In this document: positions 1 through 64,000 of the stretch, piece by piece
Position numbering within the stretch: the first letter of the stretch is position 1
Layout of the letters: each line of letters begins with the position of its first letter
Source of the DNA: Escherichia coli
Lineage (GTDB): Bacteria > Pseudomonadota > Gammaproteobacteria > Enterobacterales > Enterobacteriaceae
Assembly (NCBI RefSeq): GCF_003334785.1
Contig: NZ_QOWV01000001.1
Reading direction: 5' to 3' (one strand)
Length of the DNA: 64,000 nt
Position numbers and translations under genes: made by a program
The notes under the pieces: generated by a model
What the model saw: only the letters and a program-made list of their open reading frames with translations
Database searches by the model: none
Told to the model about the DNA's origin: nothing

Positions 1-1
1 C

Positions 2-391
2 CGTGATTTCGACCGTAAACAGTTTGAAGCGCGTAAACGTAAAATGATGGAGATCGCCAAAAAAGTGGGCAAAGGGTTACATCCTGATTGCTACATTGAA
101 CTGGTGATTGAAGACAGTTACTACAATATGCGCGAGAAAGTGGTTGAGCATCCGCATATTCTCGATATCGCCCAGCAGGCGATGCGCGATTGCGATATTG
201 AACCGGAACTGAAACCGATCCGCGGTGGTACCGACGGCGCGCAGTTGTCGTTTATGGGATTACCGTGCCCGAACCTGTTCACTGGCGGTTACAACTATCA
301 TGGTAAGCATGAGTTTGTGACTCTGGAAGGTATGGAAAAAGCGGTGCAGGTGATCGTCCGTATTGCCGAGTTAACGGCGCAACGGAAGTAA
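2..391 (+). CDS. pepT: Peptidase T, C-terminal fragment (gene starts before the window)
   Basis: Frame is open from position 2; translation ...[25 protein letters not shown]...TAQRK matches the PepT C-terminus; stop at 389-391. Confidence 0.9.
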
Positions 392-399
392 GCGAAAAG

Positions 400-424
400 G
401 GATGCGGCATGTGATGCCGCATCC
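400..424. repeat. REP-like perfect palindrome (11-bp stem, 3-nt loop) between convergent pepT and roxA; probable bidirectional terminator
   Basis: GGATGCGGCAT gtg ATGCCGCATCC read directly; sits between two convergent stop codons. Confidence 0.5.
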
Positions 425-439
425 GGCTTAAATCCAAAC

Positions 440-1561
440 TTACCCTTCGAAGAACCAATACCCGCTATTGACCAGCGCCGCGAGCATCGCGAGGAATGAC
501 GGATCTTCCAGCGCATCGCCAAAATTCTCCGCAGTCAGCGCAATGTTGCTGGCGAGTGCATCCAGTGCCGGACGGTGCGGGGAATCGATCTTCTCACCAT
601 TGGCATACACGTCGTCGCCAATGCGCAATACGCGCAGACCACCCAGGCGCACCAGCACTTCACCTTGTTTCAGCGCATCGTAGATTTCATCCGGCTGATA
701 AGGCGGCTCTGGCGGCGCGATATCCAGTTCATGACGTGACTGGGATATAAACTCGCCAAACCATTGCTTAAAGTGTTCCGGCTGGTTGATCAATTCGAGC
801 ATCATCTCACGCAGTTTATCCATCTCTTGCGGCAGAACATCCGCAGGATGAGCGCGAGGTGGAACATCCGGATCGCTGTAGTAGTTGCCGCCCAGTTCAC
901 GTTGCAGCACATAATCGGCAAATCCACTAATCAGTTCCCGCGTATTTGGCGCGCGAAAGCCCACGGAATAGTTCATCGCATTTTCCAGCGCGTAGCCTTC
1001 ATGCGGGAATCCTGGCGGAATATAAAGAATATCACCAGGCTCCAGCTCTTCATCGATGATGGCTTCGAACGGATCGACCTGTAACAGATCCGGATGTGGG
1101 CAGTGCTGTTTCATTTGCAGCTTTTCGCCCACTCGCCAGCGACGACGTCCGGTACCCTGAATGATAAACACGTCGTACTGATCGAGATGCGGACCGACGC
1201 CGCCGCCGGGTACAGAAAAAGAAATCATCAGATCATCAATACGCCAGTCCGGTAGTTCACGGAACGGTCGCATCAGCGCGGCGGTCGGCTCATGCCAGTG
1301 GTTCACTGCCTGTACCAGTAATGACCAGTTGGTTTCACCGAGATGATCGTAGCTTTCGAACGGGCCGTGGCTGACCTGCCATTTGCCATCCTGGTGACTG
1401 ACCAGTCGACTGTCAACTTCGCTTTCCATCGCCAGACCCGCCAACTCGTCTGGAGAGATCGGGTCAATAAAATTATTAAAGCCGCGTTTTAACACCACCG
1501 GGCGTTTCTGCCAGTGACGTTCAAGAAAATCGGGCCAGTTAAGAGTGAGTTGGTATTCCAT
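440..1561 (-). CDS. roxA: Ribosomal protein uL16 arginine hydroxylase (cupin/JmjC family)
   Basis: ORF translation MEYQLTLNWPDFLERHWQKRPVVLKRGF... recognised as YcfD/RoxA; start placed at the MEYQ methionine. Confidence 0.88.
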   Translation of the reverse strand: MEYQLTLNWPDFLERHWQKRPVVLKRGFNNFIDPISPDELAGLAMESEVDSRLVSHQDGKWQVSHGPFESYDHLGETNWSLLVQAVNHWHEPTAALMRPFRELPDWRIDDLMISFSVPGGGVGPHLDQYDVFIIQGTGRRRWRVGEKLQMKQHCPHPDLLQVDPFEAIIDEELEPGDILYIPPGFPHEGYALENAMNYSVGFRAPNTRELISGFADYVLQRELGGNYYSDPDVPPRAHPADVLPQEMDKLREMMLELINQPEHFKQWFGEFISQSRHELDIAPPEPPYQPDEIYDALKQGEVLVRLGGLRVLRIGDDVYANGEKIDSPHRPALDALASNIALTAENFGDALEDPSFLAMLAALVNSGYWFFEG

Positions 1562-1636
1562 GTTAAGCATCCACAGGCTGGTATCTGCAACCGATTATAA
1601 CGGATGCTTAACGTAATGCGTGAAGTATGGGCATAT

Positions 1637-3097
1637 TTATTCATCTTTCGGCGCAGAATGCTGGCGACCAAAAATCACCTCCATCCGCGCACCGCCCAGC
1701 ATGCTCTCTCCGGCGACGATTTTACCCTCATATTGCTCGGTGATTTCGCGGGCTACCGCCAGCCCTACACCTTGCCCAGGGCGTAAAGTATCAACCCGTT
1801 GACCACGGTCGAAAATGACCTCTCGCTTGCTTAATGGAATACCGGGGCCATCATCCTCGACCACAATATAGAGATGCTCGTCGGTTTGCCTTGCAGAAAT
1901 TTCGACAAACTCGAGGCAATATTTACAGGCATTATCCAGCACGTTGCCCATCACCTCGACAAAATCGTTCTGCTCACCGACAAAGCTGATCTCTGGCGAA
2001 ATATCGAGAGAGATATTGACCCCTTTGCGTTGATACACTTTGTTCAGCGCTGAGGTGAGATTGTCCAGCAGTGGGGCGACCGGATGCAGCTCGCGGCTGA
2101 GCAATGTCCCGCCGCGCATACTGGCACGATGCAGGTAGTAGCCAATTTGCTGTGAAATGCGGCTGATTTGCTCCAGCATTACCGGCTCAGCATCACTGAC
2201 GCTCATCTTTTCACTACGCAGAGAACGCAGCGTACTTTGCAGCACCGCCAGTGGCGTTTTCAGACTATGGGTCAGGTCGGTGAGCGTCGTACGGTATTTG
2301 TCGTAACGTTCGCGTTCACTTTTTAACAATCGGTTCAGGTTTCGTACCAGACTGGTCAGTTCTCGCGTTGTGGCTGGATTGAGCAATTCGCGGTTATGTT
2401 CTTCCAGTTCGCGGACTTCTTTTGCCAGGGCTTCGATGGGGCGTAAACTCCACCAGGCGGCGACCCACAGCAGCGGGATCACTAACAGCAGATTGGCTGA
2501 GAGCACATAGATAAACCAGCTCCAGACCATATAGGAACTTTTTAGCTCCACCGGAATGGTATCCACCACCACAATGGTTAATTTTGGCATCCGCGATGTT
2601 GCCGGGTAGACGTTTACTGCCACCGAGTGGGTCATCTCCGCGTCGTCATCATCTTCCCGCACTTCCTGCAACTGTTGCTGTATCGAATGATCTCCACTCA
2701 GCAAGAGGCTGGTATCGTTAACATCCGCTTCAATTTCATGAAAACCATTCGATTTCAGCCAGTCAGGCTGGATCATCTTCATCAGCCAGGGCACGTCACG
2801 TTGCGCCCATAAAAGCTGCCCGTTCTCATCATAAATTAGCGTCATGGTGGGGCTTTGCTTGTCGATATTTTCGGGTAACTCGACATGCAACTTATTGTTT
2901 TCCCACTTCGCAAGGGTATAGAACAGATTGCTCTCGCCACGTAACAGCCGAAACGTAGTTTTATCGAAACTGACGCTATAACCGATCAGCGCGACCATTC
3001 CGTAGGCAAGCGAAAGCACCAGTACTACCGCTGCCGTTGCCAACAGAAAACGTACCCGCAGCGAGAGCGGGAAAAAAAGACGCAGTAATTTTTTCAT
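1637..3097 (-). CDS. phoQ: Sensor histidine kinase PhoQ
   Basis: 486-aa ORF with two N-terminal TM segments, periplasmic domain and HATPase C-terminus; start overlaps the phoP stop. Confidence 0.95.
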
Positions 3098-3768
3098 CAG
3101 CGCAATTCGAACAGATAGCCCTGGCCGCGAACGGTGGTAATCACTTCTTGGGGATATTGTGCCTGAATTTTTTTGCGCAGACGTCCCATCAGTACATCAA
3201 TGGTATGGCTTTCCCGCAGCTCCGCATCCGGATAGAGTTGGAGCATTAACGAATCTTTGCTGACCACTTTGCCATTATTGCGTATCAACGTTTCCATAAT
3301 GGTGTATTCGAACGCGGTCAGTTTGATCACTTCGTCATTAATAGATAATTCACGGCGAGAGAGATCAACCTGAAACGGGGGGAGCGAAATGACCTGTGAA
3401 GCCAGACCGCTATTACGCCGCATTAATGCCTGCATTCGCGCCATCACCTCTTCAATATGAAACGGTTTAGTCACATAATCATCAGCACCGGCACTTAATA
3501 CTTCGACTTTGTCCTGCCAGCTTTCACGGGCGGTTAATACCAGAATCGGCAGTGAAACATCGTTGCTACGCCAGCGGCGAATCAGTGACAGACCGTCCTC
3601 GTCTGGCAATCCGAGATCGACAATCGCAATATCCGGTATATGTTCATTGAGATAATAATCGGCTTCTTTGGCATCTTCTGCGTCATCGACCTGATGACCA
3701 GCATCCTGAATCTGAACTTTAAGGTGGTGACGTAACAACGCATTGTCTTCAACAACCAGTACGCGCAT
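3097..3768 (-). CDS. phoP: Response regulator PhoP
   Basis: 223-aa [30 protein letters not shown]... with OmpR-type winged-helix C-terminus. Confidence 0.95.
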
Positions 3769-3828
3769 TTTTATTTCTCCCTGTCTTAATTATTAAAATA
3801 GTGTAACGCGATTATGTGGTTATGGGGG

Positions 3829-3845
3829 TAAACATTAAATAAACC
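3829..3845 (-). promoter_or_regulatory. PhoP box (direct repeat GGTTTA-N5-TGTTTA) in the phoPQ promoter
   Basis: Reverse complement reads GGTTTATTTAATGTTTA, about 60-77 bp upstream of the phoP ATG; matches the known autoregulatory PhoP box. Confidence 0.65.
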
Positions 3846-3936
3846 AGCGGGGAGGGGAGGTAAAGTGAAAAAATAAAAAGCGGATAATCTTAATAAGCAG
3901 GCCGGACAGCATCGCCATCCGGCACTGATACGAGGT

Positions 3937-5310
<1,374 letters not shown>

Positions 5311-5952
5311 TCACAACTCCGGGGTTAAATGAGCAAGAATTTGTTTTGCCTGAGTGGTCAGGCGATTACGAGAAAACATCAGTTGCAGACGTCCGCCGCC
5401 GACCTGGTGCCAGAGCACGGCGGCGCGAATGCCTGCCAGCAGGGTTGCGCGAACTTTCGCCTGCACTTGTGGGCTTTGCAGTACAGCAGGGGAACCGGTG
5501 ACCTGAATGCGCGGGCCAAGCGGGCTAATCACATCAACATAGATAGCAGCCATCGCGCTCATCAGCGTTTCGGACTGTAAATCGAAGTGTTCGAGCTGGC
5601 GTTGCAGGCCGTTGATCCGGTTGCCCAGAGTGTCGAGCGCGCCTTTCGCTGAGGAGAGTTTGCGCTCAAGCACCATCAAGCTGAGTGTGTAGCGGGTTAA
5701 TTCGGCGTTTAAGCCCTGGCGACTGCTGGCATTGAGCACGCCGAGCAGGGTTTCCAGCCCGACGCGCAGGTTGGCTTCGCTACCGCCAAAAACCGCCAGC
5801 GTCGAGCTGGGGTTCATATCAATAATACTGTTGAGTGAGACGTGTAGCGCATCGGCATCACAATGCCCCTGGTGAGCGAGTTGTTGCACCAGGCGTGCCG
5901 ACTGACAAATACCGGCCAGGGCGAGGGTGATGTCATAGTAATTCTTTGCCAC
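5311..5952 (-). CDS. hflD: High-frequency lysogenization protein HflD
   Basis: ORF ...[29 protein letters not shown]...; start placed at GTG 5950-5952 to give the 213-aa product. Confidence 0.8.
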
Positions 5953-5987
5953 GTTCACTGCTTCCTTGTTTTAAGTAAAGATAATAA

Positions 5988-7609
<1,622 letters not shown>

Positions 7610-7618
7610 TTTGCATCC

Positions 7619-8272
7619 TTAATCTGTCACTTCTCGCCATTCACCATTGGCAAGATTATCCAAAGAGTAATCACCCATCGCATAGCGAATCAGTCGCAGC
7701 GTGGGGAAGCCAACATGGGCGGTCATGCGGCGCACCTGGCGATTACGTCCTTCATATAAGGTGATCTTCAGCCAGCTGGTGGGAATACTTTTGCGTTCAC
7801 GAATTGGTGGATTCCGCGGCCATAACCACGCGGGTTCGTCAACCAGCTCCGCGCCGGCGGGCAGGGTAGGGCCATCATTTAAGGTTACGCCATTGCGCAA
7901 GGCTTCAAGTGCGTCTTGTGTGGGAATACCTTCCACCTGCACATAATAGATTTTTCCGGTGCGTTTACCCGGCTGGGTTAAACGCGCCTGCAACGCGCCG
8001 TTATTGGTCAGCACCAGCAACCCTTCGCTATCGCGGTCAAGGCGACCTGCTGCATAAACACCCTGAACCGGGATGAATTCTTTTAATGTTTTGCGTCCGG
8101 CTTCATCGGTGAACTGCGGAAGAACATCGTAGGGTTTATTGAACAGGATCACACGCGTGGGCTGGTTTTCAGGTTTACGCCTGGTAGAACGTTGCGAGCT
8201 GAATCGCTTAACCTGGTGATTTCTAAAAGAAGTTTTTTGCATGGTATTTTCAGAGATTATGAATTGCCGCAT
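7619..8272 (-). CDS. rluE: 23S rRNA pseudouridine synthase RluE
   Basis: 217-aa ORF with RsuA/RluE-family motifs ([28 protein letters not shown]). Confidence 0.88.
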
Positions 8273-8443
8273 TATAGCCTAATAACGCGCATCTTTCATG
8301 ACGGCAAACAATAGGGTAGTATTGACAAGCCAATTACAAATCATTAACAAAAAATTGCTCTAAAGCATCCGTATCGCAGGACGCAAACGCATATGCAACG
8401 TGGTGGCAGACGAGCAAACCAGTAGCGCTCGAAGGAGAGGTGA

Positions 8444-9694
8444 ATGGAAAGTAAAGTAGTTGTTCCGGCACAAGGCAAGAAGATCACCCTGCAAAACGGC
8501 AAACTCAACGTTCCTGAAAATCCGATTATCCCTTACATTGAAGGTGATGGAATCGGTGTAGATGTAACCCCAGCCATGCTGAAAGTGGTCGACGCTGCAG
8601 TCGAGAAAGCCTATAAAGGCGAGCGTAAAATCTCCTGGATGGAAATTTACACCGGTGAAAAATCCACACAGGTTTATGGTCAGGACGTCTGGCTGCCTGC
8701 TGAAACTCTTGATCTGATTCGTGAATATCGCGTTGCCATTAAAGGTCCGCTGACCACTCCGGTTGGTGGCGGTATTCGCTCTCTGAACGTTGCCCTGCGC
8801 CAGGAACTGGATCTCTACATCTGCCTGCGTCCGGTACGTTACTATCAGGGCACTCCAAGCCCGGTTAAACACCCTGAACTGACCGATATGGTTATCTTCC
8901 GTGAAAACTCGGAAGACATTTATGCGGGTATCGAATGGAAAGCAGACTCTGCCGACGCCGAGAAAGTGATTAAATTCCTGCGTGAAGAGATGGGGGTGAA
9001 GAAAATTCGCTTCCCGGAACATTGTGGTATCGGTATTAAGCCGTGTTCGGAAGAAGGCACCAAACGTCTGGTTCGTGCAGCGATCGAATACGCAATTGCT
9101 AACGATCGTGACTCTGTGACTCTGGTGCACAAAGGCAACATCATGAAGTTCACCGAAGGAGCGTTTAAAGACTGGGGCTACCAGCTGGCGCGTGAAGAGT
9201 TTGGCGGTGAACTGATCGACGGTGGCCCGTGGCTGAAAGTTAAAAACCCGAACACTGGCAAAGAGATCGTCATTAAAGACGTGATTGCTGATGCATTCCT
9301 GCAACAGATCCTGCTGCGTCCGGCTGAATATGATGTTATCGCCTGTATGAACCTGAACGGTGACTACATTTCTGACGCCCTGGCAGCGCAGGTTGGCGGT
9401 ATCGGTATCGCCCCTGGTGCAAACATCGGTGACGAATGCGCCCTGTTTGAAGCCACCCACGGTACTGCGCCGAAATATGCCGGTCAGGACAAAGTAAATC
9501 CTGGCTCTATTATTCTCTCCGCTGAGATGATGCTGCGCCATATGGGTTGGACTGAAGCGGCTGACCTGATTGTTAAAGGTATGGAAGGCGCAATCAATGC
9601 CAAGACCGTAACTTATGACTTCGAACGTCTGATGGAAGGCGCTAAGCTGCTGAAATGTTCAGAGTTTGGTGAAGCGATCATCGAAAACATGTAA
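8444..9694 (+). CDS. icd: Isocitrate dehydrogenase (NADP)
   Basis: 416-aa [46 protein letters not shown]... matches E. coli Icd; intact 3' end. Confidence 0.97.
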
Positions 9695-9716
9695 TCTCTC
9701 CATGTGTTAAATATTG

Positions 9717-9749
9717 AAACGGGCGTATAACACGCCCGTTGTTTTATTT
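9717..9749 (+). terminator. Rho-independent terminator of icd
   Basis: Hairpin AACGGGCGT-ataaca-ACGCCCGTT followed by GTTTTATTT, 23 bp after the icd stop. Confidence 0.75.
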
Positions 9750-9796
9750 ATGTGGATATTATTAATAGCATATCGAGCATATTTATATGAAGCCCA

Positions 9797-10120
9797 TTAC
9801 TTGAGCCCATATGGGCATATTTTTATAATGCAACTATTATGTAAACATTTATTTGTTATTTTGCTTTCTCCTGGAGGACACTCTTGACTGCTTTTGAGTA
9901 AACTCCATAAATCCTTGTTGAATGGTGCGATGTGATAAATAGTAATAGGATATTCTTTATCCTTAAGGATAATACCAGACTTAACCGGTGTAAATATACT
10001 GCCAGGAGGGAGAAATATAGTAGATTGATACCAGATGATCATTTTCATATTACCCCATATGGCTGAAAAAGATATACCACATGTAGGTTGAATTACCGTG
10101 TCAATTACTATCCACTTCAT
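9797..10120 (-). CDS. iraM: Anti-adaptor protein IraM (RssB inhibitor)
   Basis: 107-aa [35 protein letters not shown]... recognised as IraM/YcgW; AT-rich surroundings. Confidence 0.85.
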
Positions 10121-10562
10121 TTGTTATGTCTTATCCCACGGTATTTAATATGGTTCATTAGGATGTTTATTTCTTGATTTTGCATATGAGTATATTACCC
10201 CCCCCTCAAAAAAATAAATTAATTAAAATGATGGCTTATATAAAATAAAATTTAAAGCAAGGAATCTCAATGGATGTTAAACAAAATGAGATTTTGTGAA
10301 AGCAATAAATTATTGACTTCGTTTTAGATTTGTTTAGCTATAATGTTATACATTCAAATGACTGAACATCCTGTAATTAAAACATAGCCTTTATGCTACT
10401 TTGTGCCAATTTGCTAAACATTATGGTTGCCTTTTTATATAACGATAATAATGAATATAAGCATGACATGAGAATAAGGTTTCAATTTTTGAGTTATATA
10501 GGAATGATTTAACCTGTTCCTGGCTAAAATACATATAACCGGATGATGACTAAACCAAAATA

Positions 10563-10610
10563 CATGTGCGTTAAGTATTGAAACGGACGTGTGGCACGGC
10601 CGTTGTTTTT
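10563..10610 (+). repeat. Degenerate second copy of the icd 3'-flank/terminator sequence
   Basis: CATGTGCGTTAAGTATTGAAACGGACGTGTGGCACGGCCGTTGTTTTT versus 9701-9745 CATGTGTTAAATATTGAAACGGGCGTATAACACGCCCGTTGTTTT; roughly 80% identity by eye. Confidence 0.5.
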
Positions 10611-10819
10611 ATAAATATGTTAACCGTTATAAAATAACGTATCAAAAGTCAAGTGATCACATTTCAAATATCAAGTTGATAGTATTAGTCTGGTGATTAT
10701 TTATGGGTGACAATAAAAAGACAGTATTAATCATCCATAGAGATAGTCTCTGCACTTTTATTTCCATTATGCTAATGCCTTACTGAATTATGAAGCATTT
10801 CTTAAGTATCCAACTTTAG

Positions 10820-11224
10820 CTAGATTAATGGTTTATTATTTTCTACATCTTCAATATATAAAAGCGTATTATCAATGGCGTAGTAACTGCGTTTGTTATG
10901 ATTAACATCAGTAACCCACCGGAAAACGCCCGCGCCTGCCAGTGTTGAACAGTATTCCCGAAATGTAGATTTTCCGCAAATATGAAGCAATGCGGCCTCT
11001 TTTATTTTAGCAGGGTTCTTGGTCGTACTAACTTTTAACAGGTTCCTGGTTCCTCTTAATAACAAAACCGTATCATCGTGAGTAATAATTCTGATGTTAT
11101 CCGTAGCCAGATAATAAATGTAATGTGCAATACGGTGATGTTTTAATTCTGAATAAAACCAGGAGAAGTTTTGCTCTTTTCTCACTTGCTCAAACATCTT
11201 TTGAAAAACAACGACCTGATCCAT
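10820..11224 (-). CDS. ycgX: DUF1398-family protein YcgX
   Basis: 134-aa ORF MDQVVVFQKMFEQVRKEQNFSWFYSELKHHRIAHYIYY... recognised as YcgX. Confidence 0.8.
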   Translation of the reverse strand: MDQVVVFQKMFEQVRKEQNFSWFYSELKHHRIAHYIYYLATDNIRIITHDDTVLLLRGTRNLLKVSTTKNPAKIKEAALLHICGKSTFREYCSTLAGAGVFRWVTDVNHNKRSYYAIDNTLLYIEDVENNKPLI

Positions 11225-11444
11225 CAGGATAATAACCTCTTGTTAGTTGTGAGACTGCGTAGTGTGCACGATCGGTTTTACCACTTCAATCTGGTCTGTC
11301 CTTTGGCTGTGATATGTACAGAGTGTGATAGAGGGAATATCTGAATTCTCCCGGTGAGCATTTTGCAACGGACCAGCTCCGGTACAAACGCTGTTGTGGG
11401 TTCAGATTATAACATTCTGTCTAAGGGGCGGGATAAAGGTGAAA

Positions 11445-12176
11445 TTAGGGGGCATGAAAGATGACTTTATAACCTTGCTCACCCCAGTGTTGTAAAAGTT
11501 CGTTTTGCCTTCTCGTTGGTGCCATGCCTGTCCAGACAATCAATGTTTGCGTCGGGAACAGTTCCGGGCGCGGCGATTCAATGGGATCAGCAAGAACAGA
11601 AATGTGCCATCCTGACAATGATAAACGCCATGCTTCCAGCCACAATCGTGCTCTCTCTTCAACATTCCACGCCATCAGAATGGCTTCTTTACCGGGCTTA
11701 CGGCGCATTTCGAAAAGCGAGGTTGCTGCGTATTCAATTAATGCGCCGTCAAACATACTGCTCATAATGCGGGAGGTGTTGTGATCAAGCACGAGACGCT
11801 GGCGAACAGGAAGGTAAACATGATTAATCAATTGATCTACTGGGTACTCTCGACCCAGTGAAATAATTCTCGCGCGTAGTTTGGCAGGATTAGCCATGCG
11901 AAGAATTGACATCATCTCTTCTTGCAGGCGGCTCCAGTCATCTTCCGTATCCTGGCTGGTGGTTTCCAGTAATGCTTTAACTTTGCCTACAGGGACGCCA
12001 TTACTTATCCAACGCTTGATCTCTTCGATGCGTTGTATGTCTTCTTCATCAAAGAGTCGGTGTCCGCCTTCACTGCGCTGTGGTTTTAACAAACCGTAGC
12101 GGCGTTGCCAGGCCCGGAGAGTGACAGGATTAATCCCGCAACGTTCAGCAACATCACCAATGCTGTAATAAGCCAC
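11445..12176 (-). CDS. bluR: MerR-family transcriptional repressor BluR (YcgE)
   Basis: 243-aa ORF with N-terminal MerR helix-turn-helix ([27 protein letters not shown]); GTG start. Confidence 0.9.
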
Positions 12177-12209
12177 AATTCCTCCTTGCGGTCACAAATC
12201 TCCGTCGCC

Positions 12210-12260
12210 TGTACACGACCCAATAATACTTTGTACAATATACGCTAAAATTGTACAAAG
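12210..12260. promoter_or_regulatory. Cluster of TGTACA palindromes upstream of bluR (candidate MerR-type operator)
   Basis: TGTACA at 12210-12215 and two copies of the self-complementary 8-mer TTGTACAA at 12231-12238 and 12251-12258, forming a 10-bp inverted repeat CTTTGTACAA...TTGTACAAAG. Confidence 0.4.
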
Positions 12261-12380
12261 TATAAATAAGATTTCAGCTAAATTGGATGAAACATTATTT
12301 TTAATGTGGATTAAATTTAAACGTAACGTATTCATTTTCACGATGATTTACTGAAATCATGTGAAAGAATGTGCTGAAAA

Positions 12381-13592
12381 TTATTTTTTCTCTGGCCACG
12401 CTATGGAAGGGATACCATTCAATTTAGCTTTAGCAAACAGATCTCCCTGAAACATCTCAATTCCTGCGGATTCAAGCCACATCCACTCTTCTGGTGTTGC
12501 CACGCCCATAGCACTGACTTGAATTTCAAGTGATGTACAGCATTTTATGATCGCCTGAATAATTGCCTGCCGTGGCCCACTTTTATGAACATTGGTAATC
12601 AATTCCTGACTGATTTTAATTCTGTCAGGCTGGAAGCGTGACAGGAGTAACAAACCAGCAAAACCTGCGCCAAAATGATCAATTGCTACACTGATACCAG
12701 CAGCCTTTAGCGATTTAATCGCTTCGGCAAACTCATCAAACCGAGATATGACTTCACTTTCAGTAAATTCAACGATGATTTGTTCAGGCACCAGAGCATT
12801 GGCCTTTATTTCATTAAGTAAAAAAGAGACTGCGTCAGGTTCGTTAACCAGGGTCATAGGTAATAGATTGATTGAAATCATTTTATCACCGAGCTCAAGT
12901 GCGTGTGCCATCGTGAATGCAAGCGCCTTACTTTTGAGATCCGCTGTGTAGATTTCCCCGTCTTTACGCTGCCCAACCGCTATGGCTGATGGGCTATCTT
13001 CATTTTTTTGCACAATGGCTTCAAAAGCGATTATCCGCCGCGATAAGGGATCGACAATAGGATGAAAGGCAAAGTGGTCGTTTATAGTTGGTGAAAGGGC
13101 ACAGGAATCAAGTTCTTTATCAGATCCGTCAGCGATAAAAAGCCAGGAGTCTTCGGCAGGGATCTCGAAATAGGTTGATTGTTCGGTTGCAAGGACAAAA
13201 GTACGAAAAAATTGTAGCGCTCTGTCATCATAAGTTAGCTGAAATTTTGATGTGCCTTTGTCGAATACGGCCTGTAAAACGTCATCTCGCTCGTGCAGGC
13301 GCAAATCAAATAATTCCATTCCCGCTTTGCCAAAACGGCGAGCAGGCGCGTAATCGCACAGCAGCTCAACAATATTATAGTGCCGTGGATCCTGACATAT
13401 AGCCCGATATATCATTTTAACCTGTTCTTCCGGACCTTCCAGAAGCTGGAAAAAATGAGAACCATTAAACAGTAAGATCCCTGTTACGTCAGACTGCATG
13501 TTCCTGCGATTTGCTATCGAAACCATTTCTTCGATTTTTTTGACAGGTTCGTCGTCACGTATATGGCTACGATAAATAAGGGTGGTAAGCAT
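12381..13592 (-). CDS. bluF: Blue-light sensor BluF (BLUF plus degenerate EAL domain; BluR antagonist)
   Basis: ORF contains MLTTLIYRSHIRDDEPVKKIEEMVSIANRRNMQSDVTGILLFNG (BLUF) and a C-terminal EAL-like region; start placed at MLTT for 403 aa. Confidence 0.9.
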   Translation of the reverse strand: MLTTLIYRSHIRDDEPVKKIEEMVSIANRRNMQSDVTGILLFNGSHFFQLLEGPEEQVKMIYRAICQDPRHYNIVELLCDYAPARRFGKAGMELFDLRLHERDDVLQAVFDKGTSKFQLTYDDRALQFFRTFVLATEQSTYFEIPAEDSWLFIADGSDKELDSCALSPTINDHFAFHPIVDPLSRRIIAFEAIVQKNEDSPSAIAVGQRKDGEIYTADLKSKALAFTMAHALELGDKMISINLLPMTLVNEPDAVSFLLNEIKANALVPEQIIVEFTESEVISRFDEFAEAIKSLKAAGISVAIDHFGAGFAGLLLLSRFQPDRIKISQELITNVHKSGPRQAIIQAIIKCCTSLEIQVSAMGVATPEEWMWLESAGIEMFQGDLFAKAKLNGIPSIAWPEKK

Positions 13593-13830
13593 TAACAATC
13601 CAGGGTAATGGGTGAGGCGAGAGTAAGACGGTAACAGACATATCTTCTTGTGTCTTTCTTTTAATACCAAAACATAACCGTTTCTTTACATTGATAAAAA
13701 ATGGAAAAAGTTGAACACTAGTTGGCGAAAAATCTTGTATAGATTGTCAGTTAAATGATGCAATATGTTTTATCATAACACATTGTTTTATATGCATTAG
13801 CACTAATTGCAAAAAATTAATTTATCATTC

Positions 13831-13850
13831 TGTACACATATTTCGTACAA
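13831..13850. promoter_or_regulatory. TGTACA-N8-GTACAA inverted repeat in the ycgZ promoter (candidate BluR operator)
   Basis: cTGTACAcatatttcGTACAAtt lies 56-75 bp upstream of the ycgZ ATG and shares the TGTACA core with the bluR upstream repeats. Confidence 0.4.
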
Positions 13851-13905
13851 TTTTGCTATTGTTACTTCACTTAACATTGATTAACATTTTTAACAGAGGC
13901 GTAGC

Positions 13906-64000: not shown

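What the first reader, a model, noticed from the sequence alone, without database searches (positions are those of the whole stretch)
9695..10620. e14 prophage absent at icd; a degenerate copy of the icd terminator lies 0.87 kb downstream, bracketing iraM
In K-12 the e14 element is integrated at the 3' end of icd; here icd runs straight into iraM with no prophage. The icd 3' flank and terminator (9701-9745) recur at about 80% identity at 10563-10610, on the far side of iraM. This looks like a scar of an older site-specific integration or excision at the icd attachment site that delivered or left behind iraM.
Basis: partly seen in the sequence, partly recalled or inferred. Interest (0 to 1): 0.5.

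Follow-up and report, generated by a model that had tools for sequence, protein, structure and literature searches.

The report
Duplicated icd terminator brackets iraM insertion
A decaying second copy of the icd transcription terminator marks the far end of an 0.86-kb, low-GC DNA segment carrying the stress-regulator gene iraM that many E. coli strains lack: a small evolutionary scar at a well-known prophage insertion site, not a new kind of system.

Summary
The window is E. coli K-12 with prophage e14 exactly absent. The icd terminator (T1, 9701-9750) recurs at 10563-10610 (T2): 36 of 43 bases without gaps, far above chance.

The 864 bp between the copies (30% GC) carry iraM, its upstream region and ymgK. 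This segment is present or absent between strains, with ends exactly at the repeat. About 3,944 of 5,426 complete E. coli genomes have it. At least 1,037 (E2348/69, ATCC 25922, Nissle 1917) have one terminator joined directly to T2's right flank.

T1's stem never varies. T2 carries different stem or T-tract mutations in different lineages, so it is a decaying relic.

e14 and phage 21 each carry their own icd 3' end plus terminator, so integration here duplicates the terminator. IraM relatives sit as accessory genes in Stx2 and other lambdoid prophages.

The "integration scar" reading is therefore plausible but only partly supported. I found no integrase, no second e14/21 core, no icd coding remnant, and no phage carrying a T2-type copy. 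Whether the iraM-less site is ancestral or a T1 x T2 deletion is unresolved.

Most components are already known, so interest is low to moderate.

The parts
8444..9694 (+). icd (isocitrate dehydrogenase). The last 165 nt (9530-9694) are the segment that e14 or phage 21 replace on integration; here they are identical to MG1655 icdC.
   Evidence: ORF list, RefSeq annotation of the identical MC1061 locus, comparison with MG1655
9526..9550 (+). Left boundary of e14 in MG1655, in the region of the e14/phage 21 attachment core. It is unoccupied here and occurs only once in the window.
   Evidence: e14 feature boundary 1196209 in NC_000913.3; single match allowing 3 mismatches
9701..9750 (.). T1, the icd terminator: 9-bp G+C-rich stem AACGGGCGT/ACGCCCGTT, an A-rich run before it and a T-run after it. 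It probably also terminates the convergent iraM transcript.
   Evidence: Terminator scan. Folds at -21.7 kcal/mol (z -4.1) on + and -17.3 (z -4.6) on -. Stem invariant in 34 copies. Same hairpin follows icd in E. albertii and Citrobacter.
9746..10562 (-). Unique interior of the iraM segment (about 30% GC): iraM CDS 9797-10120 (-), its upstream region, and the small ORF ymgK 10377-10421 (-). It is absent, together with one terminator copy, from iraM-less E. coli.
   Evidence: IraM carries Pfam PF11183 (precomputed) and matches PHROG 4407 at E 4e-51.
10563..10610 (.). T2, the degenerate second copy of the icd terminator. In K-12 the stem has an A.G mismatch and the hairpin is no more stable than shuffled sequence.
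   Evidence: Folding -13.3 kcal/mol, z -0.35. Five haplotypes in 36 loci, none matching the inferred intact ancestor: three with stem mutations, two with a T-tract mutation. The only broken pair in the terminator family alignment.
10610..10660 (.). F, the flank that directly follows the single terminator in iraM-less strains. It is homologous to the DNA that follows the terminator copy at the left end of e14-family elements.
   Evidence: Alignment with E2348/69 and ATCC 25922. Score 18-20 against 8.4 +/- 1.7 for shuffles versus e14 and the Citrobacter elements; weaker (p about 0.1) versus C. amalonaticus.
10657..11224 (-). ymgL (10657-10767) and ycgX (10820-11224), the genes just beyond the distal copy. 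In iraM-less strains they converge directly on the icd terminator. YcgX also belongs to a phage protein family.
   Evidence: Annotations. PHROG 413 at E 1.5e-41. The E. albertii homologue lies between the lysis and terminase genes of a prophage.

Best explanation
The two copies are a duplicated icd terminator marking the ends of an old insertion of about 0.86 kb that brought iraM and its own promoter region between icd and ymgL-ycgX.

The geometry is that of a Campbell-type (single-crossover) integration of a circular DNA that carried its own terminator copy: one target copy on each side of the insert, and a single copy at the empty site. e14 and phage 21 still do this at the same locus. The most likely source is an icd-targeting prophage or integrative element, of which only an accessory gene (iraM) survives.

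Functionally, T1 stays the working terminator for icd and probably for the convergent iraM. T2 is displaced, under relaxed constraint, and decaying.

Shown: the repeat, the exact presence/absence boundaries, the decay of T2, terminator copies on e14 and phage 21, and IraM homologues on prophages.

Inferred: that a mobile element delivered the segment, that recombination occurred in or next to the terminator, and the direction of the event.
For: 1. The repeat is highly significant and unique in the window.

2. iraM-less genomes (E2348/69, ATCC 25922 and others) have icd - one terminator - then exactly the sequence to the right of T2. The interior is present in 3,944 of 5,426 complete genomes. 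The contiguous empty junction is present in 1,037.

3. GC falls from about 51% in icd to about 30% across the segment.

4. e14 carries icd 3' plus a diverged terminator with two compensatory stem changes. Phage 21 and its relatives carry icd 3' plus a terminator identical to T1, followed by int. MG1655 therefore has three terminator copies in a row: e14's, T1 and T2.

5. IraM homologues of 55-70% identity lie in lambdoid prophages between Q or stx2AB and nanS-p/holin, on the opposite strand, and on another IS-rich island. IraM matches PHROG 4407 end to end. UPEC IraL is reported on the potB island (PMC4045071).

6. A third allele, in 19 genomes, has an e14-family left end after icd, then IS remnants, trkG, a divergent iraM (80% nt) and a ymgB-like gene at the same position.

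7. T1's stem is invariant in 34 copies. T2 has five haplotypes in 36 loci, none matching the inferred intact ancestor: three with stem mutations, two with a T-tract mutation. The inferred ancestral T2 had an intact stem.
Against: - No integrase, excisionase or other phage gene remnant lies in 9746-10562. DNA similarity to phages is limited to the iraM CDS (72.6%).
- Only the roughly 47-nt terminator is duplicated. An e14/21-type event duplicates the 165-nt icd 3' end as well, and no trace of it is detectable upstream of T2 (p 0.1-0.8).
- There is no second e14/21 core.
- No phage, viral contig or species-representative genome with the T2 signature (CG insertion, AAGT, GG loop) was found outside this locus.
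- A 47-nt direct repeat can also mediate deletion, so iraM-less genomes could be secondary losses. In that case the boundaries say nothing about how the segment arrived.
- The deeply divergent third allele lacks T2 altogether.
Confidence: 0.55

Rival explanations
1. Direction reversed. The two-copy, iraM-bearing arrangement is ancestral for E. coli. The single-copy site in B2 and some other lineages is a secondary deletion by homologous recombination between T1 and T2. The repeat then matters as a deletion substrate, and the empty site gives no information on how iraM arrived.
For: All sampled iraM-positive lineages share three substitutions and one indel in T2 relative to T1, on top of 1-3 lineage-specific changes. 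If T2 began as an exact copy, the duplication is older than the radiation of phylogroups A, D and E. The inferred ancestral copies shared exact runs of 18 and 15 nt, enough for RecA-dependent exchange. iraM-less sites occur on at least two different flank backgrounds: the B2 cluster, and the JNE120442/APEC 102026 type. The third allele is 12-26% diverged over iraM, its upstream region and ycgX, which suggests that iraM has been next to ycgX for a long time.
Against: The outgroups examined (E. albertii, Citrobacter) have no iraM downstream of icd, so parsimony favours a gain within E. coli. Every empty site sampled has a fully T1-type terminator and none is a T2/T1 chimera. T2 could have arrived already diverged on the incoming DNA. 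This rival still needs an earlier event to create the duplication, so it complements the main explanation rather than replacing it.
Confidence: 0.35
2. No mobile element was involved. The terminator was duplicated locally, by slippage or unequal exchange at the hairpin, or was carried on a linear fragment imported from another lineage by homologous recombination. The second copy is kept because it terminates ycgX-ymgL transcription and insulates the iraM promoter.
For: No integrase or att core lies in the interval. In iraM-less strains one bidirectional hairpin serves the convergent icd and ycgX-ymgL units, so inserting a gene between them creates a need for a second terminator. The inferred ancestral T2 folds well on the minus strand (-15.3 kcal/mol, z -3.5).
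Against: T2 is not conserved. None of the five haplotypes matches the inferred intact ancestor: three carry stem mutations and two a T-tract mutation. The K-12 copy folds no better than shuffled sequence. The U-run after the minus-strand hairpin is poor (UUUCAAUACUU). The low GC and the phage-family membership of IraM point to foreign DNA. The locus is a proven integration site whose elements carry terminator copies.
Confidence: 0.15
3. Chance resemblance of two unrelated intrinsic terminators.
For: Both are short G+C-rich hairpins followed by T runs, a class with convergent features.
Against: Identity includes about 20 nt upstream of the stem and the loop-proximal bases. The score is 29 against a maximum of 17 in 1,000 random targets. 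The copies converge to about 93% identity when the ancestral T2 is inferred from five lineages. The empty-site junction falls exactly at the repeat.
Confidence: 0.01

Closest known systems
e14 and phage 21 integration at icd (Hill, Gray & Brody 1989; GenBank AF017626; reviewed in PMC6379469)
   Same: Same locus. The element carries a copy of host 3' sequence, terminator included, so integration leaves two direct copies flanking the inserted DNA. An accessory gene sits next to the distal junction (mcrA in e14).
   Different: In e14 and phage 21 the crossover lies inside the icd ORF, and the duplication includes the 165-nt coding end (icdC). An integrase is present and excision is observed. Here only about 47 nt of terminator are duplicated, no integrase or core is present, and the insert is 0.86 kb.
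Phage morons (accessory genes with their own promoter and terminator in lambdoid prophages), here the IraM-like genes beside stx2AB
   Same: IraM homologues occupy a typical moron position: between Q or stx2AB and nanS-p/holin, on the opposite strand. The chromosomal iraM likewise has its own upstream region and a terminator at each end.
   Different: The window's iraM is not inside any recognisable prophage. It shares only coding-sequence similarity (72.6% nt) with the phage copies.
Cryptic prophage remnants with relic att repeats (e.g. the 47-bp argU-like repeat at the far end of DLP12, PMC6379469)
   Same: A short direct repeat of the 3' end of the target survives at the far side of degraded foreign DNA.
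   Different: DLP12 still has an integrase and many phage genes. Here a single cargo gene remains, so phage origin rests on family membership and locus history only.

Membership tests
Relic of Campbell-type integration (attL/attR-like direct repeats) | Direct repeats of target sequence at both ends of the inserted DNA | tested here: met
   43 nt at 84% identity without gaps, 864 bp start to start; about 93% identity for the inferred ancestral T2
Relic of Campbell-type integration (attL/attR-like direct repeats) | Related genomes with an empty site holding one repeat copy joined to the distal flank | tested here: met
   E2348/69, ATCC 25922 and three others aligned; 1,037 genomes with the contiguous empty junction
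Relic of Campbell-type integration (attL/attR-like direct repeats) | Integrase or recombinase gene, or a remnant of one, inside the insert | tested here: not met
   The ORFs of 40 aa or more that lie wholly or mainly in 9746-10562 are iraM and two short overlapping frames; phage similarity is limited to iraM
Relic of Campbell-type integration (attL/attR-like direct repeats) | Foreign composition or mobile-element cargo in the insert | tested here: met
   30% GC against 51% in icd; IraM matches PHROG 4407 and has prophage-borne homologues
e14 / phage 21 type integration at icd | Crossover core inside the icd ORF, present at both junctions | tested here: not met
   The core region 9526-9550 occurs once in the window, allowing 3 mismatches
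e14 / phage 21 type integration at icd | Duplicated 165-nt icd 3' fragment (icdC) next to the distal terminator | tested here: not met
   No significant similarity between five icd 3' variants and the 262 nt upstream of T2 in five lineages (p 0.1-0.8)
e14 prophage (is iraM part of it, as stated in PMC4045071?) | The gene lies within the excisable element | tested here: not met
   The window equals MG1655 minus e14 (1196209-1211412) and still contains iraM; iraM lies beyond icdC
Intrinsic (Rho-independent) terminator | Stable G+C-rich hairpin followed by a T run (T1) | tested here: met
   9-bp stem with 6 G-C pairs plus GTTTTATTT; z -4.1 and -4.6; compensatory changes in the e14 copy. Termination itself cannot be tested with these tools.
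Intrinsic (Rho-independent) terminator | Stable G+C-rich hairpin followed by a T run (T2 in this window) | tested here: not met
   A.G mismatch in mid-stem; z -0.35 on + and -0.98 on -; the scan finds only a 5-bp alternative stem
IraM / PmrD-like family (Pfam PF11183) | Full-length sequence match to the family | tested here: met
   PF11183 precomputed for relatives of 94-96% identity; RefSeq names the identical protein 'anti-adapter protein IraM'. Anti-adaptor activity was not tested here (literature: PMC4045071).

The most novel reading that the evidence does not exclude
The DNA downstream of icd may be a layered fossil record of serial integrations. Each icd-targeting element brings a fresh icd 3' end and terminator and pushes the previous terminator outward. 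T(e14), T1 and T2 would then be successive layers. iraM would be the last survivor of one lost element. The T2 flank plus ymgL-ycgX would be the decayed left end of a still older e14-family element. This last point rests on the flank's homology to e14-family left ends and on YcgX belonging to a phage protein family. A stronger variant is that the end of the terminator's T-run is itself an insertion hotspot, distinct from the e14/21 core. IS200C sits at the same position, within one base, in two other strains.
Probability: 0.2. Interest if true: 0.45.

Novelty: new member of a known kind. Interest (0 to 1): 0.28.

Why it matters
The practical value is modest.

1. It corrects a statement in the literature. 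iraM is not part of e14: it stays when e14 is cleanly absent, and it sits in its own terminator-bounded segment.

2. It gives an exact structural account of why iraM, an RssB anti-adaptor that stabilises RpoS under PhoPQ control, is present in most phylogroup A, D and E genomes sampled but missing from B2 strains such as Nissle 1917, E2348/69 and ATCC 25922. This is relevant to strain differences in the general stress response.

3. It links chromosomal iraM to a family of prophage accessory genes, including copies beside stx2.

4. The 47-nt repeat is a ready substrate for spontaneous loss of iraM in laboratory strains.

None of this reveals a new mechanism.

Tried and rejected
- Rfam scan of 9500-11400 at permissive threshold: only sub-threshold chance hits (SNORD72, L20 leader, tpke11), so no known RNA family.
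- Remnant of the icd coding end upstream of T2: none. An eye-alignment of GGATGATGACTAAACCAAAAC with the last icd codons gives about 14 of 21 matches, but only after assuming an 11-nt deletion. I do not count it.
- Second e14/21 core: none.
- PhoP-box consensus within one mismatch in the iraM upstream region: none, so I make no promoter claim.
- Donor search for a T2-type terminator: the genome contigs pattern scan found only T1-type copies after icd in E. albertii and Citrobacter, plus two unrelated or contaminant contigs. It did not even return E. coli, so its sensitivity is limited. The phage BLAST returned only phage-21-type (T1-like) copies. In the viral-contig scan every true hit was this same chromosomal locus inside prophage predictions, and the rest were an unrelated phage family.
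- Flanks of phage iraM copies: no similarity beyond the CDS.
- Outgroup direction test: E. albertii has a degraded phage-21-like prophage at icd followed by an omptin gene, has no bluRF-ycgX island, and shows only one terminator copy. Cryptic-clade YcgX homologues lie at another locus. Direction could not be settled.
- I tried to use which copy looks 'native'. I rejected this because phage-21-type integration and excision can overwrite the proximal copy repeatedly. The icd 3' 166 nt differ at 5-20 sites between any two strains, even within B2.

Full report
**What is in the window.** icd occupies 8444-9694 (+). It is followed by a strong hairpin terminator, then iraM (9797-10120, -). Next come the small ORFs ymgK and ymgL, then ycgX, bluR and bluF, all on the minus strand. 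The window is identical to MG1655 on both sides of e14. Its last 165 nt of icd equal the MG1655 pseudogene icdC, and identity continues through bluF. It is 100% identical to the e14-free K-12 strain MC1061 over 2 kb. So this is K-12 with the 15.2-kb e14 precisely absent. That state is well known: e14 excises after SOS induction and is missing from many laboratory strains (bioRxiv 10.64898/2026.06.14.732165; PMC6379469).

**The repeat.** 9703-9745 and 10567-10609 match at 36 of 43 positions without gaps. With a 2-nt gap the match extends left to CATGTG. The alignment score is 29, against 11.2 +/- 1.3 (maximum 17) for 1,000 composition-matched random targets. No third copy exists in the 64-kb window.

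**What the repeat bounds.** Across 5,426 complete E. coli genomes, the 811-bp interior (9750-10560) is found in 3,944. Genomes that lack it, such as E2348/69 and ATCC 25922, have icd, then one terminator, then directly TATAAATATGTTAACCGTTATAAAATAAC. That is the sequence to the right of the distal copy in K-12. This contiguous empty junction occurs in at least 1,037 genomes, including Nissle 1917. The 864-bp segment is therefore a presence/absence polymorphism whose ends coincide with the repeat. GC drops from about 51% in icd to about 30% across it. The segment is present in phylogroup A (K-12) and E (O55:H7 DEC5D). It is also present in D (an ST70 strain; ST70 is assigned to group D in PMC9082999). 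It is absent from the B2 strains examined. That iraM is variably present, and absent from CFT073, was already reported (PMC4045071). The junction structure was not described there.

**The two copies behave differently.** In five diverse lineages and 36 loci in total, T1 keeps the stem AACGGGCGT/ACGCCCGTT without exception. T2 occurs as five haplotypes, none identical to the inferred intact ancestor. Three carry a stem mutation and two an interrupted T run. The inferred ancestral T2 is CATGTGCGTTAAGTATTGAAACGGGCGTATGGCACGCCCGTTGTTTTT. It has an intact stem and differs from T1 only by a CG insertion, one A>G change, and AA>GG in the loop. K-12 has added three more changes, including an A.G mismatch in mid-stem. 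T1 folds at -21.7 kcal/mol (z -4.1) on the plus strand and -17.3 (z -4.6) on the minus strand, consistent with a bidirectional terminator for the convergent icd and iraM. The K-12 T2 is no more stable than shuffled sequence (z -0.35 and -0.98). T2 is a decaying relic, not a maintained element.

**Why a terminator would be duplicated here.** The elements known to integrate at icd carry host-like DNA that includes the terminator. e14 carries the icd 3' end, followed by AACGGGAGCGTAACGCTCCCGTT. This is a diverged homologue of the hairpin with two compensatory pair changes. Phage 21 and its relatives carry the icd 3' end plus a terminator identical to T1, then arm-type repeats and int. Each such integration leaves one terminator next to icd and one at the far end of the element. 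MG1655 in fact has three copies in series: e14's, T1 and T2. The 42 nt to the right of T2 are significantly similar to the DNA that follows the terminator at the left end of e14-family elements. The score is 18-20 against 8.4 +/- 1.7. Similarity to the native flank in C. amalonaticus is weaker. So terminator and flank F have long been neighbours, and the iraM segment interrupts that pair.

**iraM is mobile-element cargo elsewhere.** IraM homologues of 55-70% identity lie in Stx2-converting and other lambdoid prophages of E. coli and E. albertii. They sit on the opposite strand, between Q or stx2AB and nanS-p/holin, a typical accessory-gene position. Another homologue sits on an island rich in IS, ProQ and PerC genes. 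IraM matches PHROG 4407 end to end at E 4e-51. The UPEC homologue IraL is reported on the potB island (PMC4045071). YcgX, just beyond T2, also belongs to a phage family (PHROG 413). In E. albertii it lies between the lysis and terminase genes of a prophage. A third, rare allele occurs in 19 genomes. It has an e14-family left end right after icd, then IS remnants, trkG, a divergent iraM (80% nt), a ymgB-like gene and a divergent ycgX. It has no T2, F or ymgL.

**What is missing.** The segment holds no integrase or other phage gene. DNA similarity to phages stops at the iraM CDS. The e14/21 core region inside icd occurs once. Nothing resembling the 165-nt icd end lies upstream of T2. No phage, viral contig or species-representative genome with a T2-type terminator was found outside this locus. 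A classical e14/21-type event would therefore need later deletions that removed both the element body and icdC. Alternatively, the crossover took place in or beside the terminator, by an unknown integrase or by homologous recombination.

**Direction.** E. albertii and Citrobacter lack iraM downstream of icd, which favours a gain within E. coli. Against that, all iraM-positive lineages share four T2-specific changes, and the third allele is very divergent. Both points allow an old duplication with later loss by T1 x T2 recombination. iraM-less sites also occur on a non-B2 flank background, where IS200C sits exactly at the terminator|F junction. The sequence of the proximal copy cannot decide which copy is native. 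Phage-21-type integration and excision repeatedly overwrite the icd 3' end; any two strains differ at 5-20 of 166 sites there. I leave direction open.

**Verdict.** The components are known: e14 excision, icd as an attachment site, phage-borne icd ends, variable iraM. The terminator duplication bounding iraM appears not to be described in the papers I could search. It is a small addition, not a new kind of system.

Noticed in passing
L010 3001-3324 (Stx2a phage Stx2_EH2201); L016-L019: An IraM homologue (65-70% identity) lies immediately downstream of stx2AB on the opposite strand, before nanS-p, in 45 of the 46 phage records that matched IraM. Most of those records leave it unannotated. An RpoS-stabilising anti-adaptor next to the toxin genes may be worth a look.
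   Followed up: partly
L093 2911-11400 (E. coli EC42405); L092: A third allele of the icd-ycgX interval occurs in 19 of 5,426 genomes: e14-family left end, a 455-aa hypothetical protein, IS remnants, trkG, a divergent iraM (80% nt), an extra ymgB/ariR-like gene, and ycgX at 88% identity. It has no T2, F or ymgL. This divergence is far above normal E. coli levels.
   Followed up: partly
L105 about 417-1140 (JNE120442); L112 3321-3779 (APEC 102026): IS200C is inserted exactly between the terminator's T-run and flank F (GTTGTTTTT|...|ATAAATAT) in two iraM-less strains. This is the same junction, within one base, as the boundary of the iraM segment.
   Followed up: partly
window 10610-10660 versus L020 1422-1470 (e14), L005, L093: The E. 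coli flank right of the terminator is homologous to the left-end DNA of e14-family elements, including repeated TTATCAAAA-like motifs. Either these elements captured more host DNA than the icd end, or the E. coli flank is itself an old element end.
   Followed up: partly
window 10820-11224 (ycgX); L089 4001-4405: YcgX (DUF1398) matches PHROG 413, which is labelled 'head protein'. Its E. albertii homologue sits between the lysis and terminase genes of a lambdoid prophage. The gene next to the scar is therefore also of a phage family.
   Followed up: partly
window 3829-3845 (-): A perfect PhoP-box consensus (GGTTTATTTAATGTTTA) lies where the phoP promoter should be, judged by gene order in a related genome. 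The regulator reported to induce iraM is thus encoded about 6 kb from it. No box within one mismatch occurs upstream of iraM itself.
   Followed up: no
window 9797-10120; MG1655 L021: PMC4045071 states that iraM 'is found on the e14 prophage'. The MG1655 annotation and this e14-free window show that it lies outside e14, beyond icdC.
   Followed up: yes
L001 1890-1945 (E2348/69): The E2348/69 terminator region (TTAAAAACTGTAACGGGCG) matches the Citrobacter e14-family copies rather than other B2 strains. This is consistent with past replacement of the icd end by an element that later left.
   Followed up: no

Follow-up and report, generated by a model that had tools for sequence, protein, structure and literature searches.

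Probable prophage remnants behind the AT-rich iraM–ycgX islet between icd and bluR of Escherichia coli

Between icd and bluR of Escherichia coli lies a small islet of AT-rich DNA with iraM and ycgX on its minus strand, and the question it raises is where this DNA came from and how it became part of the chromosome. We analysed it within a window of 64,000 nucleotides of one E. coli contig (NZ_QOWV01000001.1). The preliminary description of the locus had called the interval AT-rich relative to icd and bluR, and the computed values bear this out: G+C in 9750–11440 (1,691 bp) is 34.1% against 48.3% over the entire window; just 0.4% of windows of equal size have so low a value, and the lowest of all falls here. 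By feature, G+C is 34.0% in iraM, 29.3% in the iraM–ycgX spacer and 36.8% in ycgX, compared with 50.0% in icd and 48.8% in bluR; the ycgX–bluR spacer has 45.5%, and the true end of the low-GC block lies at about 11300. Codon usage is likewise atypical, with GC3 values of 0.31 (iraM) and 0.37 (ycgX) against 0.52 (icd), and window-relative codon adaptation indices (CAI) of 0.52 (iraM) and 0.62 (ycgX) against 0.73 ± 0.05 for a reference set of 20 long ORFs. Both composition and codon usage of the islet thus deviate from those of the host, whereas values indistinguishable from the average would have spoken against foreign origin.

The features of the locus are as follows, with gene identities from RefSeq annotation taken from near-identical genomes:

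8444–9694, plus strand: icd, intact (ORF and RefSeq annotation of a 99.9% identical locus)
9703–9745, unstranded: direct repeat copy 1, the icd terminator (repeat search, folding, terminator scan)
9746–10566, minus strand: interior of the iraM cassette, 821 bp (presence counts, junction alignment)
9797–10120, minus strand: iraM (NCBIfam, PDB, phrog_4407, ORF listing, RefSeq annotation)
10117–10185, minus strand: 22-codon stub ORF (translation, alignment to AP027764)
10309–10337, minus strand: candidate iraM control element (proposed from pattern search and promoter scan)
10377–10421, minus strand: ymgK, 14-aa small protein (exact peptide match, RefSeq annotation)
10567–10609, unstranded: direct repeat copy 2, a degenerate icd terminator (36/43 identical to copy 1)
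10610–10650, unstranded: right flank of copy 2 (weak local alignment to the e14 attL-proximal region)
10657–10767, minus strand: ymgL, 36-aa small protein (exact peptide match, UniProt YMGL_ECOLI cluster)
10766–10794, minus strand: sigma-70 promoter-like site TTCATA-17-CATAAT (promoter scan, table in PMC3946193)
10820–11224, minus strand: ycgX, DUF1398 protein (PDB 2HH8, phrog_413, ORF listing, RefSeq annotation)

For iraM and ycgX, the ORF listing, NCBIfam, PDB and RefSeq annotation agree with the identities and the strand given earlier. The same description had allowed for only two small genes, separated by about 700 bp of non-coding DNA. The length of the spacer holds (699 bp), but its non-coding character and the count of genes do not, as ymgK and ymgL lie inside it, intact, together with the iraM control region and the second icd terminator copy. 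The proteins of both small genes have been detected by epitope tagging (PMC6001520). The -10 element of the promoter-like site at 10766–10794 overlaps the ymgL start codon, and the same TTCATA/CATAAT pair appears in a table of constitutive RpoD promoters, listed together with H-NS for the iraM/ycgX spacer (PMC3946193). No integrase or transposase was found among the ORFs of 9695–11444, and an Rfam scan of 9000–12500 returned nothing near any gathering score.

The product of the first gene matches NCBIfam model NF007393 over its full length (residues 1–107; 172.6 bits, cutoff 121), and its residues 1–78 match PDB chain 8TWD_A, the crystallised IraM, by sequence (E 8.6e-50). Judged by these matches it is IraM itself, the RssB anti-adaptor, with no difference at the protein level; the DNA of the locus is 100% identical to that of K-12. 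IraM, whose K-12 protein is identical, blocks RssB-mediated delivery of sigma-S to ClpXP (PMC10844676, PMC10948607), and the PmrD-like beta-barrel fold seen in the IraM-RssB crystal structure (PMC10844676) is predicted for the window protein through its match to 8TWD_A. YcgX matches PDB 2HH8 (YdfO) over residues 1–130 (E 1.7e-37) and phrog_413 (E 1.5e-41), and no NCBIfam model was hit; by homology it is a DUF1398 protein, its gene a paralogue of the prophage genes ydfO and ybcV.

Both proteins thus fall into phage families, IraM into phrog_4407 and YcgX into phrog_413. Copies of IraM with 57–70% identity are found inside lambdoid and Stx prophages, antisense between stx2B (or lpxR) and nanS-p, and copies of YcgX with 44% identity are encoded in lambda-like phages between lysis and terminase genes. 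Members of both families occur in phages as antisense morons, and one prophage (L022) has both in the order and orientation of the window. Among 5.8 billion protein clusters the IraM family was seen only in Escherichia, PF11183 being recorded on all relatives, and a scan of genome contigs with IraM gave just two matches, a prophage copy in E. albertii and a contig of 558 bp. When the cassette DNA was compared with sequenced phages, homology was confined to the iraM coding region (72.6%), and the regulatory half had no counterpart among 50,697 phage records.

These data, with the atypical composition and codons and a variable presence among strains, uphold the proposal of horizontal acquisition made in the preliminary description. 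Could the islet instead be native DNA, low in G+C because selection on a non-essential region is relaxed? The CAI values of bluR (0.61) and bluF (0.60) are also lowish, and almost all E. coli have ycgX in strongly conserved form. A native origin nevertheless appears very improbable, because both proteins belong to phage families with copies in active phages, the IraM family is confined to Escherichia, and the presence/absence polymorphism is clean.

How this foreign DNA is bounded is shown by two 43-nt direct repeats with 36 of 43 positions identical (at most 28 in shuffled sequences), which enclose the iraM part of the islet next to the 3' end of icd, a known hot spot of integration. Copy 1 is the icd terminator: its hairpin (9718–9740) folds with -18.4 kcal/mol on the plus strand (z -4.5) and -17.3 kcal/mol on the minus strand (z -4.6), and is predicted to be bidirectional, able to end both icd (plus) and iraM (minus) transcripts. 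The hairpin of copy 2 (10582–10604) folds with -11.7 kcal/mol on the plus and -9.7 kcal/mol on the minus strand; this copy sits 48 nt downstream of the ymgL stop, from where it could insulate the iraM promoter from ycgX–ymgL transcription. In two other haplotypes (L013 and L014), copy 2 differs from copy 1 by only 2 of 30 nt. Because of the two copies, the iraM segment, 864 bp counting one repeat, is a cleanly bounded cassette. It is carried by 3,944 of 5,426 complete E. coli genomes (73%), and the exact empty junction occurs in 1,036 (19%); junction alignment indicates that it is present or missing as one unit. ycgX is present in 5,040 of these genomes, with at least 99% identity in 4,522 records, and no direct repeats were found around it. 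Presence and absence across genomes, which had been suggested as a check on foreign origin, thus agree with it. That iraM resides on a repeat-bounded 864-bp cassette is a new, if modest, structural detail.

The nature of the repeats points to icd-integrating phages. Phages of the e14/phage 21 type use the last 165 nt of icd as their attachment region, and the last 173 nt are 100% identical to icdC, the displaced fragment that borders e14 on the right in K-12. Positions 9640–9747 of the window, from the end of icd through its terminator, have matches in about 28 free phage genomes, phage 21 among them, and this homology stops at 9747, the left edge of the cassette. The annotation of phage 21 gives, in order, an ICDH-like pseudogene, an element labelled 'terminator', the attP arm sites and int, and the prophage after icd in O157 has the same layout. 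The window itself has no prophage inserted at icd; integrases were found only in intact prophages at the icd site of other strains. Only the 43-nt terminator part of a displaced icd end survives in the window, no icd similarity being found to the left of copy 2 beyond these 43 nt, and the sequence to the right of copy 1 bears no likeness to the arms of e14 or phage 21 (z -1.2) or to the flank of copy 2. That right flank shows a weak similarity to the GTTATCAAAA-type repeats of the e14 attL-proximal region (about 25/31, z 3.1, with 1.2% of shuffles as good).

More of such an event is retained in AP027764, a rare divergent haplotype whose bluR is 98.6% and whose ymgL–ycgX flank is 84.6% identical to the window. 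There, copy 1 is followed by 37 nt of which 35 are identical to the left end of e14 (z 22), with 86.9% identity over 236 nt, and then by a hypothetical gene, a transposase fragment, trkG, iraM and an AriR-family gene. The final codons of icd stand before copy 2 (16/19, z 6.3; 66 nt at 78.8%, E 8e-12). We also considered whether its 455-aa hypothetical protein corresponds to an unsplit YmfD+YmfE of e14 (221+234 aa), which was rejected for want of any similarity. Copy 1 of the window coincides with the phage-borne segment, which ends at 9747, and copy 2 retains icd codons in AP027764. Since phages of the phage 21 family carry the icd end and terminator beside attP, and since in the divergent haplotype e14-type sequence follows copy 1 while icd codons precede copy 2, scars of prophages at icd are the best reading of the locus; as the window has no integrase, attP arm repeats or structural phage genes, this origin rests on comparison. 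We consider it probable that the islet consists of stacked, decayed prophage remnants at the icd site, of which two morons were kept and came under host regulation.

Flanking direct repeats are also produced by transposition or unequal crossing-over, and the AP027764 island does contain a transposase fragment, so that the repeat might stem from a tandem duplication at the 3' end of icd itself or from the target-site duplication of a transposable element, with no prophage involved. A length of 43–66 nt, however, far exceeds known target duplications, and the cassette has neither bounding inverted repeats nor a transposase. The icd-integrating phages carry the same segment, ending at the cassette edge, and copy 1 in AP027764 is followed by e14-type sequence. 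We therefore regard such a duplication as improbable.

On the reading as prophage remnants, the following steps may be proposed: i) phages of the phage 21/e14 family would bring their own last 165 nt of icd and the icd terminator, adjoining attP; ii) integration would fuse this phage copy to icd and shift the resident 3' part of icd, with its terminator, to the distal prophage end; iii) later deletions would have taken nearly the whole prophage, including the displaced icd coding fragment; and iv) copy 1 (phage-borne), iraM with its control region, copy 2 (read as the resident icd terminator pushed away by the old prophage) and ymgL–ycgX would have been left behind. The ymgL–ycgX part may go back to a similar, older event, a suggestion that rests on the weak flank match (z 3.1); phage-associated transfer of the ycgX–bluR region has been proposed before (PMC3509220). 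Taken furthest, the icd–bluR interval would be a layered 'prophage graveyard', in which successive e14/phage 21-family integrations each left an icd terminator and one domesticated moron (iraM, perhaps ycgX) and in which the repeats make iraM precisely excisable. We give this fuller picture an even chance; if true, an excisable iraM would explain strain differences in sigma-S control.

The phage concerned is not the e14 of today, although iraM has been stated to be part of the e14 prophage of K-12 (Hryckowian et al. 2014), where it lies about 100 bp from the right end of e14. The order in K-12 is e14, icdC and then iraM, the resident icd end having been displaced, so that iraM lies beyond the icdC that marks attR, and RefSeq ends e14 earlier. 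In the window, intact icd is followed directly by iraM, without e14 genes. Displacement of the resident icd end is also seen in B2-type strains, which carry a sitABCD prophage, then icdC, then ymgL. Strains with a prophage other than e14 at icd can have iraM at the same place: FDAARGOS_1291, with the same sit prophage and icdC, has retained it. Membership in present-day e14 is thus refuted, iraM being present in the e14-free window and outside attL–attR in K-12, and we see next to no chance for it; the event behind the islet is ancient.

The state without iraM, found in about 19% of genomes (a B2-like clade), can be read in two ways. About 12 loci were inspected base by base, and in the four iraM-less ones among those read, the icd 3' end is followed by a copy-1-type hairpin and then by the right flank of copy 2. 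If the repeats act as an excision scar, iraM would be easy to lose, and the state would be a secondary, precise deletion between the terminator copies. A crossover in the shared segment ...CACGCCCGTTG / CCGTTGTTTT would produce precisely the empty junction, the four iraM-less strains form one clade in a local tree (right flank, bluR and bluF), every other E. coli sampled has iraM, as does AP027764, and FDAARGOS_1291 keeps it despite the same prophage and icdC. On the other hand, this tree places the iraM-less strains as the sister group of all remaining E. coli, so that the polarity of loss or gain depends on AP027764, a mosaic that is unsafe as an outgroup, and all empty junctions seen carry a copy-1-type loop, which fits primary absence equally well. 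A secondary deletion is accordingly as apt to be wrong as right. Alternatively, the iraM prophage never reached this clade, and among other lineages the cassette was passed on by descent and through recombination between homologous flanks. The prophage model needs an empty pre-integration state of exactly this structure, the region is mosaic through recombination, and iraM/iraL are patchy across pathotypes (PMC4045071). Such an ancestral absence would, however, need two gains or lateral transfer to account for iraM in both the common and the AP027764 haplotypes, and cassette divergence of up to about 7% within E. coli suggests long residence; we find it plausible, at somewhat short of an even chance.

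Upstream of iraM, a pattern search allowing 2 mismatches found a PhoP-box-like direct repeat, CGTTTTAGATTTGTTTA(G), at 10320–10337, and the promoter scan found a minus-strand TAAACA-16-AATAAT (10336 to 10309) that overlaps it. Four E. coli haplotypes have the repeat without any change, and AP027764 has it almost unchanged. Against the PhoP box (T/G)GTTTA-N5-(T/G)GTTTA, the best candidate (10320–10336) shows 2 mismatches, and its placement with respect to the candidate -10 is unusual. We infer that 10309–10337 is a candidate iraM control element. Induction of iraM is PhoP-dependent (PMC10948607), and H-NS control has been described by Battesti et al.; the H-NS silencing suggested in the preliminary description is in this respect supported and, like the horizontal origin, already published. 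A scan for the high-affinity H-NS motif TCGATAAATT was uninformative, with 78 matches in the window against 80 expected. According to the literature, the present function of the islet is that H-NS binds and represses the AT-rich DNA and that low Mg2+ activates PhoQ/PhoP and so induces iraM; IraM then binds RssB and stops delivery of sigma-S to ClpXP, and therefore sigma-S accumulates. A plus-strand promoter (perfect TATAAT at 10339–10344, directly beyond the PhoP-box-like repeat) for an unannotated RNA ending at copy 2 was also considered and rejected, its -10 being polymorphic among haplotypes and absent in AP027764.

The stub ORF ends in a TGA that overlaps the iraM ATG (ATGA). Its first 11 or so codons align to the 5' end of the AriR/YmgB-family gene that is intact in AP027764, and it is probably a relic of such a gene. 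It was never called among 15 billion proteins, nor reported in the literature searched. A conserved leader peptide was rejected on these grounds and because haplotype differences are mostly nonsynonymous and Shine-Dalgarno spacing is poor; a coupling leader is a side possibility against which the evidence leans.

The islet is ordinary, mostly published biology, and the current view of the system is unchanged. Its interest lies in the role of iraM, which determines how far the general stress sigma factor is stabilised when magnesium is limiting or when cells meet acid stress. Strains differ in possessing iraM, so its cassette and its non-e14 status may help comparison of stress responses and annotation of E. 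coli genomes. The position of iraM outside today's e14 corrects a statement in the literature, and the case illustrates that scars at att sites may make phage accessory genes host-regulated.

The islet resembles several known systems. As in integration of phage 21/e14 at icd, the phage-borne icd end and terminator are the same sequences as copy 1, and the displaced resident icd copy follows the same logic as copy 2; the islet differs in having no prophage, icd coding fragment, attP arms or int. In the IraM/IraL/RssC family, the window protein shares the NF007393/PF11183 membership and the PmrD-like fold, whereas IraL (CFT073, potB island) is 59% identical to IraM and expressed in log phase, and the phage-borne IraM copies, at 57–70% identity, do not have the upstream region of the islet copy. 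The PhoP-regulated acquired genes of Salmonella, silenced by H-NS (PMC4196223), are likewise AT-rich foreign DNA, and for iraM both H-NS repression and PhoP activation are published; its PhoP-box-like repeat, however, has 2 mismatches and an odd placement. Unlike in xenogeneic silencing by H-NS, ycgX is reported to depend on Hha/YdgT and not on H-NS/StpA, since mutation of hha/ydgT derepressed it and mutation of hns/stpA did not (PMC3686432). Among accessory genes there is a parallel with the lambdoid phage morons ybcV (DLP12), ydfO (Qin), trkG (Rac) and the stx2-adjacent iraM-like gene, which are small, AT-rich, antisense in the late region and equipped with their own signals. Homologues of the islet genes occupy such positions, once both in one prophage and in the same order, whereas the copies in the islet belong to the chromosome and have become fixed in most strains, iraM having gained PhoP/H-NS control.

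The interval between icd and bluR (9750-11440) is as AT-rich as the preliminary description had claimed, with 34.1% G+C against 48.3% for the whole window; only 0.4% of same-size windows are equally low, and the window-wide minimum falls inside this islet. The fall in G+C starts directly 3' of the icd terminator and recovery occurs near 11300.

G+C content of genes and spacers from icd to bluR
icd, 50.0%
iraM, 34.0%
iraM-ycgX spacer (699 bp), 29.3%
ycgX, 36.8%
ycgX-bluR spacer, 45.5%
bluR, 48.8%

Codon usage, which had been proposed as a check, agrees with an atypical composition: GC3 is 0.31 for iraM and 0.37 for ycgX against 0.52 for icd, and the window-relative CAI is 0.52 and 0.62, respectively, against 0.73 +/- 0.05 for 20 long reference ORFs, being likewise low for bluR and bluF. 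The islet is the first segment of a longer low-GC patchwork extending to about 21.7 kb, which by the annotation of a near-identical genome includes bluF, ycgZ-ymgA-ariR-ymgC, pdeG, ymgF, ycgH and ymgD/G/I/J and stops before minE. Several complete E. coli genomes match 9600-11500 at 100%.

Two small genes separated by non-coding DNA had been described. The genes, iraM and ycgX, and their 699-bp separation stand, but the spacer holds intact ymgK and ymgL, both of which have been seen as tagged proteins (VanOrsdel et al. 2018, PMC6001520).

Features of the islet
9797-10120, minus strand, iraM (NCBIfam IraM model, 172.6 bits, cutoff 121; PDB 8TWD_A, E 8.6e-50)
10117-10185, minus strand, 22-codon stub ORF whose TGA overlaps the iraM ATG (ATGA)
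10320-10337, PhoP-box-like direct repeat with 2 mismatches, a candidate iraM control element
10377-10421, ymgK, intact ORF in the spacer
10657-10767, ymgL, intact ORF in the spacer
10794..10766, sigma-70-like site TTCATA-17-CATAAT, predicted by promoter scan
10820-11224, minus strand, ycgX (DUF1398; solved YdfO structure 2HH8 matched at E 1.7e-37)

For the iraM/ycgX spacer, Shimada et al. 2014 (PMC3946193) list the TTCATA/CATAAT pair among constitutive RpoD promoters and give an H-NS site with it; since its -10 hexamer overlaps the ymgL start codon, it cannot be a promoter for ymgL translation. The PhoP-box-like repeat is unchanged in 4 E. coli haplotypes and nearly unchanged in a very divergent one, and overlaps a minus-strand -35/-10 pair found by promoter scan. 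On the plus strand, a perfect TATAAT (10339-10344), 2 nt past this repeat and antisense to ymgK, varies between haplotypes and is missing in the rare divergent haplotype AP027764, which makes a functional role unlikely. An Rfam scan gave no match in the islet region.

Repression of iraM by H-NS is reported (Battesti et al. 2012). Low Mg2+ induces iraM through PhoQ/PhoP, and acid does so via SafA or MgrB (PMC10948607); IraM engages both RssB domains and prevents sigma-S delivery to ClpXP (PMC10844676). ycgX is derepressed in an hha/ydgT mutant and not in an hns/stpA mutant (PMC3686432). The window's only perfect PhoP box (GGTTTATTTAATGTTTA, 3829-3845, minus strand) lies ~60 nt upstream of phoP, whose start synteny places at about 3768 on the minus strand, so that only some 6 kb separate the activator gene from its target iraM.

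A 43-nt direct repeat at 9703-9745 (copy 1) and 10567-10609 (copy 2), 864 bp apart, bounds an iraM cassette; the TATAAT at 10339-10344 faces copy 2. The copies are identical at 36 of 43 positions, and shuffles reach at most 28. Copy 1 occupies the position of the icd terminator and folds at -18.4 and -17.3 kcal/mol on the two strands (z about -4.5); judged by this predicted hairpin, it can terminate transcription of icd as well as of iraM. Copy 2 folds more weakly in the window (-11.7 and -9.7 kcal/mol). In other E. coli haplotypes the stems of the two copies are identical and no more than 2 of 30 positions differ, so the pair began as a true duplication. We explain the repeat-bounded cassette as the putative scar of a prophage once integrated at the icd attachment site.

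In AP027764, 35 of the 37 nt after copy 1 agree with the left end of e14, the icd-integrating phage carried by K-12 (z 22), and with the icd end included the identity is 86.9% over 236 nt, suggesting an e14-type left end for the element with which iraM arrived. Next come a hypothetical gene, a transposase fragment, trkG (annotated by RefSeq as adjoining iraM), iraM (82% nucleotide identity) and an intact AriR-family gene, beyond which lies upstream sequence common with the window (74% identity). This extra AriR/YmgB-family gene is at 2142-2402 (minus strand) of locus L003 and 1625-1885 of L004. The last icd codons precede copy 2 (16/19, z 6.3; 66 nt at 78.8%, E 8e-12), for which reason copy 2 is read as a probable displaced icd 3' end. 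The common E. coli cassette would then be a deletion derivative of an AP027764-like island. The first ~11 codons of the stub ORF are the start of the AriR-family gene. The ORF is open in 4 haplotypes, but since its substitutions are mostly nonsynonymous and no annotation or report was found among 15 billion proteins and in the literature searched, it is probably a relic.

Some 28 genomes of free lambdoid phages, that of phage 21 among them, match the region from the icd end through the terminator (9640-9747), and the match ends at the left edge of the cassette. The phage 21 record (OL657228.1, locus L028) has, in order, an ICDH-like pseudogene, the terminator, attP arm sites and int, with sitABCD just upstream of the icd fragment and attP; an O157 prophage after icd has the same layout. 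Since phages carry the icd end and terminator found at the cassette edge, integration would place the phage-borne terminator beside icd and shift the icd end and terminator already resident there to the opposite end of the prophage. Such displacement is directly visible in K-12, where e14 is followed by icdC, the displaced icd 3' fragment, and then iraM, and in sit-prophage strains. The 'sit island' beside icdC in ATCC 11775 and UPEC strains (L010-L012) also has the phage 21 layout and is thus a phage 21-like prophage. The right flank of copy 2 weakly resembles the e14 left-end region (z 3.1), so that ymgL-ycgX may, tentatively, be a similar but older scar.

Presence and absence across genomes, also proposed as a check, were scored in 5,426 complete E. 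coli genomes: the cassette interior is present in 3,944 (73%), an exact empty junction in 1,036 (19%) and ycgX in 5,040 (93%); 4,522 of the ycgX records reach 99% identity or more. The cassette diverges by up to about 7% within E. coli. Polymorphism for iraM/iraL has been published (Hryckowian et al. 2014, PMC4045071). At the empty junction the icd 3' end is followed by a copy-1-type hairpin and the right flank of copy 2. All four iraM-less loci inspected, including that of the type strain ATCC 11775, have a sitABCD-bearing element in icd and a displaced icd 3' fragment adjoining ymgL; one strain with the same element retains iraM. In a neighbour-joining tree (right flank, bluR and bluF) the four strains form one clade, sister to the remaining sampled E. 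coli, with AP027764 outside, a topology that favours a single deletion event between the two repeats. AP027764, however, is mosaic: identity to the window is 98.6% in bluR and 84.6% in the ymgL-ycgX flank, which suggests import of a very divergent islet allele and makes the polarity of the tree unsafe; loss and primary absence of iraM stand at roughly even odds.

Insertion sequences recur in the AT-rich tract (L017, 374-1071; L015, 6993-7690; database matches H1, H5, H36, H44 and H18). GPEC206-621 has an IS1 within the 51-nt gap between copy 1 and the iraM stop, IS1 is annotated beneath the cassette match in several further strains, PCN033 has IS200C there, and bluF is split by IS1 in strain 2017.17.01CC. 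In FDAARGOS_1249, whose islet is 99.9-100% identical to the window, bluF is a pseudogene with an internal stop (L001 4283-4902; L018 9926-11137); the window's bluF ORF (12381-13592) is open. O157:H7 has an integrase-bearing prophage directly 3' of icd (L016, 6148-12085), and the junction query matched this genome once, along the icd end and terminator only, fitting the published absence of the whole bluR-bluF-ycgZ-ymgAB unit from classical O157:H7 strains (PMC3509220).

IraM and YcgX belong to phage families phrog_4407 and phrog_413, respectively. Relatives of IraM (57-70% identical) occur in lambdoid prophages, in antisense orientation between stx2B (or lpxR) and nanS-p, those of YcgX (44% identical) lie antisense between lysis genes and Nu1, and one prophage (L022) carries both genes in the order and orientation of the window. 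No IraM family members outside Escherichia were found among 5.8 billion protein clusters. IraM residues 1-47 are also encoded, at 100% identity, on a 558-bp low-coverage contig of an Oceanospirillum linum assembly (L008), most likely through contamination with E. coli DNA. The horizontal acquisition originally suggested is right, given the phage-family genes, their phage relatives, the atypical composition and the variable presence, and phage-associated transfer of the ycgX-bluR region had been proposed by Tschowri et al. 2012 (PMC3509220).

The islet observation is real, but both it and its interpretation are already in the literature; what is added is structural, namely the repeat-bounded iraM cassette as a probable prophage scar, its population frequencies and a correction concerning e14. 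Hryckowian et al. described K-12 iraM as 'found on the e14 prophage' (PMC4045071). A location within present e14 is rejected: the window, without e14, has iraM directly after intact icd, and K-12 iraM lies beyond icdC, which marks the right end of e14. Instead, iraM seems to have been left behind by an older phage that belonged to the integration family of e14.

What the first reader, a model, noticed from the sequence alone, without database searches (positions are those of the whole stretch)
12210..12260. Triple TGTACA palindrome array upstream of bluR
TGTACA at 12210 and two copies of the self-complementary octamer TTGTACAA at 12231 and 12251 form a 10-bp inverted repeat pair 34-84 bp upstream of bluR. 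The core resembles the operator half-sites of the MlrA/BluR MerR-like family, which suggests BluR autoregulation or cross-regulation by a paralogue.
Basis: partly seen in the sequence, partly recalled or inferred. Interest (0 to 1): 0.35.

Follow-up and report, generated by a model that had tools for sequence, protein, structure and literature searches.

The report
Conserved self-operator on bluR promoter
The repeated TGTACA motifs in front of the E. coli blue-light repressor gene bluR form a perfect 38-bp palindrome on the gene's own promoter; the same motif pair is kept in more than 60 related species, so it is most likely the site where the repressor limits its own production, an ordinary kind of circuit that I could not find reported for this gene.

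Summary
TGTACA sits at 12210, 12232 and 12252. The last two lie inside a perfect 14-nt inverted repeat with a 10-nt spacer (12226-12263). Shuffles of the local AT-rich spacer never produce this.

bluR is on the minus strand. Its published transcription start (54 nt before the start codon, about 12230) puts the palindrome at -33..+5, over the -10 and the start site.

The hexamer pair is a strong phylogenetic footprint. With at most one mismatch, 65 of 68 BluR-like genes from more than 15 enterobacterial genera carry it about 60-85 nt before the start codon. Spacing is usually 19 bp, 20 in E. coli, and 13 in Enterobacter, which is the spacing of the footprinted BluR operator at ycgZ. Erwiniaceae genes at the mlrA chromosomal position also have the pair; Enterobacteriaceae mlrA does not. 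The third hexamer (12210) is not conserved.

Best explanation: BluR binds its own core promoter and represses it (confidence about 0.6). Binding mainly by the paralogue MlrA is the chief rival, because the long spacing resembles the csgD MlrA box. Nothing here shows binding, and no accessible paper reports it. BluR's predicted fold is CarH-like, which may explain the flexible spacing. This is a new member of a known kind, of moderate interest.

The parts
12226..12263 (.). Perfect 38-bp palindrome: 14-nt arms (12226-12239, 12250-12263) and a 10-nt spacer (12240-12249). It spans about -33..+5 of the bluR promoter, with the dyad centre near -15.
   Evidence: I3, 100% complementary; sequence; 0 of 3000 shuffles reach 14 nt; both arms were unchanged in all 9 divergent E. 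coli alleles aligned, and the 46-mer spanning the palindrome is identical in 4594 of 4972 E. coli records.
12252..12257 (.). Distal TGTACA hexamer (-27..-22), in the promoter spacer next to the -35. On the minus strand it reads TGTACAATTTT, an 11/11 match to one half of the idealised MlrA box.
   Evidence: MlrA box as quoted; conserved in orthologues.
12232..12237 (.). Proximal TGTACA hexamer (-7..-2), between the -10 and +1.
   Evidence: conserved in orthologues as TTGTACAA.
12210..12215 (.). Third TGTACA hexamer (+16..+21, in the 5' UTR). It is specific to some E. coli lineages and polymorphic, so it is probably dispensable.
   Evidence: It reads TGTAGA in AVS0972, ST131, ST80, APEC IMT5155 and AH19K002 and is not present in Citrobacter.
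12237..12266 (-). bluR core promoter: -35 TTTATA (12266..12261), 18-nt spacer, -10 TATATT (12242..12237). +1 is at about 12230, which is 54 nt upstream of the GTG.
   Evidence: Consensus scan. The transcription start was mapped by primer extension in Tschowri et al. 2012 (PMC3509220). The scan and the mapped start agree, with +1 falling 7 nt after the -10.
11445..12176 (-). bluR (ycgE) coding sequence, 243 aa: MerR-type winged HTH, then MlrA_helical, then MlrA_C domains.
   Evidence: ORF; RefSeq annotation of the identical region; Pfam.
13831..13849 (+). Known BluR operator in the ycgZ promoter, TGTACA-N7-CGTACA (13-bp spacing). It serves here as the reference site.
   Evidence: footprint, EMSA and in vivo mutants reported in PMC3509220; the TGTACA-N7-TGTACA form is conserved across genera.

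Best explanation
The two inverted TTGTACAA elements (12231-12238 and 12251-12258), with their palindromic flanks, are an operator for the MlrA/BluR family of regulators placed on bluR's own core promoter. Most likely BluR binds there, contacting the two hexamers about two helical turns apart on one face of the DNA. This occludes the -10/+1 and the spacer region and represses bluR transcription, giving negative autoregulation. When BluF, activated by cold and blue light, pulls BluR off DNA, bluR would be derepressed together with ycgZ-ymgABC. That would replenish the repressor and reset the switch while keeping BluR below toxic levels. Shown here: the sequence anatomy, its position on the mapped promoter, its conservation, and its restriction to BluR-type genes. 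Inferred: which protein binds, the sign of regulation, and the feedback logic.
For: (1) Position: the palindrome covers -33..+5 of the primer-extension-mapped promoter.
(2) Motif identity: the same (T)GTACA half-sites make up the footprinted and mutationally verified BluR operator at ycgZ.
(3) Phylogenetic footprint: TGTACA density is 11.0 per kb in the 160 nt upstream of 68 BluR-like genes against 0.43 per kb in the rest of the same loci. With at most one mismatch, 65 of 68 carry a pair. Flanking sequence is not alignable.
(4) In the Enterobacter cloacae complex, Lelliottia and Kosakonia, the self-promoter pair has 13-bp spacing, the same as the proven BluR site at ycgZ.
(5) The box follows the protein type rather than the neighbourhood. 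Erwiniaceae genes without bluF or ycgZ have it, and their HTH region is identical to E. coli BluR (DNA-binding domain 86-88% identical). Enterobacteriaceae MlrA loci (DNA-binding domain 72%) have no TGTACA within 400 nt upstream.
(6) Within E. coli, both arms were unchanged in all 9 divergent alleles aligned, and the palindrome segment is far more conserved across about 5,000 genomes than the neighbouring spacer.
(7) The three BluR-like loci that lack a box (L018, L023, L054) all sit directly downstream of bluF; in two of them, L018 and L023, bluF ends about 65 nt before bluR, so they may have no promoter of their own.
(8) BluR overproduction is reported to be toxic, which gives a rationale for self-limitation.
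(9) Wide and variable spacing has a precedent in the closest structural relatives. BluR's DNA-binding domain and full-length predicted fold match CarH/LitR best. CarH recognises TnnACA repeats with plastic operator designs, and one CarH dimer spans repeats 22 bp apart.
Against: No binding or expression experiment on this promoter was found in the accessible literature. The 2009 Genes & Development paper, which contains ycgE reporter fusions, could not be read. The 20-bp spacing in E. coli (19 in most species) differs from the only proven BluR site (13 bp) and is closer to the MlrA box (18 bp). BluR bound the csgD MlrA box only weakly in vitro. Transcription starts in the other species are predictions only. 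H-NS, SrsR and sigma-70 holoenzyme are also reported to bind this spacer, so bluR's cold induction does not require autoregulation.
Confidence: 0.6

Rival explanations
1. The box is bound mainly by the paralogue MlrA, possibly in competition with BluR. MlrA would then cross-regulate bluR, probably by repression given the position, linking the curli/CsgD pathway to the BluR-Ymg-Rcs pathway.
For: The long-spaced inverted hexamers with an A-rich spacer are the same class of element as the csgD MlrA box. In MG1655 that box is AAAATTGTGCA-ATAAAAACCAAA-TGTACAACTTTT with spacing 18. The distal half-site here is an 11/11 match to TGTACAATTTT. BluR and MlrA HTH regions are similar and show cross-binding at csgD. 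The Erwiniaceae genes that carry the box sit at the mlrA chromosomal position, next to yehW/yehX-like genes.
Against: The box co-occurs with BluR-type DNA-binding domains and is absent from all 12 Enterobacteriaceae MlrA-like loci and from E. coli mlrA. Enterobacter orthologues have replaced the long spacing with the BluR-type 13-bp spacing. The spacer is N14 in E. coli and N13 in most species, not N12. No SELEX or ChIP report of MlrA at bluR was found.
Confidence: 0.15
2. The hexamers are a site for an unrelated DNA-binding protein that happens to like TGTACA-like or AT-rich DNA, such as RcdA, SrsR or H-NS.
For: RcdA's box (TTGTnTACA) resembles TTGTACA, and RcdA binds the nearby ycgF-ycgZ spacer. 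SrsR gSELEX gives a peak assigned to the bluR/ycgF spacer and SrsR activates bluR. An H-NS site is flagged in this spacer.
Against: TTGTACAA lacks the extra central bases of the RcdA box, and RcdA SELEX did not list the bluR-bluF spacer. The reported SrsR box, GCAGGTTTTGC, lies at 12658-12668 inside bluF. H-NS does not explain two exactly conserved palindromic hexamers at fixed spacing across genera.
Confidence: 0.07
3. The palindrome works as a nucleic-acid hairpin: a bluF 3' stem-loop or terminator, a 5' UTR structure of an upstream-initiated bluR transcript, or a DNA cruciform.
For: The E. coli sequence folds as RNA into a 14-bp stem (-19.6 kcal/mol, z = -2.8). It lies 118 nt downstream of the bluF stop codon. 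An alternative upstream promoter (TTTAAA-16-AATAAT, 12321..12294) has been proposed from holoenzyme SELEX.
Against: No U-tract follows, and the terminator scan found none. The mapped +1 lies inside the proximal arm, so bluR mRNA lacks the distal arm. Across orthologues, only the hexamers and a weak shared flank preference are conserved. Arm complementarity exceeds that expectation only marginally (206 versus 184 +/- 10). Erwiniaceae loci have a divergent upstream gene, so there is no read-through transcript.
Confidence: 0.04
4. The hexamers are simply promoter elements. TGTACAAT contains the -10-like TACAAT, and TGTACA matches TTGACA at 4 of 6 positions. No dedicated regulator binds them.
For: In several orthologues the best sigma-70-like promoter uses the distal hexamer's TACAAT as its -10, for example TTGACA-16-TACAAT in Pluralibacter. 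E. coli has a weaker equivalent, CTGAAA-16-TACAAT.
Against: This does not explain the equally strong conservation of the second hexamer 19 bp away, the palindromic form, or distal hexamers not followed by AT (TGTACAGA, TGTACACT). The mapped E. coli start fits TATATT, not TACAAT.
Confidence: 0.05

Closest known systems
BluR operator in the ycgZ-ymgABC promoter (Tschowri, Lindenberg & Hengge 2012)
   Same: Both use the same (T)GTACA half-sites, overlap a core promoter with an 18-nt spacer, and lie in the same gene cluster. Enterobacter-group bluR promoters have the same 13-bp spacing.
   Different: In E. coli the hexamers are 20 bp apart (19 in most genera) rather than 13. The site covers the -10/+1 and the spacer, not the -35 and the spacer. 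BluR binding has not been shown.
MlrA box of the csgD promoter (Ogasawara et al. 2010; AAAATTGTACA-N12-TGTACAATTTT)
   Same: Both have inverted TGTACA-type hexamers about two helical turns apart, with an A-rich spacer and A/T flanks. One half-site here is identical over 11 nt.
   Different: The spacer is N14 in E. coli (N13 in most orthologues) rather than N12. This site lies on the core promoter, implying repression, whereas the csgD box lies far upstream and activates. It is associated with BluR-type genes, not MlrA-type genes.
CarH/CarA/LitR operators (MerR-type DNA-binding domain plus a B12-binding-like module)
   Same: BluR's DNA-binding domain and its full-length predicted fold match CarH best. 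CarH repeats have a TnnACA core, which TGTACA satisfies. Their operators overlap the -35 or -10 and repress. One CarH dimer contacts repeats 22 bp apart, and operator design is plastic.
   Different: CarH sites are tandem direct 11-bp repeats bound by a B12-dependent tetramer. Here there are two palindromic hexamers 19-20 bp apart. The alignment shows no invariant histidine in the C-terminal domain that could serve as a B12 ligand. The oligomeric state of BluR is unknown.
Classical MerR-type operators (MerR, CueR, SoxR): a dyad inside a 19-20 bp -35/-10 spacer
   Same: The regulator has a MerR-family HTH, the site has dyad symmetry within a promoter whose spacer is longer than optimal (18 nt), and the regulator controls its own gene.
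   Different: The dyad centre is near -15 rather than mid-spacer. The half-site separation is about 20 bp, compared with roughly 11-14 bp in classical MerR operators (from my own knowledge of those operators). BluR lacks the classical fold beyond the DNA-binding domain, and it is described as a repressor only.

Membership tests
BluR operator (ycgZ type) | Two (T)GTACA half-sites | tested here: met
   Exact TGTACA at 12232 and 12252. The ycgZ reference is TGTACA/CGTACA.
BluR operator (ycgZ type) | Half-sites 13 bp apart start-to-start (TGTACA-N7-xGTACA) | tested here: not met
   The spacings in the window are 20 and 22 bp, and 19 bp in most orthologues. The 13-bp spacing is met only in the Enterobacter, Lelliottia and Kosakonia self-promoters.
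BluR operator (ycgZ type) | Overlaps core promoter elements so that binding blocks RNA polymerase | tested here: met
   The palindrome spans -33..+5 relative to the mapped +1.
BluR operator (ycgZ type) | Bound by BluR in vitro, and derepressed in a bluR mutant | not testable with these tools
   This needs EMSA or footprinting and reporter fusions. No report was found.
MlrA box (csgD type) | Inverted TGTACA-type hexamers with A/T-rich flanks | tested here: met
   TGTACAATTTT matches 11/11 at the distal site. The pooled outer-flank preference is A-s-T-T.
MlrA box (csgD type) | 12-nt spacer (18 bp start-to-start) | tested here: not met
   N14 in the window and N13 in most orthologues. N12 occurs in only 3 loci (L016, L031, L041).
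MlrA box (csgD type) | Located far upstream of the promoter, where it acts as an activator site | tested here: not met
   Here the site is on the core promoter. The csgD box lies about 270-290 nt before the csgD start codon.
Classical MerR-type operator | Dyad centred within a 19-20 bp -35/-10 spacer | tested here: not met
   The spacer is 18 nt and the dyad centre is at about -15, overlapping the -10 and +1.
CarH/LitR-type operator | Repeats containing a TnnACA core that overlap the -35 or -10 | tested here: met
   TGTACA fits TnnACA, and the site overlaps the -10/+1 (for the definition).
CarH/LitR-type operator | Three or four tandem direct repeats with 11-bp period | tested here: not met
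   There are only two conserved hexamers, 19-20 bp apart. No intervening repeat is conserved.
Negative autoregulation by a repressor | The factor's own recognition motif lies in its own promoter and is conserved across orthologues | tested here: met
   65 of 68 orthologous promoters carry it, with about 25-fold enrichment.
Negative autoregulation by a repressor | Promoter activity rises when the factor is removed | not testable with these tools
   No reporter or transcript data for bluR in a bluR-null background were found. The Genes & Development 2009 paper is not held.

The most novel reading that the evidence does not exclude
The MlrA/BluR regulators are degenerate CarH-type proteins (photoreceptor-like, without B12) whose flexibly tethered DNA-binding domains read TGTACA hexamers in two distinct geometries: 13 bp at ycgZ and about 19-20 bp at their own promoters and at csgD. 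On this reading, the self-promoter box is the ancestral family operator. BluR retained it, enterobacterial MlrA lost it, and bluR became a cold- and blue-light-inducible negative-feedback gene, possibly also open to MlrA.
Probability: 0.3. Interest if true: 0.6.

Novelty: new member of a known kind. Interest (0 to 1): 0.45.

Why it matters
BluR is the switch of the E. coli blue-light and cold pathway that controls the Ymg/Rcs system, curli and biofilm matrix. A self-operator would add a feedback loop to that circuit, setting repressor dosage (overproduction is toxic) and the recovery time after BluF-mediated release. The comparative data also give the first cross-genus picture of what this regulator family recognises: TTGTACAA pairs in two spacing classes. 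They suggest that BluR, rather than enterobacterial MlrA, kept the ancestral promoter architecture. They connect the family structurally to CarH-type light regulators. All of this is directly testable with standard EMSA and reporter assays. It is not a new kind of mechanism.

Tried and rejected
1. RcdA as the binder. Its box, TTGTnTACA, does not fit TTGTACAA, and RcdA SELEX hits the ycgF-ycgZ spacer instead.

2. SrsR as the binder. Its reported box maps to 12658-12668, inside bluF.

3. Terminator or hairpin. There is no T-run, the mapped +1 lies inside the stem, and there is no arm covariation beyond a shared half-site preference.

4. Co-variation of spacing between the ycgZ and bluR sites in E. 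coli and Citrobacter. I first thought both were one base longer, but that was my miscount. ycgZ is 13 bp in E. coli, and Citrobacter bluR is 19 bp.

5. Hidden 13-bp partner half-sites around each hexamer. By my own reading of the E. coli sequence I found none, and the profile of orthologous boxes shows no second conserved hexamer beside either one.

6. Reading Tschowri 2009 (Genes & Development) and Ogasawara 2010 (FEMS Microbiology Letters). Neither is held.

7. Literature searches for BluR autoregulation, ChIP or SELEX targets, and an MlrA-CarH relationship. Nothing relevant was found.

8. The third TTGTACAA in the window (42297). It is solitary and inside an ORF, so it is probably chance.

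Full report
WHAT IS THERE

The window is the E. coli icd / e14 / bluR-bluF / ycgZ-ymgABC region. bluR (ycgE) occupies 11445..12176 on the minus strand. bluF ends at 12381. ycgZ starts at 13906 on the plus strand.

TGTACA is at 12210, 12232 and 12252, and TTGTACAA is at 12231 and 12251. The repeat is larger than described. ATACTTTGTACAAT (12226-12239) and ATTGTACAAAGTAT (12250-12263) are perfectly complementary 14-nt arms around a 10-nt spacer.

The window-wide totals are unremarkable, at 13 TGTACA and 3 TTGTACAA in 64 kb. The clustering is not. In 3000 dinucleotide shuffles of the 204-bp, 31% GC spacer, two or more TGTACA arose in 0.17%, three or more never, and a perfect inverted repeat of 14 nt or more never. 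Allowing one mismatch, hexamer pairs 11-23 bp apart occur in the whole window only here and at the known BluR operator of ycgZ.

WHERE IT SITS

Tschowri, Lindenberg and Hengge (2012; PMC3509220) mapped the bluR 5' end by primer extension to 54 nt upstream of the start codon, which is about 12230. They showed that bluR is transcribed independently of bluF by sigma-70 RNA polymerase.

The consensus scan finds, on the minus strand, TTTATA (12266..12261), an 18-nt spacer and TATATT (12242..12237). This places +1 exactly there.

Relative to that start, the palindrome spans -33..+5. The hexamers lie at -27..-22, at -7..-2 and, for the third, at +16..+21. The dyad centre is near -15. A protein bound here would block RNA polymerase. 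The paper does not mention this palindrome or autoregulation.

WHAT THE MOTIF IS

The same paper footprinted BluR on the ycgZ promoter at GTACA...GTACA half-sites and verified them by EMSA and in vivo mutants. In the window that site is TGTACA-N7-CGTACA at 13831-13849.

The csgD MlrA box reads, in MG1655, AAAATTGTGCA-ATAAAAACCAAA-TGTACAACTTTT, with spacing 18.

The bluR-promoter element therefore uses the family's hexamer. Its 20-bp spacing matches neither reference exactly and is closer to the MlrA box.

COMPARATIVE EVIDENCE

A scan of one genome per species returned 80 loci.
- 39 BluR-like genes (57-83% identity) have the full ymgBA-ycgZ / bluF-bluR synteny.
- 29 BluR-like genes (54-68%), nearly all from Erwiniaceae, have no bluF or ycgZ in the stretch fetched. 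Two of these are short contigs whose source organism is uncertain.
- 12 are MlrA-like genes (about 50%).

In the 160 nt upstream of the 68 BluR-like genes, TGTACA occurs at 11.0 per kb, against 0.43 per kb elsewhere in those loci. With at most one mismatch, 65 of 68 carry a pair about 60-85 nt before the ATG. The spacings are:
- 19 bp in the large majority, including Citrobacter.
- 20 bp in E. coli and three other loci.
- 18 bp in three loci, and 16 bp in one.
- 13 bp in the Enterobacter cloacae complex, Lelliottia and Kosakonia.

The consensus of 47 distinct 19-bp boxes is tcaagTTGTACAat.AaAaAa.a.TTGTACAA. Both hexamers are nearly invariant, the spacer is 83% A+T, and the surroundings are otherwise unalignable.

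The three loci without a box (L018, L023, L054) all sit directly downstream of bluF. In two of them, L018 and L023, bluF ends about 65 nt before bluR.

The ycgZ promoters of the same species conserve TGTACA-N7-TGTACA (13 bp, occasionally 14), which confirms that this is the BluR operator type.

Within E. coli, the 46-mer spanning the palindrome is identical in 4594 of 4972 records. The common variants are TGTAGA in the third hexamer (ST131, ST80 and APEC, probably the roughly 23% of genomes in the 95-99% identity band) and a G-to-A change in the central spacer. Both arms and both hexamers were unchanged in all nine divergent alleles I aligned. The adjacent 80 bp of spacer is much more variable.

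The conserved unit is therefore the pair, not the triple.

WHO BINDS

The box tracks the BluR-type protein.

The Erwiniaceae genes sit next to proW/proV-like transporter genes, exactly as E. coli mlrA sits next to yehW-yehX. They are thus positional orthologues of mlrA. Yet their HTH region is identical to that of E. coli BluR, with the DNA-binding domain 86-88% identical, compared with about 74% to MlrA. These genes carry the box.

The Enterobacteriaceae MlrA-like loci, and E. coli mlrA itself, have no TGTACA pair upstream.

The simplest reading is that self-binding is ancestral to the family, was retained at bluR, and was lost at enterobacterial mlrA. Together with the 13-bp variant in Enterobacter, this favours BluR as the binder in E. 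coli. MlrA cross-binding cannot be excluded, because the long spacing is MlrA-box-like and the two proteins are known to cross-react at csgD.

HOW TWO SPACINGS COULD BE READ

BluR comprises MerR_1, MlrA_helical and MlrA_C domains. Its DNA-binding domain is closest to Thermus LitR and CarH among solved structures (E about 6e-14).

A confident AlphaFold model (pLDDT 89) shows a winged HTH, a helical bundle and a small alpha/beta domain. It matches full-length CarH best (E about 1e-9 to 1e-10). Classical MerR proteins match only through the DNA-binding domain.

CarH-family proteins recognise repeats with a TnnACA core, show 'unusual plasticity' of operator design, and in Thermus one head-to-tail dimer contacts repeats 22 bp apart. 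This is a lead rather than a test, but it makes a two-turn operator plausible for this family.

RIVALS

- RcdA: its box, TTGTnTACA, does not fit, and its SELEX targets exclude this spacer.
- SrsR: its reported box lies inside bluF at 12658-12668.
- Hairpin or terminator: the RNA stem is stable (-19.6 kcal/mol). However, there is no T-run, +1 lies inside the stem, and arm complementarity across orthologues barely exceeds a shared half-site preference (206 versus 184 +/- 10).
- Pure promoter elements: in some orthologues the distal TACAAT is the best -10 candidate. That cannot explain the second hexamer or the palindromic form.
- H-NS and sigma-70 holoenzyme are reported in this spacer. They may contribute to cold regulation independently.

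CONTEXT AND LIMITS

BluR overproduction is reported to be toxic, which fits self-limitation. No accessible paper reports BluR autoregulation or this palindrome. The 2009 paper with ycgE fusions and the 2010 MlrA paper are not held, so prior knowledge cannot be ruled out. Binding, the sign of regulation and the feedback logic are all inferences.

VERDICT

This is a real and deeply conserved cis-element on the bluR core promoter. It is most likely a self-operator that gives negative autoregulation (about 0.6). It is a new member of a known kind and of moderate interest.

Noticed in passing
L015, L017, L021, L022, L025-L027, L029, L035, L037, L039, L043, L044, L053, L055, L061; about 35-50 nt upstream of the distal hexamer (locus coordinates about 2880-2900): Erwiniaceae loci carry a second conserved palindrome, ATCTCAtATATGAGAT, between the BluR-like gene and a divergently transcribed PuuR-like XRE/cupin regulator gene. 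It may be that regulator's operator.
   Followed up: no
window 11448-12176 (BluR protein): The predicted BluR fold (pLDDT 89) is CarH-like: a winged HTH, a helical bundle and a small alpha/beta domain. The top PDB matches are 5C8F, 5C8E and 5C8D. The 36-sequence alignment shows no invariant histidine in the C-terminal domain, so it looks like a B12-independent, degenerate CarH-type module. No paper linking MlrA or BluR to CarH was found.
   Followed up: partly
ycgZ promoters of L013, L014, L018, L023, L040-L042, L045, L046, L048, L050, L051, L057, L059, L062, L064-L066, L068: In many species the ycgZ operator pair (13 bp) is followed exactly 19 bp later by TGTATAAC, the likely -10. The 19-bp spacing seen at bluR promoters therefore recurs between an operator hexamer and a hexamer-like -10.
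   Followed up: no
L036 and L063 (Pluralibacter), about 25-40 nt before the bluR ATG: An additional short-spaced pair, CGTACA-N6-TGTACA, lies in the 5' UTR downstream of the long-spaced box. These promoters therefore carry both site types.
   Followed up: no
L088 (E. coli SL124, NZ_CM194971.1), equivalent to window about 12253: An IS1 element is inserted within the palindrome, at about the distal hexamer, in a strain whose bluR is annotated as a pseudogene with an internal stop.
   Followed up: partly
alignment positions 66-78; about 17-27 nt downstream of the proximal hexamer in many orthologues: A second conserved block, tt.GTTAa.GT (for example CGGTTAAGGT or TCGTTAGTTT), lies in the presumed 5' UTR of many BluR-like genes. 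It is absent from E. coli and Citrobacter, and its function is unknown.
   Followed up: no
window 12658-12668 (minus strand), inside bluF: There is an exact match to the SrsR (YgfI) box variant GCAGGTTTTGC reported for the 'bluR/ycgF' gSELEX peak. It lies about 480 nt upstream of the bluR start codon, inside the bluF coding sequence rather than in the spacer.
   Followed up: yes
window 12294-12321 (minus strand): A second promoter-like site, TTTAAA-16-AATAAT, lies upstream of the mapped bluR promoter. It is the one guessed for bluR in the RpoD-holoenzyme SELEX study, which also flags H-NS binding here. Transcripts from it would contain the whole palindrome.
   Followed up: no
window 42297-42304: The only other TTGTACAA in the window is solitary and lies inside a 244-aa ORF (41898..42632, minus strand). 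It is most likely chance.
   Followed up: yes
L028 and L038 (Pantoea coffeiphila): This one Erwiniaceae genome carries two BluR-like genes. One is next to the divergent PuuR-like and GNAT genes typical of the Erwiniaceae loci, and the other has bluF-ycgZ-ymgB synteny. Both have the 19-bp box.
   Followed up: no

What the first reader, a model, noticed from the sequence alone, without database searches (positions are those of the whole stretch)
13831..13850. BluR-type operator candidate in the ycgZ-ymgA-ariR-ymgC promoter
cTGTACAcatatttcGTACAAtt shares the TGTACA core with the bluR upstream repeats and lies at the position expected for a MerR-type operator overlapping the promoter spacer. The operon is known to be BluR-repressed and derepressed by BluF under blue light and cold.
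Basis: partly seen in the sequence, partly recalled or inferred. Interest (0 to 1): 0.3.

Follow-up and report, generated by a model that had tools for sequence, protein, structure and literature searches.

The report
Known BluR operator at ycgZ promoter

Summary
The sequence TGTACAcatatttcGTACAA lies exactly at window 13831-13850, between bluF and ycgZ of an E. coli chromosome. The dyad TGTAC-N9-GTACA occurs once in 64 kb, against 0.05 expected.

It is the BluR operator mapped by Tschowri et al. 2012 (PMC3509220) with DNase I footprinting, gel shifts and lacZ fusions. Their mutagenic primers place C-39/T-38/G-37 at 13830-13832 and G-24/C-21 at 13845/13848. That sets the ycgZ start at 13869, the -10 (TATTGT) at 13857-13862, and the two half-sites over the -35 hexamer and the spacer.

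- The 20 bases are invariant in six divergent E. coli alleles.
- The dyad occurs once, and only at the ycgZ promoter, in each of ten orthologous loci from six other genera.

Verdict: observation confirmed, interpretation supported, already known, low interest.

Side notes:
- The same bases carry the best RcdA-box-like matches in a spacer that RcdA footprints in vitro.
- This strain has a rare G-to-T change at -18.
- A conserved MlrA-box-like TTGTACAA dyad overlaps the bluR promoter. I found no report of it. It could mean BluR autoregulation or MlrA cross-regulation.

The parts
13831..13849 (.). BluR operator. It reads either as the inverted repeat TGTAC-N9-GTACA or as the direct repeat GTACA-N8-GTACA. 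The dyad centre is at 13840, about -29 relative to the ycgZ transcription start.
   Evidence: Sequence. Unique in the window. Published footprint description. Mutagenic primers. Invariant in 6 divergent E. coli alleles. Conserved in 10 orthologous loci.
13831..13836 (.). Left half-site TGTACA (-38 to -33), overlapping the -35 hexamer. T-38 and G-37, together with C-39 at 13830, are the bases mutated in the published loss-of-binding mutants.
   Evidence: Primers ATCATTAGGTACACATATTTC and ATCATTAGATACACATATTTC compared with the window's ATCATTCTGTACACATATTTC. Joint fifth-ranked conserved hexamer in the 7-genus alignment.
13845..13849 (.). Right half-site GTACA (-24 to -20), inside the promoter spacer. 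G-24 and C-21 are the published mutated bases.
   Evidence: The G-24A/C-21A primer maps to 13835-13856. The hexamer 13844-13849 is the most conserved in the whole intergenic alignment.
13833..13838 (+). Inferred -35 hexamer TACACA of the ycgZ promoter.
   Evidence: Inference from the published 18-bp spacer and the -10 at 13857-62. The hexamers boxed in the paper's Fig. 1B could not be read.
13857..13862 (+). -10 hexamer TATTGT of the sigma-S-dependent ycgZ promoter, with C at -13 (13856).
   Evidence: Position follows from +1 = 13869. The second-position A (13858) is invariant in the 11-sequence alignment. The hexamer is invariant in the E. coli alleles.
13869..13869 (+). ycgZ transcription start (A). 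The paper's text says 36 nt upstream of the ATG, which would give 13870, so there is a 1-nt ambiguity.
   Evidence: The mutation numbering C-39=13830, G-24=13845 and C-21=13848 all give +1 = 13869. Primer-extension statement.
13906..15113 (+). The regulated operon ycgZ-ymgA-ariR-ymgC.
   Evidence: ORFs. RefSeq annotation of the matching region in strain 300709; the 401-bp query 13560-13960 is 100% identical there.
11445..12176 (-). bluR (ycgE), the MerR-family repressor that binds the operator.
   Evidence: ORF. RefSeq product 'DNA-binding transcriptional repressor BluR'. Pfam MerR_1 at residues 4-71, plus MlrA_helical and MlrA_C.
12381..13592 (-). bluF (ycgF), the BLUF-EAL blue-light antirepressor that releases BluR from the operator.
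   Evidence: ORF and annotation. Function from PMC3509220.

Best explanation
[quoted passage not shown] The two half-sites, TGTACA at -38..-33 and GTACA at -24..-20, cover the -35 hexamer and the upstream half of the 18-bp spacer. Bound BluR therefore keeps RNA polymerase off the promoter. Blue-light-activated BluF, encoded next door, binds BluR directly and releases it from the DNA, which derepresses the operon. Shown in the literature: DNase I protection, loss of binding in gel shifts and full derepression in vivo when the half-sites are mutated, the transcription start, and BluF antagonism. Shown here: the published site and the flagged bases are the same nucleotides, and they are conserved within E. 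coli and across six other genera. Inferred: the steric-occlusion step and the exact -35 hexamer.
For: - Locus identity.
- Published footprint motif and its position over the -35 and spacer.
- Transcription start and 18-bp spacer.
- Mutagenic primers map C-39/T-38/G-37 to 13830-13832 and G-24/C-21 to 13845/13848.
- The dyad is unique in 64 kb (0.05 expected).
- Bases 13831-13850 are invariant in six E. coli alleles down to 93.8% identity, while 13830 and 13851 vary.
- TGT[AG]C-N9/10-GTA[CT]A occurs once, and only at the ycgZ promoter, in each of ten 12.7-kb orthologous loci.
- The two half-sites rank first and joint fifth among conserved hexamers of the intergenic alignment.
- BluR residues 1-70 are 59-69/70 identical across the genera.
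- BluR has a MerR_1 helix-turn-helix plus MlrA domains.
Against: - The paper's figures are not held, so I could not read the borders of the protected region or the boxed hexamers.
- The text (36 nt) and the mutation numbering (+1 = 13869, a 37-nt leader) disagree by one base.
- The published work used K-12, which has G at -18; this window has T. Binding to this exact allele is therefore untested.
- The centre-to-centre half-site spacing of 13-14 bp is unlike the paralogue MlrA's 18 bp, and comparative data cannot decide between the direct and inverted readings.
- A second protein, RcdA, footprints in the same spacer in vitro.
Confidence: 0.95

Rival explanations
1. The same bases are also a binding site for the TetR-family regulator RcdA (YbjK), as two tandem RcdA boxes. 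The element would then integrate two regulators rather than serving BluR alone.
For: - PMC3535384 recovered the ycgF-ycgZ spacer in RcdA genomic SELEX (6 clones plus a chip peak).
- The cloned fragment starts at TTGTATAGA (13735) and runs toward ycgZ.
- DNase I footprinting gave a 36-nt promoter-proximal protected band, with RcdA boxes (TTGTnnACA / TTGTnTACA) 'in tandem'.
- My scan puts the best tandem matches to the TTGTGTACA form of the box at TTCTGTACA 13828-36 (1 mismatch) and TTTCGTACA 13841-49 (2 mismatches), which are the BluR half-sites.
Against: - The protected sequence appears only in a figure I could not read, so the overlap is inferred.
- Neither box matches exactly.
- The paper reports an RcdA effect on ycgF (bluF) mRNA, not on ycgZ.
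- RcdA spreads cooperatively along DNA in vitro.
Confidence: 0.35
2. It is a canonical MerR-type operator centred in the promoter spacer, from which the regulator activates transcription by untwisting the DNA when a signal arrives.
For: BluR has a MerR_1 helix-turn-helix. The spacer is longer than 17 bp, and DNase I hypersensitive sites indicate bending.
Against: - The spacer is 18 bp, not 19-20.
- The dyad centre is at about -29 and the left arm lies on the -35 hexamer.
- Operator mutations derepress to the level of a bluR knockout.
- The authors conclude that BluR is a repressor only and lacks ligand-binding residues.
Confidence: 0.04
3. In this strain the right half-site doubles as the -10 hexamer of a second, sigma-70-type promoter (TTATCA-18-TACAAT, 13822-13851) created by the T at 13851.
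For: The consensus scan finds this 9/12 match. K-12 and six other alleles read TACAAG there.
Against: - The scan finds about as many such matches in shuffled sequence (2 found, 1.9 expected).
- The mapped start at 13869 does not fit this promoter.
- The allele is rare: the exact 59-mer occurs in 77 records, against 1189 for the K-12 version.
Confidence: 0.08
4. It is a chance short palindrome, or an RNA/DNA hairpin, with no protein-binding role.
For: The arms are only 5 bp, and GTACA as a word is not enriched in the window.
Against: - Published footprint and mutants.
- Strong cross-genus conservation of the arms, with a variable sequence between them.
- The hairpin is worth only -3.4 kcal/mol and lies upstream of the transcription start.
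- No Rfam match.
Confidence: 0.01

Closest known systems
BluR (YcgE) binding site in the E. coli K-12 ycgZ promoter (Tschowri, Lindenberg & Hengge 2012, Mol Microbiol 85:893; PMC3509220)
   Same: The same nucleotides, the same gene context, the same half-sites, and the same position relative to the mapped start. It is this element.
   Different: One flanking base only: T in this window instead of G in K-12 at -18 (13851), just outside the right half-site.
MlrA box in the csgD promoter, AAAGTTGTACA(12N)TGCACAATTTT (Ogasawara et al. 2010, as cited in PMC3509220 and PMC9662190)
   Same: It is recognised by the paralogous MerR-like protein. It shares the (T)GTACA core and, in this strain, the ACAATTTT extension of the right arm. 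BluR binds the csgD site weakly in vitro.
   Different: The gap between hexamers is 7 nt here against 12 nt. This site overlaps the core promoter and represses, whereas the MlrA box lies far upstream and activates.
Canonical MerR-family operators (for example the mer, copA/CueR and soxS/SoxR promoters; reviewed in Brown et al. 2003, as cited in PMC3509220)
   Same: A dyad-symmetric site overlapping a promoter with a longer-than-optimal spacer, a regulator with a MerR helix-turn-helix, and DNA bending on binding.
   Different: The spacer is 18 bp rather than 19-20 bp. The dyad is shifted about 6 bp upstream onto the -35 hexamer. There is no activator mode. Release is by a protein antirepressor (BluF), not by a small ligand.
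RcdA box TTGTnnACA (Shimada et al. 2012; PMC3535384)
   Same: The consensus overlaps the TGTACA core, and RcdA footprints within this same intergenic spacer.
   Different: It is bound by a TetR-family protein. The matches here are imperfect, and the exact protected bases could not be read.
CarA operator / CarS antirepressor of Myxococcus xanthus (named as an analogue in PMC3509220)
   Same: A MerR-like repressor is removed from its operator by a light-controlled acidic antirepressor protein that competes with the DNA.
   Different: The antirepressor fold, the organism and the operator sequence are all unrelated.

Membership tests
BluR operator of the ycgZ promoter | Lies between divergent bluF and ycgZ, with bluR adjacent | tested here: met
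   ORFs. RefSeq annotation of the matching region in strain 300709, whose 401-bp core is 100% identical.
BluR operator of the ycgZ promoter | Motif GTACA...GTACA overlapping TGTAC...GTACA | tested here: met
   Bases 13831-13849, the only such pair in the intergenic region and in the window. Motif as described.
BluR operator of the ycgZ promoter | Contains the bases whose mutation abolishes BluR binding and repression (C-39, T-38, G-37, G-24, C-21) | tested here: met
   The primers in supplementary Table S1 align to window 13824-13844 and 13835-13856. The mutated bases are 13830-13832, 13845 and 13848.
BluR operator of the ycgZ promoter | Half-sites overlap the -35 region and spacer of the promoter whose start lies about 36 nt upstream of the ycgZ ATG | tested here: met
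   +1 = 13869/13870, -10 at 13857-62, and the 18-bp spacer puts the -35 at 13833-38 (arithmetic).
BluR operator of the ycgZ promoter | Physical binding of BluR to this exact allele (T at -18) | not testable with these tools
   The published assays used the K-12 sequence, which has G at 13851.
Canonical MerR-type activator operator | Dyad centred within a 19-20-bp spacer between -35 and -10 | tested here: not met
   The spacer is 18 bp. The dyad centre is at 13840, about -29, and the left arm covers the -35.
Canonical MerR-type activator operator | Regulator carries a MerR-family N-terminal helix-turn-helix | tested here: met
   Pfam MerR_1 at residues 4-71, E = 2.4e-18.
Canonical MerR-type activator operator | Regulator switches to an activator when the effector binds | not testable with these tools
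   The literature states that BluR is a repressor only.
MlrA box | Two TGTACA-type hexamers separated by 12 nt | tested here: not met
   The gap is 7 nt (13837-13843) in E. coli and 7-8 nt in all orthologues.
RcdA box | Match to TTGTnnACA / TTGTnTACA inside an RcdA-protected segment | tested here: inconclusive
   Matches of 1-2 mismatches at 13828-36 and 13841-49. The RcdA SELEX fragment covers the region, but the 36-nt protected sequence appears only in a figure.

The most novel reading that the evidence does not exclude
The ycgZ operator is one of three conserved TGTACA-based sites in the cluster. The second is an MlrA-box-like dyad, TTGTACAA-N9..12-TTGTACAA, overlapping the -10 and start of the bluR promoter. 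It is perfect over 14 bp in E. coli and kept at a fixed distance from the bluR start codon in 9 of 10 loci from other genera. The third is a lone TGTACAA, helically phased 94-96 bp upstream of the ycgZ operator (106 bp in Klebsiella). If BluR and/or MlrA bind these sites, then bluR is autoregulated or cross-regulated by its paralogue, and ancestrally the ycgZ operator may have been looped to an auxiliary site. I found no report of either idea in the papers I could read.
Probability: 0.3. Interest if true: 0.3.

Novelty: already known. Interest (0 to 1): 0.07.

Why it matters
It matters mainly as a calibration point. A reader working from sequence alone located a real, experimentally validated operator to the base. 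The element controls the blue-light and cold switch that feeds YmgA and AriR into the Rcs phosphorelay, and so into curli and colanic-acid production in E. coli biofilms. All of that was published in 2009-2012. The only additions here are comparative: the half-sites and their 13-14-bp spacing are conserved across at least seven enterobacterial genera along with the BluR helix-turn-helix. There are also a few side leads on how bluR itself may be controlled.

Tried and rejected
- **RNA or DNA hairpin.** The 5-bp stem gives only -3.4 kcal/mol and lies upstream of the mapped start. Rfam finds nothing in 11000-16000.
- **Alternative promoter TTATCA-18-TACAAT.** It does not fit the mapped start, and it depends on a rare T at 13851 that K-12 and six other alleles lack.
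- **Tschowri 2009 (Genes Dev).** I wanted it to check for bluR autoregulation, but it is not held by DOI or by PMC id.
- **Genome-wide BluR binding data.** Searches for ChIP-exo, DAP-seq and SELEX data found nothing usable. In the PPTP-seq paper the bluR guide RNA dropped out. The 2017 BluR/YcgZ/OmpF paper does not discuss binding sites.
- **SrsR.** It binds near bluR, but its box (gCAGgTTTTGC) is unrelated to the TTGTACAA dyad.
- **Third TGTACA at 12210-15.** It is not conserved: two E. coli alleles read TGTAGA and it is absent in other genera. It is probably chance.
- **Direct versus inverted reading of the operator.** Comparative data cannot decide, because the left hexamer is itself a palindrome and is fully invariant.
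- **Protein searches, structure prediction and metagenome scans.** Not used, because the question was settled without them.

Full report
**Observation.** The window reads c-TGTACA-catatttc-GTACAA-tt at 13830-13852, so the quoted string and the coordinates 13831-13850 are exact. The dyad TGTAC-N9-GTACA occurs once on both strands of the 64-kb window, against 0.05 expected; 4 of 100 dinucleotide-preserving shuffles gave any match. The words GTACA (81 found, 85.6 expected) and TGTACA (13 found, 12.35 expected) are not enriched window-wide. Four of the 13 TGTACA hexamers, however, lie in the two short intergenic regions of this gene cluster.

**Locus.** The ORFs around the site are bluR (11445-12176, minus strand), bluF (12381-13592, minus strand), then ycgZ (13906-14142), ymgA, ariR and ymgC on the plus strand. 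A 401-bp stretch across the site (13560-13960) is found in 4926 of 5426 complete E. coli genomes, and RefSeq annotates the flanking genes as bluF and ycgZ. The surrounding annotation of one of the records identical over that stretch lists bluR, bluF, ycgZ, ymgA, ariR and ymgC. BluR carries a MerR_1 helix-turn-helix at residues 4-71, plus the MlrA_helical and MlrA_C domains.

**Match to the published operator.** Tschowri, Lindenberg and Hengge 2012 (PMC3509220) report DNase I footprinting of purified BluR on the ycgZ promoter. [quoted passage not shown] Point mutations in the half-sites reduced or abolished binding in gel shifts. [quoted passage not shown]

Their supplementary primer table names the mutations. 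C-39A/T-38G, with or without G-37A, sit in ATCATT-CTG-TACACATATTTC. G-24A/C-21A sit in CACATATTTC-GTAC-AA. These primers align to window 13824-13844 and 13835-13856. Every numbered base gives the same start, +1 = 13869, an A. The text says the 5' end lies 36 nt upstream of the ATG, which would give 13870, a one-base ambiguity.

The promoter layout follows from that start:
- The -10 hexamer is TATTGT at 13857-13862, with the sigma-S-typical C at -13.
- With the stated 18-bp spacer, the -35 hexamer is TACACA at 13833-13838. This is my inference, because the boxed hexamers are in a figure I cannot read.
- The left half-site occupies -38..-33 and the right half-site -24..-20.

**Conservation within E. 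coli.** I aligned six alleles of the 401-bp region sampled down to 93.8% identity. All of 13831-13850 is invariant, while the immediately flanking bases 13830 and 13851 vary.

**Conservation across genera.** A scan of species-representative genomes with BluR returned 12 loci, from Citrobacter (five species, plus one MAG labelled Raoultella), Cedecea, Superficieibacter, Klebsiella, Kluyvera and Silvania. Eleven of them keep the full ycgZ / bluF / bluR arrangement; the twelfth is a 1.7-kb contig holding only part of bluF and bluR. I analysed ten of the eleven, leaving out the MAG, whose promoter region is nearly identical to that of C. braakii.
- In each of the ten, TGT[AG]C-N9/10-GTA[CT]A occurs exactly once in 12.7 kb, always 75-85 nt upstream of the ycgZ ATG.
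- The sequence between the arms varies among the genera, although it is T-rich in most of them.
- In an alignment with one representative per genus (mean column identity 0.55), the hexamer at the right half-site is the most conserved in the whole intergenic region. The left half-site is joint fifth, alongside the ribosome-binding site.
- BluR residues 1-70 are 59-69/70 identical in the same genomes. The protein's reading head and its site are therefore conserved together.

**Mechanism.**
- Shown in the literature: BluR binds these half-sites, the site is needed for repression in vivo, binding bends the DNA, and BluF binds BluR and releases it in a blue-light-dependent way, mainly at low temperature.
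- Inferred: a BluR dimer on -38..-20 blocks sigma region 4 from reaching the -35 hexamer, which is simple steric repression.
- This works like a MerR-family protein sitting on a promoter, but it is not the canonical MerR mechanism. The spacer is 18 bp, the dyad centre is at about -29 rather than mid-spacer, and BluR has no activator mode.
- Compared with the paralogue's MlrA box (TGTACA-N12-TGCACA), the core is the same but the gap is 7 nt, about half a helical turn shorter.
- Comparative data cannot say whether the arms are read as a direct or an inverted repeat, because the left hexamer is itself a palindrome and all six of its bases are conserved.

**A second protein on the same DNA.** Shimada et al. 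2012 (PMC3535384) found the ycgF-ycgZ spacer among the top genomic-SELEX targets of the TetR-type regulator RcdA. Their cloned fragment starts at TTGTATAGA (window 13735) and runs toward ycgZ. Footprinting gave a 36-nt promoter-proximal protected band, with RcdA boxes (TTGTnnACA) 'in tandem'. My scan puts the best tandem matches to the TTGTGTACA form of the box at TTCTGTACA 13828-36 and TTTCGTACA 13841-49, which are the BluR half-sites. I could not read the protected sequence itself, so this overlap is an inference. That paper reports an RcdA effect on bluF mRNA, not on ycgZ.

**Rejected readings.**
- As a hairpin the element is worth only -3.4 kcal/mol, and it lies upstream of the start. Rfam finds nothing.
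- The consensus scan's promoter TTATCA-18-TACAAT does not fit the mapped start. It exists only because this strain has T at 13851.

**Side observations.**
1. The window differs from K-12 (DSM 498) at a single base in the 401-bp region, 13851 (-18): T here, G in K-12. The published primers and all six divergent alleles also carry G. The exact 59-mer around the site occurs in 77 records, against 1189 for the K-12 version.
2. Upstream of bluR there is a perfect 14-bp inverted repeat, ATACTTTGTACAAT / ATTGTACAAAGTAT, at 12226-39 and 12250-63. It overlaps the -10 (TATATT) and the start of the bluR promoter, as placed from the published start 54 nt upstream of the start codon.
   - It consists of two TTGTACAA palindromes.
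   - It is invariant in four divergent E. coli alleles.
   - It is present as TGTACA-N11..14-TGTACA at a fixed distance from the bluR start codon in 9 of 10 other loci, and nowhere else in their 127 kb.
   - The gap is 12 nt in Klebsiella and Cedecea, the same as in the MlrA box.
   - BluR is known to bind the MlrA box weakly, and BluR overproduction is toxic, so autoregulation is plausible.
   - The 2012 paper says nothing about it, and the SrsR box reported near bluR is a different sequence.
3. A lone TGTACAA lies 94-96 bp upstream of the ycgZ operator's left arm in the Citrobacter, Cedecea, Superficieibacter, Kluyvera and Silvania loci, and 106 bp upstream in Klebsiella. These distances are close to 9 and 10 helical turns. 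In E. coli the motif has decayed to TTGTATAGA (13735-43), the sequence Shimada et al. called RcdA-box-like.

**Verdict.** The element is the already published BluR operator, so the novelty is nil and the interest is low. The most novel reading the evidence leaves open concerns the neighbouring bluR-promoter dyad, not the flagged site.

Noticed in passing
window 12226-12263 (minus strand is the bluR sense strand): A perfect 14-bp inverted repeat, ATACTTTGTACAAT / ATTGTACAAAGTAT, made of two TTGTACAA palindromes 20 bp apart. It overlaps the -10 (TATATT, 12242-12237) and the start of the bluR promoter. It is invariant in four divergent E. coli alleles. It is conserved as TGTACA-N11..14-TGTACA at a fixed distance from the bluR ATG in 9 of 10 loci from other genera, and is absent in Kluyvera. 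It resembles the MlrA box, so it is a candidate site for BluR autoregulation or MlrA cross-regulation. I found no report of it in the papers I could read.
   Followed up: partly
window 13735-13743; L002-L012 about 94-106 bp upstream of the ycgZ operator: A lone TGTACAA lies 94-96 bp upstream of the operator's left arm in the Citrobacter, Cedecea, Superficieibacter, Kluyvera and Silvania loci, and 106 bp upstream in Klebsiella. These distances are about 9 and 10 helical turns. The corresponding hexamer ranks joint second among conserved hexamers of the intergenic alignment. In all sampled E. coli alleles the motif has decayed to TGTATAG. This is the sequence Shimada et al. 2012 noted as RcdA-box-like at the end of their SELEX clone.
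   Followed up: partly
window 13851: This is the single base that differs from K-12 in the 401-bp promoter region: T here, G in K-12, in the published primers and in six other alleles. It lies at -18, directly after the right half-site. It turns TACAAG into the -10-like TACAAT and makes the arm read GTACAATTTT, as in the MlrA box. The exact 59-mer occurs in only 77 records, against 1189 for the K-12 version.
   Followed up: partly
window 13828-13849: The best RcdA-box-like (TTGTGTACA-like) matches in the ycgF-ycgZ spacer, TTCTGTACA and TTTCGTACA in tandem, coincide with the BluR half-sites. The published 36-nt in vitro RcdA footprint therefore probably overlaps the BluR operator.
   Followed up: partly
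window 13797-13823: A conserved block, TTAGCAC-N4-TGC(A/T)AAAAATT, lies just upstream of the -35. It is shared by E. coli, Citrobacter and Kluyvera, and partly by Silvania. It contains an imperfect inverted repeat (TTAGCA / TGCTAA in Citrobacter) followed by an A/T-rich tract at about -58 to -44, which looks like an UP element. No regulator is assigned to it.
   Followed up: no
window 12210-12215: The third TGTACA downstream of the bluR start is not conserved. It reads TGTAGA in two E. coli alleles and is absent in other genera, so it is probably a chance match.
   Followed up: yes
L020 4486-5601 compared with window 15403-16968: In strain 300709, which is identical to the window over the 401-bp promoter region, the downstream CSS-motif gene (pdeG/ycgG) is truncated by an IS1A element. 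The window carries an intact 521-aa ORF, so the window comes from a different strain that shares the rare T allele.
   Followed up: no
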